Counted from the first letter of the stretch, positions 1-64,000 are shown. The stretch: DNA of 64,000 nucleotides from an uncultured Rivularia sp. (GCA_963665115.1 OY762007.1:3968001-4032000), one strand, 5' to 3'. Numbers and translations are program-made. The notes: generated by a model not told the origin, from the letters alone.

Positions 1-44
1 CTGTTTTAAGTTCTACAATATTTTCTTTACAGGCGTTAGTTTAG
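1..44 (+). CDS. Possible 3' end of an upstream CDS (partial)
   Basis: Frame 3 reads VLSSTIFSLQALV* with TAG at 42-44, just upstream of the CAAX protease gene. Too short to assign. Confidence 0.25.
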   Translation, partial: VLSSTIFSLQALV

Positions 45-90
45 ATGTTAATTGTTTAGTTGTGAAGCTGCGCTTAGACATAGTAAAGTC

Positions 91-123
91 AATCCAAAAT
101 CCAAAATCTAAAATCCAAAATTG
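91..123. repeat. Heptamer tandem repeat (AATCCAA/AATCTAA)n
   Basis: aatccaaaatccaaaatctaaaatccaaaat directly before the ATG at 125. Confidence 0.85.
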
Positions 124-124
124 A

Positions 125-712
125 ATGACGCAACAGCAAAAGCACGAGCCAGAAATTCCATACCTGACACGTACCCAAGTGCTGATGGCAATGGGAATGA
201 CAGCTATTATTTTATGGATAATTGCCAAACTTTGGTTACAAGTTGGTGACTTTTCTTTGATGTCTTGGCGTTGGCATCAACAAGAATTATTGATAGGAGT
301 TGCTTTAGGTTTAACTATTACCGGCTTGAGTAGTTTGGCTTATCACTTTTTGCCTTTGTACCGTAAAAGCGCCAACTATTATTTGCAAATTGTATTAAAA
401 CCTTTAGCATTACCCGATCTAATTTGGTTGGGGTTGTTACCTGGTTTGAGTGAAGAATTACTGTTTCGGGGAGTTATGCTTCCGGCTTTGGGTTTTAATC
501 ATTTAGCCGTCATCGTATCAAGTATTTGCTTTGGTGTTTTACATCTTAGCGGTTCTGGGCAATGGGCTTATGTGGTTTGGGCAACTATTATTGGAGTAAT
601 TTTAGGATATAGTGCTTTACTGAGCGGTAATTTATTAGTTCCGATAGTTGCTCATGTTGTGACTAATTTAGTTTCTAGCTTTTTTTGGAAAATACAGCAG
701 TCTAATAAATAA
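125..712 (+). CDS. CPBP/Abi (CAAX protease-like) intramembrane metalloprotease
   Basis: EELLFRG, FGVLH and HxxxN (AHVVTN) motifs; several TM segments. Confidence 0.93.
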   Translation: MTQQQKHEPEIPYLTRTQVLMAMGMTAIILWIIAKLWLQVGDFSLMSWRWHQQELLIGVALGLTITGLSSLAYHFLPLYRKSANYYLQIVLKPLALPDLIWLGLLPGLSEELLFRGVMLPALGFNHLAVIVSSICFGVLHLSGSGQWAYVVWATIIGVILGYSALLSGNLLVPIVAHVVTNLVSSFFWKIQQSNK

Positions 713-730
713 TTTTGCATTTTAGATTTT

Positions 731-844
731 GCGGAAAGTTAGGGGTGTAAATTTTTTCCCCGTTCACCGTAAGATGCGGCTTAGTTTGTTCGTACTGCGA
801 GAAACGTCTGCACGCAACTTCTCTTCCCCAAACTTTCCAAGACA
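731..844. mobile_element. Small dispersed hairpin element, copy 1, with internal cargo
   Basis: GCGGAAAGTTAGGGG...CCCCAAACTTTCCAAGACA inside a TTTTAGA heptamer tract; the same shell occurs at 20657-20750. Confidence 0.65.
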
Positions 845-1005
845 GATTTAGGATTGAACTGCTATTCCAACTTTGGTGACAATAAAAATCTGAAATATAT
901 TTATCAATAATCTCCTTGCCTTTTCTTTAAAGAAGAGTTTAATCAAAATATAAAATTAAATAAGTTAGACAAACTAAGAATAATCTGGAGATGCTAGATA
1001 TGAAC

Positions 1006-1033
1006 AAACCCGGTTTTTCAAAAAACCGGGTTT
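1006..1033. terminator. Palindromic hairpin between convergent genes (possible terminator or dispersed repeat)
   Basis: AAACCCGGTTTTT-CA-AAAAACCGGGTTT perfect stem downstream of bcsA and the CAAX protease. Confidence 0.6.
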
Positions 1034-1075
1034 CTAAGCATCTAAAATTTTTACAAATGATTTAGAATTAAATAT

Positions 1076-3715
1076 TTAAGCTGCTATATCGCTCCTAGCA
1101 AAATTATCGTCTGAATTCTCTCTTAATAGTTGCTTAATTTTGGGAGATTGTCTGTTACGGAATTTTTCAGGGAAACTAAGCTCTATAGCAACTTTTCCGC
1201 GTTCTTCTTCAACTAGATTGATTTCAGCAACAAATCTTGTGGGTGAAGTATTTTCGTCTTTTTGACTCAACAGTAAACCAACTAGCGGTTTCATTGCTTG
1301 CATTTTTTCTAAATCTTGCTTTCCAAGCAATCTACTATCACTTGATATTGCCTTTTTACTATCTAGTTCCAAACGTAAACCCGTTATTCCTAATTCGGTA
1401 GTAACTCCACTAAAGAAATGACCATCCCAATATATTTGAGCGCTGGTATTTACCTGCCTGCGTATTTTTTTGCTTTTAGTTGGCTTGAGTTCGCGTAGAG
1501 AACGGGTAATGCTGGTGGCTAAGAAACCCAGAGAAGCAATTGGTTTATCCGCGTCTTCTCGGTTTTGTGAATACCATTCTTTGACATCGGAATACATAAC
1601 CAGAGATAAATCATCCATCTGGGTACGATTGAGATTTATAAAATCTACTGCTAAATGAGTTTCTGTTTCATTGAGAGGAGTAGCTCGTACAACTTTTGCA
1701 TTGATCGCAACGCGAGCGTCAAAATCTCCCATCACCTCAATCTGTACTTCATCTGGTAAATTTGACCACGATTCTAAGGATATCAAAGCACCAGTTTCGG
1801 AAATGTTAACTGTTTCTCCCATGATGGTTTGATCGTCGCTGGAAATGACCGCAGGAAGTTGTCTTTGCAAACGGTGAGCGGTACGAATTTGTGGTTGTTC
1901 AAATCCTACAAGTAAAGCTGCTGATAACAAAATCAAGTTAAAGCCAGACCATAAGGTGTTAACTAATACTGCTTCTGTATCTTCTGGTCTTAGTAATAAC
2001 CAATAAGGAACTGCTAGCAAAGAACTGACTACTAGCAACGTTACTATTATTAAACCCCGCATCGATCTCCAGTCAAAGGTACGTTTAGCAATGTTTATCC
2101 CTTTATCGGTAACGTTAAAGGAACCCATTCTGGGGTTAATCAGCGCTAATAATGTTACCCAACCTGCCTGGAAAGACATTACGAATTCAAAAATTTCGTT
2201 CCAGAAGGAAAATCGGACGTGTTTGTAAATAATATGGTTGGTAGCGAGGGAAAGAAGAATATGAGGTAAAGCATATGCTAAAGTTTCTAAACCCAAACCT
2301 TGGATGGGGTTAATCCCGAATAATAAGAACAAGGTGGGAATGATTGCGTATATTAATCTGGGGAAACCATATAAAAAGTGGGAAGTCGCACTTAAGTAAC
2401 AAATTCGTTGAGCAAAATTTAGATTTAACTTGGTATTAAAGAGTGGGTTTTCCAGTCTGAGAATCTGTGCCATTCCCCTAGCCCAGCGTACTTGCTGACC
2501 GACATAAGCTGAAAAGGTATCTGGTGCTAACCCCGCGACCATGATTTTGTCGTAGTAAACGGATTTATAACCTTTTGAGTGTAAACGTAATGCTGTATGA
2601 CAATCTTCCGTTACCGTTTCAACCGCAATCCCTCCAACTTCTAAAGCATGGGTTTTACGAATAACTGCCGCTGAACCGCAGAAAAATGATGCGTTCCAAA
2701 AATCATTTCCTTTTTGCAGTACTTTGTAAAACAGTTCGTTACCTACAGGGATTTTTCCGTCGGTAAGTAAGTTGCGCTCGAAGGGATCGGGGTTATAAAA
2801 CCAGTGGGGTGTTTGTACAAAGGAGACTTTGGGGTCGTAAAAGAAACCGACTGTATGTAGAAGAAATTGCCGAGATGGAACGTGGTCGCAGTCTAAAATT
2901 AGGACTAAATCGCCGTCAGTTTTATGAAAAGCAGTGTTGATGTTACCAGCTTTCGCATGGTCGTTGGTATCTCGCCCCATATGGATGCAGCCGAGTTCTT
3001 CGCACATTTGCTGCAATTCTTCTCGTCTGATGCGGAAAATTTCTCTTTTTGGATCGTCTTCTTTGTACTTTTCAGGACGACCATCATCGAGAACGTAAAC
3101 CTTCTTTTTACCAGGAGCATAATCGCAAGTTAAAGCTGCTAATGCTGTTTTACGAACAATCTCAACATCTTCGTTGTAGGTAGGAATATAAATATCAACA
3201 TTAAACCATTCATCTTGAGGAATGGTAGAAATATCAATGGGTTGACGTTCTTTAATTTTTAAAGTTTGAAAGTACGCTAATACTAAGCTGAAAATTGCAT
3301 ATAATTCGGCCCCTAGCAGTGTCAAACAAGCAATACTATTTATCCATCCATCAAAGTTGAGCGTGTAGCTAAGACGGTAATATAAATACCGCATTGTTGT
3401 TACCAGACTCAGCCACACCATAAACAGGTGATAATATTGCCCAACTTCTGTAGAAGATTCCTGTTCTTCTGCCCCTAAGACTAGCTGACCTAGTAATACC
3501 AGAAAAACAGCGATGGCTCCTTGCTGCCAAACTTCTAATGGTGTAACAATCAATGGTATTGATAATACTAATAGCAGTAAAATTAACCATTTAAAATGTT
3601 TTATTCCTACTTTTTCTAACGTTTTATCAAAAAAGCTGGGTGTTAGGTCAATCAACCATCTGCTTAAGTTAAAGCGCTGACCTTTTCTTCGCGACTTTTT
3701 TACTGAGGAGGGCAT
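1076..3715 (-). CDS. bcsA: Cellulose synthase catalytic subunit (GT2) with C-terminal PilZ region
   Basis: PTYNE, DDG, HAKAG, DCDH, QTPH, FFCGS, TED, QQVRW and FNVTDK gating loop; PilZ motifs RTAHR and NISETG. Confidence 0.95.
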   Translation of the reverse strand: MPSSVKKSRRKGQRFNLSRWLIDLTPSFFDKTLEKVGIKHFKWLILLLLVLSIPLIVTPLEVWQQGAIAVFLVLLGQLVLGAEEQESSTEVGQYYHLFMVWLSLVTTMRYLYYRLSYTLNFDGWINSIACLTLLGAELYAIFSLVLAYFQTLKIKERQPIDISTIPQDEWFNVDIYIPTYNEDVEIVRKTALAALTCDYAPGKKKVYVLDDGRPEKYKEDDPKREIFRIRREELQQMCEELGCIHMGRDTNDHAKAGNINTAFHKTDGDLVLILDCDHVPSRQFLLHTVGFFYDPKVSFVQTPHWFYNPDPFERNLLTDGKIPVGNELFYKVLQKGNDFWNASFFCGSAAVIRKTHALEVGGIAVETVTEDCHTALRLHSKGYKSVYYDKIMVAGLAPDTFSAYVGQQVRWARGMAQILRLENPLFNTKLNLNFAQRICYLSATSHFLYGFPRLIYAIIPTLFLLFGINPIQGLGLETLAYALPHILLSLATNHIIYKHVRFSFWNEIFEFVMSFQAGWVTLLALINPRMGSFNVTDKGINIAKRTFDWRSMRGLIIVTLLVVSSLLAVPYWLLLRPEDTEAVLVNTLWSGFNLILLSAALLVGFEQPQIRTAHRLQRQLPAVISSDDQTIMGETVNISETGALISLESWSNLPDEVQIEVMGDFDARVAINAKVVRATPLNETETHLAVDFINLNRTQMDDLSLVMYSDVKEWYSQNREDADKPIASLGFLATSITRSLRELKPTKSKKIRRQVNTSAQIYWDGHFFSGVTTELGITGLRLELDSKKAISSDSRLLGKQDLEKMQAMKPLVGLLLSQKDENTSPTRFVAEINLVEEERGKVAIELSFPEKFRNRQSPKIKQLLRENSDDNFARSDIAA

Positions 3716-3844
3716 GGCAGTTTTTAAATTTTTTTTATTAAAGGTGATGGGATTTTGGAAAAGTAGTGAGTAGGGAGTAGGGAGTAGGGAGTAGGGAGTT
3801 AATTATTCTTCTCCTAATTACCCATTTCCCATTCCCTATCATTC

Positions 3845-6148
3845 TTATCTTCTGTTAGCAGTAGAAATCCGCTTCAAATAAAGCTGAACAATTCCGTAGA
3901 GAATCAAAGATAAACCAACAATTCCCGCAGGTACTAACAGCCAGTTTTCCTGTAGCATCCGCGTCATTTTGCTCAGAGGATTGGTATCTTCGATGCGACG
4001 AGTTGAAGGAGCATTGTCAAAAAATGCTAGTTGATAGCCGTCTTGGTCGTAAGCTGCGGGATTTTTCTTGTCACTGCTAATTAATACCGTATCCTTCTTA
4101 AGTTGGAAGAACCAGGGGTCTTTACTTAATACCTGCTGTACTCTTTCTAACCCAGTATCCGTCTGAGCAGTTAAAGCTAAGACAACGCGATCGCCATTCC
4201 AAGGAGAAAGTATTTGTTTAATCATTCCTTGTTTGTCTTGGGGTACTGTAACGCTTGCTTGTGCCGAACCGCGCCCGAATGATTCACCTAAGTTAAAACC
4301 TGGAGATTTGAATACGTCTGGTAGTGGAAAATTATCTCGCGTCCCAATTCCTACTAAGTGTTCCTTTTTACGTACTTCTGGGGGTAATGTGCTTGAAGTA
4401 TAGACATCTAGTTTGACTGCATCTGCACGGCTTAATCTTCCCAAACGTTCGCTAAAAGCCAGCATTGTTAATACGTCTGTACTGCTAGGCTCTTGTGGAA
4501 GTACAATTGCTGTTTCAGATAAATCTTGAGGTGCAGCAAAGGGGAATCCATACTGCATTAATTGAAGATTAGGTAGCTGTACGGAGTTTTCCCGTTTCAA
4601 ATCAAAATTGGTATCAGAATGAACGGTACCTGTAAGCTGTTGGTCTGGGGGACTGATACAGTTTGTTTTATCAAAGGGTTCTTTGGGATTCATCCGGAAG
4701 AATACCTGAAGCTTAGAATCAGGCTTAACCAGTTTGGCCGGTAAATCTACTTTGAGATTTTTCCGCATTTCTCCTTCGTCTGAATCTAGACGCGCTCCAC
4801 CAATAAATACTCCATCTAGCAAGACTTCTACAGCAGAGGTTCTGGGGTTCATCTGCGGCCCGTAGCTGTAAACCAGGTTCATCGAGCTACCGCGTACAAA
4901 TCTGTCATCTGGTAATGCACGGAAGTCTATTTCGATTGGCGGGGCAGCAGAACCACGGACGCTAACATCTCTAAAGGCATCACCGTTAACTTGAGTTTTA
5001 ATCTCGCTTAACTGAAAGTTACTAGATTCAGGTAAATAACGCGGCCATTCCCTCTTCGGTGGTGTGGTAGCTTCTTCTAATTTATTGACTAAAACAACTT
5101 GACCAGTGCCTATCTTCTGGGAAGAAGGCTGTGATAATAACCTGGCAGCTTTCGCTACTCCTGTTGCACCATTTCCAGTGGCAACTAAGACGGGGACTTT
5201 ACCTTTTTTAGTAGTGGTTAGGATTAAGACTCCCGTATCCTCTGGTATTGCCTGCTGATTGGCATCTAAAATTTGAGAATTTACAATTTTGCGAGGTAAA
5301 TCCAAATCGGCTAGGGCTGGTTGTTCGGCAGGAGTACCGATAATGACTAATCTTTGATTGGCAGACAGATCTGAGATATCGGAGATTAAATCTGTCTCTA
5401 TCGGACGAAAGTCTGCTTGTCTACCTAATGAAGCCTGTAAGCGGGCTGCTCCTTCGAGCCAAGATTGACTGGTGTTTTGAGGCTTTAAGTAAACGATGCG
5501 GTTGGTGTCTAAATTGAGGTTATCAAAGAAAGGATAAGGATAATTACTGAAGTTGAGCGGAATTTCTTTGCTGCTGTAGTTAAATATTAATTTTGAGTCT
5601 GGTAGAATCTCTGTCCATAAAGTTGGATCGCCCGGATCGCTACATCCCTCTGAATTATTCTGCTGCGCTACAATCTTAAGTTCGTTATATTCTTGTAGCA
5701 GCTTTGGAGGAATGTTTAAAAGTACTCGACCGACTTGGGATTGTTTGCGATTTAGAGGAATGCTACCTACAGCCCTATCGTTGACTAATACTGTTAAGTT
5801 AGAGCGATTCGCGTACAGTGCTGGCGAATGTTGAAAGTGAATCTCGGCTTTTACGGTACCTACATCCCAGCCACGAGGACGAGTAAAAGCCAAACGTCCT
5901 TCAGAATAGACTCCTCGCAAACGCATCCGATTACCAACTATCGGACTGCGATTAAATTCTAAAATGTATTTTTCGTCGTATTTTATTGAGGTAGATTTTG
6001 AATTCTTAGCTGCTCGTGCTAATAAAATTCCTTCAGAGCTTGGTAATTGATTTTGACTAACTGCTTGTGCAGCGGGTAAAGCTGATAACAAACAAAAAGA
6101 TATCAGAAATGCTTTATTAAGCGTCTTAAACTTAAATAGATGCTTCAT
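3845..6148 (-). CDS. bcsB: Cellulose synthase periplasmic subunit BcsB
   Basis: Signal peptide (AAQA), two repeated CBD/flavodoxin-like halves (YPYPFFD, LPNLQLMQYGFPF), single C-terminal TM helix, directly upstream of bcsA. Confidence 0.9.
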   Translation of the reverse strand: MKHLFKFKTLNKAFLISFCLLSALPAAQAVSQNQLPSSEGILLARAAKNSKSTSIKYDEKYILEFNRSPIVGNRMRLRGVYSEGRLAFTRPRGWDVGTVKAEIHFQHSPALYANRSNLTVLVNDRAVGSIPLNRKQSQVGRVLLNIPPKLLQEYNELKIVAQQNNSEGCSDPGDPTLWTEILPDSKLIFNYSSKEIPLNFSNYPYPFFDNLNLDTNRIVYLKPQNTSQSWLEGAARLQASLGRQADFRPIETDLISDISDLSANQRLVIIGTPAEQPALADLDLPRKIVNSQILDANQQAIPEDTGVLILTTTKKGKVPVLVATGNGATGVAKAARLLSQPSSQKIGTGQVVLVNKLEEATTPPKREWPRYLPESSNFQLSEIKTQVNGDAFRDVSVRGSAAPPIEIDFRALPDDRFVRGSSMNLVYSYGPQMNPRTSAVEVLLDGVFIGGARLDSDEGEMRKNLKVDLPAKLVKPDSKLQVFFRMNPKEPFDKTNCISPPDQQLTGTVHSDTNFDLKRENSVQLPNLQLMQYGFPFAAPQDLSETAIVLPQEPSSTDVLTMLAFSERLGRLSRADAVKLDVYTSSTLPPEVRKKEHLVGIGTRDNFPLPDVFKSPGFNLGESFGRGSAQASVTVPQDKQGMIKQILSPWNGDRVVLALTAQTDTGLERVQQVLSKDPWFFQLKKDTVLISSDKKNPAAYDQDGYQLAFFDNAPSTRRIEDTNPLSKMTRMLQENWLLVPAGIVGLSLILYGIVQLYLKRISTANRR

Positions 6149-6304
6149 AACACAGTTTTTTAAATTATTAGGTAAATTGAGTATGTTTTTGGTTTAAAAA
6201 TGTTTATTTGATTGCGGTAAATACTTGAACTAAGTATTATCTTGATTACTTAAGTATTGCTGTCAACATTTTATTCGCTTTCCAGAGAAAAGCGCCATAA
6301 CTTC

Positions 6305-7567
6305 TTAATTACTTTGCAAAAGTTCTGGAGGAATTGCTGATGGAGATAGCAACCCTAACCACGCTAGATTCTGAGTGTAATAAGCTTCGTTATCATCCCA
6401 AACTTCCTGCTGGTATTGAGGTAGCAGTTTTTTCTCTAGTAATTCCTGAGCCAATTCTGGCTGTATCAGCTTAGTTGCTGCATAGAGCATGGCATATTGA
6501 GATGTGGCTTCGTAATTTACCAAAGCTTTACCTTCAAGGTTTATCCTCGCTGGTATACTCGATTGTTCTCGCCACAATTTGAGCGGATGCTGAATGGATG
6601 TTTCCAGATAGCTTCGCGCCCGAGATGAATTAAACCAGCTTGCATCTAATGCTATTCGCCACCAAACTCGATATGCATCAAAGCTGTATACGCTTTTGAT
6701 CGGACTATCAGCAGGTAAAGGTTGGTATTTTCCCGTTTCTGCATCCAGAGCAACCCAGTCACTAGGTAAATTTACAGCACTCAGTTGTGTGGAATCTTCC
6801 AAGACTTCATAGCTGGTATCTACCAAACTCAACCAATCTCGTTCGGGGTCAACTTGAGCAAATAAGCGAAAAGCGTAGGGAGCGAAGTAGGAAGGGTTGA
6901 GAATAATCGATGAATCTTTTACGAATGCAGCCGTAGGACCCGGTAGCAAATAGCGTTTGTTTTCAGATCCAACTACAGTTGAATACTTCCACAAATCTTG
7001 CAGTTTAGTTTTTGCGATTTTGAGGTATTCCGGACGATTCCAGCGCCTTGATGCCAATATCAAAGCAGTAATAGCATCTATATCCCCATCGCTAGCAAAG
7101 TTTTTGTCTATAGCACCCCAACTACCATCAGATGTACGTCCCCACTTCCAAGCCCATAAATTATCTATGGGTTTGCCATTTTCTAATCTTCGTAAGTTAT
7201 TTTCTCCCCAATTTAAAGTTAGAGCAAAGGTTGCAGAGTCATCGATCAGCACTGCTCGTAACATTGCATAGGCTTGACCTTCACTGGTCGAACGGTCGCT
7301 AGCTTCATAATCAATGACTCTTCCATCTCTCTGGATAAACCGACGACGATAACTATCCCAGCTTTCCATCAATAACTCTCTATTGGGAGTTGATGCAGGA
7401 AGAGTTGATGAAAATTGAACGTTATTATCATCAATAGCTGATGACTTGGGTGGTGATTCCAAAGATTGATTTGTGGGTTGTTCGATATTAGTTGCCGAAT
7501 AACCCCCTTTACAGCCGCATAAAGTAATTAAGCTCAATATAGCCACTACTTTTGGAAGATAGTTCAT
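6305..7567 (-). CDS. bcsZ: GH8 endoglucanase, BcsZ-like, probable lipoprotein
   Basis: GH8 motifs TSEGQAYAM, ASDGD, NPSY, DAYR, YY; lipobox-like LCGC; inside the bcs cluster. Confidence 0.9.
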   Translation of the reverse strand: MNYLPKVVAILSLITLCGCKGGYSATNIEQPTNQSLESPPKSSAIDDNNVQFSSTLPASTPNRELLMESWDSYRRRFIQRDGRVIDYEASDRSTSEGQAYAMLRAVLIDDSATFALTLNWGENNLRRLENGKPIDNLWAWKWGRTSDGSWGAIDKNFASDGDIDAITALILASRRWNRPEYLKIAKTKLQDLWKYSTVVGSENKRYLLPGPTAAFVKDSSIILNPSYFAPYAFRLFAQVDPERDWLSLVDTSYEVLEDSTQLSAVNLPSDWVALDAETGKYQPLPADSPIKSVYSFDAYRVWWRIALDASWFNSSRARSYLETSIQHPLKLWREQSSIPARINLEGKALVNYEATSQYAMLYAATKLIQPELAQELLEKKLLPQYQQEVWDDNEAYYTQNLAWLGLLSPSAIPPELLQSN

Positions 7568-7710
7568 CTTAAGAACCGCCTGTATTAATTGTTCCTAGTT
7601 ATTTAAAATTTCTCAAAATGATATTTGAGAAACTTCTTGTATTACTATTCCCTTTAAGGGTGGGTGTAATTACTAAGAAATTTTTTCTTCATCAAAAATT
7701 TGTTTCTAGA

Positions 7711-10089
7711 TTAATTTTTGCCCCGACGTTCGTAACTTTCCCAAGGTGGTTGAAAACCACGTCGTTGTAGAAAGTCTTCTTGTATCTGCTGCATCTGGTT
7801 TGCAATCTCGGGGTCTTTTTCACCACTGGCAATTTGCTCAATTTGCAGTTGTTCTAAGGCTTTCATTGCTGCTAAAGGTCGGTCAAAAATAGTATTCAAC
7901 CCAGCCAGAGCGCGACGTGCTTCTGTATCTTGCGGGTTTTGTTCCAGCACTGCGGAATAAATTTGCTCTGCGGATTCAAATCGTCTTTGTTCAAAACGAA
8001 TTCCTCCTAAAGCAGCCAAAGCGTCTACATCATCTGGTTCTTCTTTGAGAATATTTTCATAAGCTTCACCAGCCATTTTTAAATCGCCAATAGCTTTAGC
8101 TAATAATGCTACTCTCTGTTGTGAACTAGCATTATTTGGAGCATTGGCAATCAACTGCTTCATTCGCAAACGTGCTTCTGCTGGATTCCTTTGCGCTATA
8201 GTTTCCAGCAAACGCTGCTGCAATCTAATGCTACTAGGGTCTACTTCAACTAAGTAATTATACAGAGCTTCGCGATTGGGGTCGGTAGGTAATTGTGTTA
8301 CCAGGCTATATAGTTCTGGTGGAGTATTGGTTGCTTTTTGAGTTGCTAACCAATTATCTAGAACGGATTCTGCTTCCGGTTTGGAAATACGTTTGGCTTG
8401 ATACGCAACGCTGGTACGTCCCAATTGAGCGGTAATATCTTGAGGATTGCGTTTTATAACTTGCTCGTATACTACTAAAGCTTCGTCAAAACGTTTTTGC
8501 TGTACTCTAACACCTACCAATCCGCGTAAAGCACCATCAAAGATTTCGCTCTGAGGATTTTCGTTTAGTACGGCAAAATAGCGTTGAGCGCTGGCTTCTA
8601 AGTTACCTTCCCTTCTTTCTATTTCTGCTGCAAGCAACTGTGTAGCCATGTCATTAGCACCTTGAGATGTTGCTGTATAAGCTGCTAAAGCCTGTCTTGC
8701 TTGAATTGTATTTTCGAGTTGCAAATACATTTGAGCTACGCGAAAATTCAAAAACGGTACATTAACCCCTGTTTGCAAAATATTCTGATACGCAGGTAGA
8801 AGATCGGGCGAAGGAGCATCTATATCGGCTAATGCTAAAGCTAACTCTTGCAACTGTACAGATTCTGTAGGTAAGTTTTGCAATGTTGCTGCCAAACGCT
8901 GCTTCAGATTGCTCTTGGAAACCATTCCCAATTTATATTCCAAACCTAGCTGACGCACTACCAAACTTTTATCGTTGGGTAAGGTAGAAGCTAAACGTCT
9001 ATAAATTTGTAATGCTGTTTCCTCTCCTTGGGGCAAACCAGTAAATACATTGGCGATTTCCCGCAGCAAACTGGTTGAAGGATTGGGTTTGTTAGCAAGA
9101 GCTTGGCGGTAGAGATTGGCGACTCGTTGCGTCAAGGAAGGGTTGTCCGTATTTTTACGAATTTCATTCAACGCTCTAGCTAAAGGTAAAATCGCTTCTT
9201 CTACACCTTCTAAGGGGTCTAATACCGCTAAAGCTTCGGCTTCTTGCTTATTTGCAATATATGCTTGAGACAGTTGTGCGCGAGCAAGTATGGCTAATTG
9301 ATCTAAAGTTTCAGAACGCTGTAGCTGGTTTTGTAATATTACGATAGCTTCTTGAGGATTGCCAGTTTTACGTAAAGTAAGAGCGTAAGCAACCGCAGCA
9401 TAATCCGTTATTTGTTTTCCACTGGCTTTATAGCGGTTGAACAATTCCTTTGCTTTTGGATAATCGCCACTGTAACTATAAGTTTGAGCGGCTCCGATAA
9501 TTGCTTCTGGGGTGGGATTGTTTGCCAACACTATTTCAAAGTCGGCAACAGATTCGCTAAATCGTCCTTGATAGGAAAAAAGTAAAGCACGGTAATAGCG
9601 ACTTTGCACATCATCAGGATTTAATTCCAGCAAAGTATTGAGAGCCTTGATACCGGGTTTGTTCCATTCGGGACGATAAGTTCCCATCATGCCCACAATT
9701 TTCAAGGCTGCCTGATTGCTGGGATCTAGCGCTAATACTTCTTGATAAGCTTGGAACGCATCTTCAATTTGCCCTGCACGGTTGTAAGCAATAGCTAAAC
9801 CTAGCTTGGCTTGTAAAGATTGCGGGTTGCTTCTCAAAGCTTGTTGAAAGGCTTTAATCGCATCATCTACCCATCCTTTTTTTAGCAAGTTGTAACCCTT
9901 CTGAGTGGCTCCAGATGATTGAGCCTGCACGGGTTCTATATTGTTTAAAGTTGCCAATACAATTGGGCAAGTAAAAACAAATAAGTGAAAAGGTAGCAAA
10001 GTAATTCCTACAATAGTTTTACTTTGCGTTCGTTTTCGTTGCCATAAATTAGCTTTGTAGAACAGGCTCAAGTTGAATTTGTGATTCAT
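7711..10089 (-). CDS. Periplasmic TPR protein (BcsC N-terminal-like scaffold, no beta-barrel)
   Basis: Many TPR repeats after a hydrophobic leader ending VQAQ; all-helical to the C-terminus; start overlaps the porin stop (ATGA). Confidence 0.85.
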   Translation of the reverse strand: MNHKFNLSLFYKANLWQRKRTQSKTIVGITLLPFHLFVFTCPIVLATLNNIEPVQAQSSGATQKGYNLLKKGWVDDAIKAFQQALRSNPQSLQAKLGLAIAYNRAGQIEDAFQAYQEVLALDPSNQAALKIVGMMGTYRPEWNKPGIKALNTLLELNPDDVQSRYYRALLFSYQGRFSESVADFEIVLANNPTPEAIIGAAQTYSYSGDYPKAKELFNRYKASGKQITDYAAVAYALTLRKTGNPQEAIVILQNQLQRSETLDQLAILARAQLSQAYIANKQEAEALAVLDPLEGVEEAILPLARALNEIRKNTDNPSLTQRVANLYRQALANKPNPSTSLLREIANVFTGLPQGEETALQIYRRLASTLPNDKSLVVRQLGLEYKLGMVSKSNLKQRLAATLQNLPTESVQLQELALALADIDAPSPDLLPAYQNILQTGVNVPFLNFRVAQMYLQLENTIQARQALAAYTATSQGANDMATQLLAAEIERREGNLEASAQRYFAVLNENPQSEIFDGALRGLVGVRVQQKRFDEALVVYEQVIKRNPQDITAQLGRTSVAYQAKRISKPEAESVLDNWLATQKATNTPPELYSLVTQLPTDPNREALYNYLVEVDPSSIRLQQRLLETIAQRNPAEARLRMKQLIANAPNNASSQQRVALLAKAIGDLKMAGEAYENILKEEPDDVDALAALGGIRFEQRRFESAEQIYSAVLEQNPQDTEARRALAGLNTIFDRPLAAMKALEQLQIEQIASGEKDPEIANQMQQIQEDFLQRRGFQPPWESYERRGKN

Positions 10090-11948
10090 CGAGTCATTCT
10101 CCCCCTTGGAGTTACATCAAACTCTGATTTAATCCTCACACCGAGAACTGTTTCGTTAAAGTCGTCTCTTCCCTGCACGGAAAAACCCAATCGTAGGTTG
10201 TCAAGAAACTGAAAATCGTAATAAAGCTCCAATACATCGAGTTGCTTTCCTTCACGCTCATCTTCGTTGGATAAAGCGCGTCCGTAAGCTAATCCCAATC
10301 TGTCATCGGGGGTGAATAAATCTAAGAAACTAGCGCCGAAAACATATGTATCTGCACCTTCTCCTAAATCTCTATTTTCGTAACGTCCGTAGCGTCCAAA
10401 TAGACCTAGTTTCATTTTGGGAATAAAAACTTCAGCGTTCAAACCATATGCTTCCTCGCGATCGTCCTCCAAAACTCCAAACTGATTGTTTCCACGATCT
10501 ATTTGAAAACTTTGTGGAAAAGAATCGCGATTCCCGGCATCCCTAGCACTACTATAAGTACCGCGAATAATCGCATTACCGTAACGAACCCCAACTTCAC
10601 CAGCAAATCCATCCAAACTAAATTCGCTTAAAGCATCAGATGATGAAAAAACAGCAGCTTTAGCATCAATGTTGTCGGTCACGCTCCAGTTAACTAACAG
10701 TCCAGGTTTTGAACCTATTCCTGTCGATGCTAAAGCTGGATTGGTTTGAAATACCGGATTAAAAAACTGGCTGGCTCCATCTTTAGCAAAACTATTGCGA
10801 TCGAAATAAGATGTCAAATCTAACTGACCAACTGCAAATCGTAAATTAGGTAAACCCGTCAGAGATGTTGCTAGATAAAGTTCGTTGATATTCAAACCTT
10901 CCCGTCGGGAATCATCAAACGAGCTATTTTCACTGGTCAAATCCAAAGTTGCACCAAACAACACTTGAGGAGTGAGCGGATAAGTTCCGGAAAGTCTCGC
11001 TCGTGCCGAGGTATTGTCTCCTTGAGTTACATAAACACCTTCTACTCTTAAGGAAGATTCCTTTAAAGCCGCACTGCTTCTCAAGGGGTTTAACTGATTG
11101 TTTTGTGGAACTAATGGAGCCTGCGAACTTCTTGAAGGTGCCCGCATCGAAGGGGCTGGAGTTAGTGGAACAGATGGACGCATCCCTCCTTGAGAATTCA
11201 GTAGCGTATTGAAAGTAGGTGTTGAAGTTACAGAAACTGATGGTTGCTTCATCCGGTAAGCATCAAGCATCTGTTCAAACGTCGGTGCATTTGAAACAGC
11301 AACACCCGCAGGGTATTGAGATGAATTGCTAGTTCTAGAATTTAGTAATTGATTGAATGTTGGTGTATTAGCTGTATTCAACTGCTGCTGCGGTCTGGTA
11401 CCGGGGAGTGGTGGCAAAGGAGCAACGGTAGCTTGAGAATTAAAGTCAGGAGAAGTAAATTCTAAACTGCTACCGGGAGGCGCTGGCAATGGAACAGCCT
11501 GAGCGCTCAATTGCCTTGCTTCGTAAATCCCTGTTTGAGGACCACCTATAGATTGCTCTATTGTGCCTTTAGTTTTACCAGTAATCTGTTCCTGAATAAA
11601 ACTGTTCTCTAACTGCTTGATATTGTCTAAGGGTAAATACTGTTGTACTTTTTGACTGGGTAAACTAGCACCAACCTTAGAAACATTCGGTGGCGGTGGA
11701 ACTGCTTTTAATTTAAGTTTTGTTCTCCCGCTCGGTATTGACGATTGCGGTACTTGCAGCAAGTTTAGCGAACGCGAAGTTTGATTTGCTTGTTGCTGCG
11801 GAGATATTGTTTGAGCTTGCGAACTACTACTTACACTCAAAGTTGATAAAAGTGAGATAGAAACAGCACAAAACAGGGCACAAGGTTTGTGTTTATGGAA
11901 TTCTTCGATCAAAATATATTTTTCACGCTTAAGTATTTTAGACTTCAT
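10086..11948 (-). CDS. Outer-membrane porin-like protein (carbohydrate porin-like barrel) with long Pro/Ser/Gln-rich N-terminal region
   Basis: Signal peptide ending SQAQ; C-terminal ~320 aa of amphipathic strands (INELYL, LRFAVGQLD, YFDRNSFA, LGLFGRYG, LGLAYG, LELYYDF). Start set at ATG 11948 behind GGGGT; 12020 is an alternative. Confidence 0.75.
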   Translation of the reverse strand: MKSKILKREKYILIEEFHKHKPCALFCAVSISLLSTLSVSSSSQAQTISPQQQANQTSRSLNLLQVPQSSIPSGRTKLKLKAVPPPPNVSKVGASLPSQKVQQYLPLDNIKQLENSFIQEQITGKTKGTIEQSIGGPQTGIYEARQLSAQAVPLPAPPGSSLEFTSPDFNSQATVAPLPPLPGTRPQQQLNTANTPTFNQLLNSRTSNSSQYPAGVAVSNAPTFEQMLDAYRMKQPSVSVTSTPTFNTLLNSQGGMRPSVPLTPAPSMRAPSRSSQAPLVPQNNQLNPLRSSAALKESSLRVEGVYVTQGDNTSARARLSGTYPLTPQVLFGATLDLTSENSSFDDSRREGLNINELYLATSLTGLPNLRFAVGQLDLTSYFDRNSFAKDGASQFFNPVFQTNPALASTGIGSKPGLLVNWSVTDNIDAKAAVFSSSDALSEFSLDGFAGEVGVRYGNAIIRGTYSSARDAGNRDSFPQSFQIDRGNNQFGVLEDDREEAYGLNAEVFIPKMKLGLFGRYGRYENRDLGEGADTYVFGASFLDLFTPDDRLGLAYGRALSNEDEREGKQLDVLELYYDFQFLDNLRLGFSVQGRDDFNETVLGVRIKSEFDVTPRGRMTR

Positions 11949-12162
11949 TACCCCAGTTAATGTATAAGTAAATTTTTCAACATATAATGTCGCCACTTTA
12001 ACAAAAAAAAACCATATCATCGACGGGATAATACGTATTTTGTCAAGCCAGTAAAATCACAATAAGAATTCGTAAAGGTACTCAATTTGTAGATAATTTT
12101 GGGCAAAATAGATAAAAATGCAGTGATTACGGATTTAATCCGCTTTTATTAACACCAATTTT

Positions 12163-12948
12163 ATGAAACAGCAACATTTTAGATTTTTTACCAACTTTAG
12201 AACCAGAATACCTATAGCAGCACGTACCGTTATAGCTGCTAGCGTGCTTTTATTCTTAAGCTCTGGCTGTGTAAATAGATCGCAAAATAAAGTACAGCTA
12301 GAAATACAGGGTATACAGCGAGAAGATAGCAAAGGTTTATACAAAGTTGCAGGCACTACAAATTTACCCGAATCGAGCCGTATTGCCGTTACAGCAGTTC
12401 GCTATTTGCGATCGGCCAAAGTGAATGGAGAAGAAATAGTCGGCGATAATAATAGAAATATAAACCGTTCAATTCTGGCTCGACAAATCGTAGAAGTCAA
12501 ACAGGGAAAATGGGAAGCAGACTTAAATCTTTGGCAAGTAGCACCTAATGGTAATTTTGAAGAAGTATGGCAGTTAAATAAAGACTACACAAAATTAACC
12601 CCTGAAAGTGAAGTCAGCTTTATCGCCACTTTCAATCCTGTAGGTCAATTACCAGCTTCAGATAGAGACAATTCCCAGGAAGTAACTCAGCAATACCAAC
12701 AACTTGAAGGAAAATCGCTTCGGTTTACGAATGAAGGTGAAAAATACGTACAGGCAAGCCAGTATCGCTCTATCTCATTACCTGTAGGTAAAACATCAGC
12801 ACCTCGACAATCAGAAAATTTTAATGATGGCTGGGGAAATCGATATCAACTCAAAGCTCAATCGCATTCTGCTACGGCGACTTTACCTCCCCTAGCTAAA
12901 TCCCAGCAGACTAATTCTCCTCCGTTAAGCTCGGAGTTTTTACGATAA
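12163..12948 (+). CDS. Hypothetical lipoprotein
   Basis: 261 aa ORF with lipobox FLSSG-C followed by a beta-rich domain; divergent from the porin-bcs operon. Confidence 0.8.
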   Translation: MKQQHFRFFTNFRTRIPIAARTVIAASVLLFLSSGCVNRSQNKVQLEIQGIQREDSKGLYKVAGTTNLPESSRIAVTAVRYLRSAKVNGEEIVGDNNRNINRSILARQIVEVKQGKWEADLNLWQVAPNGNFEEVWQLNKDYTKLTPESEVSFIATFNPVGQLPASDRDNSQEVTQQYQQLEGKSLRFTNEGEKYVQASQYRSISLPVGKTSAPRQSENFNDGWGNRYQLKAQSHSATATLPPLAKSQQTNSPPLSSEFLR

Positions 12949-12957
12949 TTAATTACA

Positions 12958-12980
12958 AAGCCCGCTATAGTAGCGGGCTT
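12958..12980. terminator. Hairpin terminator between convergent genes
   Basis: AAGCCCGCTA-TAG-TAGCGGGCTT 10-bp stem, 10 nt after the stop at 12948. Confidence 0.75.
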
Positions 12981-13190
12981 AATTATTTGTAGGCAAAGAG
13001 GATAATAAAGGCTTGTAGTAAGAGTTTTAACTCTTTCTGATATTGAGGATTAGAATGCGAGGGTGTGTGAGAGGCAATGCACCATCCCATCTAATAACAA
13101 TATCAAAAGTAGCAGTAATTTATTAACTACTGCTACAAAAACATATTTGATGATTCTAAGATTTACAAACTTCCCACAACACTTAAGTTT

Positions 13191-13985
13191 TTAACCAAAC
13201 TGCACGTGTTGGGGGTTATAACTATCGTAATGAATACTAATCGTTTCGGAATCTTGGGTTTGAGCGGTATTTGCAGGTTGAGACGTTGATGGTAAATTGT
13301 TTTGCATTGCCTGCATTTGCAACATCATATCTCTGAGTTGTGCTTGTAATTGTTCAAACTCTGCTGCTGTTATGCTGGTTTGATTTGCTTGAGATACATT
13401 GGCAATTTCTTGCTTGATATCGTTTTTTGATTGAGTATATCCGAGAAAGTTTTGAGCGGAAGCAAATGCCGAGGCAGCATTAGCTGAAGTTGTATCCTGA
13501 CTTTTGACTTGAGCTTGCTGTGGTGAAATTTGTGCCTCAACTGGTTGAGATACGCTTAAGCGGTTTAAAGTCGGATAACCCTTGCTTGCTGGAGATGATG
13601 CTTGTTCCTCCAAAAAACTATTTAGCCCAGAAACTTGCAGTCGAGTTTCTGACAGTTTAAATTCCTTGAGTAATTCCTCTTTTTGCTGTAATTGCAGTTC
13701 TAATTCCGATACTTGTTGTTGAATATCAGTGGATTTACGAGACGAATTGCGCCATCCACTAATAGCTATAGCAGAAATTCCGGCTCCTAAACTGAGTCCA
13801 GTGGCAACTACTACGTAAGGTAAAGCAACATCTCTGAGCTTGCCAAAGAAAAGTGTTTCTTCTTGGAAGTTAATATTAATTTGTTTATCACCTATTACAG
13901 CCAGCGGTACTGTCATGGCTGAAAAAACAGCCGCAGAAGCTAGAACTGGAGGCAAAATAAATTTGGCTAATGCAGATAGAGACAT
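13191..13985 (-). CDS. Hypothetical membrane protein (two TM segments plus coiled coils)
   Basis: 264 aa; two N-terminal hydrophobic segments, then Gln/Glu-rich heptads. Confidence 0.8.
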   Translation of the reverse strand: MSLSALAKFILPPVLASAAVFSAMTVPLAVIGDKQININFQEETLFFGKLRDVALPYVVVATGLSLGAGISAIAISGWRNSSRKSTDIQQQVSELELQLQQKEELLKEFKLSETRLQVSGLNSFLEEQASSPASKGYPTLNRLSVSQPVEAQISPQQAQVKSQDTTSANAASAFASAQNFLGYTQSKNDIKQEIANVSQANQTSITAAEFEQLQAQLRDMMLQMQAMQNNLPSTSQPANTAQTQDSETISIHYDSYNPQHVQFG

Positions 13986-14446
13986 ATTAAAAAGTTTAGT
14001 TATTCAAGTAAACGGTAGATGCTTCAATTACTACATTTATAACGAATGCTTTACAGCAATTAAAGTAGTAATCATTTTTTCTTCTGTGTTTCCAATCTAT
14101 TCGCTAAACACTTAGACCACAAGGCTTTAAACATAAAGAAATCGGTTTATTTAGTAAATTTTCTATAAACTCGTTTTCTTTCTTTTTTCTAAACAACCAC
14201 CTTTAAGCTTATTAAGCTTATGTTTGAACGTTTCTGGAACAAGCTGACTAGAAAATCATCTCATACTTAAGTAGCAAGTTATATTTGCCGATTCTCCATC
14301 TAAAGTGTTAATTTGTTTGTTTTATTAATCGTTTTTCTTACATAATATTTATATTTTTATGCTATAAAGATGCAAAATCATATGTAATTAAACTAGTTAA
14401 GTATCAAAGCCATACAACAATAAAATAAAACTAGACATGAGTAATT

Positions 14447-16207
14447 ATGCATATTTATCACATCTTTTTATTCTTATTTAATATCTTTAAAAAGTCTTTG
14501 ATTAATTTACTTGGGGTGTTTGCTCCTAGATGTTTCGATCCAAGTAAAAAATACCTGAATAAAAATCAACAAATTAAACCGTACAAAAATATATTGATAT
14601 TCACCATCTCCTTGATGGTTTGCTTGAATGGTAATTTTACAAACACGTCACTTTTTAACCAAGTGAACCTTGCTAGAGCAACAACCACCATGCAGTTACC
14701 ACTTTCAACCCGTGGAGCGAATATCGTTGATGCCAAAGGGAATACAGTACTACTCCAAGGTGTCAACTGGTTTGGTATGGAAACCGAAACTCACGCTCCC
14801 CACGGTTTGTGGAAGCGGGATTATAAAGATATGCTGCTGCAAATCAAGAATCTTGGCTACAATTTGATTCGCTTGCCATACTCTGTGGAAGCACTGCGAT
14901 CGCCTGAAGTTAGTGGGATTGATTTCAGCATTGGTAGCAATCGAGAACTTGAAAATAAAACTTCTATAGAAATAATGGACGCAATCGTTGAGGAAGCACA
15001 ACGTCAAGGCTTATTGATTTTGCTGGACTCCCATCGTCTCAACGATAAACGAATTCCCGAATTGTGGTACGGAGATGGTTATTCGGAAGCTGATTGGATT
15101 AATACCTGGTTGCAGCTAGCTCAAAGATATAAAAATCAAACTAACGTAATTGGTGCAGATTTAAAAAACGAACCCCATGGTAAAGCTAGCTGGGGTACTG
15201 ACGATTTAGCTACAGATTGGCGATTGGCAGCCGAACGTGCGGGTAATGCCATCGGGAATATTAATCCTGATTGGTTAATTGTTGTGGAAGGGGTGGAAAA
15301 TAATGTTCCGGGACAAAAGTTAGCTAACCATTGGCAAGGAGGTAATTTAGAAGGTGTGTTGCACTATCCGGTACGTCTATCGCAAAGAAATAAGTTAGTT
15401 TATTCTCCCCATGAGTATGGCCCAGGGGTGTACGATCAACCTTATTTTTCTGACAAGAACTTTCCCCAAAATCTTCTGCATCGCTGGCAAATCGGCTTTC
15501 ACTACATTTCTAGTCAAAACCGCGCTCCTATTTTTGTAGGGGAATTTGGCGGACGTTTGACTCATAGCAAGATAGAAGCGATTTGGCTACAGAAGTTTGT
15601 TAAATACATTAAGGAGAAAAATCTCAGTTTTGCTGTTTGGAGTTGGAATCCTAACAGTGAGGATACAGGAGGGATTCTTTTGGATGATTGGAAAAATGTG
15701 GATTTACCAAAACAACAATTAATTTCTCAACTACTTCCGGTTAAATTTACCCAGCAGCTTCCTACACCAATTAAAGAACCATTAGAACCACAAAAGCCAA
15801 AAAAAGCAGAAAGACAAATTCAGTCAGCTACTTCTATATCAAGCGAAGCAAAATTAATTGTTAAGACTGAAATTTATTCAGATTGGCAAACGGGATTTTG
15901 TACCAGTTTTAAAATTAAAAATCATAGCAACGAAGCAGTTCAAAATTGGCAACTTCAATTTAATATGAACCAAGCTAAAATTAAAAACTCTTGGAATGCC
16001 GATTTTAAACAAAGTATTGGTCAATACACCGTTACTCCTTATGATTGGGGGCAAACTATACAGCCCAACCAAGTCCGGGATGTAGGATTTTGTAGTGAAA
16101 AGCTTGGTTCTGATTATTCTCCTCAACAAATTAAATTGCAAGTTATGGAGAACGAGAAGCAGGAAACGGGAACAAGCCTGCCTTCTTCAAGTGGTTTGTC
16201 CTATTAG
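14447..16207 (+). CDS. GH5 endoglucanase with C-terminal CBM2
   Basis: GVNWFGME, IRLPY, DSH, DLKNEP (acid/base), YSPHEYGP, VGEFGG (nucleophile), WSWNPNS; Pro/Lys linker; CBM2-like DWQTGF..NW..SWNA. True start may be downstream. Confidence 0.92.
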   Translation: MHIYHIFLFLFNIFKKSLINLLGVFAPRCFDPSKKYLNKNQQIKPYKNILIFTISLMVCLNGNFTNTSLFNQVNLARATTTMQLPLSTRGANIVDAKGNTVLLQGVNWFGMETETHAPHGLWKRDYKDMLLQIKNLGYNLIRLPYSVEALRSPEVSGIDFSIGSNRELENKTSIEIMDAIVEEAQRQGLLILLDSHRLNDKRIPELWYGDGYSEADWINTWLQLAQRYKNQTNVIGADLKNEPHGKASWGTDDLATDWRLAAERAGNAIGNINPDWLIVVEGVENNVPGQKLANHWQGGNLEGVLHYPVRLSQRNKLVYSPHEYGPGVYDQPYFSDKNFPQNLLHRWQIGFHYISSQNRAPIFVGEFGGRLTHSKIEAIWLQKFVKYIKEKNLSFAVWSWNPNSEDTGGILLDDWKNVDLPKQQLISQLLPVKFTQQLPTPIKEPLEPQKPKKAERQIQSATSISSEAKLIVKTEIYSDWQTGFCTSFKIKNHSNEAVQNWQLQFNMNQAKIKNSWNADFKQSIGQYTVTPYDWGQTIQPNQVRDVGFCSEKLGSDYSPQQIKLQVMENEKQETGTSLPSSSGLSY

Positions 16208-16219
16208 TTTTAGCTGGTT

Positions 16220-16371
16220 GTAGAGACGTAAAATTTTACGTCTCCCGACAGTTGCAGAAAAAATCAACCAGTCGAAATTAATGAAAAGGATCGATAGTGG
16301 TCTTTTTCTTTAGTTCTGGATGGTTCGTTTTCTCTCAAACGTAGGGAGAACGTTATATATAACGTCTCTAC
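16220..16371. repeat. Inverted pair of GTAG-tagged palindromes (family A, GAGACGT-N-ACGTCTC)
   Basis: GTAGAGACGTAAAATTTTACGTCTCC at 16220 and GAGAACGTTATATATAACGTCTCTAC ending 16371. Confidence 0.7.
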
Positions 16372-16439
16372 AACCCAATCGCTATTTAGCAGCAGGCAGC
16401 TATTTCCCATTCCCCGTTTCCCCAACCCTCTTAACTAAA

Positions 16440-16470
16440 CAAAAAAAATCCCAGATATTACCTGGGATTG
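16440..16470 (-). terminator. Rho-independent terminator of rpoC2
   Basis: Minus strand AATCCCAG-GTAATAT-CTGGGATT followed by a T run, ~30 nt after the stop. Confidence 0.85.
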
Positions 16471-16499
16471 TTCAAAATCAAAATGTTATTAGCCCAAAC

Positions 16500-19400
16500 C
16501 TATCCTTCATCACCTGAGAAGTTGGTATCTGGTGAGAAATTGGTGTCAAGCCCAAATTCTTTCAAGTCTTCTAAAACACTATCGTTGTCGTCTGCATTTG
16601 AATCATTATTATCTTGGATTGGGGTTAAATCCTTAATAGCTTCGTTATCAGCAATTAATTCTGATGGTTCATCCAATATTGATGGCGAAGAATTTCTATT
16701 GCCAAAATCTGGAGTCATGGTTGGAGAATCCAAATTATAAGTACGAGCTGTACGGTCATCTAAAACCATATCCAAGGGGTCGTCAACTTCATCTAGTACG
16801 CTGTTGCTCATGTCGGCAGCATAGTCATCAACTATACCCATCTCTTCAAAAGCATTGAATCCCGTACCCGCAGGAATTAATCGTCCGATAATTACGTTTT
16901 CTTTCAAACCACGCAACCAGTCGGACTTACCTTCAATCGCTGCTTCGGTTAAGACACGAGTTGTTTCTTGGAAGGATGCGGCAGAGATAAAGCTATCAGT
17001 ATTCAATGATGCTTTGGTAATCCCTAACAATACTGGAGTATATTGCGCTTTAGCACCACCAGTAATTGACATTGCTTCATTTACTTGCTCAACTTGACGC
17101 AATTCAATCAATTCCCCAGGAAGCATTGTAGTATCGCCGCCATCTTCGATCCGTACTTTAGATGTCATCTGACGCACAATTACTTCAATGTGTTTGTCAG
17201 AAATCTCAATACCTTGAGATTGATATACCGACTGCACTTCATTCACCAAGAAGCTCTGCACTTTTTGCAAGGCATGGCTGGCACAAGCATAAACTCCTTC
17301 GTCGGAACCTTGGTTAAAGAATACTTCCAAGATTTCATGGGGATTGGATGGTCCATCTGTAAGGGGTTGTCCGGTTTCTACGGTTTGTCCTTCCGAAACT
17401 ACCATATTTTGTCCGGGACCAAGAGCGTAGTCGGTGACTACACCTCCAGCTTCTAGAATCTTCAGTGCGATCGCCTCGTCACCATCGCCGTAAACTGGTT
17501 TAACTTCCCCGGTTCTACGAGCTAATATACAGCCTTCTTTTGGTTTGCGAGCTTCTAGTAGTTCTTCAATTCTAGGTAAACCTTGGATGATATCCCCGGT
17601 TTTAGCGCGTTCAAATACCAACAGTACTAAGTTATCGCCGCGCTGTACCAAATCGGTATCGTCAACTTGCAGTATGGCACCGGGGCTGACTCGATAGGGG
17701 CGACCCATTCTCAAGGTAATATAATGACTTGAAGATTCACTGCTTGGTACTATAGCAACATCCCCTTCACTACTACCTGCTCCCTGCTGCCTACTCCCAA
17801 CCTTAACTACTTGTCCGGATTGTTCTGCGAATATTCCAGGAGCAATTTCCGCACCTTCTACTAGCAAGTCACCAGCTTTACAGATAGGAGCTTCATTAAC
17901 GTCAATGGTAAAGGTATCGGCAGTTCGTAATATCAAGCAGCGACGAGGTGCATCAGTGCCTACCTTTACCCCTTGAATACGACCTCCTTCTTTACACAAG
18001 ATTTGGGTACGAGCTACTACAGAACCAGGTTCTATGGTTTGCCCATCTACTACTTCCAAGTTAGTACTCGTACTACCTTGAGTCGCATCAGCGGCAATAT
18101 CGCGACGAATCACCAAAGATTCTAAAATTACCAACTGCAAGCGCTGAATTTCTGGATCGTTCTCATCCGCAACAAGCTCGATATCGGCTGCAAGAGGAGA
18201 GGTGCTATGTTCTTCCCCTTCTTGCCCAATTTCCAACACTAATTGAGTTCGCAGCAGTTCAACACCTTCTACAGACTTGATACGCTCGGAGTCTTTATAG
18301 GATATTTTTTGTACTGCTTTTAATTGAATAGAACGCCCATTTTCGTCAGTACCTGAAGTAGTGGATGGTACGTCAGGATTAGTTGGTATGGGAAACTCAA
18401 CTACGGGACGGCTCAATACTGCTGGACCTTCTGGTGTCTCTACATATTCGATATAGCGTAGTTCTGTAAAGGTAGTACCTAGAAGTTCTTCACCAGCTTG
18501 CACAAAAGTACCGTCTTTGCTCATCACTGCTTCTGGATCGTCAACCATCAGCAGTTCGCCCGGTTTGATTACCACTTCTCGCAAAATGTCGTTTTTCTGG
18601 GTGACTTCTACAACCCCGGTACTCTGGCTGTAGATATCTTTGACGACTTCATCGCCTACATTTACCAATTGTCCGTCTTCGACAATTAACAAGGAAATGT
18701 CTTTGTTAACTTCATGAGTTTCTTCGGGTATCCACAGTAAGGTACCACCCTGGACAACTTCATAACCTTGTTTTGCCTTACCCTTCTTCTGCACCTCTAC
18801 CCCAGAGAATTTCAACAATCCTCCAGTTTCAGTACGATAGCGATCGTCAATTAATTCTGCTACTACTTGGGAGTTTTGCACTTTTGTGCCGGGAGTTGCT
18901 CTCAAGTTGAATACTTGATTGTTTGCAGCAGTAATTAAATAGTTGTTGCGGCCCTGAGAACTCTGCACCGTCACCGCAGCTCGATCCAAAACTATCGAAG
19001 CAGTCATAATCTCAATTTCCCGAGTGCTTTTACCGGGAGTTGCTTCGGGTAAACGTACACCACCACCATGCTGAGAAGTCAACTGGGTTTCGGCAATTAC
19101 GCCATTGCTTTCGATACTGTCCCCGTTTTCAACTACTAATTCTGCTCCAGGAGGTAAATTGTATACCTCTCCCGACAAAATCCAAATCAAACCACCCCTT
19201 ACCGCTGTAGTGGTGGTGTTGCCTTGACGGTCAGTTTTTTGTTCTGCAACGACATCGGCAAATCTGACTTGTCCCGCAATATCAGAAGCTACATCCTTTA
19301 CAGCTTTCTCAGTATTAATTCTGGTTGTTCTCGCACCCAAAGCAACCTCAGCCAACAATTGACCCTGCTTAATTTTGGAGCCGTTGGCTACGTATAAAGT

Positions 19401-20633
19401 TGAACCTTTGGTGACGCTAATTTCCATCGCCGCAGATTTTTGACTGCCTTGGGGTTCCAAAGTCATTATGCCGTTGGCTTCGACAAACAAAGCATCTTCA
19501 CCGTGACGAGTACGGTAAGATCTGGTGCGGAATTTACCCTTGAAACGAACCGTACCATCGGCTTTAGCTCGTACCTGTTGCGCGACTTCCCCGGTAAATA
19601 CACCCCCGGTGTGGAAGGTACGCATGGTCAACTGAGTTCCGGGTTCGCCAATACTTTGAGCAGCAATAATACCTACAGCTTCACCCAAATCTACCATTTT
19701 GGCGTGTGCCAAACTCCAGCCATAGCAATGCTGACAGACACTACGTGCGGCTTCGCAAGTTAGCGGAGAACGAACTTCTACTTTTGTAATACCAACCGCT
19801 TCAATTTCGTCTGCGAGTTCTTCGGTAATCGCAGTATTGCGAGTTGCGAGTATTTCACCAGTTTCCGGATGCACTACATCTTCGTTAACAGCCCTTCCCA
19901 AAAGACGATTAGAGATCGGAATTAAAGTTTTATTTCCCTCCATCATCGCCACAACTGGAATACCACGGGATGTTCCACAGTCGGTTTCGCGGATAATCAC
20001 ATCCTGGGACACATCCACCAAACGTCTGGTCAAATAACCACTATCAGCCGTTCGCAGTGCTGTATCTACCAATCCTTTACGCGCACCATAAGAGGAAATA
20101 ATATATTCGGTAACGGTAAGTCCTTCGCGGAAATTAGTTTTAATTGGTAAGTCAATGATTTCCCCTTGCGGATCTGCCATTAGTCCCCGCATTCCCACCA
20201 ACTGACGTACCTGGGAAATATTACCCCTAGCACCGCTAAACGCCATCATGTAAACCGAGTTCAGGGGATTATTACTCTTAAAGTGACTTACCACTTCATC
20301 TTTAAGAGCTTCAGAAGTACCGTTCCAAGTATCAATTACCTTCTGAAAGCGTTCTACCTCAGTAATCTCCCCACGTTGGTAACGTTTCTCAGTAGCACGA
20401 ATTTCTTCTTCAGCAGCTTCAAGTAGCGAACGCTTAGAAGGTGGAACCATTAGGTCATCAACACTAATAGAAACTCCAGCCTTTGTAGCGTAACGGAAAC
20501 CCAAATCTTTTAACTTATCGGCCATCACCGCCGTCCGTGCGGTACCGTAATTTGTGAAACCCCACGCAATCAACTTTCTTAGTTGTTTTTTATCAACTAC
20601 GCGGTTGCGGAAAATCATGTTTTCGTCAGTCAT
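16500..20633 (-). CDS. rpoC2: RNA polymerase beta' subunit, C-terminal part (cyanobacterial RpoC2)
   Basis: [60 protein letters not shown]. Start set at ATG 20633; the 29 extra codons in the ORF track are repeat-derived. Confidence 0.98.
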
Positions 20634-20656
20634 TTCAATTTTAGATTTTAGATTTT

Positions 20657-20750
20657 GCGGAAAGTTGATGGGTTCGGTTCCCGGAACCACTTGCGTGCGG
20701 AGCTTACCTCCGTTGAGCAAAGTGGCGTTCCCATCAAACTTTCTAAGACA
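20657..20750. mobile_element. Small dispersed hairpin element, copy 2, with nested element
   Basis: GCGGAAAGTTGATGGG...CCCATCAAACTTTCTAAGACA in TTTTAGA repeats; internal CCACTT..CGGAG..CTCCG..AAGTGG stems. Confidence 0.7.
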
Positions 20751-20812
20751 GATTTTAGATTTTGGGTAATAGGTAATGGGTTGAAAATTTTACTTTCCGT
20801 CCTCCCAATTCC

Positions 20813-22687
20813 CTAACTCGCTAATGCTTCTTGAATTGCCATGTTGTAAATAACGCGACCGGGTGTTGTATATATATACTGAGAAAGTAAATTTCCTGTT
20901 GCATCTTCTCTAACGCGACGGAACTTGTAGCGTAGAGTACGGGTACCATCTTCGTTGTCTATGACTTCTACGGGCTTTTTATCTTCTACATCTTGTTCTA
21001 CTTCGCCGTCATACCGGACGTAAACGTAGGAGTGCAAGGCAACTTGTTCTTGCTCGTAAGCCATTACTACATCTTCTAAAGAATAATAATAACCACCTGC
21101 TCCTTTGCTAGCATCGGGGTTTTCGGCGGTTAAATAATATGCTCCCAATACCATGTCTTGGCTGGGTGTAATAATCGGCTTACCAGTAGCTGGGGAAAGT
21201 ATGTTGTTGGAAGCGAGCATTAACAATCTTGCTTCTGATTGCGATTCCAAAGATAAAGGTACGTGTACTGCCATTTGGTCGCCGTCGAAATCAGCGTTAA
21301 ATGCCGGACATACCAATGGATGCAGTTGGATTGCTCTTCCTTCTACCAAAATTGGCTCAAAAGCTTGAATACCTAAACGGTGCAGGGTTGGCGCACGGTT
21401 GAGCATGACTGGGTGTCCTTCAATCACCTCTTCGAGAACATCCCAAACTTGGGGGTCCGATCTAGCGATTAATTTCTTGGCAGCTTTGATATTATTCACC
21501 ATGCCGCCTCTAATTAATCGATTAATTACAAAAGGCTGAAATAATTCGATTGCCATTTCCCGAGGCAATCCGCACTGGTGAATCTGAAGTTTGGGACCAA
21601 CTACGATTACGCTTCTTCCTGAATAATCAACCCGTTTACCCAACAAGTTCTGACGGAAACGTCCTTGTTTACCTTCAATAATGTCGGATAAGGATTTCAG
21701 CGGACGGTTATTTGCACCTACTACGGTACGTCCGCGACGACCGTTATCAATTAAAGCGTCTACTGCTTCTTGCAACATCCGTTTTTCGTTACGGACAATA
21801 ATCTCTGGTGCAAGAATTTCCTGCAATCTCGCCAAACGATTGTTACGGTTGATTACTCGACGATAAAGGTCGTTTAAATCACTAGTTGCAAAGCGACCAC
21901 CATCAAGCTGTACCATCGGGCGTAAATCCGGAGGAATCACGGGAATCACCGTCATTACCATCCATTCTGGTTTGGAGCCAGTAGCGATAAAATTATCTAT
22001 CACCCGCAATCGCTTAATTAACTTGGCTCGTTTTTGACCTTTAGCGTTAGTAATGCCTTCTCGCAGTGTTTCAGCTTCTGGTTCTAAGTTGATATCCGCG
22101 AGCAATCGCAGCAAAGCTTCAGCACCAATGCCAACTTCTACGCCTTCTAAGGTGGAATCTTCACTATAAATCTGGTCTTCAATTTCCAGCCATTGGTCTT
22201 CTGTAAGTAATTGCTTATAAGTTAAATCCGCATTCCCTTCACTCAGAACAACATAGGAATTGAAATAAACTATTTGCTCTACATCTCTTAAAGGCATATC
22301 TAAGAGAATAGAAATATAGCTGGGAATACCTTTTAGATACCAAACATGAGCTACTGGAGCAGCTAATTTGATATAGCCCATACGGTGACGGCGCACTCTC
22401 GATTCGGTGACTTCAACACCGCAGCGCTCGCAAACAATACCTCTATGGCGGACTCTCTTATATTTACCGCAATGACATTCCCAGTCTTTAGCAGGGCCAA
22501 AAATGCGTTCGCAGAACAGCCCATCCATTTCGGGCTTCAAAGTCCGGTAGTTAATCGTCTCCGGCTTAGTGACTTCTCCAACTACCTGAGAATTGGGTAA
22601 AGTCCTTTCTCCCCACTGACGAATCCGTTCGGGTGAAGCCAAGCCAATTTTTACGTAATCAAACTGATTATTTTGAGAATTTCTCAT
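20813..22687 (-). CDS. rpoC1: RNA polymerase gamma subunit (RpoC1)
   Basis: KPETINYRT, zinc-finger cysteines, catalytic NADFDGDQM. Confidence 0.99.
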
Positions 22688-22696
22688 CTCGAAGAT

Positions 22697-22815
22697 TGTT
22701 AGTTGTTAGTTGTTAGTTGGTATTTGATAGAAATGGGCATAGGACATGGGGCATGGGGCATAGGTAATAATTTTCCTTTTTTACCAATTCCCAATCCCCA
22801 ATCCCCAATCCCCAA
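22697..22815. repeat. Mixed heptamer tandem repeats (GTTAGTT, GGGCATG, CCCCAAT)
   Basis: Three short arrays fill the rpoB-rpoC1 spacer; the last two are roughly complementary. Confidence 0.8.
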
Positions 22816-25800
22816 TTAATGTTCTTCTTCTATCGACTCGCGGGTAAGAGATTCGTAAGTCGGACGGGGTGGTGTACGACGAGAGTTTTGATCTGCCATG
22901 AGGTCAACTTCTACATCCAAGGAACTACCGTCGTTTTGAGTTTCTACTTTGTGAACGGCTATATCAAGTCCCAAAGACTGTAGCTCTCGCATCAATACTT
23001 TGAATGATTCTGGTGTTCCCGGACGAGGAATTGCTTTACCTTTAACAATGGCGTTAAGGGCTTCGTTACGTCCTTGCATATCGTCGGATTTAACGGTAAG
23101 CAATTCTTGCAATGTATAAGCAGCACCGAATGCTTCGAGCGCCCATACTTCCATTTCTCCGAAACGCTGACCGCCTTGTTGTGCTTTACCACCCAATGGC
23201 TGTTGAGTAACCAAAGAGTAAGGTCCTGTTGAACGAGCGTGGATTTTATCGTCTACTAAGTGAACTAATTTGAGCATATAAGCTACGCCAATAGTCACTG
23301 CTCGGTCAAAAGGTTCGCCGGTACGACCGTCATAAACTTGAATTTTTCCGGAATCATCGGGATTATATACCCAGTCTTTACCAGTTTCGTCTCTTGCTTC
23401 TTGCAGCTTGCCGTGAACGATTTGCCGCGATGATTCTTCGCCATACATTTCGTCGAAAGGCGTAATCTTAAATCTCACTCCCAAGGTATTACCTGCCCAA
23501 CCTAACAAGCACTCGAATACCTGCCCTACGTTCATTCGGCTCGGTACACCCAAGGGATTGAGTACAATATCCACACAAGAACCATCTGGCAAGTAAGGCA
23601 TATCTTCCAAAGGTAATATCTTGGAAATAATTCCTTTATTACCGTGCCTTCCCGCCATTTTGTCGCCGACTTGAATTTTCCGCTTTTGAGCTACGTAAAC
23701 TCGCACCACCATGTTTGCTCCTGGTGGAAGCTCGTCACCTTGTTCGCGGGTAAATATCCGGACATCTACGACTCTACCTTTCTCACCATTGGGTACTCGC
23801 AACGAGTTATCTCTTACGTCTCTGGCTTTCTCACCAAAAATTGCTCGCAATAATTTCTCTTCTGGTGGCTGGTCGGATTCGCCTTTAGGTGTAACTTTAC
23901 CTACCAATATATCCCCGGCTTCCACCCAAGCTCCAACCCGGATAATTCCCTGCTCGTCTAAATTTCGCAGCGCGTCTTCACCGACGTTAGGAATTTCTCT
24001 GGTGATTTCTTCTGGACCGAGCTTAGTTTGTCTTGCCTCAATTTCATACTTCTCAATGTGAATTGAGGTATAAACATCATCCTGCACCAAGCGTTCGCTA
24101 ATGAGAATAGCATCCTCGTAGTTGTAACCTTCCCAAGGCATATAGGCTACTACGATGTTTTGTCCCAATGCTAATTCGCCACCTTCAGTAGAAGAACCAT
24201 CTGCAAGTACTTGTCCTGCAATAACTTTTTCTCCTATCCTTACCAAAGGTCTTTGGTTCAAACAAGTATCTTGGTTGGAACGCTGATACTTGGAAATTTC
24301 GTATTTTTCCTCCGTTGCATCGGGTGCGGGACGAACGCGAATTTCTGTGGCATCTACAAAGGTAACGTCACCGTCGGTACGGGATACTATCACCATCCCG
24401 GAGTCTCTCGCAGCTTGGGCTTCTAAACCAGTTCCCACTAAAGGACGCTCTGGTTTGAGCAATGGGACTGCTTGCCGTTGCATATTCGACCCCATCAATG
24501 CTCGGTTAGCATCGTCATGTTCCAAGAATGGAATCAAGCTTGTTGCTACCGAAACAATCTGCACCGGAGAAACCGCTACATAATCCACCTGCTCTGGTGT
24601 CGTAGTTGCCCAATCTTGACGGTAGCGTACTGGTACTTGAGTACCAATAATATAGCCATTTTGATCGAGAGGTGTATCCCCCGGAGCAACCCGTAAATCA
24701 TCTTCTTCGTCAGCAGTCATGTAAAGAGCTTGCTTATCAAACATGACTTTGCCGTTTTCTACCGGACGGAAAGGAGTTTCTAAAAAGCCATAGGAATTTA
24801 CTTTAGCGTGAGTCGCTAAAGAACCAATTAGTCCCGCGTTTGGACCTTCTGGCGTTTCAATCGGGCATATACGTCCGTAGTGAGAAGGATGAATATCTCT
24901 TACTGCAAACCCCGCACGTTCCCGAGTTAAACCACCAGGGCCAAGCGCTGACAATCTTCGTTTGTGAGTCAGTTCCGCCAAAGGATTGGTTTGATCCATG
25001 AACTGAGATAGCTGTGAGGAACCAAAGAATTCTTTGATTGCTGCTACTAACGGTTTGGGGTTAACCAAGGATGCAGGAGTTAAAGACTCGGAATCGGATA
25101 CGGTCATACGTTCGCGGATAATCCGCTCCAAACGATTCAAACCTACCCGAACCTGGTTTTGCAGCAATTCACCGACACTTCTGACTCGGCGATTTCCCAG
25201 GTGATCTATGTCGTCTATATTACCGAGGTCGAATTCTAAGTTAATTAGGTAATCGACCGCTGCCAAGATATCCGGAGCCGTCAACACCCTAGTTGTATCT
25301 GGAATTTGCAAGCGTAATTTTTTATTCAGCTTGTAGCGTCCAACCCGACCTAAATCGTAGCGTTTCGCATCAAAAAAGCGCGAATCTAAAAGCTGTTGTC
25401 CGCCCAAAACTGTTGGTGGTTCGCCCGGACGCAGCTTGCGATACAATTCCATCAAGGCTTCTTCTTCGGAAAACTCCCCTTCTTTTTCAATGGTTTTTTG
25501 GAAGTATTCCGGGTGACGCATCGCATCGAAAATTTCGTTGTTGGTCAGCCCTAAAGCTTTGAGCAAGACTTGAGCCGACAATTTACGCGTTTTATCAATT
25601 CTCACCCAAACTAGATCGTTACGGTCTGTTTCAAATTTCAGCCATGCTCCCCGGTTGGGAATTAAACTAGCAGAATAAGTACGGCGACCGTTTTTATCGA
25701 TTTCGGATTTGTAATAAACCCCTGGGGATCGAACTATCTGGTTGACAATTACTCGCTCTGCACCGTTAATAATAAATGTGCCGCGTTCGGTCATCAAAGG

Positions 25801-26116
25801 CAAGTCACCAATAAATACTTCTTGCTCTTTAATTTCCCCAGTCTCTTTGTTTATCAAACGTGTAGGTACGTACATTTGCACCGCATAGGTGCTGTCGCGT
25901 CGCTTCGATTCATCTACACCATATTTAGGCTCTTTAAGCTTGTAGTTTTTTCCTAAAAAGTGCAGTTCTAATTTTCCGGTGTAATCTGTGATGGGACTGA
26001 AGGAATCAAGCTCTTCTATTAACCCTTGTTCCAAAAACCAGCGGAAGCTAGAACGTTGAATTTCAATCAAGTCGGGCAACATGAAGCCCGGTTTCTGTCA
26101 TTGAGTCGTAATTCAT
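22816..26116 (-). CDS. rpoB: RNA polymerase beta subunit; apparent +1 base near the 5' end
   Basis: Canonical RpoB motifs ([21 protein letters not shown]). Intact frame from ATG 26082; removing one base of TTT 26092-26094 joins ATG 26116 to give [20 protein letters not shown]. Confidence 0.97.
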
Positions 26117-26858
26117 GCCCATATTCAAATCTATAAAGGGGTTAAATTTGTCTTGCGTTGAGAAAATTCCGATTGTATTGCTGTCGTAGTGAAAGCAATT
26201 TTATGGATAAATAGAGGATAGCAGCCGATACATGGCATCTTTCATCAAAAAATGAATCCTCTCCTTACAGATAGGTAAAATTAAAAGGCATCTTAATTAT
26301 TTGCCTGAGTTTGCTCGCGCTTTCGCTGGCTTTCCGATCCAGAAGAAACTGTTTTCCTTTACTCATTCCCCCTCCGTTTTGGCGCTTTAACTCAAACAAG
26401 CAATACTGTCTTCGTGTTTTATCAACGCTATTCCAACAGCCAACAATACCGTCGCGGTGATGATATCCTATTACTAAAGGAATTAATTGAAGGCGCTGGG
26501 AAGATAGCTTTTCGGTGAATGGCTTTGTTTTCAAGGTAGATTCTTCTTATCCCAAGCTCAGAACCTTAAATAGTTTTCTATAAATGAAATAATTCAGCCG
26601 TAATAGGTAAGCTAGTTAAAGCCACATACATTGCTTTATTGAAACCGTAATAATCCACTATGGATTTCCGTTGCAAGAAATGCATGAAACAGCTTTCATT
26701 TGAGCGTTTTTAATAATTCAGCTAATTATATTGCCAAGGTCACTCAACTATTATGACCTAAGCAAACATAATCGGAGGAAAGAATTATATCATATTTCCT
26801 CTCTTCCTAAAGTAGGAACTTTGGATTAGCTTGAAATATATCCACACCCAAATGATTT

Positions 26859-27653
26859 TTACAGCTTTAAGCCAAATAAATCGCAGGCATTCTTTGTAGT
26901 AGTTTGTGCTATTGACTCTAAGGTTTCTCCTCGCAAGCTGGCTACCTGCTCGGCTACGAAACGAACATAGGATGGCTCGTTTCGCTTTTGCCCTCGTTTT
27001 GGAACTGGGGCTAGAAAAGGACAGTCAGTTTCAATTAGAAGGCGATCGCCTCTTACCATCGTTGCTGACTCTTTAATTGCATGAGCATTCTTGAAAGTAA
27101 CGGTTCCGCTGAAGCTGACGTAAAATCCCAAGTCTAAAAACCATTGGGTTTCTTCAGGGGTTCCACCCCAGCAGTGCATTACTCCCCGCACCTTCTCTCC
27201 ATACCTCTGTTTGAAACGAGATAGCACTTGCTGCATCTTCAATGCTGCATCTCTACAGTGGATAATTACCGGCAAGTCGAGCCTTACTGCTATTTCCAAC
27301 TGCTTTTCCAAGACTAGAATTTGTTGCTCGTTATTATCAGCTTTATAAAAATCCAGCCCCATTTCCCCAATGGCGACAATTTTATCCCCGGCGTTAGCCA
27401 AGGATTCGATTTTGTTCGCCGTTTGGGATGTCCACTTTTGGGCATCTAAGGGGTGCAATCCCACCGCAAAACTAATTTCAGGAAATCTATGGGCTAATGC
27501 CTGGATTCCTGAAAATTCCGATGGTTCAACGCATGAATGTACCAGACGCACTACACCCGCTTCTTGCCATCGTGAGCGCACCGCTTCCAAGTCGGGCTGG
27601 AATTGGTCAAAGTTAAGATGAACGTGGGTGTCAATCAACTGCATTAGAACCAT
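26859..27653 (-). CDS. tatD: TatD family hydrolase/DNase
   Basis: [37 protein letters not shown]; usual position between rpsT and rpoB. Alternative start 27644. Confidence 0.95.
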
Positions 27654-27706
27654 CCTTTTTAAAAGTCAGCGACTAATCGTAATTACTACTGACTTTACAA
27701 ATCCAA

Positions 27707-28021
<315 letters not shown>

Positions 28022-28451
28022 CTATATATGTACGCACACTAATAGCCTTACTAATATAGCATCCAATTTGTCAATATGAAGATGCTACAAAAAAAATATC
28101 TGAAAAAAGTTTTTTTTGTGCTAGATGAGGAAAAATCACCCACACAAAACAGTTCTGACTTGACACGGTAAAGTTAATGCCTTAGTGCAATCTCAGCTTG
28201 AATATTTTGCTTCATATTTTCTCTAGACACAATAATAAGTACCCATGCAAAATTAATTAAATGTTTTTTCTAGCTAGAAAATAGGCAACGGCTATATTAC
28301 TGAGTAATAATTATATAAACAATGCGGGCTTAGCTACTTACTATACGGAAATCGGGGAGATTGACTCAGAACCTAATTCATATTTGATAGTATAAAAACA
28401 CCTTTACGGGCTATTCGATCGTGACGTTAAAATAACCATTCCCCAGTCTAC

Positions 28452-29306
28452 TTAAAGTTCTGTTTGCTTAGCAAGCTCTAGGGCCGATCGACCAAATAAT
28501 AACTCGTTATCATCTTTGATTTTTCCAATGACATCCTGCTCTTTGGTGTAAGAAAATATCGCTGTACAACGTTGTTGATTGCCTACTACTTTAGTCACGC
28601 GGTGTAGAGACAATTTACCCTGGAATATTTGTAAGTCTCCCGGTTGTAAATTATTTTGCTGAACACCTTCGTAACATCCATGTAAAATTTGGCTGACTAA
28701 TTCAAAATTTTCACTCTGTGGTGTCCTAATATTAGGAGCATATTCAAAAATTCCCCCTTTACTAGCAGCTTGAATCATCAGAACAATACTGAAATCATTG
28801 TCATCATAATGCCACGGATGTTGTGCATCATTTCGTAAAATATTTAATACCAATCTGGCTAAAGGGTCATCATATTCATATATAACTTCGGTTGCCAAAC
28901 TAGCTGCAATAAAATTTTGAAAAATTGGTGCATGGTAAAGAGCTAGAAAAAGCGATTGGGGCTGAAATTTATTTTGCGGAACAAAAGCATTGGTTCGTTC
29001 CATAAAAAATCTTGCTGGATGTTCGGGTGCGAGTTTTGGATCGTCATCTGTTTTAAATATATTTGTTTTTCTTGTTGCATAATATGCTTCATGTTCTAAC
29101 GATAAAGATTCTTGTTGGGCAAAAAAAAGTGCCTTAGTAGTTAAAAAGTTCTTTAATACACAGCATCCGCGATGCTGCAACTGTTGGCGGCAATTAGCAA
29201 TTAAATCTAAAGATTTTTTTTGACATAGCTCTGCAATCGGATACTGCTGCAAATTTATAATTTCTTCAATTTTTAGCGGCGCTTCTGTAAGTTTTTTATT
29301 AATCAC
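28452..29306 (-). CDS. 2-oxoglutarate/Fe(II)-dependent oxygenase, BesD/HalD-related fold, hydroxylase-type
   Basis: WHYD (HxD), GGIFEYAPNIR, PGDL, distal His in SLHRVT and downstream Arg (QRCTA). Confidence 0.82.
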   Translation of the reverse strand: MINKKLTEAPLKIEEIINLQQYPIAELCQKKSLDLIANCRQQLQHRGCCVLKNFLTTKALFFAQQESLSLEHEAYYATRKTNIFKTDDDPKLAPEHPARFFMERTNAFVPQNKFQPQSLFLALYHAPIFQNFIAASLATEVIYEYDDPLARLVLNILRNDAQHPWHYDDNDFSIVLMIQAASKGGIFEYAPNIRTPQSENFELVSQILHGCYEGVQQNNLQPGDLQIFQGKLSLHRVTKVVGNQQRCTAIFSYTKEQDVIGKIKDDNELLFGRSALELAKQTEL

Positions 29307-29630
29307 TATATACCTGCTATTTTTACACTTGAGTTGCTCCCTGTAAAATGAGTGTCTAATGACTTCTCAAACAGCGATTATCATAGCAAACAGCAATGAA
29401 ATCAAAAAAATTGTCTTCAAGGTTACTTTGTACTCAAGACTACTTCTATCCCATTCAAAGAAACGAGATGATAAAGCCACGGATACGCAAAAGATAGAGA
29501 GGTCGAAGATATAGATAATCTTGCACGAGAAGAAAGTAACAACACGATTACTCCAATCTTTAGATGTAAGGCTATCAAATCAAAATTTCACAGCCTCACA
29601 TTGTTTATTACTAAAACTATTAAATAACCG

Positions 29631-31374
29631 ATGACGTACCAATTCCAAAATTCTCTTCCCAAGCTACCTTTACCAACGCTAGAACAAACTTGTAAACTAT
29701 ATCTTGAGATAGTTAAACCGTTATTAAGCGAACAAGAAATAGCACAAACCCAAGCAGTAGTTGAGGAATTTCAGCAAGAAAGCGGTCAAAAATTACAGCA
29801 TCAGTTAGAAATAATTAATCGTGCGACTAAAACCAGTTACGTTCACGATTACCGAGAAGAAAGTTTTTCGGAATATCGCGGGGCTTTAGTTATCAATAAA
29901 AACTTTGGCGGAATACTCACGCCAATTTCCCAGCCAGAATTACCTCAAGCTAAACTTGCTGCAACTTGGATTGTTGATACTTTAAAATTTTACCTAAAAA
30001 TTAAACGACGCGAACTTGAACCAGATAGAGATTCGCCACGTAATGGGAATCAACCAATGTGTATGATTCAATACGATAATTTATTTGGTTGGAATCGGAT
30101 TCCTGGTATTAAACGGGATGAAATGCGTCATAGTCCAGAGCAAGAAAATGTTGTAGTTATTTACCGGAATGTATTTTACTCGCTACAACCGCTCAAAGAA
30201 GAAAAAATTGCGCCAGCCTCAGAAATCGAGCAACAAATTAATTGGATTTTAAAGAATACTTCTTCCGATGAACCAGCTTTGGGAGCATTGACAGGTGTGA
30301 AAAGAGCTTCTTGGGCTGTAGTTTCGTCAAGGTACGGCAGCTTTAAATTCAGAAAATGCTCATTTTTTAGATTTATTAGATAGTGCTTTATTTGTAGTTT
30401 GCTTAGATGATGCAGCACCCGCGAATATAGAAGCAGCTTGTAAAAATGCACTACATGGAGATGGGAAAAATCGTTGTTTTGATAAGCCTTTACAATTAAT
30501 TTTTACATCTAATGGCTTATCGGGTATTAATGTCGAACACGTGGGAATTGATGGTTTTGTTATCATGCGCTACCTGTATGAAGTTAATCAAGAACGACAG
30601 CAGCAAAACCAGGAATTGGCGAACAATACATCTGTTGAGTTCGAGCCACCGACGCAATTAAACTGGAAATTCACTAAAGAAATTTTAGCCGAAATTAAGC
30701 AAGCAGAAGCAGAAGTCGAAGATTTTATTTCCGAACATGAAATAAAGGTTTTGGACTACCAAGAATTTGGGCGAAATTTGATTAAGAACTACCGTTTGAG
30801 TCCAGATGCTGTGGTTCAATTAGCAATTCAACTTGCTTATGTGAAGTTACGTGGAAAAATTGACTGTGTATATGAATCTGTACATACTCGACGGTTTGCA
30901 TACGGACGTACAGAAGCAATGCGTTCGGTTACTCCTGAGTCAATAGAGTTGATTCGTACTTTTACTGAGAAAGATTCAGATGAAGCAAAATATGCAGCCC
31001 TTAAGAAAGCTGTAGCGGCTCATGTCTGTCGCCAGAAAGATTGTCAGCAAGGATACGGTGTTGACAGGCATTTATCAGCACTATTACGGTTGGCGCGTGC
31101 CCAGGGAATGATGCCGAAAATTTACGAAGATAAAGCTTATAAAGTTCTTGGTGAATCAACTATCTGTACAAGCAGTTTAGCGGCAGGAATGGGTATGGAA
31201 TTATTTTGTTTTGGTCAAGTGGCAGATAATGGCTATGGTATTGGCTATATTATCAAGCCCGATAGTATTACTGTGAGTGTTACTAGTAAGTATCAGCAAA
31301 CACAAGAATACATTGAGTCATTACAACAGAGCTTTTCGGAGTTGGGTAAGTTGATAGCTCAAGAAAGCAAATAA
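29631..31374 (+). CDS. Choline/carnitine O-acyltransferase family protein, split by a +1 base at 30322-30324
   Basis: LPKLPLPTLEQT, PMCMIQY, VCLD, NRCFDK, catalytic EHVGIDG, SPDAVVQLAIQLAY, YESVHTRRFAYGRTE, GVDRHL, CTS. Removing one T gives a single 580-aa frame. Confidence 0.9.
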
Positions 31375-31388
31375 AATAATCAATTCTT

Positions 31389-31411
31389 AACCCGCTGTAA
31401 TGGCGGGTTTT
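31389..31411 (+). terminator. Rho-independent terminator
   Basis: AACCCGC-TGTAATG-GCGGGTT then TT, 15 nt after the acyltransferase stop. Confidence 0.75.
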
Positions 31412-31496
31412 GATTGTGTCGGTTATTTATCTAGTATTTATGAGTAAAATATATGACAGTTTTTCTTATAGCTTACTAGGTCACTTATTTATATAA

Positions 31497-33170
31497 ATGC
31501 TGCTCAACAACCGCTATCAGATACTTCGGACTTTGGGGAGCGGTGGATTTGGAGAAACTTTTCTAGCAAAAGACACTCAGATACCTTCGACTCGCCGATG
31601 CGTAATCAAACAGTTAAGAGTAATTCAAGATAATCCTCAAACTTATCAACTTGTGCAGCAGAGGTTTGCGCGAGAAGCGGCTATTTTGGAAGAATTGGGT
31701 GATGGCAATCCTCAAATTCCCCGATTATATGCATATTTTAGCGAAGGGCAGCAATTTTATTTAGCTCAGGAGTATATTCAAGGGCAGACTTTGAGCGAAG
31801 TTATTAGAAGTCGCGGGCGTTTGAATGAGTCTGGGGTGCGAGAAATATTAATTAGTCTATTGAATTTACTCGATTACGTTCATAGTAAGGGCATCGTTCA
31901 CCGCGACATCAAACCAGAAAATATTATTCTCCGCTCCTCCGATAATCGGCCAGTTTTAATTGATTTTGGTGCGGTGCGCGAGACAATGGCTGCACAAGTT
32001 AATTCTCGTGGGGGTATTACTAGTTCGATTGTCATCGGTACGCCGGGATTTATGTCAATCGAACAAGCTGCGGGGAGAGCTATTTTTGCTAGTGACTTGT
32101 ATAGTTTGGGGTTGGTAGCTATTTATTTGTTGACAGCTAAGTTGCCCCAGGAATTACAAACAGATATCCAAACCGGGGAAATTCTTTGGCAGAAAAACGG
32201 TATAAGTCCAAATTTTGCCTTAGTTTTAGATAAAGCAATTCGCTCTCAAGTTAGAGAACGTTTTGCTTCTGCTAAAGAAATGCTTAATGCGTTACAACCG
32301 CAGCCAACAGTAGAAACGGTACCGTTAAAATCAACACCAGTTGCAACCAGTCAAACAGGATGGCTTAAGTCGGCGTTAATGGGTGCTTTAATCGGTGGGT
32401 GCGTGCTGTTAGCTTTTGTGTTTGTTCAAGAAAGACAGCGATCGCCACAAACTAATCCCCCCATTCAACCAAAGCCGACGGTAGCAGCAAGCAAACCCGC
32501 AACAATCCCTGCCAAACAACAGCCTCAAAAGTTTTATTTTCTGGCAGATTCGGCTTTTCAAGAAATTAATAATGCTAACAATCAAATAACAGAATTAAAA
32601 AATGCTGGTTATAGCCAAGCTGGAAAATTTTGGTTGCGAGATTATCCCAATTTGTCTAATAATCCATACCATCAAGTTTATGTTGCAAAATTTAGCAGTC
32701 GTAGTAACTGTATTGAGTCGCTAAAAAATTACGTTCAACGCAATAAAAATGCTTATTGTGCCTTAGCGAGCGAGAATGCAAATGCATCGCCAAATTATTT
32801 TTACGGTTCTCAGGTAGAAATCCCAAAGACAGATGACAAACCATCTGCAAGTCAAGCAGTTGTAAATTACTATGCAACTATTAATAATCGGAACTATACA
32901 ACCAGTTGGAATCTACTTTCTCCAAAATTTCAAAGAAACAAATCTAATAATAAGTACTCCGAATATACTAATTGGTGGAATAAAGTTCAAAGAGTTGAAG
33001 TTGAACAAGCAAAGACTTTATCAACAACTTCCAATACTGCAACTGTAGAAGTACAAATGAAATATTATTTGAAATCGGGAAGAGTCATTCCCGACGCTCA
33101 ACGCTTCCAACTTCTATGGAATACAACGCAGCAAAACTGGAACATTGATGACTCTACCAAACTAAATTAA
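31497..33170 (+). CDS. Membrane Ser/Thr protein kinase (Hanks type) with periplasmic SPOR-like and NTF2-like domains
   Basis: GSGGFG, VIKQL, HRDIKPEN, DFG, GTPGF, DLYSLG; one TM helix; ectodomain assignments are pattern-based only. Confidence 0.92.
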   Translation: MLLNNRYQILRTLGSGGFGETFLAKDTQIPSTRRCVIKQLRVIQDNPQTYQLVQQRFAREAAILEELGDGNPQIPRLYAYFSEGQQFYLAQEYIQGQTLSEVIRSRGRLNESGVREILISLLNLLDYVHSKGIVHRDIKPENIILRSSDNRPVLIDFGAVRETMAAQVNSRGGITSSIVIGTPGFMSIEQAAGRAIFASDLYSLGLVAIYLLTAKLPQELQTDIQTGEILWQKNGISPNFALVLDKAIRSQVRERFASAKEMLNALQPQPTVETVPLKSTPVATSQTGWLKSALMGALIGGCVLLAFVFVQERQRSPQTNPPIQPKPTVAASKPATIPAKQQPQKFYFLADSAFQEINNANNQITELKNAGYSQAGKFWLRDYPNLSNNPYHQVYVAKFSSRSNCIESLKNYVQRNKNAYCALASENANASPNYFYGSQVEIPKTDDKPSASQAVVNYYATINNRNYTTSWNLLSPKFQRNKSNNKYSEYTNWWNKVQRVEVEQAKTLSTTSNTATVEVQMKYYLKSGRVIPDAQRFQLLWNTTQQNWNIDDSTKLN

Positions 33171-33268
33171 AGTTTTGATGAAAATATCGGCAATCGTATT
33201 TAAGTAAATACATAGAGGATGCCTGTTTTTTTTGTGGCTATAGTTTAATAAACATTGGGTGTGAACCT

Positions 33269-34792
33269 ATGATGACACCAACACTATTAAATCATCGCTA
33301 TAAAGTAATTCAAGTTCTAGCTTCCGGGGGATTCGGCGAAACCTTTTTGGCTGAAGATACCCAAATGCCTTCTAAGCGTAAATGTGTAATAAAACAACTC
33401 AAACCAGTAGAACACAATCCGCAAATATATCAATTAGTACAAGAAAGATTTCAGCGGGAAGCCGCACTTTTAGAACAACTAAGTGACGGTAAAAATCAAA
33501 TTCCTCAACTGTATGCTTATTTCACCGACGACGAGCAATTTTACTTAATTCAAGAATATATAGAAGGAGAAACCTTAACAAAAAAGCTGCGACAAGAAGG
33601 AGCTATTAGCGAAACCTCAGTCAAAGAAATTTTAATTAATATCTTACCCGTCTTGGAATACATTCACAGTAAACGTATTGTCCACCGAGATATTAAACCC
33701 GATAACATCTTAATTCGTTATAGCGATCGCAAACCTGTTTTAATTGACTTTGGTGCGGTTAAGGAAACCATGCAAACGGTAGTGGCTCCCGAATCCACAA
33801 GATCGATCGTAATTGGCACACCGGGATTTATGCCCAGCGAGCAAACAGCCGGGAGGCCAGTATATTCCAGCGATTTGTATAGTTTGGGACTAACTGCGAT
33901 ATACTTACTGACGGGGAAAATGCCCCAAGAATTACCTAATAATCCATCTACAGGTGAAATTATCTGGCGAGAATATGCTCCAAATATTAGCCCTAACTTT
34001 GCCGCAGTTTTAGATAAAGCGATTAAGTCTTATCCAGGCGATCGCTTTTCTACTGCCAAAGAAATGTTACAAGTGTTGCAGACTCAAGCAGTTCCTTTTC
34101 CACCGACAATACCTTACATTCCTGCACCATCGGAGACTCAAGACACGAAGCCTCCAACTGTAATTTCGGCACCAGTACCAACACCAGAAGTACAAACTCA
34201 GCCACCAACGGTTGTAGCTAATCCAGGAATGAAAGACTGGCAAAAAGCTACGATTATAGGCAGTGTAATTGGGTTATGTGCCATCGGTGGTATTTCAATA
34301 ATTAACAAACCATCAGCGAATGTTCGGGCTGATGCTTCTGCAAATACTACAAATCCAAATACATTTTCACCATCTGCATCATCGATAACAAGAGAAGCAG
34401 CTATTTCTGTACTAAATAAATGGCAAGATGCAAAGCGAGAATTATTTGCACCTCCTTTCGATCGCACTCTTGGAGCAGAATTAACTACAGGGGAAGCCTA
34501 TAGAAAAAATATAGGTACTGGTAGTTCATTGGATTGGTTAGAAAACAATGATTCTTATTATCGATATGGCGTGCAAAAAATTGACTCTGTAGAAAAATTT
34601 ATTGCTAGCAATAGTAGAGCAACAATCGATATTGTAATTACCGAAGATAGAAGATTTTATCAAAATGGAAAAATAGTTACCGGCGAAAATACTTCATTTG
34701 ACACTAGATTAGTCAGATATTCTTTGCAGTTAGAAGATGGAAATTTAAAAATTTCTGATTACAAAACTATCAATGTGATTAGCATTCATTAA
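33269..34792 (+). CDS. Membrane Ser/Thr protein kinase with C-terminal ARC6-IMS (DUF4101)-like domain
   Basis: Complete kinase motifs, Pro-rich linker, TM, then W..AK..FAPPFD..TG..WL..YYRY..VRY.L...KI.DY. Confidence 0.92.
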   Translation: MMTPTLLNHRYKVIQVLASGGFGETFLAEDTQMPSKRKCVIKQLKPVEHNPQIYQLVQERFQREAALLEQLSDGKNQIPQLYAYFTDDEQFYLIQEYIEGETLTKKLRQEGAISETSVKEILINILPVLEYIHSKRIVHRDIKPDNILIRYSDRKPVLIDFGAVKETMQTVVAPESTRSIVIGTPGFMPSEQTAGRPVYSSDLYSLGLTAIYLLTGKMPQELPNNPSTGEIIWREYAPNISPNFAAVLDKAIKSYPGDRFSTAKEMLQVLQTQAVPFPPTIPYIPAPSETQDTKPPTVISAPVPTPEVQTQPPTVVANPGMKDWQKATIIGSVIGLCAIGGISIINKPSANVRADASANTTNPNTFSPSASSITREAAISVLNKWQDAKRELFAPPFDRTLGAELTTGEAYRKNIGTGSSLDWLENNDSYYRYGVQKIDSVEKFIASNSRATIDIVITEDRRFYQNGKIVTGENTSFDTRLVRYSLQLEDGNLKISDYKTINVISIH

Positions 34793-34847
34793 TTTTTTTT
34801 TAAGTTTATCGCAGATTATAGTCAAAATTTAGTATAAATATATCAAC

Positions 34848-36002
34848 ATGAGATTAAGCGATAAAAAACGTTCAGTTAAATTACTTCGCTTGCAGTTTTT
34901 TAGTATAGTAACTGGAGTTGCACTAACTATCAGTTCAATTGGTTTACTTTTAATTAAACAGCAAAATGCCAATAATACCGAAACAGTTGCCAAAGTAAAT
35001 CAATCCAATCAGGCAGTATCATCACCTACAGCATCAGCTTCACCTGTTAAAGTATCAGAGAATATAGATACTTCAAAATTAGCATATAATATAACAACTT
35101 CTCCTCGATTTACTCAAAGTGAACAACTACAGAATATTGTCGATGAAGTTGTTGATTTGGCTAAAGAGCAAAAATTTGCAACTCAGCCACTATCAATAAC
35201 ATTAATTGATATAAAAACCGGAGAAACGGCAGGATATCAGCAAGAAAAACTTAGATATCCGGCAAGCGTAGTTAAATTATTTTGGATGGTTTACCTTTAC
35301 GATCAAATAGAAAAAGGTATTTTATCGGAAGCAGATTTTACTAAAAATTTAGATTTAATGATTAAAAAGTCTGATAATGAGGCTGCTAGTAAAATTGTTG
35401 ATAAAATTACTAAAACGCAATACCAAGAAAATATTCAAGAAGAAGAATATAAAAATTGGAAATATAAAAGATTGCAAATTAATCAATATTTTCAACAAGC
35501 TGGCTACGATGATATAAACGTAAGTCAAAAAACATTTCCAATTCCATCATTAGGGCTTTCTAAACCAGAAGGTTCAGAACTAAAGTTGCGAGAAAATCTT
35601 CAAAAGCCTATTCGCAATAAAATCTCAACTCAGCAGGTTGCCAGATTGTTATATGAAATTTACAAGAATCAATCCGTATCGGTAATTTCGAGTCCAAAGA
35701 TGGCACAATTATTAACAATAGATTCCAAAACTAGAAATATAAAAAAAGACGATAAAAATTCGATTTCATTCAATCCCGTAAGAGGATTTTTAAGCGCATC
35801 TTTACCAGATGATGTTTATTTCAGCGGAAAAGCAGGATGGACTTCTAATTCTCGTAACGATGCTGGAATCATCGCTACACCTGATGGAAAAGCGGCTTAT
35901 ATCTTAGTAGTATTTGCTGATGATAAAGCTTATGCATCTGATTGGGATTTATTTCCTCAAATTTCGCAATTAGTATTGCAGCAGATGACAAATAAAAAAT
36001 AA
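34848..36002 (+). CDS. Class A beta-lactamase-like serine hydrolase (PBP-A-like), membrane anchored
   Basis: SxxK (PASVVK), SDN, KAG, RNDAG; N-terminal TM helix. Confidence 0.88.
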   Translation: MRLSDKKRSVKLLRLQFFSIVTGVALTISSIGLLLIKQQNANNTETVAKVNQSNQAVSSPTASASPVKVSENIDTSKLAYNITTSPRFTQSEQLQNIVDEVVDLAKEQKFATQPLSITLIDIKTGETAGYQQEKLRYPASVVKLFWMVYLYDQIEKGILSEADFTKNLDLMIKKSDNEAASKIVDKITKTQYQENIQEEEYKNWKYKRLQINQYFQQAGYDDINVSQKTFPIPSLGLSKPEGSELKLRENLQKPIRNKISTQQVARLLYEIYKNQSVSVISSPKMAQLLTIDSKTRNIKKDDKNSISFNPVRGFLSASLPDDVYFSGKAGWTSNSRNDAGIIATPDGKAAYILVVFADDKAYASDWDLFPQISQLVLQQMTNKK

Positions 36003-36066
36003 AATTGATTTTGAATGTGGTTATAGGGAATAGAGGAAAAAGGAAATAGCGATAAATATTTAATTT

Positions 36067-36099
36067 GTAGGGTGCGTTATCGCTTCAGCGTAACGCACC
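36067..36099. repeat. GTAG-tagged palindrome
   Basis: GTAG-GGTGCGTTA..TAACGCACC. Confidence 0.7.
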
Positions 36100-36363
36100 A
36101 TTTTTAATATTTATGGTTCTTCAGTATGCCAAAAACTTAGCGTAAAAAGGCTTAAAAAATCATTATTACATTTTGATATTGCAAGCGATCGAGTTATTGC
36201 TGTGGGTGATGCAGAAAACGATTTAGATTGTTTAGATTTTTGTGGGTTTAAAGTTGCTGTCGGAAATGCTGAAGATGCTGTGAAAGCAAAAGCTGATTGG
36301 ATAGCGAATAAGGAAGAAGGTGAAGGTATGGTGGAATTTATTCGGAAATATTTACTTGCTTGA
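36094..36363 (+). pseudogene. 5'-truncated remnant of a HAD-IIB (Cof-type) hydrolase
   Basis: Open frame with no suitable start: ..VIAVGDAENDLDCLDFCGFKVAVGNAEDAVKAKADWIA..GMVEFIRKYLLA*; motif IV present, motif I absent. Not in the ORF track. Confidence 0.82.
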
Positions 36364-36544
36364 AATATTGTATTATGGAATATTCGAGCAAGATTGTGAT
36401 TAATTCCTTCCTGCTCCTACGATTACCGAGAAAAAAAAGAAAGAAAGAGATATAGCTAATTTTAAAGCAGGATAAGAGTTATAGAGAGCAAGATCCTCCA
36501 ACTACCTTTAATTGATCACTGATAATTGATAATTGATAACTGAT

Positions 36545-37597
36545 ATGACTAGCTTATTCCGTGCTGAAGTTGATGCGATGACTGGCTATATCCCTGGAGA
36601 GCAGCCAAAATCTGATAGTAAAATTATTAAACTTAATAGCAACGAAAATCCTTATCCTCCTTCCTCTGCGGTGAAAGATGTATTGCAAAACTTTGATTGG
36701 GAATGGTTGCGACGATATCCTGATGCTTCTGCTAGCGATTTTCGTAATGCTGTTAGTGAGGTTTTGAATATTCCAGGTGACTGGATAATTGTCGGTAACG
36801 GTAGCGATGAAGTTTTGAATTTAGTAATTCGGGCTTGCACCGATGCTAGTAGAAAAGTTGTTTATCCCATGCCTACTTACGTACTTTACCGCACCTTGGT
36901 AGAAATGCAGGCAGCCGAAACGGTAGAAATTGATTATCCCGAAGATTATAAGTTACCGATAGAAGAATTAGTAAAAGTTGATGGTGCGGTAACATTTATC
37001 GCAACTCCTAACAGCCCATCTGGACATATTGTACCAGTTGAAGATTTACGAGAATTAGCAACAAGATTATCTGGTGTAATAGTTATTGATGAAGCTTATT
37101 GTGATTTTGCGACTGGGGATGCTTTATCTGTAGTGAAAGAGTTTGAAAATGTAATTTCTATCCGTACTTTATCGAAGGGATATTCGCTAGCGGGGATTAG
37201 ATTGGGTTTTGGGATTGCCAATCCAAAGTTATTGCAGGGTTTATATAAAATCAAAGATAGCTACAATATTGATGCTATTGCTTGCGCTATCGGTGCTGCT
37301 GCGATGCGCGACCAAAATTATAAAAATAGCTGTGCAGAAAAAGTTAAAATATCGCGGGGAAGGCTGTCGGAAGATTTAGAAAAATTAGGGTTTAAAGTTT
37401 GGGATTCTCAGACGAATTTTGTATTAACTCAACCACCGCAAGGTAATGCTGAGTATCTGTATTTAAAGTTGAAAGAGCAAGGTATTTTGATTAGGTATTT
37501 TAAGCAGGAAGGCTTGGAAGATAAGTTACGGATTGCTGTGGGTACGGATGAGGAAAATCAGGTTTTGGTTGAGGCTTTGGGTGGGTTGGTGAAGTAG
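36545..37597 (+). CDS. hisC: Histidinol-phosphate aminotransferase
   Basis: KLNSNENPY, RRYPD, GNGSDE, PNSPSG, DEAY, RTLSKGYSLAGIRLG. ATG at 36545 preferred over TTG at 36533. Confidence 0.93.
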   Translation: MTSLFRAEVDAMTGYIPGEQPKSDSKIIKLNSNENPYPPSSAVKDVLQNFDWEWLRRYPDASASDFRNAVSEVLNIPGDWIIVGNGSDEVLNLVIRACTDASRKVVYPMPTYVLYRTLVEMQAAETVEIDYPEDYKLPIEELVKVDGAVTFIATPNSPSGHIVPVEDLRELATRLSGVIVIDEAYCDFATGDALSVVKEFENVISIRTLSKGYSLAGIRLGFGIANPKLLQGLYKIKDSYNIDAIACAIGAAAMRDQNYKNSCAEKVKISRGRLSEDLEKLGFKVWDSQTNFVLTQPPQGNAEYLYLKLKEQGILIRYFKQEGLEDKLRIAVGTDEENQVLVEALGGLVK

Positions 37598-37663
37598 AAT
37601 TTAAGATTTTAACGTAAAGTCGCGCAGAGGTTTACACAGAGTTTTGATTAAAGTTGATTGATT

Positions 37664-38524
37664 ATGAGCAAAAACAGAAATCAACGTGCAGAAATTGGCA
37701 ATGAAACTGTTGGTATTTTAGAGAAAGGTTTTTACCAAAATCAGCAAGAAGAAACTATTTATATTCAAGAATATCTACAAGCTGCAATAAAAAAATCAAT
37801 TCATTATTCTGAAAACGATTTTTCACAAGTACTTTCTCAATTAAATAAAAAGCAACTCAGAGAAAATCCAAATCCGATACAGTTTGAAATAAACAATGAA
37901 ACTACTCTGAATGCTGCAAGTAGATTGGTAAATCACCAAGGTTTTGACAAAGTATTATGTTTAAACTTTGCTTCAGCTAAAAATCCCGGTGGTGGATTTC
38001 TCAATGGTAGTCAAGCACAGGAAGAAAGTTTAGCTAGAGCAACCGGGCTTTATCCCTGTATTTCTCAAATGATGGAAATGTATGAGAAAAATCGAAATTA
38101 TAGTTCGTGTCTCTACCTGGATGATATGATTTATTCGCCGCAAGTGCCGGTTATTAGAGATGATAACGATCAATTATTAGATAAACCTTTTTTAATTTCG
38201 ATTTTGACGGTACCCGCTGTTAATGCTGGTGCGGTAAGGAAGAATGGTAAAAAACAAGAAATAAATAAAATTGAAAGTACGATGTTGCTACGTACAGAAA
38301 AATTATTATCAGTTGCAGCAGTTAATGATTATAAAGTTTTGGTTTTAGGTGCTTGGGGATGTGGTGTATTCAAAAACAATCCCGATGATGTCGCAGGATA
38401 TTTTCATTATCATCTTGTAGAAAATCAGAAATTTTACGGTTTGTTTGAAAAGGTTGTGTTTGCTGTTTTGGATAATACGAAGGATGAAAGCGTTATTGAT
38501 GCCTTTAGGAAAAGGTTTGAATAA
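37664..38524 (+). CDS. TIGR02452 family protein (bacterial PARG-like macrodomain)
   Basis: LNFASAKNPGGGFLNGSQAQEE and LVLGAWGCGVF signatures. Confidence 0.92.
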   Translation: MSKNRNQRAEIGNETVGILEKGFYQNQQEETIYIQEYLQAAIKKSIHYSENDFSQVLSQLNKKQLRENPNPIQFEINNETTLNAASRLVNHQGFDKVLCLNFASAKNPGGGFLNGSQAQEESLARATGLYPCISQMMEMYEKNRNYSSCLYLDDMIYSPQVPVIRDDNDQLLDKPFLISILTVPAVNAGAVRKNGKKQEINKIESTMLLRTEKLLSVAAVNDYKVLVLGAWGCGVFKNNPDDVAGYFHYHLVENQKFYGLFEKVVFAVLDNTKDESVIDAFRKRFE

Positions 38525-38546
38525 GTCGCAATACCCTATAAGGGTA

Positions 38547-38645
38547 TAGCTACATTTACAAAGCCTGCCTCCGCAGGCTTGAAAATTCCCAGCCCACGCA
38601 GGTGGGCTTTGTAAATGTAGCCCCAGGCTTCTAGCCTGCGGGCGT
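38547..38645. repeat. Multi-stem small dispersed repeat between convergent genes
   Basis: GCTACATTTACAAAGCC...GGCTTTGTAAATGTAGC outer stem enclosing two hairpins, followed by CAGGCT-TCT-AGCCTG. Confidence 0.75.
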
Positions 38646-38661
38646 TTAATCCCCAATCCCC

Positions 38662-40479
38662 TCATTCCAATTTAATCAACTGATATTTTTGCACTTCACC
38701 AACAACGCGATATGGTTGCGATATTTCTGAAGCTTGTTTTTGAGGAATCCAAGCGTAACCAGAAGCAGGAATCTCAACTTCATTTATATTTATTCGTTTC
38801 CCATGTTTTGGAGTATAAAAATTGATCAAAACTCCAGTTTTTCCGCCAACGTTAACGAAATTTATCGGATGATTTTTTAAAGTTTGATTTATTTCTGGCT
38901 GTTGTAAAAATGCTTGGAAATCAGGATTGTAATTGCTCAATAAACCCAAACTACCAGTTACCGCTAAACTCAACCAAGTAGAAATTAACCAAGCACCTAT
39001 CCAATAGCGTGCAGTAATTATATTTTTACCAAAGCGACAGCGAGCAATCCAAATCAAAGGTAGAGTTAACCAGCCCAAACCCAATACTAAACCAATTATT
39101 GCGTAATTGCGAATTTCTCCATCGCTATCGCTAATAAGGAAAACAACCGTACCTATTAACAAAAGTAGAATTCCCAGGGTACCAAAAGTATAGTTTAAAG
39201 TTTGTAAAATACGAGTTGAGGAGATATATGAAGGATGAAGATAAAATTTAGAGAATAAAGGTATATTTTTGATTTTAAATTCTTTATTTTGTTGATTCCA
39301 AATTTCTCCCAACCAACTTAAAGCTACCGCAGCAAGTAAAGCAATAAAAGGATATAAGCAAAGACTATAGTGAGATGTTCTAGTTGAAAAAATACTGATT
39401 TCGATCAAGAAAATTAGCGGAAATCCTATTATCAATGAAAAGTGGTTCAAAGATTTTAAATATTTTAATTCTTCTTTTTCTATAGTGCGATTGCTGAGCG
39501 TGCTTGTTAATGAAGCGTTTTCAAAAGAGATAGCGTATGACTCTCGAATGCTGTTTGAACTGCTATATCTCTCGCTTTGATAATTATATTTAGATAGCAA
39601 CTCGCGAATTAATAACCCCGTACCGAATAAGCTAAACAACGACCAAGGAAAAGCTATAATAGGGACATTCCAAAAATAATAAATCCAGTTATTATTATGA
39701 CGTTCGCTAGAATTAAGCTTGGTTACAAAATTAATTAACTTTGCAAAACTATCGCCACCAAAGCGTAAGTAACTAAGTCTCAACCAAATTAGAGTAGGTG
39801 CTAACCCTAATAAAAATCCCACGTATAACATTGGGTTTACTAAATGATTGTGGCGGCGATGCTGCAATATTAAATAAGGCAATAAAGCTACTATTGGTAG
39901 AAAAATCATGAAGCTTCTAAATAAGAAGCCAAGTGAAAAAATAAACCCAGTAATTAAACCCCAAATATAGCGATGCTTGGGATTTAATTCAGCTTTTAAT
40001 AAAGACAGTATTCCTAGAAGTACTAGAAAAACCATCGATACATCTGGAGTCCCCAAACGAGAATATTGCAGCCAAAGAAACTCTACACTCAAAATTGCAG
40101 CAGCTAACCAACCAACTTTTTTATTTAATAATATTTTGCCAATTTCATATACAAGCAACACGCTCAAAATACCGACAATCATACTTGGTAAACGAACGCT
40201 AATTTCACTGATTCCAAATAAACTGTAAAAAGCGGCGATCGACCAATAAAAACCCGGCGTTTTATGATGCGGAGTTCCCCAAGGATTGATCCAGTCACCC
40301 GAATCATACATAAAGCGCGATCGCCAAGCGTAAAGTCCCTCGTCGTGTGCCATTAGGCTGTTATCACCTATACCTAATAGCAATAGCGGAAGCATCCAGA
40401 TTAATAAACTTAAATAAGGAAAACCAGTCCAGCTTACAAATTTTCGTTTAACAAGATAAAAGTCGATTTTGGATGACAT
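38662..40479 (-). CDS. ArnT/PMT-like GT-C glycosyltransferase
   Basis: HDEGLYA, HHKTPGFYW, SVRLPS, many TM helices, FPWS. Confidence 0.9.
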   Translation of the reverse strand: MSSKIDFYLVKRKFVSWTGFPYLSLLIWMLPLLLLGIGDNSLMAHDEGLYAWRSRFMYDSGDWINPWGTPHHKTPGFYWSIAAFYSLFGISEISVRLPSMIVGILSVLLVYEIGKILLNKKVGWLAAAILSVEFLWLQYSRLGTPDVSMVFLVLLGILSLLKAELNPKHRYIWGLITGFIFSLGFLFRSFMIFLPIVALLPYLILQHRRHNHLVNPMLYVGFLLGLAPTLIWLRLSYLRFGGDSFAKLINFVTKLNSSERHNNNWIYYFWNVPIIAFPWSLFSLFGTGLLIRELLSKYNYQSERYSSSNSIRESYAISFENASLTSTLSNRTIEKEELKYLKSLNHFSLIIGFPLIFLIEISIFSTRTSHYSLCLYPFIALLAAVALSWLGEIWNQQNKEFKIKNIPLFSKFYLHPSYISSTRILQTLNYTFGTLGILLLLIGTVVFLISDSDGEIRNYAIIGLVLGLGWLTLPLIWIARCRFGKNIITARYWIGAWLISTWLSLAVTGSLGLLSNYNPDFQAFLQQPEINQTLKNHPINFVNVGGKTGVLINFYTPKHGKRININEVEIPASGYAWIPQKQASEISQPYRVVGEVQKYQLIKLE

Positions 40480-40543
40480 TTGATCGATAAAAATTACATT
40501 TGACAGACTTAACTAATTAATTGTTAAATCTAGGTTTCAAAAT

Positions 40544-40559
40544 TGTAAATTGGTATACA
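40544..40559. promoter_or_regulatory. Candidate NtcA-binding site
   Basis: TGTA-AATTGGTA-TACA matches TGTA-N8-TACA in the divergent GT/methyltransferase spacer; no clear -10 box at canonical spacing. Confidence 0.3.
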
Positions 40560-40577
40560 AAATGTAGCATATTTGTA

Positions 40578-40906
40578 CAGCGAGCAGCGAACAGTTATCA
40601 GTGAACAGTTTTCACCTGGAACAAGGTTTCATCAGTCAATAATGGTGGATTCGTAGTACTTCACCACAGAGATTGTAATGGGTACAAGTAGTGCGAGCAA
40701 GATGCTCGCTAGCTACTGGGAACAAGATACTTGCTAGCTGCCACCAGGGAGCGAGACGCTCCCACTACAAATGTGTTGCACCGCAAAATTTATATGGTGG
40801 AATCCTACGTAGCCAGACACTCCCACAAATCTCTATCACCTTTCAATCTCAATTCGATCGACTATTTATTACATACTGATAACTGTTAACTGTTCACTGC
40901 TCGCTG
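40578..40906. mobile_element. MITE-like composite with heptamer-built terminal inverted repeats and nested GTAG palindromes
   Basis: Left CAGCGAGCAGCGAACAGTTATCAGT; right end reverse complement CAGCGAGCAGTGAACAGTTAACAGTTATCAGT; family B palindromes at 40688-40778. Confidence 0.65.
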
Positions 40907-40923
40907 ATTTTAAGGGGAATTTT

Positions 40924-41568
40924 ATGGTGCTTCGACCAAATCAACGCACAAAATTAGATGATACGGATGATAAGTTGTTTTACGGGCTTCCGCGTTTTGT
41001 TACTCATGTGGATGATGGGTTTATTCAACAACTTACGGATTTGTATCATCAACGTCTCAAACCAAATACTCGCATCTTTGACATGATGAGTAGCTGGGTT
41101 TCTCATTTACCGAAAGAAATGCAGTTTAGTCATGTTGAAGGACATGGACTTAATCAAGAAGAATTAGCACGCAATCCACGATTTGATAACTACTTTGTCC
41201 AAAATATTAACGAAAATCCTAAATTACCGCTGAAAGACCAAGATTTTGATGCCGTTCTCAATTGTGTTTCGGTACAGTATTTGCAGTATCCCGAAGCGAT
41301 ATTCACCGAAATTCATCGCATCCTCAAACCCGGTGGTATAGCGATTTTCAGTTTTTCTAACAGAATGTTTTCCCAAAAAGCAATCCAAGCATGGCGCGAT
41401 CGCAGTGAAGCCGGTAGAGTCGAATTAGTTAAAAGTTATTTTCAATCGATTCCTGGATTTACTCCTCCAGAGGTAATAAAAAATCAATCAATAGCACCAA
41501 ATTTACTCCAGTGGTTAGGTGCGGGAGGTGGCGACCCATTTTATGCTGTTATAGCTCATCGAAATTAA
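40924..41568 (+). CDS. Class I SAM-dependent methyltransferase
   Basis: DMMSSWVSHLP, GHGLN, FDAVL, SVQYL, HRILKPGG, SFSNR. Confidence 0.9.
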   Translation: MVLRPNQRTKLDDTDDKLFYGLPRFVTHVDDGFIQQLTDLYHQRLKPNTRIFDMMSSWVSHLPKEMQFSHVEGHGLNQEELARNPRFDNYFVQNINENPKLPLKDQDFDAVLNCVSVQYLQYPEAIFTEIHRILKPGGIAIFSFSNRMFSQKAIQAWRDRSEAGRVELVKSYFQSIPGFTPPEVIKNQSIAPNLLQWLGAGGGDPFYAVIAHRN

Positions 41569-41780
41569 CAGTTAATAAAAAAGGTCAAAGGTTAAAAAAC
41601 CCGATCGATTTTGACTGCTTAACCCTCAACGTTAAGAAGTTTAACTGTTGGTAAACATACTCAAACGTTATCAAAAAAGATTTTTGTAGTTCGACAAATG
41701 AAGTATAAAGGATGAGTCATAAAGTATAAATTGTTAATCCTTTATACTTTATTCGGTCAAACTTAAATTAGGAGTCAAAG

Positions 41781-42296
41781 ATGAATTTTGCTCGTACCCG
41801 CAGTATTTTAGCTGCCTTAGTACTTTCGATATTACTATTCACAACAGCTTGCGCTCAAAAAGCACCCGGACGTTTCGATCAAGTACAGACAGAAAGTACT
41901 CAGCAAAAGAAAGGACAAGCGGTTGCTAAAGATGCGACTCAAGGTAGCAAGTTTAATAAATTTTTCCCCGCAGCTTCAGATGGTTATCAGCGAGTCTTTA
42001 CTCAAGAGAAAAAAGGCTTTGCTCAAGCGAAACTGAAAAAAGACGGCAAGGAAGTAGCTAAAATTTCCATCAACGATACTATTAGCAACCCTTCGGCAGC
42101 AGCTAAATTTGCGAATAGCCCTAAAAAAATCTCCGGTTATCCAGCGGTGGAGCTAGGAAAGCAAACAGCGGTTTTAGTGGACGATCGCTATCAAGTAAAA
42201 ATCATTTCCAGCGATCCATCTGTATTTACAGCAGCGGATCGAGAAGCTTGGCTGAAGAAATTTGACCTTAGTGGTTTATCGCGTGTGAAAGCTTAG
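41781..42296 (+). CDS. Hypothetical lipoprotein
   Basis: AGGAG RBS, lipobox FTTA-C, 171 aa. Confidence 0.85.
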   Translation: MNFARTRSILAALVLSILLFTTACAQKAPGRFDQVQTESTQQKKGQAVAKDATQGSKFNKFFPAASDGYQRVFTQEKKGFAQAKLKKDGKEVAKISINDTISNPSAAAKFANSPKKISGYPAVELGKQTAVLVDDRYQVKIISSDPSVFTAADREAWLKKFDLSGLSRVKA

Positions 42297-42446
42297 TAGT
42301 TATTAGTAGTTAGTTGTTAGTGGTTAGTGGTTAGTTGATAACCCTAACTTTTCAATTCTAAGAAACACAGGGAATAGGGAACAAGGAGATGTCTAATAAA
42401 CACGTTTAACCTTTAACCTTTAACCTACTCCTAACTCCTAACTGCC

Positions 42447-42475
42447 GTACAGACGTAGCAGTGCTACGTCTCTAC
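42447..42475. repeat. Family A palindrome within heptamer repeats
   Basis: GTACAGACGTAGCA-G-TGCTACGTCTCTAC. Confidence 0.8.
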
Positions 42476-42534
42476 AATTTCTAACTCAAATCAACCTTCC
42501 CAGCAAAAAGTAAATATTTAAGGAGCCTACTACT

Positions 42535-43425
42535 ATGAGTAAACCAGTTTTTGAATTGGTTGATGAACTACCAACTAGCGGTATTACCGTTTCGGTGCTA
42601 AATGCGTTGGATAATATAACCCCAGGGCATTGGAAAAATACAGTCGGTTTTGTCAATACCATTAAAGAGGTAACTGGCGAAGACGATGAAGATATGGTAC
42701 AAGCTGTTGGCGAACGGGCAATTTATCTTTACAATGACCGTTCTCAAGGATACCAAAAAGGTTTATGGCTCTACCAAACTGTTGACAGCACTGATAAAGC
42801 TTTAGGTGCGGCAGCTTTAGCGAATAAAGTCAGCGGTAAGATTCCTTTGTTTGGAGGCTTAATAAACAGATTTACTCCCAAAGCTGATAAAGCACAAACT
42901 ATTGATTTATCTTTGAAACTAATTGCCGAATTGCTAGCTTTTTGCAGCATCAACGGTATTCCTGGAGATAGCATTGGCGATTTTGTGGCTTCTTTGGGCG
43001 AATACAGCGGTGAATCCTATATCCGCATGGTGGGATTAATCTGCCTTGATGGTTTAGTTCCTTTAGGTCCCGATTTCATTCAACAAGCTCAATCGGCACT
43101 TAATGGAATGAGTCCTAAAGAGTTAGAAGACAACTCTACATTCAAGCAGATGAACGATGCAATTCCCGGTGATAGTTCTGAAGGTAAACTTAACTTTATC
43201 GGTTCCAGCTTTGACTCAGTAAAAGGCTGGATGAGCAACACTGTATCTAAGAATGATTTAACTCCTCAAAAAGTCACAAGTAAGTTGAGCAGTTTCGTTG
43301 ATTTTGCCGATGATAAATTAGATTATCTCGCTGCTTTCCTCGACCTCAGCACCAACTATTTTGAGCATACAGGGACGCAAACCCTTACAAAACGCTTGAT
43401 CGAGCGGGCTGAAGCAGAAATCTAA
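42535..43425 (+). CDS. Hypothetical protein
   Basis: AGGAG RBS, 296 aa acidic soluble protein co-oriented with the lipoprotein; no recognised motif. Confidence 0.85.
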   Translation: MSKPVFELVDELPTSGITVSVLNALDNITPGHWKNTVGFVNTIKEVTGEDDEDMVQAVGERAIYLYNDRSQGYQKGLWLYQTVDSTDKALGAAALANKVSGKIPLFGGLINRFTPKADKAQTIDLSLKLIAELLAFCSINGIPGDSIGDFVASLGEYSGESYIRMVGLICLDGLVPLGPDFIQQAQSALNGMSPKELEDNSTFKQMNDAIPGDSSEGKLNFIGSSFDSVKGWMSNTVSKNDLTPQKVTSKLSSFVDFADDKLDYLAAFLDLSTNYFEHTGTQTLTKRLIERAEAEI

Positions 43426-43708
43426 TTCTCATGGTTCGTAGTAAGGACTTTAGTCCTCTAATTAAAGGCTTAAGCCCTGACTGCGAACTTTTTTATTTTC
43501 ATAATTTTTAGATAATTAGCAATAGTTTTTATTAGCGATTATTTTTTTATCAAAAGATAATTCTCAATATAAATATAATTCTTTTCAAAAAGTAAAAAAT
43601 AAGCATTAAAGAAGCTGTTAATTGTTTGATTTATGCTCTAAAAATGTAGCCGTTAATAGATATGATTATTTGATTCAACATCGGTAGGAGAGAATTTAAT
43701 TCGCCCCA

Positions 43709-44825
43709 ATGAATCAGCATCATATCGAAGTAAACGTTTCAGCCTCGAAGTTCAAAAATAATATCAGCTACATTCGCAATAGAGTAAAGCCTTCTCAACT
43801 GTGCGTAGTCATGAAAGCCAACGCTTACGGGCATGGTTTGAAGCAATTAGCCCCTACCGCAGTTGCAGCAGGTGCAGACTATATAGGTATTTGTACTAAC
43901 CCAGAAGCAACAATTATTCGCGATTTAGGTTTAAACGTAAAACTGTTGCGTTTGCGGATGGCTTTACCTGAAGAATTGCACGAATCCATCGACTCCCTCA
44001 ACATCGAAGAACAAATAGGAACCATCGAAGCGGCTAACTATCTTTCCGAAGCGGGAATAAAACAAGCAAAAAAGATTCCCGTGCATATCAACATCGATAC
44101 CGGAATGGGTAGAAGCGGTTTTTTTCCCAATCAAATAGAAGAACTTAAACAGGTTTGCGGACTACCAGGTATAAATATTGTCGGTATAATGACTCACTTT
44201 GCGAGTTCCGATGGCAAAGATTTAGGGTTTACTCATAAACAAATAGAAGACTTTTACGAAGCCCGTCAAGTCCTCAAAGACTACGTAGACCATAAAGTAC
44301 TTACCCACACTCATAACAGTGCGGCAACAGTGCGTGTGGCTAACGAACACAACCGCTTAGTCAGAGTAGGAGCAGCTTGCTACGGCGTGCGAACCTCCCA
44401 GGATTTTGATAATCCTCCCGAACTAAAGCCAGTAATGTCAGTAAAAACCAGGGTAGCCCAAGTAAGAAAAATACCCAAAGGCAAAACCATCGGTTACGGC
44501 AGCTTATTTACCACCCAACGGGATAGTTTAATTGCATCCTTACCAGTAGGTTTTGGTGAAGGTTATCCGCGATCTTTATTCAATAAAGGTATTGTTTTAA
44601 TTAAAGGTCATCGCTGTCCCCGTAGTTGGACGAGTATCATTAAACATCACGACAGTAGATATTACAGACATTCCAGAGCCAGTTATATGGGGTGACGAAG
44701 CAGTATTAGTAGGAACTCAAGGTAACGAAGAAATCACCTTCGAGGAACTAGCAGATAAATTTTCCAGCGTACACACCGAAATCAACTTAATGGCAGGTTT
44801 TATGAATCAGGTTAGTTATAAATAG
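43709..44825 (+). CDS. alr: PLP-dependent amino-acid racemase (Alr family), split by a +1 base at 44618-44621
   Basis: VMKANAYGHG, DTGMGR, IMTHFA, HNSA, IGYG; after removing one C the frame continues CPVVGRVSLNITTVD..GDEAVLVG..VSYK* (TAG 44823-44825). Confidence 0.88.
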
Positions 44826-44837
44826 GGAATTGGGGAT

Positions 44838-44932
<95 letters not shown>

Positions 44933-45001
44933 TAACCCCTTGTCTCCTTGTCCCCTTGTCTCCCCCTCTCCCCCCTCTCCCTATCCCCTATGCCCAATTC
45001 C

Positions 45002-45757
45002 CTAATCTGGCAATTTCAAATTCTCCACGACTGCATTTAGATAAGGCTGAAAAACCGATAAATTTTCCAATTTTTCAAACTTACCAATTGATGAAGCTGG
45101 ATCGAAGGCAGTGTTAATTAAGTAAAGTGCTTCGCCATCAAAAGCGACATAGCTTGTATGTTGCTCGCGTACACCACCTTTTTGTTGGATTCCAGCAAAA
45201 CCGTAACGTATTCCTTGAAGTTTACCGACTCGTGCATTCTGTGGTGGATAAGGAGAAAATAAGACACCATCAGCCGTTTTAGCTGTTTTTAAATTATCGT
45301 CATAAACATATTTACCGTTTTTAGCTAATACACCATAGCGATCTTTTACCCAAGCGTTAAGTGCAGCTGTTACCTGTGCAATATATTTAGGACTCTGATA
45401 ATTTATGTTTTTATCGATAGGAATACCAGTATTCAACAGCATTTTTTGAAAATTAGGCTGGGTTTTCAAAGGTAAAATTCCCATTTCCACCGTACCTAAA
45501 AGTTTCCCATTCGCAGAAACACACAACAAAGAGTCTTTATCCTGACAAGGATTAATTTTCCAACCTGCCGGAAGCGGAGTATCTTCTAATAAATTGTTCC
45601 AAATATTATCTTGGTTAGATTTTGTCCCAACTACAGTTGGAGTCGGTGTTTTCACCGAAGCTTGTGAATTTTTGTTAGCAGAGAAATAAGATGCAGCAGT
45701 TGTAACTCCGATGGGAATTAATATGAAACCTATCAATACATGATAAAGTCGTATCAT
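45002..45757 (-). CDS. Hypothetical exported or membrane-anchored protein
   Basis: 251 aa, N-terminal hydrophobic segment, one Cys pair. Confidence 0.8.
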   Translation of the reverse strand: MIRLYHVLIGFILIPIGVTTAASYFSANKNSQASVKTPTPTVVGTKSNQDNIWNNLLEDTPLPAGWKINPCQDKDSLLCVSANGKLLGTVEMGILPLKTQPNFQKMLLNTGIPIDKNINYQSPKYIAQVTAALNAWVKDRYGVLAKNGKYVYDDNLKTAKTADGVLFSPYPPQNARVGKLQGIRYGFAGIQQKGGVREQHTSYVAFDGEALYLINTAFDPASSIGKFEKLENLSVFQPYLNAVVENLKLPD

Positions 45758-45902
45758 TTTGCTTAAAAATAAAAATATAACGCAGAAAGTGGATTTAAAG
45801 TCAAAGGTTAAAGGTTAGGTGTTGAAAATACGTAAATATAAATACTAATTTCGATTTTAATTTTTATTATTCATCATTTTGTATTACTCTTAATACCCGT
45901 TA

Positions 45903-46021
45903 GGGAATGCAATTTCCTGGCTAAAAGCGAAAATTCTTTTAAACTTACATTTTGCACCATTCTCAACACCGCCAGAGAATGCAATTAAGAGGCTAAAAGC
46001 AAAAGTACTCTTAAAAGGACT
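45903..46021. repeat. Two degenerate ~45 bp direct repeats
   Basis: GAATGCAATT....GGCTAAAAGC.AAA.T.CT.TTAAA occurs at about 45905 and 45977. Confidence 0.6.
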
Positions 46022-46051
46022 CCTAACTCTCTACTCTCTACTCCCTACTCC

Positions 46052-49000
46052 CTAAAAATCCGTAGTTCCCAAAACGGTTTCATCTTCGGAATCATTCTCT
46101 AAGTCTAAAGGCATAATTGGTTCGCCTTCTGCACTTTCAATTTCCCCTATTGGAGGATTCTCATTAAGTACAATCTCTGTTATTTCTCCTCCATCTGTAT
46201 CATCTGCTTGTGATTGATACGACAGCAAACGTTTAAGTTCCTCAAATTTGTCTAAGGAAAATACGGCACCATTTGCTATGGCTGTTTCTTTTTGAGCCTC
46301 TGCAATGATAGCTTGAAATAAGCAAGCGTTGGAAAGATTGGCTAAATCGAGATTCACTCCTAAAAGATTAGCTCCTGTAAGATTAGCGCCTGTTAGTTTG
46401 GCGTTTGTTAGATTTGCGTTTGTTAAATTTGCTCCTGTTAAGTCAGCACCAGTCAGGTTTACATCTGCAAGATTTGCTCCTGTTAAACAAGCGTCTTTTA
46501 ACTGGACATTTGATAAATCTGTGCTGGTAAAATTGATTCCAGCTAACATTGATTGCGTTAAATCGGCTTTGACTAAGTTGAGGAATGTTAAAGATTTTTC
46601 ACCAATTCTTTGTCTGGTAAAATCTGGATGAAAAACTGCTGTTTTCGCGATTAACTTTATTAGTGCTTGAGGATAGGATTCTGTTAATGAAAATGGTTTT
46701 CCACAAGGTGAGAAAGTCCGTTTTGTTTCTTTGTAGCAAGCACTGAGTAATAAGAATACATTTATTCCGACTGCTGCATTTACCTGTTCTACATTTAGGG
46801 GGTTTTGCAGTTGTTTAAAATATTTGAAAGCTTTATGTGCTATTCCTTCATCCAACCACATACCAGCACTATAAGCGTACCAAAAAGGTTGCAGGCGATC
46901 GCACAATAATTGAAAGGAAAATTTATGTTGAGAGTGTCGTAATCCTTCGATAATAAGTTCTTCAATTTCTTTTGTAAGAATGCCGTAACCAAGTAATTGA
47001 TAAAGATGCTCGGCAATAGATAAGGTCGAATCGTAAGCAAAAATCATTTCTCCGTATGCGTTGCGAGTGCATTCGGTTAAAGCTTTTAGTTGATTTACAA
47101 TCGATGCAGCACAAAGGTATTCGCCGAATTTTTCATGAGAAAATTTTAGATTAGAAGTGGGAATTGGGCATGGGGCATTGGGCATGGGAGATAAAAATTC
47201 TTTTTCCCTTTCTATTTCTTTTCTAAAATAAAATGCTGGTAGCTTAGATAAATCACTTTTGAATTTTAAGTTAATATTGTTTCTCGAATATAAAATTTGC
47301 AGTGCTACTGCTTGCATTTGATTAATTAATTCTTGGGGATGGCGATTTTGACTTAGTAAATTAATGGCTTCTGGAGTGCGATGAATATGGGTATTAATGG
47401 ATGATGCTAATATTTTTTGACTAACGCTGCGAACTGGATAACCTAATAACCATTGATTGATACGCTCGTAAATTTTCCACAATACAACAGCGGTATTTGT
47501 GATTTGAGGATTGGTAGCAGATTCTAATATCTCATCATTAAGTAATTCGTCGCGATGCAATACTGCTAGTAAATACAACATCAAGGGTTGACGGACTAAA
47601 TCTGATAGTAAAAAGTGAGATTTTCGAGAAAAAGCCTTCTTTTTTTTAAAAAATGTAAATAAGTTTTGAGAAGCCGTTATAGATTGGACTTTTGCCCAAT
47701 TTGCAAACCATAGCTTCCACTCATCTTGTCCCCAAGGTAGAATTTTAATTCGACGTAAATTTGATGCTTTATTGACGATATCTTCTAAAGCCCAGCCTTG
47801 ACTCGTTAAAATAATTTTATGATTAAACCGCGATTGAAATTCAAGTAATTGTCGTAAAAAAATGGCGATCGCCATTTTGTTTTCGGCGCAGTTGGGTAGT
47901 TCGTTTAATCCATCTAATATTAGCAAACACTTGGTTTTAGATTCTTTGAGCCAACCAGATAAATTTGCTTGAGAATGATTTACAAAAGCAGATTCAAGGG
48001 TTTCTTGAAAATTATCGCCGCACTTTACTTCACTGAGCCGAATATTTATAGGCATCCATTCTGGATATAGCTTGTGCGCTATCCGTGCTGCTAAGATTTC
48101 ACAGAAGCTAGTTTTGCCGTAACCAGATTCCGATTCAATTACCGTAATGGTTTCTAAATCATCTATCTGCGAAACCACCCACTTCATTAAATCAACTGGC
48201 TGATGATTTCCCTTTACAGGTAAACCAGTAGGCGGGATATATATATCCTTGAGAGAAAAAGATTCTATAAACAGCGGTTCCCCAAGTTTTGTAATTAAGC
48301 TTGCCCGATATTTTTCTCTATAAAAATTAATATCATCATTAGTTTTAAATTCTACTGAATTTCCCAATCTAAAAAATTTTTGTAACTGAACCAAAGTGGC
48401 TGCATTTTTACTTACAAGCACAATCAAATGTCCCAAAAGTTTATTGTTTAATCGCTGAATAATTAACTCAGCTTCTGCTTCCAAAACGCTATTAGCAACC
48501 AACCAAGCTACAGCAATACGATTAATTCCTTCCACTGCATAAGAATCAGCAACCGTTAATAGCGCTTCTTCCGCTTGCACGTCACTGAGTTTTTCCTCTC
48601 GTAGAATTTTGATTAAAGCTTGTAAGCGCTCATCCCAAAGAGGTTTCACCGAAGCATTCGCAAACAAGCTTGAAGTTTCCCCTTGTCTACTCGTCTTTTC
48701 ATCTCCCAAATACATCAATCTTTCCAGCCAAACTCGGGAGAGACTTTGTTCCTCAATCAAAACTTCTTCTAAAGCTTGTAAATAAGCAACTTGAAAAGCT
48801 AACCAAGTAGCTTCATTGCGATTAAAAGGCTTATTCTGTCCTAATAAACCTAAAATACTTTCAGTTAACCGAGCAAATACACCAACTTCATGCCAAACAA
48901 ACCTTAAAGGAAGTTCCAGAACTTCTGCTAAAGTACATATATCAAACGCTGAGGGGTTTCTAACTTCCATATCTCGAATCATTCGCAAGGCTACACCAGT

Positions 49001-49081
49001 TATTTGTCCCTGCGAACACTCTTTTATTTGACTTATTTCGATATAATTTTCTACCAACCAATGCCGAATGCTCAAATTCAT
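46052..49081 (-). CDS. NACHT-like NTPase with C-terminal pentapeptide repeats
   Basis: Walker A ESESGYGKT, Walker B LLILDGLNE, PLML, FSHEKFGEYL, A(D/N)LxG repeats, acidic tail. Confidence 0.9.
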   Translation of the reverse strand: MNLSIRHWLVENYIEISQIKECSQGQITGVALRMIRDMEVRNPSAFDICTLAEVLELPLRFVWHEVGVFARLTESILGLLGQNKPFNRNEATWLAFQVAYLQALEEVLIEEQSLSRVWLERLMYLGDEKTSRQGETSSLFANASVKPLWDERLQALIKILREEKLSDVQAEEALLTVADSYAVEGINRIAVAWLVANSVLEAEAELIIQRLNNKLLGHLIVLVSKNAATLVQLQKFFRLGNSVEFKTNDDINFYREKYRASLITKLGEPLFIESFSLKDIYIPPTGLPVKGNHQPVDLMKWVVSQIDDLETITVIESESGYGKTSFCEILAARIAHKLYPEWMPINIRLSEVKCGDNFQETLESAFVNHSQANLSGWLKESKTKCLLILDGLNELPNCAENKMAIAIFLRQLLEFQSRFNHKIILTSQGWALEDIVNKASNLRRIKILPWGQDEWKLWFANWAKVQSITASQNLFTFFKKKKAFSRKSHFLLSDLVRQPLMLYLLAVLHRDELLNDEILESATNPQITNTAVVLWKIYERINQWLLGYPVRSVSQKILASSINTHIHRTPEAINLLSQNRHPQELINQMQAVALQILYSRNNINLKFKSDLSKLPAFYFRKEIEREKEFLSPMPNAPCPIPTSNLKFSHEKFGEYLCAASIVNQLKALTECTRNAYGEMIFAYDSTLSIAEHLYQLLGYGILTKEIEELIIEGLRHSQHKFSFQLLCDRLQPFWYAYSAGMWLDEGIAHKAFKYFKQLQNPLNVEQVNAAVGINVFLLLSACYKETKRTFSPCGKPFSLTESYPQALIKLIAKTAVFHPDFTRQRIGEKSLTFLNLVKADLTQSMLAGINFTSTDLSNVQLKDACLTGANLADVNLTGADLTGANLTNANLTNAKLTGANLTGANLLGVNLDLANLSNACLFQAIIAEAQKETAIANGAVFSLDKFEELKRLLSYQSQADDTDGGEITEIVLNENPPIGEIESAEGEPIMPLDLENDSEDETVLGTTDF

Positions 49082-49121
49082 TTAAATACTCAGTAAGGGC
49101 TGTATACGGCAATTATTATTC

Positions 49122-49240
49122 ATTTTAGATTTTAGATTTTAGATTTTGGATTGTAGAGACGTAGCAATGCTACGTCTCCAGGAGTTAGGAGTTAGGAGTT
49201 AGGAACTGGGAGTTAGGAGTTAGGAGTTAGGAGTTAGGGA
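49122..49240. repeat. Heptamer arrays (TTTTAGA, GGAGTTA) separated by a family A palindrome
   Basis: GTAGAGACGTAGCAATGCTACGTCTCC from 49153 sits at the junction of two different heptamer arrays. Confidence 0.85.
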
Positions 49241-49324
49241 TTAATAATTTTCTACCCCCTCTACCCCCTCTCCCCCTCTCTCCCAAAAGCTGCATCTACA
49301 AAAGGAATCATTAGTGAACTAACT

Positions 49325-51106
49325 ATGAGCGATCGCCCTGTAAAATTATTGTTAATTGATTCCGATCCCATTTTTAGATTGGGATTGCGTCAAACTCTGG
49401 AAGAATTCCCGGAGTTGCAAGTTGTAGCAGAAGCGGAAACTTACACTACAGCGTTGCAAATTTTAGCAGAATTGGCGCAGCAAGATCCTAATTTAGTCAA
49501 CTTGGTAGTTTTGGAACCGGACAATAATCGTTCTGCAAATCGTCAGGAATTTGGGTTGCAACTAATTAGACAGTTGAAAAAACAATATCCGAATTTACCG
49601 ATTTTGCTTCTGTGCCACATCCTCCAACCTGGAATGCTTGCAGCTTTAAAAGCTGAAGGAGTTAACGGTTACTGTCCCAAGGGTACTCCCATTTCCGAAC
49701 TAATTATTGCCATGCAACAAATTGCGGCAGGAAATTCTTATTGGGTTCAAGAATTTCAACAATTAAGAAAATGGGATGGTGAAACATTAGGAGAAACATT
49801 ACTCCCAAAACGCAAATCTCAGAACACTTTAATTAATAAGTTACGCAACAATTTGCGCGAATCGGGAACTACTTATATACAACCTAACTTGACAAAAGTT
49901 ACAAGACAACTGCAAATTCCCGGATTAACGGTGCTAAATAAAGCTATTTTAGCTGGAAGACGACGGGAACTACTTGCTGCACAGTGGTTCTTAGATAATT
50001 TAGTAGATTCACTACCAGAACAACAGCAAACTCCCTCTAATCCTTTAAGTTCTTTCCCAGAATCACTATCACCCAAACCAGCAAATAGCGCTCTTACCAT
50101 AACAAACCCTACGGAAAACCCTCTCTCTCCACCTTTACTCAGTCCAAGAGCTTTACAAGCAACATTACTTACATCTTGTATTAACAAACTTCAATTTAGC
50201 TTACAAAATGTAACTGATATTCCTTTAGAAATAGATATTTTACGAGAAGATAAAAAGCGAGAACTACTTTATTTATTACTACAGAAATTCGCAGATTCTC
50301 TGGATGAATTACGTACTTCAGAAGTAGAAACAAATCGATTAAATGAAGTTAACTATATATTATTAGCAGATGTTTGGGAAGCCGCAACCAAAGAATTCTT
50401 CGGTAAGTTTTCGCGGATAAAAGTAGGAGATATTGAAGTAGAAATTGTAGATATCTTGTTGCAAGATGCAGCAATCGTCAAGACAGAAATTCTGAGTAAA
50501 ATTGTTTTAACAACCGAATTATTATCGTATTTAATATATCAAACAGAGCTATACATAGATAATACATCCTATTCAGCAGGCAGCGACGAAGCCAACGAAC
50601 ACGCTGCCATGATTTTGGAAAATATGTTAGTTAGTATAGCTAACGCCGTCATGCAGCCGTTATTAAATAGATTAGCAAATATTGAAGTTATAAAAAAAGA
50701 TTATTACAATCGCCAATTTATTTCCACTAGAGAAATCGAACGCTTCAGAAACAATTTATCGTGGAAATATCGCTGGCAGAATTATGTCGGAGAAGCCCAA
50801 GAAATATTTGAGAGTCGTCACGAACTATTTGTCCTTGCACCTCGCGGTATAGCCAAAGTCTTAGTATACGCATCCCGCAACAACGAATTAGCCCAACTTG
50901 AAGGAATCCCATTAGTAGTTACATTACTATTAGAACTCCGAGATGCAGCCACACCCCGCGTACAATCCCTAGTATCCTTTCTAGGCAACGGTGTAGTTTT
51001 CGTACTTACCCGAGTAGTTGGTAGAGGAGTCGGCTTAATTGTTCGCGGTGTTCTTCAAGGAATCGGTAGCGCCTCCTTGCCGGAAAGGAAGAGGAATCGG
51101 GATTAG
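49325..51106 (+). CDS. DUF3685 (Ycf55-like) protein with N-terminal atypical receiver domain
   Basis: KLLLIDSDPIFRLGL receiver start, YCPKG, C-terminal STREIERFRN..GRGVGLIVRGVLQGIG. Confidence 0.85.
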   Translation: MSDRPVKLLLIDSDPIFRLGLRQTLEEFPELQVVAEAETYTTALQILAELAQQDPNLVNLVVLEPDNNRSANRQEFGLQLIRQLKKQYPNLPILLLCHILQPGMLAALKAEGVNGYCPKGTPISELIIAMQQIAAGNSYWVQEFQQLRKWDGETLGETLLPKRKSQNTLINKLRNNLRESGTTYIQPNLTKVTRQLQIPGLTVLNKAILAGRRRELLAAQWFLDNLVDSLPEQQQTPSNPLSSFPESLSPKPANSALTITNPTENPLSPPLLSPRALQATLLTSCINKLQFSLQNVTDIPLEIDILREDKKRELLYLLLQKFADSLDELRTSEVETNRLNEVNYILLADVWEAATKEFFGKFSRIKVGDIEVEIVDILLQDAAIVKTEILSKIVLTTELLSYLIYQTELYIDNTSYSAGSDEANEHAAMILENMLVSIANAVMQPLLNRLANIEVIKKDYYNRQFISTREIERFRNNLSWKYRWQNYVGEAQEIFESRHELFVLAPRGIAKVLVYASRNNELAQLEGIPLVVTLLLELRDAATPRVQSLVSFLGNGVVFVLTRVVGRGVGLIVRGVLQGIGSASLPERKRNRD

Positions 51107-51196
51107 GGCGTTGGGCATTGGGGATGGGTGATGGGGTGACATGGAGAGAGGGGGAAGATGGGGAAGAAATTATTATTAACTAGCCAATCCTCGCTA

Positions 51197-51302
51197 TTAC
51201 CAATTACCAATTACCAATTACCAATTACCAATTACCAATTACCCATTACCAATCCCAAATGCCCAATTATCAATGCCCAATGCCCAATCCCCCATGCCCA
51301 AT
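51197..51302. repeat. Heptamer arrays (CAATTAC)n and (CAATGCC)n
   Basis: Clear tandem copies downstream of the oxidoreductase gene. Confidence 0.9.
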
Positions 51303-51306
51303 TGAT

Positions 51307-52743
51307 TTACCTATTTCGCAAAAAGTAAAACATCCCGTCCCAAAAATCTTGTAAACGCCTACTTTCAAATCTTTGTTTGTTCCATTCCCATGCTGTTTGT
51401 TCGATTATTTCTGAAAAGCTCGAATAAACTGGTGCTAAATTAGCTAAGTTATTAATTTTTATTTTCTCGGCAATAGCTAAAGCGATTATATTTATTAACT
51501 CTCTGGCTTCTGCTCCTAATAAAGATGCTCCTAGTATCTCACCATTACGACGAACTATGATTTTGCAAATACCTGTAGTTTCGTCTGCAATTTGAGCAGA
51601 TGCTAATGTTTTAAAATACTGCCGTAAAACTAAAATCTCATTTTTATCATATCGATTTTTGGCTTGTCTTTCTGTTAAACCAACCTGCGCTAATGTTGGT
51701 TGAGTCAAAATTCCCCAGGGAATAGCCCGATAATTAATTTTACGTTTAGGGAAGAACAAAGCGTTTGTTATGGCAATTTTAGCTTCGTAATTAGCAATAT
51801 TTGATAAATTGTAACCGCCAATTACATCTCCACAAGCGTAAATCCGAGGATTGGTTGTTTGTAATTTTTTATTAACTGATAAACCACGGGAATGATACTT
51901 TACCCCTACAGCAGCTAAATTCAACGATTCTATAAAAGGTTGTTCTGCTACCGCGACTAATATTTCATCAGTTTCAATCGCTATATTTCCCGCTTGCAGC
52001 CACTTTTTACCTTCGATTAATCGAATTTGAGTTACAGCTAATTGCGTAAAAACACGTATTCCTTCAACTTCTAACTGCGCTTGCAACAACCGAGCAATTT
52101 CTGAGTCAACAGGAGAAATAATACAAGGGCTATTAACTATCAACGTAACGCTATAACCCAGTCTCGTTAAAGCTTGAACGATTTCTACACTTTGCGGCGT
52201 ACCACCAAGAATTACCCAGCTTTTCGGCGGTGTAGAACTTTTTAGAACTTGCCAAATATTTGATAAAGTCAAAAACCCCGTTTTCTGCAATCCCTCAATA
52301 TTTGGAATTGCTGGAATTGAACCCGTAGCCAGTAAAAAATTACGTGCTAGTAACTTACGATTATTAACAACAAAACTCAAATCTGGCGAAGCTTGAAAAC
52401 AGCCCTTGCCTACAATTACATCAACACCTTGAGCCGCCAAAAAAGCAGGTGAAAGCTGTTCGTAAATATTTCCAGCAACAGCAGAACCCCATAACAGCGT
52501 TTTTTCTAAAGAAATTTGAACTTTTTCTTCCCCATTGCCACCATTACAAATACCAAACTGAGTTAGATCGTTAACCTTCCCAACAACCTTAGCAACCTCC
52601 CCTATCCCCTGAAGTTGAATCAAATCGTGACGAAATAGCGGTTCAACCAAAGCAACTTTAGCCCTTTGTTGAACAGCCTTCAAAGCAGCATCTCGTCCAG
52701 TAAGAGTGCCACCAATAATCACGATATCGTAATCAACTGACAT
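51307..52743 (-). CDS. Pyridine nucleotide-disulfide oxidoreductase family flavoprotein (Lpd/MerA-like), degenerate active site
   Basis: YDIVIIGG, LATGS, TTNPRIYACGD, AQVGLTE, GEILGA; no CxxxxC. Confidence 0.88.
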   Translation of the reverse strand: MSVDYDIVIIGGTLTGRDAALKAVQQRAKVALVEPLFRHDLIQLQGIGEVAKVVGKVNDLTQFGICNGGNGEEKVQISLEKTLLWGSAVAGNIYEQLSPAFLAAQGVDVIVGKGCFQASPDLSFVVNNRKLLARNFLLATGSIPAIPNIEGLQKTGFLTLSNIWQVLKSSTPPKSWVILGGTPQSVEIVQALTRLGYSVTLIVNSPCIISPVDSEIARLLQAQLEVEGIRVFTQLAVTQIRLIEGKKWLQAGNIAIETDEILVAVAEQPFIESLNLAAVGVKYHSRGLSVNKKLQTTNPRIYACGDVIGGYNLSNIANYEAKIAITNALFFPKRKINYRAIPWGILTQPTLAQVGLTERQAKNRYDKNEILVLRQYFKTLASAQIADETTGICKIIVRRNGEILGASLLGAEARELINIIALAIAEKIKINNLANLAPVYSSFSEIIEQTAWEWNKQRFESRRLQDFWDGMFYFLRNR

Positions 52744-52745
52744 TT

Positions 52746-52882
52746 AGTAATTGGTAATTGGTAATTGGTAATTGGTAATTGGTAATTGGGCATTGGGCAT
52801 TGGGCATTGGGCATTGGGCATTGGGCATTGGGCATGGATAATTGGTAATTGAGCATTTGTAATTGGGCATTGGGGATTGGGC
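52746..52882. repeat. Heptamer arrays (GGTAATT)n(GGGCATT)n
   Basis: Long tandem array directly upstream of the oxidoreductase start. Confidence 0.92.
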
Positions 52883-52900
52883 ATCGAGAAACAAGATTAA

Positions 52901-52957
52901 GTAGTGCGAGCATCTTGCTCGCTGGTCATATAGATAGCGAGCAAGATGCTCGCACTA
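52901..52957. repeat. Inverted pair of family B palindromes
   Basis: GTAGTGCGAGCATCTTGCTCGCT...AGCGAGCAAGATGCTCGCACTA; supplies the cobD stop. Confidence 0.85.
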
Positions 52958-54082
52958 ACTTCTGTCCCCTTGTTCCCTTGTCCCCTTGTCCCCTTGTCCC
53001 CTTTTCCCCCTCTCTCCCACCTCCTCGATCGCTTCCACCAAACGCCGATTCTCCGACTCCAAGCGCACGGCTACGCGAAAATAGCGATCGCCTAATTGGG
53101 GGAAGCTAAGACAGTCGCGGATGAAAATTTTATGATGTTGAAGCAATTTCTGCTGTAAGTCGGAAGTGGAATGCTTTGACTCTACTAATAAGAAATTAGC
53201 AGCGCCCTTGAGCGGTTGTAAGCCTGGAATGTCGGCTAAACCTTCAAACAAGTCACTTCTTGCTTTTGGTAGCCATTCCCAAGTCTGCTGCTGAAATCTT
53301 TTGTCCTCTACGGCAGCAATTGCTGCTGCTGCTGCGAGAGAATTTACCGCCCAAGGATCGCGCCAAGCTTGCCATTTTTGTACGCGCTGGGGATGAGCGA
53401 TCGCGTACCCAAAGCGCAATCCGGGAAGACTATAAAACTTGGTTAAAGAACGCAATATTATCAAATTAGGAAATTCTTGCACTACATCAATTAGGCTTTG
53501 TTCCTCCGAAGGATGCAGAAAGTCCATAAAAGCTTCATCCACTACCACCAAAGCAAACTCTTTTAGGTAAGGTAATATCGCATCCCGCGTTAATAATTTT
53601 CCCGTAGGATTATGGGGATTATTCAACAATAGTCCTTTATCCTTTGTCGTGAATCCTTTGTCAAAAATCACTGACAAATCTAGATCAATTGAATTGATTA
53701 ACGACATAGGAAACTCCAACACCTTAGCGTTGAATGCCCCCAAGGCTCGATAATAATCGCCAAAGGTTGGAGTTACGAGGATTGCTGCGGCAACTTCTGC
53801 TAATTCCCTTCCCGCCCAAGTCAGTAATTCTGCCGAGCCGTTACCCGGCATAATCCACTCAGATGGCAGTTTGTGAAAGCGACCTAAAGCTTGTTTTAGT
53901 TCGCTGTAATTTGGGTCCGGATAGTGCCGTATATTACCCAACTGTGACTTGATAGCCGAAACAGTACTATCGGTCGGTCCCAAGGGGTTAATGCTGGCAG
54001 AAAAATCCAAAATAGCACTGAGGGGACAACCAGCTATTGCTGCCGCCCAAGCTAAATTTCCCCCGTGTCTCGGTTGCCGCAT
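52955..54082 (-). CDS. cobD: Threonine-phosphate decarboxylase CobD
   Basis: HGGN, DFSASINPLG, YPD, GNGSAE, NPHNPTG, DEAFMDF, RSLTKFYSLPGLRFGY, IRDC. Confidence 0.93.
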   Translation of the reverse strand: MRQPRHGGNLAWAAAIAGCPLSAILDFSASINPLGPTDSTVSAIKSQLGNIRHYPDPNYSELKQALGRFHKLPSEWIMPGNGSAELLTWAGRELAEVAAAILVTPTFGDYYRALGAFNAKVLEFPMSLINSIDLDLSVIFDKGFTTKDKGLLLNNPHNPTGKLLTRDAILPYLKEFALVVVDEAFMDFLHPSEEQSLIDVVQEFPNLIILRSLTKFYSLPGLRFGYAIAHPQRVQKWQAWRDPWAVNSLAAAAAIAAVEDKRFQQQTWEWLPKARSDLFEGLADIPGLQPLKGAANFLLVESKHSTSDLQQKLLQHHKIFIRDCLSFPQLGDRYFRVAVRLESENRRLVEAIEEVGERGKRGQGDKGTREQGDRS

Positions 54083-54108
54083 CGAAAAAACTGGTAATTC
54101 AAAAAAGC

Positions 54109-54393
54109 CTACTCTTTTGGGGGAGCAACTCTTTCTCTAAAGAGCTTCCCTGCGGAGAAAGCAGGAACCTTAGTTGCTGGAATCTCCATTTTTTCATTGG
54201 TTTTGGGGTTGCGTCCTTCGCGTGCTTTACGTTCGCGAGATTCAAAAGAACCGAATCCTACCAACGTTACTTTATCACCAGAAGAAACTGCTTCAACGAT
54301 GGTTTCCAAAGCAGCGCTCAAAACTGCATCGGCTTGCTTTTTGGTTACGCTAGCCTTTTCAGATACAGCATCAACTAATTCACCTTTATTCAT
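54109..54393 (-). CDS. hup: Histone-like DNA-binding protein HU
   Basis: MNKGELVD..VTLVGFGSFE..GRNPKT..VPAFSAGK. Confidence 0.97.
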   Translation of the reverse strand: MNKGELVDAVSEKASVTKKQADAVLSAALETIVEAVSSGDKVTLVGFGSFESRERKAREGRNPKTNEKMEIPATKVPAFSAGKLFRERVAPPKE

Positions 54394-55026
54394 GTCAAAC
54401 TCCGTGTCGGTTTACTGTTTGTTGGGTGCAGACACCCCTGATGTATCCTTACTTGAATCCAAGGATGCGGGGATTTACAAAAGTCTGGCTTTTTGAGTAT
54501 TTATGCTTAAAAGCGCTGTAACTCCCATCCGCTAGACTTTTCAATGAATCATTCTAAGGTGTTGTAGCCATAAGTGGATACATGAAACGATTATTTTATA
54601 TAGTTTTCCGGTTTTTTCATATCCAAAGCTTCATTTTTGCACCAAAAACACTCTTCTCCAAGGAAAAAATACTTAATTGCAAAACCTTGTCACAAGGGTA
54701 ACAGCCGAAAAAACCTACTTGAGTAATGGGGGGATAAAAGAAGGTAGGATAAATAGGGAATAAGAAGATTAGAGAGCCAATAGAGGCAATAAATATAATA
54801 TTCATAAGCTTGATACAATTATTTTTTTACCTAGACAAATATTTGTCTTTTTCTTTTGATAGTTGCCAAATAAAGGTTTTAAATTATTTATCTAATTAAT
54901 GAAAAAACTAAAGTTTTAGTTATAAGTTTTGTAAAGTTTTGAGTTCTTTTACTATTGTGCCATCGATATTCGCCCCTCTAGTTCATTTAAAATAATATTT
55001 TGTATTCGCAGAAAAATATTAATTGT

Positions 55027-55233
55027 GTAGAGACGTAGCATTGCTACGTCTCCGTATCTTCCGCAATCACGCAAAAATATTGTATAAGAAGCGGTACCTA
55101 GTGAAAGCGGCGAAATTCGTTTAAGTTGTATTCACAAACAAACATATAAATTTGGTCGTTGCTTGCGCCGTCAATACTATGGATGTCGATTTGTTCGCAA
55201 ACGTCTGGAGACGTAGCACTGCTACGTCTCTAC
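55027..55233. repeat. Inverted pair of family A palindromes flanking ~150 bp (REPIN-like)
   Basis: GTAGAGACGTAGCATTGCTACGTCTCC ... GGAGACGTAGCACTGCTACGTCTCTAC, GTAG tags facing outward. Confidence 0.8.
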
Positions 55234-55266
55234 AAACGTGAAAATAAGTTGTGAAATCCTCGTTTA

Positions 55267-57664
55267 TTATCTCTGAGGCAACTTCAACCCGCGTTTCTGC
55301 AACATTCTGCGTACTTCAGGGCTAGGTTTGTAGTTATACCCGTAAGAAGAATTTTGCGAATCATCCATAACTTGAGGTGTTAACAATACGATTACCTCAT
55401 TACGCTGGTTATTCTTATTTGTGCTTCTAAACAAAGAACCAATAATCGGAATATCGCCCAAGATAGGTACTTTAGATACACTTACCCGATCTGACTCTTG
55501 AATAATACCGCTGAGAATCAAGGTCTGACCATCGCGCATACGAACCAAGCCAGATTGAAGAGAGCGTTCAGAAATTAAAGTTACAAATCCATTTCCTGTA
55601 TTTTGTTGACCTGCTGGTGCTTTGACAGAAGGAGCTACCGATAAAGAAACAAAACCATTATCGTCAATGCGTTCAATTTTGACTCCTACAGTCAAACCCA
55701 CTTTTTCTTTCTCAGGTTCTGTCACTTCTCTTGAGCCACCAGGAGTATCAACAAATGTAGTTGTTATTTTACCAAGTACTTCCTGAGTCAAATCAACTCT
55801 AGCTTCCTGACCTTCTTGCACAATTAAAGTAGGATCGGTCAAAATCTTGGCGTTACCGTTGGTAACTTGAGTTTGTAAAGAAGCGAGGAAACGTTTGGGG
55901 AATTGAAATAAAGTTGGTAGAGATGCTGTAGCTGTACCAAGTGTTCCTTGTGCAACGCTTGCATTACCATCCTCGTCAAAAGTAACAATATTATCGGTTG
56001 CAGGAGTAATACTAGAGAAGCCTGGATTTAAAGGATTTCCATCATTACCAAGAGGGGCAGTTGGTTGATAAAAATTTCCACTTCCTGAGTTTTGTGTTCT
56101 AACAGTATTACCGTTTTGATCTACGACTATTGTACCGGGGAGAGTTCCTGGTATGCCTACGGAATTATTTGGATCGAAGAAAGGCGATCCTTGAATTGGA
56201 TTCTCAATAACAGGTCTGGAAGTTACACTATTGCTGCTTTCAGCACTCGTAGGAGGTCTTGAGCTACCAAAATTTCCAGATGCTACACCACCATCAACGC
56301 TAAAGAAGTTGTCAGCAACCCCAAAAGAGAAGCTAGTTTTAAAGTCTTTTGTTTTTAAAAGGTTGACATCAACAATTTTGACATTAACTGCAACTTGACG
56401 ACGGCGAATATCAAGCTGAGTTAGCTGAGCCATCGCTATCTCTATTGTTCTGGGGGTCGCCAATTAAGGTGACAGAATTAGTCCGCTCGTCTCCTAATGC
56501 TTGTAAACCTCTGAGTAAAGGTGCAGAATCTTTATAGTCAATGCGTTGAGTTTCTACTTTAGTTTCTGTAGTGGTTTGAGTCTGGGTAATTGGAGCAGCT
56601 CCTTGACCTACAGCAACAGCATTAACGTTGGTAACTTGGCGTTCCCGACTGACGGCAGTTTCTGCGCCCAAACCAACTAAAAAGTTGAGAGCTACACCCA
56701 CATCAACCTGATTAAGTCGCAAGCTCCGCATTACAGTATCGCGGGTAGAATTAGGTAATTTAGTCCCAACAAAAATAGTCCTTCCGCTGCGGTTGGCTTC
56801 TAAACCACTCAAGCGCAAGACGTAGTTAAATACATCTTGGACTGGCTCGTTTTCAATATCTAAAGAAATTGTCGGCCCATCGCCAGCAGCAGGAGCAGCA
56901 CCTTCTCCAGTTCCACCACCTGCGGTATAAGCCAAGTTTAAATTAGCAGCCCGTGCCAAAAGTGACAAAACTTCCCGTACTGGTGCATCTCTCAAAACCA
57001 AGCGAGGTACGCGCTGCTGAGTTCCTAAATCAATCACGCTCGGTGAAGCATCGGTATTAGATATGGAGATATCTCCTACCGGAGGAGCAACTGCTCTGGG
57101 TAAGAAAGGTGGAGCCTGATTCATCGATTGTCCGGGGCCAGCGGGTGGTGCAGGGGCACCTTCAAGGTTAACGTCGGGGTTTGGTGCGGGAGCAGATTGA
57201 GCTATTTGATTATCTTGAGTCGGTTGCGGTGTCGCAGCAGTATCTGGACTGCCTCCCATTGAAGGCATCAAAGCAAAGGTAAGTCCGTTTTGCTTGCGCT
57301 CTACGGGTTTGCTTTCAGGAGCATTGCCCGTTCCTTTGATTACTACCCGGACGCTATTTGCATCAAGTTGACCGATGGAAACCGAAGCAATTCCATCTGT
57401 GGGATTATCCTGACGGAAACTACTACCTTGTGGTAAACGTAACTGGGTATTAATGATATCTGCGACTAAAGCATTACCTCTTTTAGTAGTAAAAACTTGA
57501 GGACGAGAGCCATCAGAAGTTTTTAAAACTAAATTAACTCCACCGTCAGCTTGATTTAATTTTACTTCTGTAATTTTTGTAGTTGATTGCGCCCAAACTG
57601 GCTGAGATACCAACAATACAGAAACAGCGGTTCCAAATATAAAACTACTACCGTGAAGTTTCAC
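55267..57664 (-). CDS. pilQ: Type IV pilus secretin PilQ (AMIN + secretin), split by a +1 base at 56452-56456
   Basis: Signal peptide, AMIN domain, LVLRDAPVREVL, DERTNSVTL, secretin KVPILGDIPIIGSLF; removing one base gives LIGDPRTIEIAMAQL. Confidence 0.92.
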
Positions 57665-57902
57665 AGTCCATTCCTCACTTTAAATATTTTTTTAGAGAAC
57701 TAATTATTAGCTGATAGTCGTTAGTTGTTAGTCGTTAGTTATATACCAGCGAGCAAGATAATCGCACTATTAACTTGATGCTAGCGAGTAAGATGCTCCT
57801 ACTATCAACTATTTATTTTCTAATTGAAATTCATCTGTGTATTAGTTGTTAGTTAATGAGCTTTATATTATTAACTCCTAATTCCTAACTACTAACTCCT
57901 AA

Positions 57903-58652
57903 CTACTCAGAAGATTCTTCTTTTTTAATAGCAGCAACTTCTTCGGGATTCATCGGCACTAACGCTTCTAACTTAAATGATGTAGTTATTGGTGTTGGCC
58001 CGACTCTGGGGGGCTTGCCTTCCTCGAAGGTTTCGGATACCAATGTTGATTGATAATCTTTAACTAACAACAAAGGCTGCAAACGCTCTATGTTTCGCAG
58101 AATAGATTGAGTTTGTTCGTAGGTACCGCGAATTACTATTTCGGTGGTGCTACGTTTAAGTTTTCCATCAACTTCTGGACCTAAAGAACCATCAATTACT
58201 GGTTGTGTTCCCTGAGAATCTGGAGCAAATTTCTGTAATTTGGCTTTGACTGCATTGCTACTTAATTGAGCGTTTCCTGCTTCAACTAAGCGGTTTAAAT
58301 CTATCAACAAGGTATCCAAAGTTTTTTCGTTAGCAAATACAGCCCATACTTGAGACTGTTGTCTTTTGGATTGTGCTAATTTTGCATTAAGTTGGTCGAT
58401 GCTTTGCAGCCTAGCTTGTTTACCCTCAATGTCTGTTTCAAGCTGCTGCTTGGTGCCTTGTTTTTCTGTATAGCTATCCCAAGCTGGCTTTACGAAGCTC
58501 GAAAATATATAGGCTGATGCTGCTATTCCCAATACCCCAATTAAAATACCGCTGATGGTGGGAGTAAAAGTTATGCCAAAAACTACGGGATAAGCTGAAG
58601 ATTCTTCTTCAAACTCCGAGTCTTCAAAATTCATCTCATCGCTAAATGTCAT
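57903..58652 (-). CDS. pilO: Type IV pilus assembly protein PilO
   Basis: YPVVFGITFTP, TM, coiled coil, LDTLLIDLN, RNIERLQPLL; between pilN and pilQ. Confidence 0.88.
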   Translation of the reverse strand: MTFSDEMNFEDSEFEEESSAYPVVFGITFTPTISGILIGVLGIAASAYIFSSFVKPAWDSYTEKQGTKQQLETDIEGKQARLQSIDQLNAKLAQSKRQQSQVWAVFANEKTLDTLLIDLNRLVEAGNAQLSSNAVKAKLQKFAPDSQGTQPVIDGSLGPEVDGKLKRSTTEIVIRGTYEQTQSILRNIERLQPLLLVKDYQSTLVSETFEEGKPPRVGPTPITTSFKLEALVPMNPEEVAAIKKEESSE

Positions 58653-59420
58653 TTTTCAAAGACTCCCGTTCTTCGCAGACTACGAATTCTATCTACTAAT
58701 CCTTTCGTGCCTTTTTGTTCCAATTCTCGGATTAATTCAGAAGCTGGAACATCGCTTAGTTGAGAAACAATAGTGTATTTGACTATTTTTGGAGGCTCTA
58801 TTGTTACTCCATCTGGAATGTTTTGAGGTAATGGCCCATCAATTAATTCAGCTGTAACTATTTTTCCTGTTGAGGATTTGAAAAAGGGAGATTGTTGCAA
58901 GGAAAGTAAGAAATCATTGACATCGTTAAAAGAGCGAGCATAACCGCTGATTTCTATACCGCCAGCGGAACTTGCTGTTAAGCCATTCTCTGCCGCAGTT
59001 TCAGGTGGGGTTTGTTTGACGTTCTCAATTCGCACTCTTGCAGGAATGCGATCGCGCAAAACTTGCAACATTGCCGACCAAGGTCGAATTTGGTCAAAAA
59101 CGCTAACCAAGGCTTGGGTTTCTGTTTTAATTGCGGCAATCTCTGCTTCTTTTTGCTTGATATCGCCTAATTTAGCCTCTAATTCTTGATTCTTGCCCTC
59201 TAGTACCCCAATTTGCTCGTCAATACTGGCATTCTGGCTTTGCACGTATAGCAAACCTAATCCTAACAGAGCGGGAAGAATAACAGCTACCGCAGCACCA
59301 ATATAAATCGGTGTCATATCTCCCACAGGCATTGCAAGCTTTTTCTTGCTTTGGCCTTGTTTTCCTTGCCCTGGGGCCACCGGGACGGTCTTTAAGAAAG
59401 TTGATATCTAAGCTGTACAT
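58649..59420 (-). CDS. pilN: Type IV pilus assembly protein PilN, split by a +1 base near 59373-59384
   Basis: MYSLDINFLKDRP (PilM-binding IN motif) in one frame; TM, PWSAML, VNDFLLSLQQS in the next. Confidence 0.9.
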
Positions 59421-59425
59421 TTTGC

Positions 59426-60529
59426 TTAAGCCCTCATTCCTAAACCAAGTACCGTACCCAAACCAGGACGTTGTACAAAGGGATAATCTTCATCGTCTAC
59501 TTGTAGCGACAAAGCCTGTACCGGATCTATCTGAGTAGTAGGTAAACTCAGACGCTGTGTAAAAAACTCATCTAGCTGTATAAGTCCGCCTCCCGAACCT
59601 GCCAGCAATATCTGTGCTATTTCCAAATTTTCAGCCTGATTCAAATAGAAATCGACCGAACGACGCAGTTCATCGGTAAGTTCTCCTAACACTCTTAACA
59701 TCGCAGCCATACCGGGATTGACCTCTGTAACACCTGTTTTTCCACCTTCCATCGGGGAGGCTGGAATAGTCATTCCCTCCAATAGTTCCATATCTCTAGA
59801 TGTAGGTAAATTCATTGCTCTAGATAAAGCTGCTTGCATTTGCTCTGTGCCGATGGGAACGGTACGAGAAAACTGTGGAACTCCGTTAACAACAATGGCA
59901 ATTTCGGTACTGTCATATTCAATATTTACCAGCACCGCCGCCTCTTGTGGCCCGAACTGACGTAGTTGATCGCGGATTGTCCGAATTAAAGAAAAACTAC
60001 TAATCTCTAAAACATCAACCTGCAATCCTGCCTGTTCAAAAGTACTGATGTAGGTATCTGTAATGTCTTTACGAGTTGCAACTAAAAGTACTTGTACCTT
60101 TTCGATGCCATCCTCATCAACAAAGTATCCTAACTTTTGATAATCCACATCCGCTTCTTCACGGGGATAAGGAAGATATAAACCTGCTTCATGGTTTAGT
60201 ACCATATCCCGTAATTCTTTATCGTCTAATTCTGCCGGTACGGGGATGAGACGCACAATAGAGCCTCGTCCAGGTACCGCAGTTACAACATGATTCGCTT
60301 TTATTTTGCTCTCCAAAAGCGCCTCTTGGATGATTTGCGCCATTGTTGGCGGATCTGCGATTTGCCCATCAACAAAAATGCCTTCTGGAACCGGCACTGA
60401 TGTTAAAACTTCCAATTTCATACCTTGGCGCTGCTTGCGTAACTGAGCTACATTCACTCGTTGTGGTGCAAGCTCGATGCCAACCCCGCTTTTGGATTTA
60501 CCAAACAGACTACTTAAGCCTTTCACCAC
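59426..60529 (-). CDS. pilM: Type IV pilus assembly protein PilM
   Basis: GVGIEL, LYLPYPREEA, VLLVA, PQFSRTVPIG, ELRRSVDFY, LGLGMR. Confidence 0.95.
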   Translation of the reverse strand: MVKGLSSLFGKSKSGVGIELAPQRVNVAQLRKQRQGMKLEVLTSVPVPEGIFVDGQIADPPTMAQIIQEALLESKIKANHVVTAVPGRGSIVRLIPVPAELDDKELRDMVLNHEAGLYLPYPREEADVDYQKLGYFVDEDGIEKVQVLLVATRKDITDTYISTFEQAGLQVDVLEISSFSLIRTIRDQLRQFGPQEAAVLVNIEYDSTEIAIVVNGVPQFSRTVPIGTEQMQAALSRAMNLPTSRDMELLEGMTIPASPMEGGKTGVTEVNPGMAAMLRVLGELTDELRRSVDFYLNQAENLEIAQILLAGSGGGLIQLDEFFTQRLSLPTTQIDPVQALSLQVDDEDYPFVQRPGLGTVLGLGMRA

Positions 60530-61456
60530 TGTTTTGCTCGTAGAAATACTAAAAAATCAAAATCCAAATATGACTAAAAACTGCTCTTAATATCAGGAGA
60601 TAAATTGAGTTGTTAATTTTACTAGTTGTTTTAACTCTTCTAAAAAATTTGCATAGCGTTTCTCACCCCGATTTTTGATAAATATTCTTTTCTATGGTTA
60701 TTCAATTTTATTTGTTCAAACAAATATCAGTTATGAACATCATCATAAAAGTAAATAGGGTCGATCGTCGGGCAAAATGCTTACCTAGAGAAGATTTAAT
60801 CTCAAATTAAGCAATCCTTACTCTTAAAAAAGAGGTAAAGAACATTATGCTTTTTTCAGTGATAAATATGACATATCCCAATATTTCATGATGCAGTTAA
60901 TTAGTTATAACATCGATTAATTAAAACAATTATGTATCATAAATGTACTCAGTGCTAACACTGGATTAATAAATATACAGCAAAGTTTGCAGCGATAGTG
61001 AAGTCAGTATGTTTGACTATTGAATTTTAGAAATATGAAAATTTAAAATAGATATTGTAAATATGTTAGTAATTTCTCGGAGTTCTTATTAATAATTAAC
61101 CCCAAACAATTATTTAGTAATTAAATAAAATAAAAATAATTAAGTAACTTGTTTACAATTTGTTATCAATTCATGGCTGAATTAGTAATTTTACTAATTA
61201 GATGAAATATCTTTTTATTCCCTACGTATTTTCTAGTAGTTCATTAATAAAAATGGTTCTTACGTACTTGTCATGCTAATTAATAAGTAGAAGAGGGAAC
61301 AGGCAATAGAGGAAAAAGATGATAAGTAGGTTGGCATTGAAAATTGCGATCGCGATAAGGGAGTAGGCAATTGGGAGTAGGCAGTAGTAATAAGAACCTC
61401 GTAAGATTACCCTGAGTTCCCCCTTTGAAGGGAGACTTTCTCTATAAAGCTTTCAA

Positions 61457-61567
61457 CTAGTACAGTACGGCGTAAATAAAGCACCCATTTATAAAGTTTG
61501 AAAGCCTTATCATATAATACTTTTTACTTCTTACTTTTGACTTTTTACTTCCGCGCAGCGGTACTAG
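61457..61567. mobile_element. 111-bp MITE with imperfect terminal inverted repeats
   Basis: CTAGTACAGTACGGCGTAAATAAA vs right-end reverse complement CTAGTACCGCTGCGCGGAAGTAAA; internal heptamer tract; no coding capacity. Confidence 0.7.
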
Positions 61568-61642
61568 TACCTTGCCTGGGTTTCTTTTTTGCTCTACTCC
61601 CTACTCCCAACCGTCACCTGGCATTTTTAGGTTGGTGGAGTA

Positions 61643-62950
61643 CTATATTCCCAAGCGTTGATTCTGCAAAAAATGCCCTACTAAATAAAGCGAACCACAT
61701 AGAACAACCAAATTAGTATCCGAACTAAAAGCCGTTGAAAGCGCTTTTGATAAGTCAGAATGCGTATCGCACAAACTTAATCTCGGACAAATATTCTTCG
61801 CTAATTTGGCTAATTGATGCTCGTCAGCCGAACTATGTTCTGGTACGGGTACTAAATGTAATTCATCGTTTGGCCGTAATAAAGTTTGGAAAACTCGATC
61901 GTGTTCTTTAGTTGAAAGCATTCCCATCACCCAGGTAACTCCAACTTGAGATCGATTTTCCACAGCAACTAGCGTATCAACGTAATTTCGTAATGCTTCT
62001 GCTGCGGCTGGATTATGAGCGCCATCAAGTAGTAATTTGCGGCCATTCCAAGTAGTCCACTGCATTCTTCCGAGCCACTGAGTTTTTGCCATACCTTCAG
62101 CAATAGCTTTCTCAGGTATTTGCCAACCCTGCTGCTGGATAATTTCCAAAGCAGTCACGGCTAAAGCAGAATTAACTAACTGTATTTTTCCTTTGAGGGG
62201 TAAAGGATATTTGATAGATTTGGCAATTGGTAACTGGGAATTAGTTTTCTCTTTTGTCTCCACCTCCACACAAGCCCAACCATCACCAACTTCTCTTGCC
62301 GGTTTGGGTTTAATAACGGGACATTGTAATTGATCCGCATATTCGCGTACTACTTGTTCTGCTTCTGGTGGTAATTGCCCAATAACTACCGGACATTTAG
62401 CCTTGAGAATACCCGCTTTTTCCTTGGCGATCGCCGCTTCTGTAGAACCTAATTGTTGCAGATGGTCGAGGCTAATAGAAGTGATAATAGTTACCATCGG
62501 TTTTGCACAGACATTAGTAGCATCCAAACGCCCTCCCAATCCAACTTCGACCACAGCCACGTCAACCGCATGACGAGCAAAATACAGCCAAGCTGCGGCA
62601 GTAAATACTTCAAACTGAGTAGGTGATTCTTCTTGAGAATCGATTGCCTCCTGTACCTCAAGCAATAAATTACCAAGTTCCTTAGAAGAAATTTGCCGTT
62701 CGTTCAAGCAAATTCGCTCCACCCAATCAATCAAATGAGGAGAAGTATAGCGTCCCGTAGTATATCCAGCCTGCGTTAAAACCGCAGACAAATAAGCACA
62801 AACAGAACCCTTGCCATTCGTACCAGCAACGTGAATAATCGGAACTTGATAATGTGGATTACCAAGATTCGCCAAAAGCTTCTCAATGCGTTCCAACCCC
62901 AAATGAACGCCAAAACGCTTGCGAGGCTGTAGTAAAGAATCTATATCCAT
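61643..62950 (-). CDS. folC: Folylpolyglutamate synthase/dihydrofolate synthase
   Basis: HVAGTNGKGS, YTSPHL, FE, EVGLGGRLDATN, DH, EKAGI, DGAHNP, GSLYLVG. Confidence 0.96.
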   Translation of the reverse strand: MDIDSLLQPRKRFGVHLGLERIEKLLANLGNPHYQVPIIHVAGTNGKGSVCAYLSAVLTQAGYTTGRYTSPHLIDWVERICLNERQISSKELGNLLLEVQEAIDSQEESPTQFEVFTAAAWLYFARHAVDVAVVEVGLGGRLDATNVCAKPMVTIITSISLDHLQQLGSTEAAIAKEKAGILKAKCPVVIGQLPPEAEQVVREYADQLQCPVIKPKPAREVGDGWACVEVETKEKTNSQLPIAKSIKYPLPLKGKIQLVNSALAVTALEIIQQQGWQIPEKAIAEGMAKTQWLGRMQWTTWNGRKLLLDGAHNPAAAEALRNYVDTLVAVENRSQVGVTWVMGMLSTKEHDRVFQTLLRPNDELHLVPVPEHSSADEHQLAKLAKNICPRLSLCDTHSDLSKALSTAFSSDTNLVVLCGSLYLVGHFLQNQRLGI

Positions 62951-63039
62951 AGGGAGTAGGGAGTAGGGAGTAAGGAGTAGGAATTAGGAATTCTCTCCCC
63001 AATGTCCCATGCTCCATGCCCAATTCCCAAAATTAAATA

Positions 63040-63072
63040 AACCGACTGTACCCTAAAGGAAAACAGCCGGTA
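63040..63072 (-). terminator. Probable terminator of psbY
   Basis: ACCGACTGT...ACAGCCGGT stem followed on the minus strand by TTATTT. Confidence 0.55.
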
Positions 63073-63096
63073 TCTAGCGCGATAAATGTGAAAAAT

Positions 63097-63216
63097 TTAC
63101 GCTTCTTTATTTAAAAAAGTTTGCAATTGTCGTATTGCAGCAGCGCCGATATTAAATAACGCCCAACCAGCGGCAATAACTAAAGGTGCAAAAACAATCG
63201 CTACACGCATATCCAT
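63097..63216 (-). CDS. psbY: Photosystem II protein Y
   Basis: Translated by hand: [39 protein letters not shown], 39 aa, AGAGAGG RBS; below the ORF-track cutoff. Confidence 0.95.
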
Positions 63217-63425
63217 ATTTAGAAATCCTCTCTTAGGTAAATTTTAAGTTTTATCAACTACTCTCATTTTTATTTTTAGCTGAATTGGCGAATTTTGCTA
63301 CCCCTGCGTGTAAAGAATGTTTACGCTCTTCAGTTATCAATGAACAGTTATCAATGAACAGTTAGGAGTAAGGAACAGTGAACAGTAAGTAGTGGGAGCA
63401 TCTTGCTCCCTTGTATTTCCCAACT

Positions 63426-63513
63426 CTTGTCCCCTTGTCCTCTTGTCCTCTTGTCCTCTTGTCCCCTTGTACCCTTGTCCCCTTGTCCTCTTGTCCCCTT
63501 GTCCCCTTGTCCC
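63426..63513. repeat. Octamer tandem repeat (CTTGTCCY)x11
   Basis: 11 near-perfect 8-bp units right after the gamma-CA stop; a family B palindrome lies just left at about 63389-63411. Confidence 0.92.
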
Positions 63514-63514
63514 C

Positions 63515-64000
63515 TCACCCATCACCAAACCCCAAATCCATACCTTTCCCGGCGTGAACTAAAGCTAATTTCTCGTAGCGTTTGGCGTGTTCGATTAGTT
63601 CTGCTACTTCTTGGGGAGAATTTTGACGTATTACTTTACCAGGAACTCCAATTACTAAAGATGAAGGAGGTACGTCTTTAGTTACTACCGCACCTGCACC
63701 AATTATGCTTCCGGCTCCTACACGTACTCCATCAAGTACTATTGCACCAATACCGATTAAACTTCCGCGTTCGATGTATGCGGAATGCACTACGGCTCGA
63801 TGTCCAATGGTAACGTGGTCTTCTAAAATAGTAGGTTGACCGGGGTCGCCGTGGAGAATTGCTCCGTCTTGTATGTTGGTACATTCACCAATTTCAATGC
63901 GCTCTACGTCACCTCTGACGACTGCGGTATACCAAATGCTTGCCCCCGTTGCAACCAAGACCGAACCCATCACCACAGCATTCGCTGCAACGAAAGCTGC
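63515..64000 (-). CDS. Gamma carbonic anhydrase family protein (5' end outside the window)
   Basis: VRGD, TNIQDG, LHGD, IGH, VHSA hexapeptide repeats; frame open to the window edge ([12 protein letters not shown]). Confidence 0.93.

Follow-up and report, generated by a model that had tools for sequence, protein, structure and literature searches.

In the eukaryotic carnitine route, BBOX acts first and CrAT second, and homocarnitine is formed from delta-valerobetaine (PMC11773067, in part), that is, an onium acid is hydroxylated with 2-oxoglutarate (2OG) and the product is then O-acetylated. BBOX belongs to the TauD family, and CrAT falls with COT, CPT2 and ChAT in PF00755 (1nm8, 1ndb, 1xl7, 2deb, 2fy2). 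Fungal polyketide synthases (PKS) carry carnitine-acyltransferase (cAT) domains, and in cyanobacteria, transferases of this kind are found in PKS and non-ribosomal peptide synthetase (NRPS) clusters. A separate family (PF23169) holds BesD, HalB, HalD and the lysine hydroxylase 7jsd. Here, we describe a gene pair in which an oxygenase with the BesD fold is joined to a PF00755 enzyme, in a 64,000-nucleotide stretch of DNA (the window) from an uncultured Rivularia sp. (GCA_963665115.1 OY762007.1:3968001-4032000). Both enzyme families are known, but their combination in this pair is, in our view, new; the combination itself is strongly supported by the genomes, and its substrate class is suggested by residues and by the neighbours of related genes.

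The oxygenase ORF (28452-29306, minus strand, 284 aa) starts with GTG in the window and with ATG in relatives. It is separated by a divergent spacer of 324 bases (29307-29630), exactly as given in the initial annotation, from the start of the transferase gene (29631-31374, plus strand), which is read in two frames. Relatives share a conserved block of the spacer at approximately 29377-29405, which fits a -35/-10 pattern directed towards the oxygenase, although promoter-like sites as such (14 found versus 11.7 expected) are weak evidence alone. The terminator proposed earlier for the pair is present as a terminator-like hairpin 3' of the transferase (31389-31409, plus strand); however, the scan returned 2 such sites versus 2.3 expected in shuffled sequence, so that on its own it says little. 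On the left the unit is flanked by a gene that we take from its sequence to be rpsT (27707-28003, minus strand), whose proximity had been pointed out before and which is kept at empty sites, and on the right by a Ser/Thr kinase gene (31497-33170, plus strand). Both lie outside the unit, and the kinase adjoins rpsT in non-carriers and is not beside the pair in other genera. Each gene of the pair is single-copy in the genome.

Of 61 related genomes, 11 contain both genes and none contains only one of them. All carriers belong to the genus of the window (11/27) and always have the genes as a divergent pair, which precedes the kinase in 11/11 carriers and follows rpsT at 10 of the 11 loci. Of 10 non-carriers examined in the genus, 9 show a clean empty site, with 327 to 748 bases between rpsT and the kinase compared to 3.5 kb in the window; the contig of the tenth stops short. 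In an rpoC1 tree (FastTree; 24 of the 27 genus genomes, leaving out G002, G003 and G022), the non-carriers make up 6 groups that are scattered among the carriers, indicating that the pair has probably been lost as a whole more than once; neighbouring genes that are lost together can vanish in one deletion regardless of function. An alignment scan of species genomes with the transferase gave 53 loci; an adjacent, divergent oxygenase gene is present at 18 of them and absent from the other 35. In the transferase tree (FastTree, with the broken copies L066 and L067 left out and placed by 94% identity), the paired transferases form one clade (support 91) in which 18 of 19 genome loci have a head-to-head oxygenase, so that the co-occurrence and adjacency that had been suggested for checking are both found. 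At the nineteenth locus (L069), 145 bases separate the start of the transferase from the end of its contig, and the oxygenase of the same genome lies 135 bases from the end of another. Six of 7 metagenome loci have the pair as well, and the seventh begins 196 bases upstream. Distant oxygenases of 2 Microcoleus genomes were not counted as further pairs, since the distance to their transferases is approximately 23 kb in one and over 100 kb in the other, and the oxygenases themselves fall outside the paired clade.

Hosts of the pair include Rivularia, Richelia UBA3308, Mastigocoleus, Calothrix rhizosoleniae and three metagenome-assembled genomes (MAGs) with RpoC1 only 84% to 86% identical to that of the window. 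Carriers in culture include Rivularia sp. PCC 7116, Mastigocoleus testarum BC008 and Calothrix rhizosoleniae SC01, and we take the cultured named hosts to be marine. The flanks of the pair are unrelated between genera. The oxygenase and transferase trees agree in their deep topology, and the identities of the 2 proteins are correlated (rho 0.94 over 16 pairs, which as kin are not independent, so that the Mantel p value is too favourable). Over 15 pairs, dN/dS is 0.10 to 0.16 for the transferase and 0.18 to 0.37 for the oxygenase. None of 400 further genomes of the phylum contains a PF00755 gene, indicating that the unit is rare, and no match to the transferase was found on plasmids. The joint occurrence, the adjacency in several genera, the common losses, the agreement between the trees and the purifying selection together support the view that the 2 genes form one inherited unit and behave as a functional one. 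The genes are nevertheless transcribed apart, and might be linked only by a common divergent promoter and a common signal or class of substrate, each acting on its own molecule. Against this explanation, the genes have stayed head-to-head through moves between loci and between lineages as far apart as those of the MAGs. The explanation seems to us quite improbable, also when it is widened to include a transferase that is truly dead in this strain.

The possibility of a dead gene arises from a run of T with one extra base (30322-30324, plus strand), which splits the transferase frame. The extra T is missing in all 8 intact relatives and in 2 relatives that are broken elsewhere, and in runs X2, X3, X4, X6 and X10. 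It is present in run X1, at a word depth of 229, and X1 may be the source of the window's assembly. This run favours a dead gene, as does the finding of a +1 break in the transferase of 3 near-identical single-contig genomes at a different position in each, with those of the other 2 lying elsewhere in the gene. On the other hand, X2 and X3 equal the window over 3051 bases except for the extra T, and the broken copies come from assemblies with many net frameshifts relative to G001 (12 of 66 aligned ORFs in G000, 19 of 64 in G003 and 19 of 59 in G007, counts that include some frameshifts that are shared or at ORF ends and hence are not private errors). One of these frameshifts splits rpoC1 itself in G003, and most of the single-base insertions in G000 lengthen a one-base run. 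We consider it very probable, from a comparison made on contigs only, that the transferase break is a long-read assembly error, as the initial annotation had supposed in proposing to repair it, with a genuine change in sample S1 as the less likely alternative.

The oxygenase matches the Pfam HalD profile (PF23169; 57.7 bits, cut-off 26), and its predicted structure (pLDDT 88.9) has a double-stranded beta-helix fold. The nearest solved folds are HalD, HalB, BesD and 7jsd (Foldseek and VIA-align), with a Z-score of 23.2 for HalB (rmsd 3.3 over 234 residues) and 17.9 for the next chain. Within the motif HPWHYDDN, which contains the HxWH common to the solved enzymes, H166 and D168 are iron ligands together with H235, and R246 is predicted to bind 2OG; all 4 residues are invariant across the 18 cyanobacterial rows of the alignment. 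Since HYD or HFD is present at the iron site in all cyanobacterial and sister rows instead of the HxG/A of halogenases, the site is of the hydroxylase type, in agreement with what had been read from the sequence earlier. Also in common with BesD, HalB and HalD is an arginine for the substrate carboxylate: R104 aligns with Arg83 of HalB, which binds the carboxylate of the substrate (PMC10041140, in part). R104 is invariant in the 18 cyanobacterial and 12 sister rows as well as in Ruegeria-type oxygenases, but not in the remaining rows of the family. By contrast, the oxygenase is only 13% to 16% identical to BesD, HalB, HalD and 7jsd, and the NCBIfam BesD model (NF042920) scores it at 11.8 bits against a cut-off of 450. 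A Glu and an Asp kept in the 5 solved BesD-family sequences, which presumably bind the amine in the lysine enzymes, are replaced by Leu149 and the variable residue 169. TauD, BBOX and TMLD profiles gave no match to the oxygenase in Pfam at E<=0.1 or in NCBIfam at E<=1, so that any likeness to the eukaryotic route would be convergent.

The enzyme lies within a much larger, unstudied branch of HalD-type oxygenases, with 1658 representatives at E<=1e-10, for which the database name is "HalD/BesD family halogenase" despite the hydroxylase-type iron site. The family was matched in 34 of 301 and 13 of 300 genomes of 2 proteobacterial classes, and in the literature searched we found no member of the branch with an experimentally determined substrate. 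Candidate fusions of oxygenase and transferase were rejected, as an 838-aa relative is an aldo-keto reductase and a 577-aa relative has no second Pfam family; among 7989 candidates, no longer relative of the oxygenase scored as a fusion, which is weak evidence.

Both halves of the transferase match PF00755 (cut-off 22.3), the N-terminal one over profile positions 1-233 (6e-56, 190.6 bits) and the C-terminal one over 242-574 (2e-105, 354.2 bits), and intact relatives cover the whole domain with 553 to 577 bits. The profile searches proposed in the initial annotation thus place both proteins of the pair in known families. The nearest named homologues are from Rivularia, followed by Mastigocoleus and Calothrix. 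The model of an intact relative (L006; 580 aa, 96% identical) has the two-domain fold of the family (pLDDT 83), with TM-scores of 0.88 to 0.90 versus ChAT, COT, CPT2 and CrAT. The whole fold and the HxxxDG motif are therefore common to all of these enzymes, while the transferase, at 27% to 28% identity, is bacterial and forms its own cyanobacterial clade. H303 and D307 of HxxxDG are invariant in 26 sequences. All motifs named earlier are present in the window, as EHVGIDG (catalytic His codon at 30538-30540), YESVHTRRF, GRTE (30904-30915), GVDRH (DRH at 31063-31071; all plus strand) and CTSS.

YES, GRTE and DRH are kept in the window and in all 21 rows of the paired clade. The carnitine-type enzymes CrAT, COT and CPT2 have these motifs and S/CTS in common with the transferase. 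COT and CPT2 match it letter for letter in YES, GRTE and DRH, but ChAT shows GRVD and DNH instead. We assume that YES, the Thr of GRTE and the Arg of DRH hold the carboxylate of carnitine. The transferase has thus retained acceptor residues of the carnitine type and not of the choline type. At the position of CrAT Met564, the transferase has a bulky Phe; according to its title, the structure of CrAT M564G is with hexanoylcarnitine. If, as we presume, the role of Met564 in acyl-length preference applies here, the Phe would favour a short acyl group, with acetyl likely preferred. The N-terminal pocket is unlike that of the eukaryotic carnitine enzymes, with YVHDYREESF in place of their Trp-rich motif, and differs between the 2 paired subclades, so that an analogue may be accepted in place of carnitine itself. 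A further difference from those enzymes is the fixed partner, an oxygenase with the BesD fold.

The nearest relatives of the paired transferases (42% to 49% identical) are those of the cyanobacterial PKS/NRPS clusters (L071-L073, L077-L079). These have no adjacent oxygenase of the HalD family, have mostly lost YES, GRTE and DRH, and in one case are fused to a PKS. A gene for a SAM methyltransferase lies tail-to-tail with one or the other gene of the pair in 6 of 19 genomes (L061, L064, L068, L070, L074 and G452). It was not found in the 11 carriers of the window's genus, the window genome included, and is therefore optional. The methyltransferase has no close solved structure and no NCBIfam family. 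A search of the Atlas gave clusters of bacterial methyltransferases and, lower down, METTL27-like ones, which is a lead only. A strong match to it was seen in the non-carrier G024.

These neighbours, and the fact that the closest solved structures are halogenases of lysine and ornithine and a lysine hydroxylase, could be taken to mean that the pair tailors an amino acid or a precursor of a secondary metabolite. Hydroxylation and O-acylation would then take place on lysine, on trimethyllysine or on a compound methylated by the third-gene enzyme. The extra acidic residues in the Nostocales pocket (HDYREESF) would suit such an acceptor. However, the low identity to the solved enzymes, the BesD score far below its cut-off and the exchange of the conserved Glu and Asp all count against it, and the paired transferases have kept precisely those motifs that are mostly lost in the NRPS/PKS clusters. 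We therefore judge tailoring to be distinctly unlikely. Owing to the replaced Glu and Asp, and to nearest relatives that reside in betaine-type operons (see below), a free amino acid such as lysine, which the initial annotation had entertained, is less supported as substrate.

In a quick tree, the cyanobacterial oxygenases (support 100) are sister (SH-aLRT 91) to proteobacterial genes from Caballeronia (L106) and Pseudomonas (L107, L164, L165, L167) that are approximately 40% identical. In 4 of these 5 loci, the order is a divergent LysR gene, the oxygenase and a gene for a DddP-like M24 protein, and the fifth ends at a contig edge; Pseudomonas MPC6 has the same order. The DddP-like proteins score 286 to 388 bits, which is under the cut-off of 600. 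Next in the sister loci are a betaine ABC transporter of the ProX/ProW/ProV type, a GbdR-like regulator or a CoA-transferase. More distant oxygenases adjoin genes that are BetI-like, DmdA-like or BBOX-like, or that encode choline dehydrogenase, members of the trimethylamine methyltransferase family, a Rieske oxygenase or formaldehyde-detoxifying enzymes, and some are without such neighbours. The sister oxygenases keep R104, N155, N170, an acid at 171 and T248 as in the cyanobacterial enzyme. The loci differ in the DddP-like gene and the betaine uptake or CoA-transferase genes, and no PF00755-like gene is present in the proteobacterial stretches examined. In addition, the C-terminal lid is longer in the sister clade; in the cyanobacterial enzyme, it is shortened and altered, with R266 changed to D or N and the tail lost. 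As the lid determines selectivity in HalB and BesD (PMC10041140, in part), the substrate of the sister clade need not carry over.

Such neighbours invite a catabolic explanation for the pair itself, in which an acylcarnitine-like compound is imported, the transferase runs in reverse to give acyl-CoA, and the onium compound set free is attacked by the oxygenase, which either hydroxylates an N- or S-methyl group so that formaldehyde is lost or cleaves a C-N or C-S bond. Enzymes of PF00755 are reversible, and an OsmF-type ABC importer is present in the genome. There is also a chemical precedent in the demethylation of methylguanidine by a 2OG hydroxylase followed by a lyase (PMC12508155, in part). 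Against breakdown, tblastn searches of the genome with DddP-like, CaiB-like, BBOX-like and BCCT queries gave no match, and the recurring third gene is a methyltransferase, not a lyase. Moreover, no transporter or regulator adjoins the pair in the loci examined, unlike in the catabolic operons and in anaerobe loci where an OpuAC-type gene lies upstream of the transferase; the transferases of the latter are ChAT-like, with GRIE and DxH, in 5 of 6 cases. Overall, we think breakdown unlikely.

Taken together, the residues of the oxygenase and the neighbourhoods of its relatives point to an onium carboxylic acid without an alpha-amine. The reading that we prefer, to which we would give about an even chance, is that a butyrobetaine-like onium acid is hydroxylated and then O-acetylated to an acetylcarnitine-like product. 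The oxygenase would act on a small carboxylic acid of the gamma-butyrobetaine, delta-valerobetaine or sulfonium type, and the transferase would add a short acyl group, likely acetyl from acetyl-CoA, to the new hydroxyl, an order of steps that, like the substrate class, we infer. Carnitine and homocarnitine are both products of mammalian BBOX, and acetyl-homocarnitine has been attributed to CrAT (PMC11773067, in part), showing that such chemistry can work on C4 as well as C5 chains. The precursor might be obtained by uptake or, in the 6 genomes with an adjacent methyltransferase, possibly via that enzyme. In the genus of the window, however, neither source is linked to the pair, as the methyltransferase was not found in its 11 carriers, and a betaine ABC binding protein is common in the genus (19 of 22 genomes) but missing in the carrier G005, and does not track the pair. 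The oxygenase was likely recruited from proteobacterial operons for betaine or sulfonium catabolism, with the transferase replacing the DddP-like gene, and the product could serve as an osmolyte, an acetyl store or a signal. A quaternary amine, as surmised in the initial annotation, or a sulfonium compound thus remains the best guess for the acceptor. Of the 2 products considered there, the acylcarnitine-like one corresponds to our best reading, while an acetylcholine-like one is less supported given GRTE and DRH in the transferase compared to GRVD and DNH in ChAT.

The impression that no such pathway had been described in cyanobacteria was borne out: in the full texts searched, few of them from subscription journals, neither the pair nor a cyanobacterial PF00755 enzyme nor the operon of oxygenase and DddP-like gene is described. 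A more far-reaching proposal, which we put forward tentatively and with more doubt than conviction, is that the cyanobacteria with the pair produce carnitine, or an onium compound closely resembling it, together with the acetyl ester, via a BesD-fold hydroxylase unrelated to BBOX. The final steps of the carnitine route of animals would then have been invented a second time, independently, and the same hydroxylase clade together with the DddP-like lyase would, in proteobacteria, constitute an unrecognised breakdown of onium acids that releases trimethylamine or dimethyl sulfide.

Since only an alcohol with the shape of carnitine would be expected to suit the transferase, a direct screen with the 2 enzymes is possible, and the genus supplies natural carrier and non-carrier strains for comparative metabolomics. 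If the substrate were identified, this would name a substrate class for a widespread oxygenase family and show a bacterial route to acylcarnitine-like compounds, and the sister operons might reveal a new source of trimethylamine or dimethyl sulfide.

Immediately 3' of the oxygenase-transferase pair, the window carries a block (31497-38524) that encodes two Ser/Thr kinases, of which one bears an ARC6-like IMS domain, along with a beta-lactamase-fold protein and a microbial PARG-like protein. Since related genomes without the pair also have this block, it is unrelated to the pair. Further single-base insertions relative to genome G001 occur in window ORFs at about 44619, 56448 and 59373, and also in rpoC1 of genome G003; other frameshift findings from the window's genome should be regarded as likely sequencing errors.

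In anaerobic bacteria, PF00755 genes lie immediately 3' of an OpuAC-type binding protein or 5' of a BCCT transporter (L080:8908-11761, L082:8909-11761, L096:91-3402, and loci L086, L090, L093 and L097), and 5 of the 6 OpuAC-linked genes have the choline-type motifs GRIE and DxH. Among cyanobacterial relatives of the transferase, the Aerosakkonema sp. BLCC-F183 locus (L071:777-14626) has one arm encoding the PF00755 protein, an AMP-ligase, a carrier protein and a sulfotransferase. The divergent arm encodes a double methyltransferase and two Rieske oxygenases, along with a TPP enzyme, an ABC transporter and a TmpA/BBOX-like dioxygenase that scores 218 bits; the whole gene set is an unexplained onium-type cluster. 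PKS-borne carnitine-acyltransferase domains are known from fungi, and a cyanobacterial MAG (L078:4997-11722) encodes a PKS, P0172, that ends in such a domain (KS-AT-KR-ACP-cAT). Stand-alone PF00755 genes adjoin NRPS/PKS genes in Microcoleus and Nostoc (L072, L073, L077, L079); their products retain the catalytic His and have lost the carnitine-type motifs.

On the oxygenase side, a distant family member on a Pantoea plasmid (L109:786-7762) adjoins genes for urea carboxylase and UAAP1/2; this neighbourhood resembles that of the methylguanidine hydroxylase MgdH. The order LysR, HalD-family HxD oxygenase, DddP-like M24 protein recurs in proteobacteria (L106:8948-15071 in Caballeronia, L107:8935-12190 in Pseudomonas, L164:5945-10241, L165:5754-8925, L166:7136-9314 and L167:4579-8995), the M24 protein scoring below the DddP cut-off. 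Betaine ABC, GbdR-like regulator or CoA-transferase genes follow 3' of it, and more distant oxygenase-family members also adjoin DddP-like genes (L139, L141, L182). This proteobacterial operon is a candidate for an undescribed route degrading onium acids.
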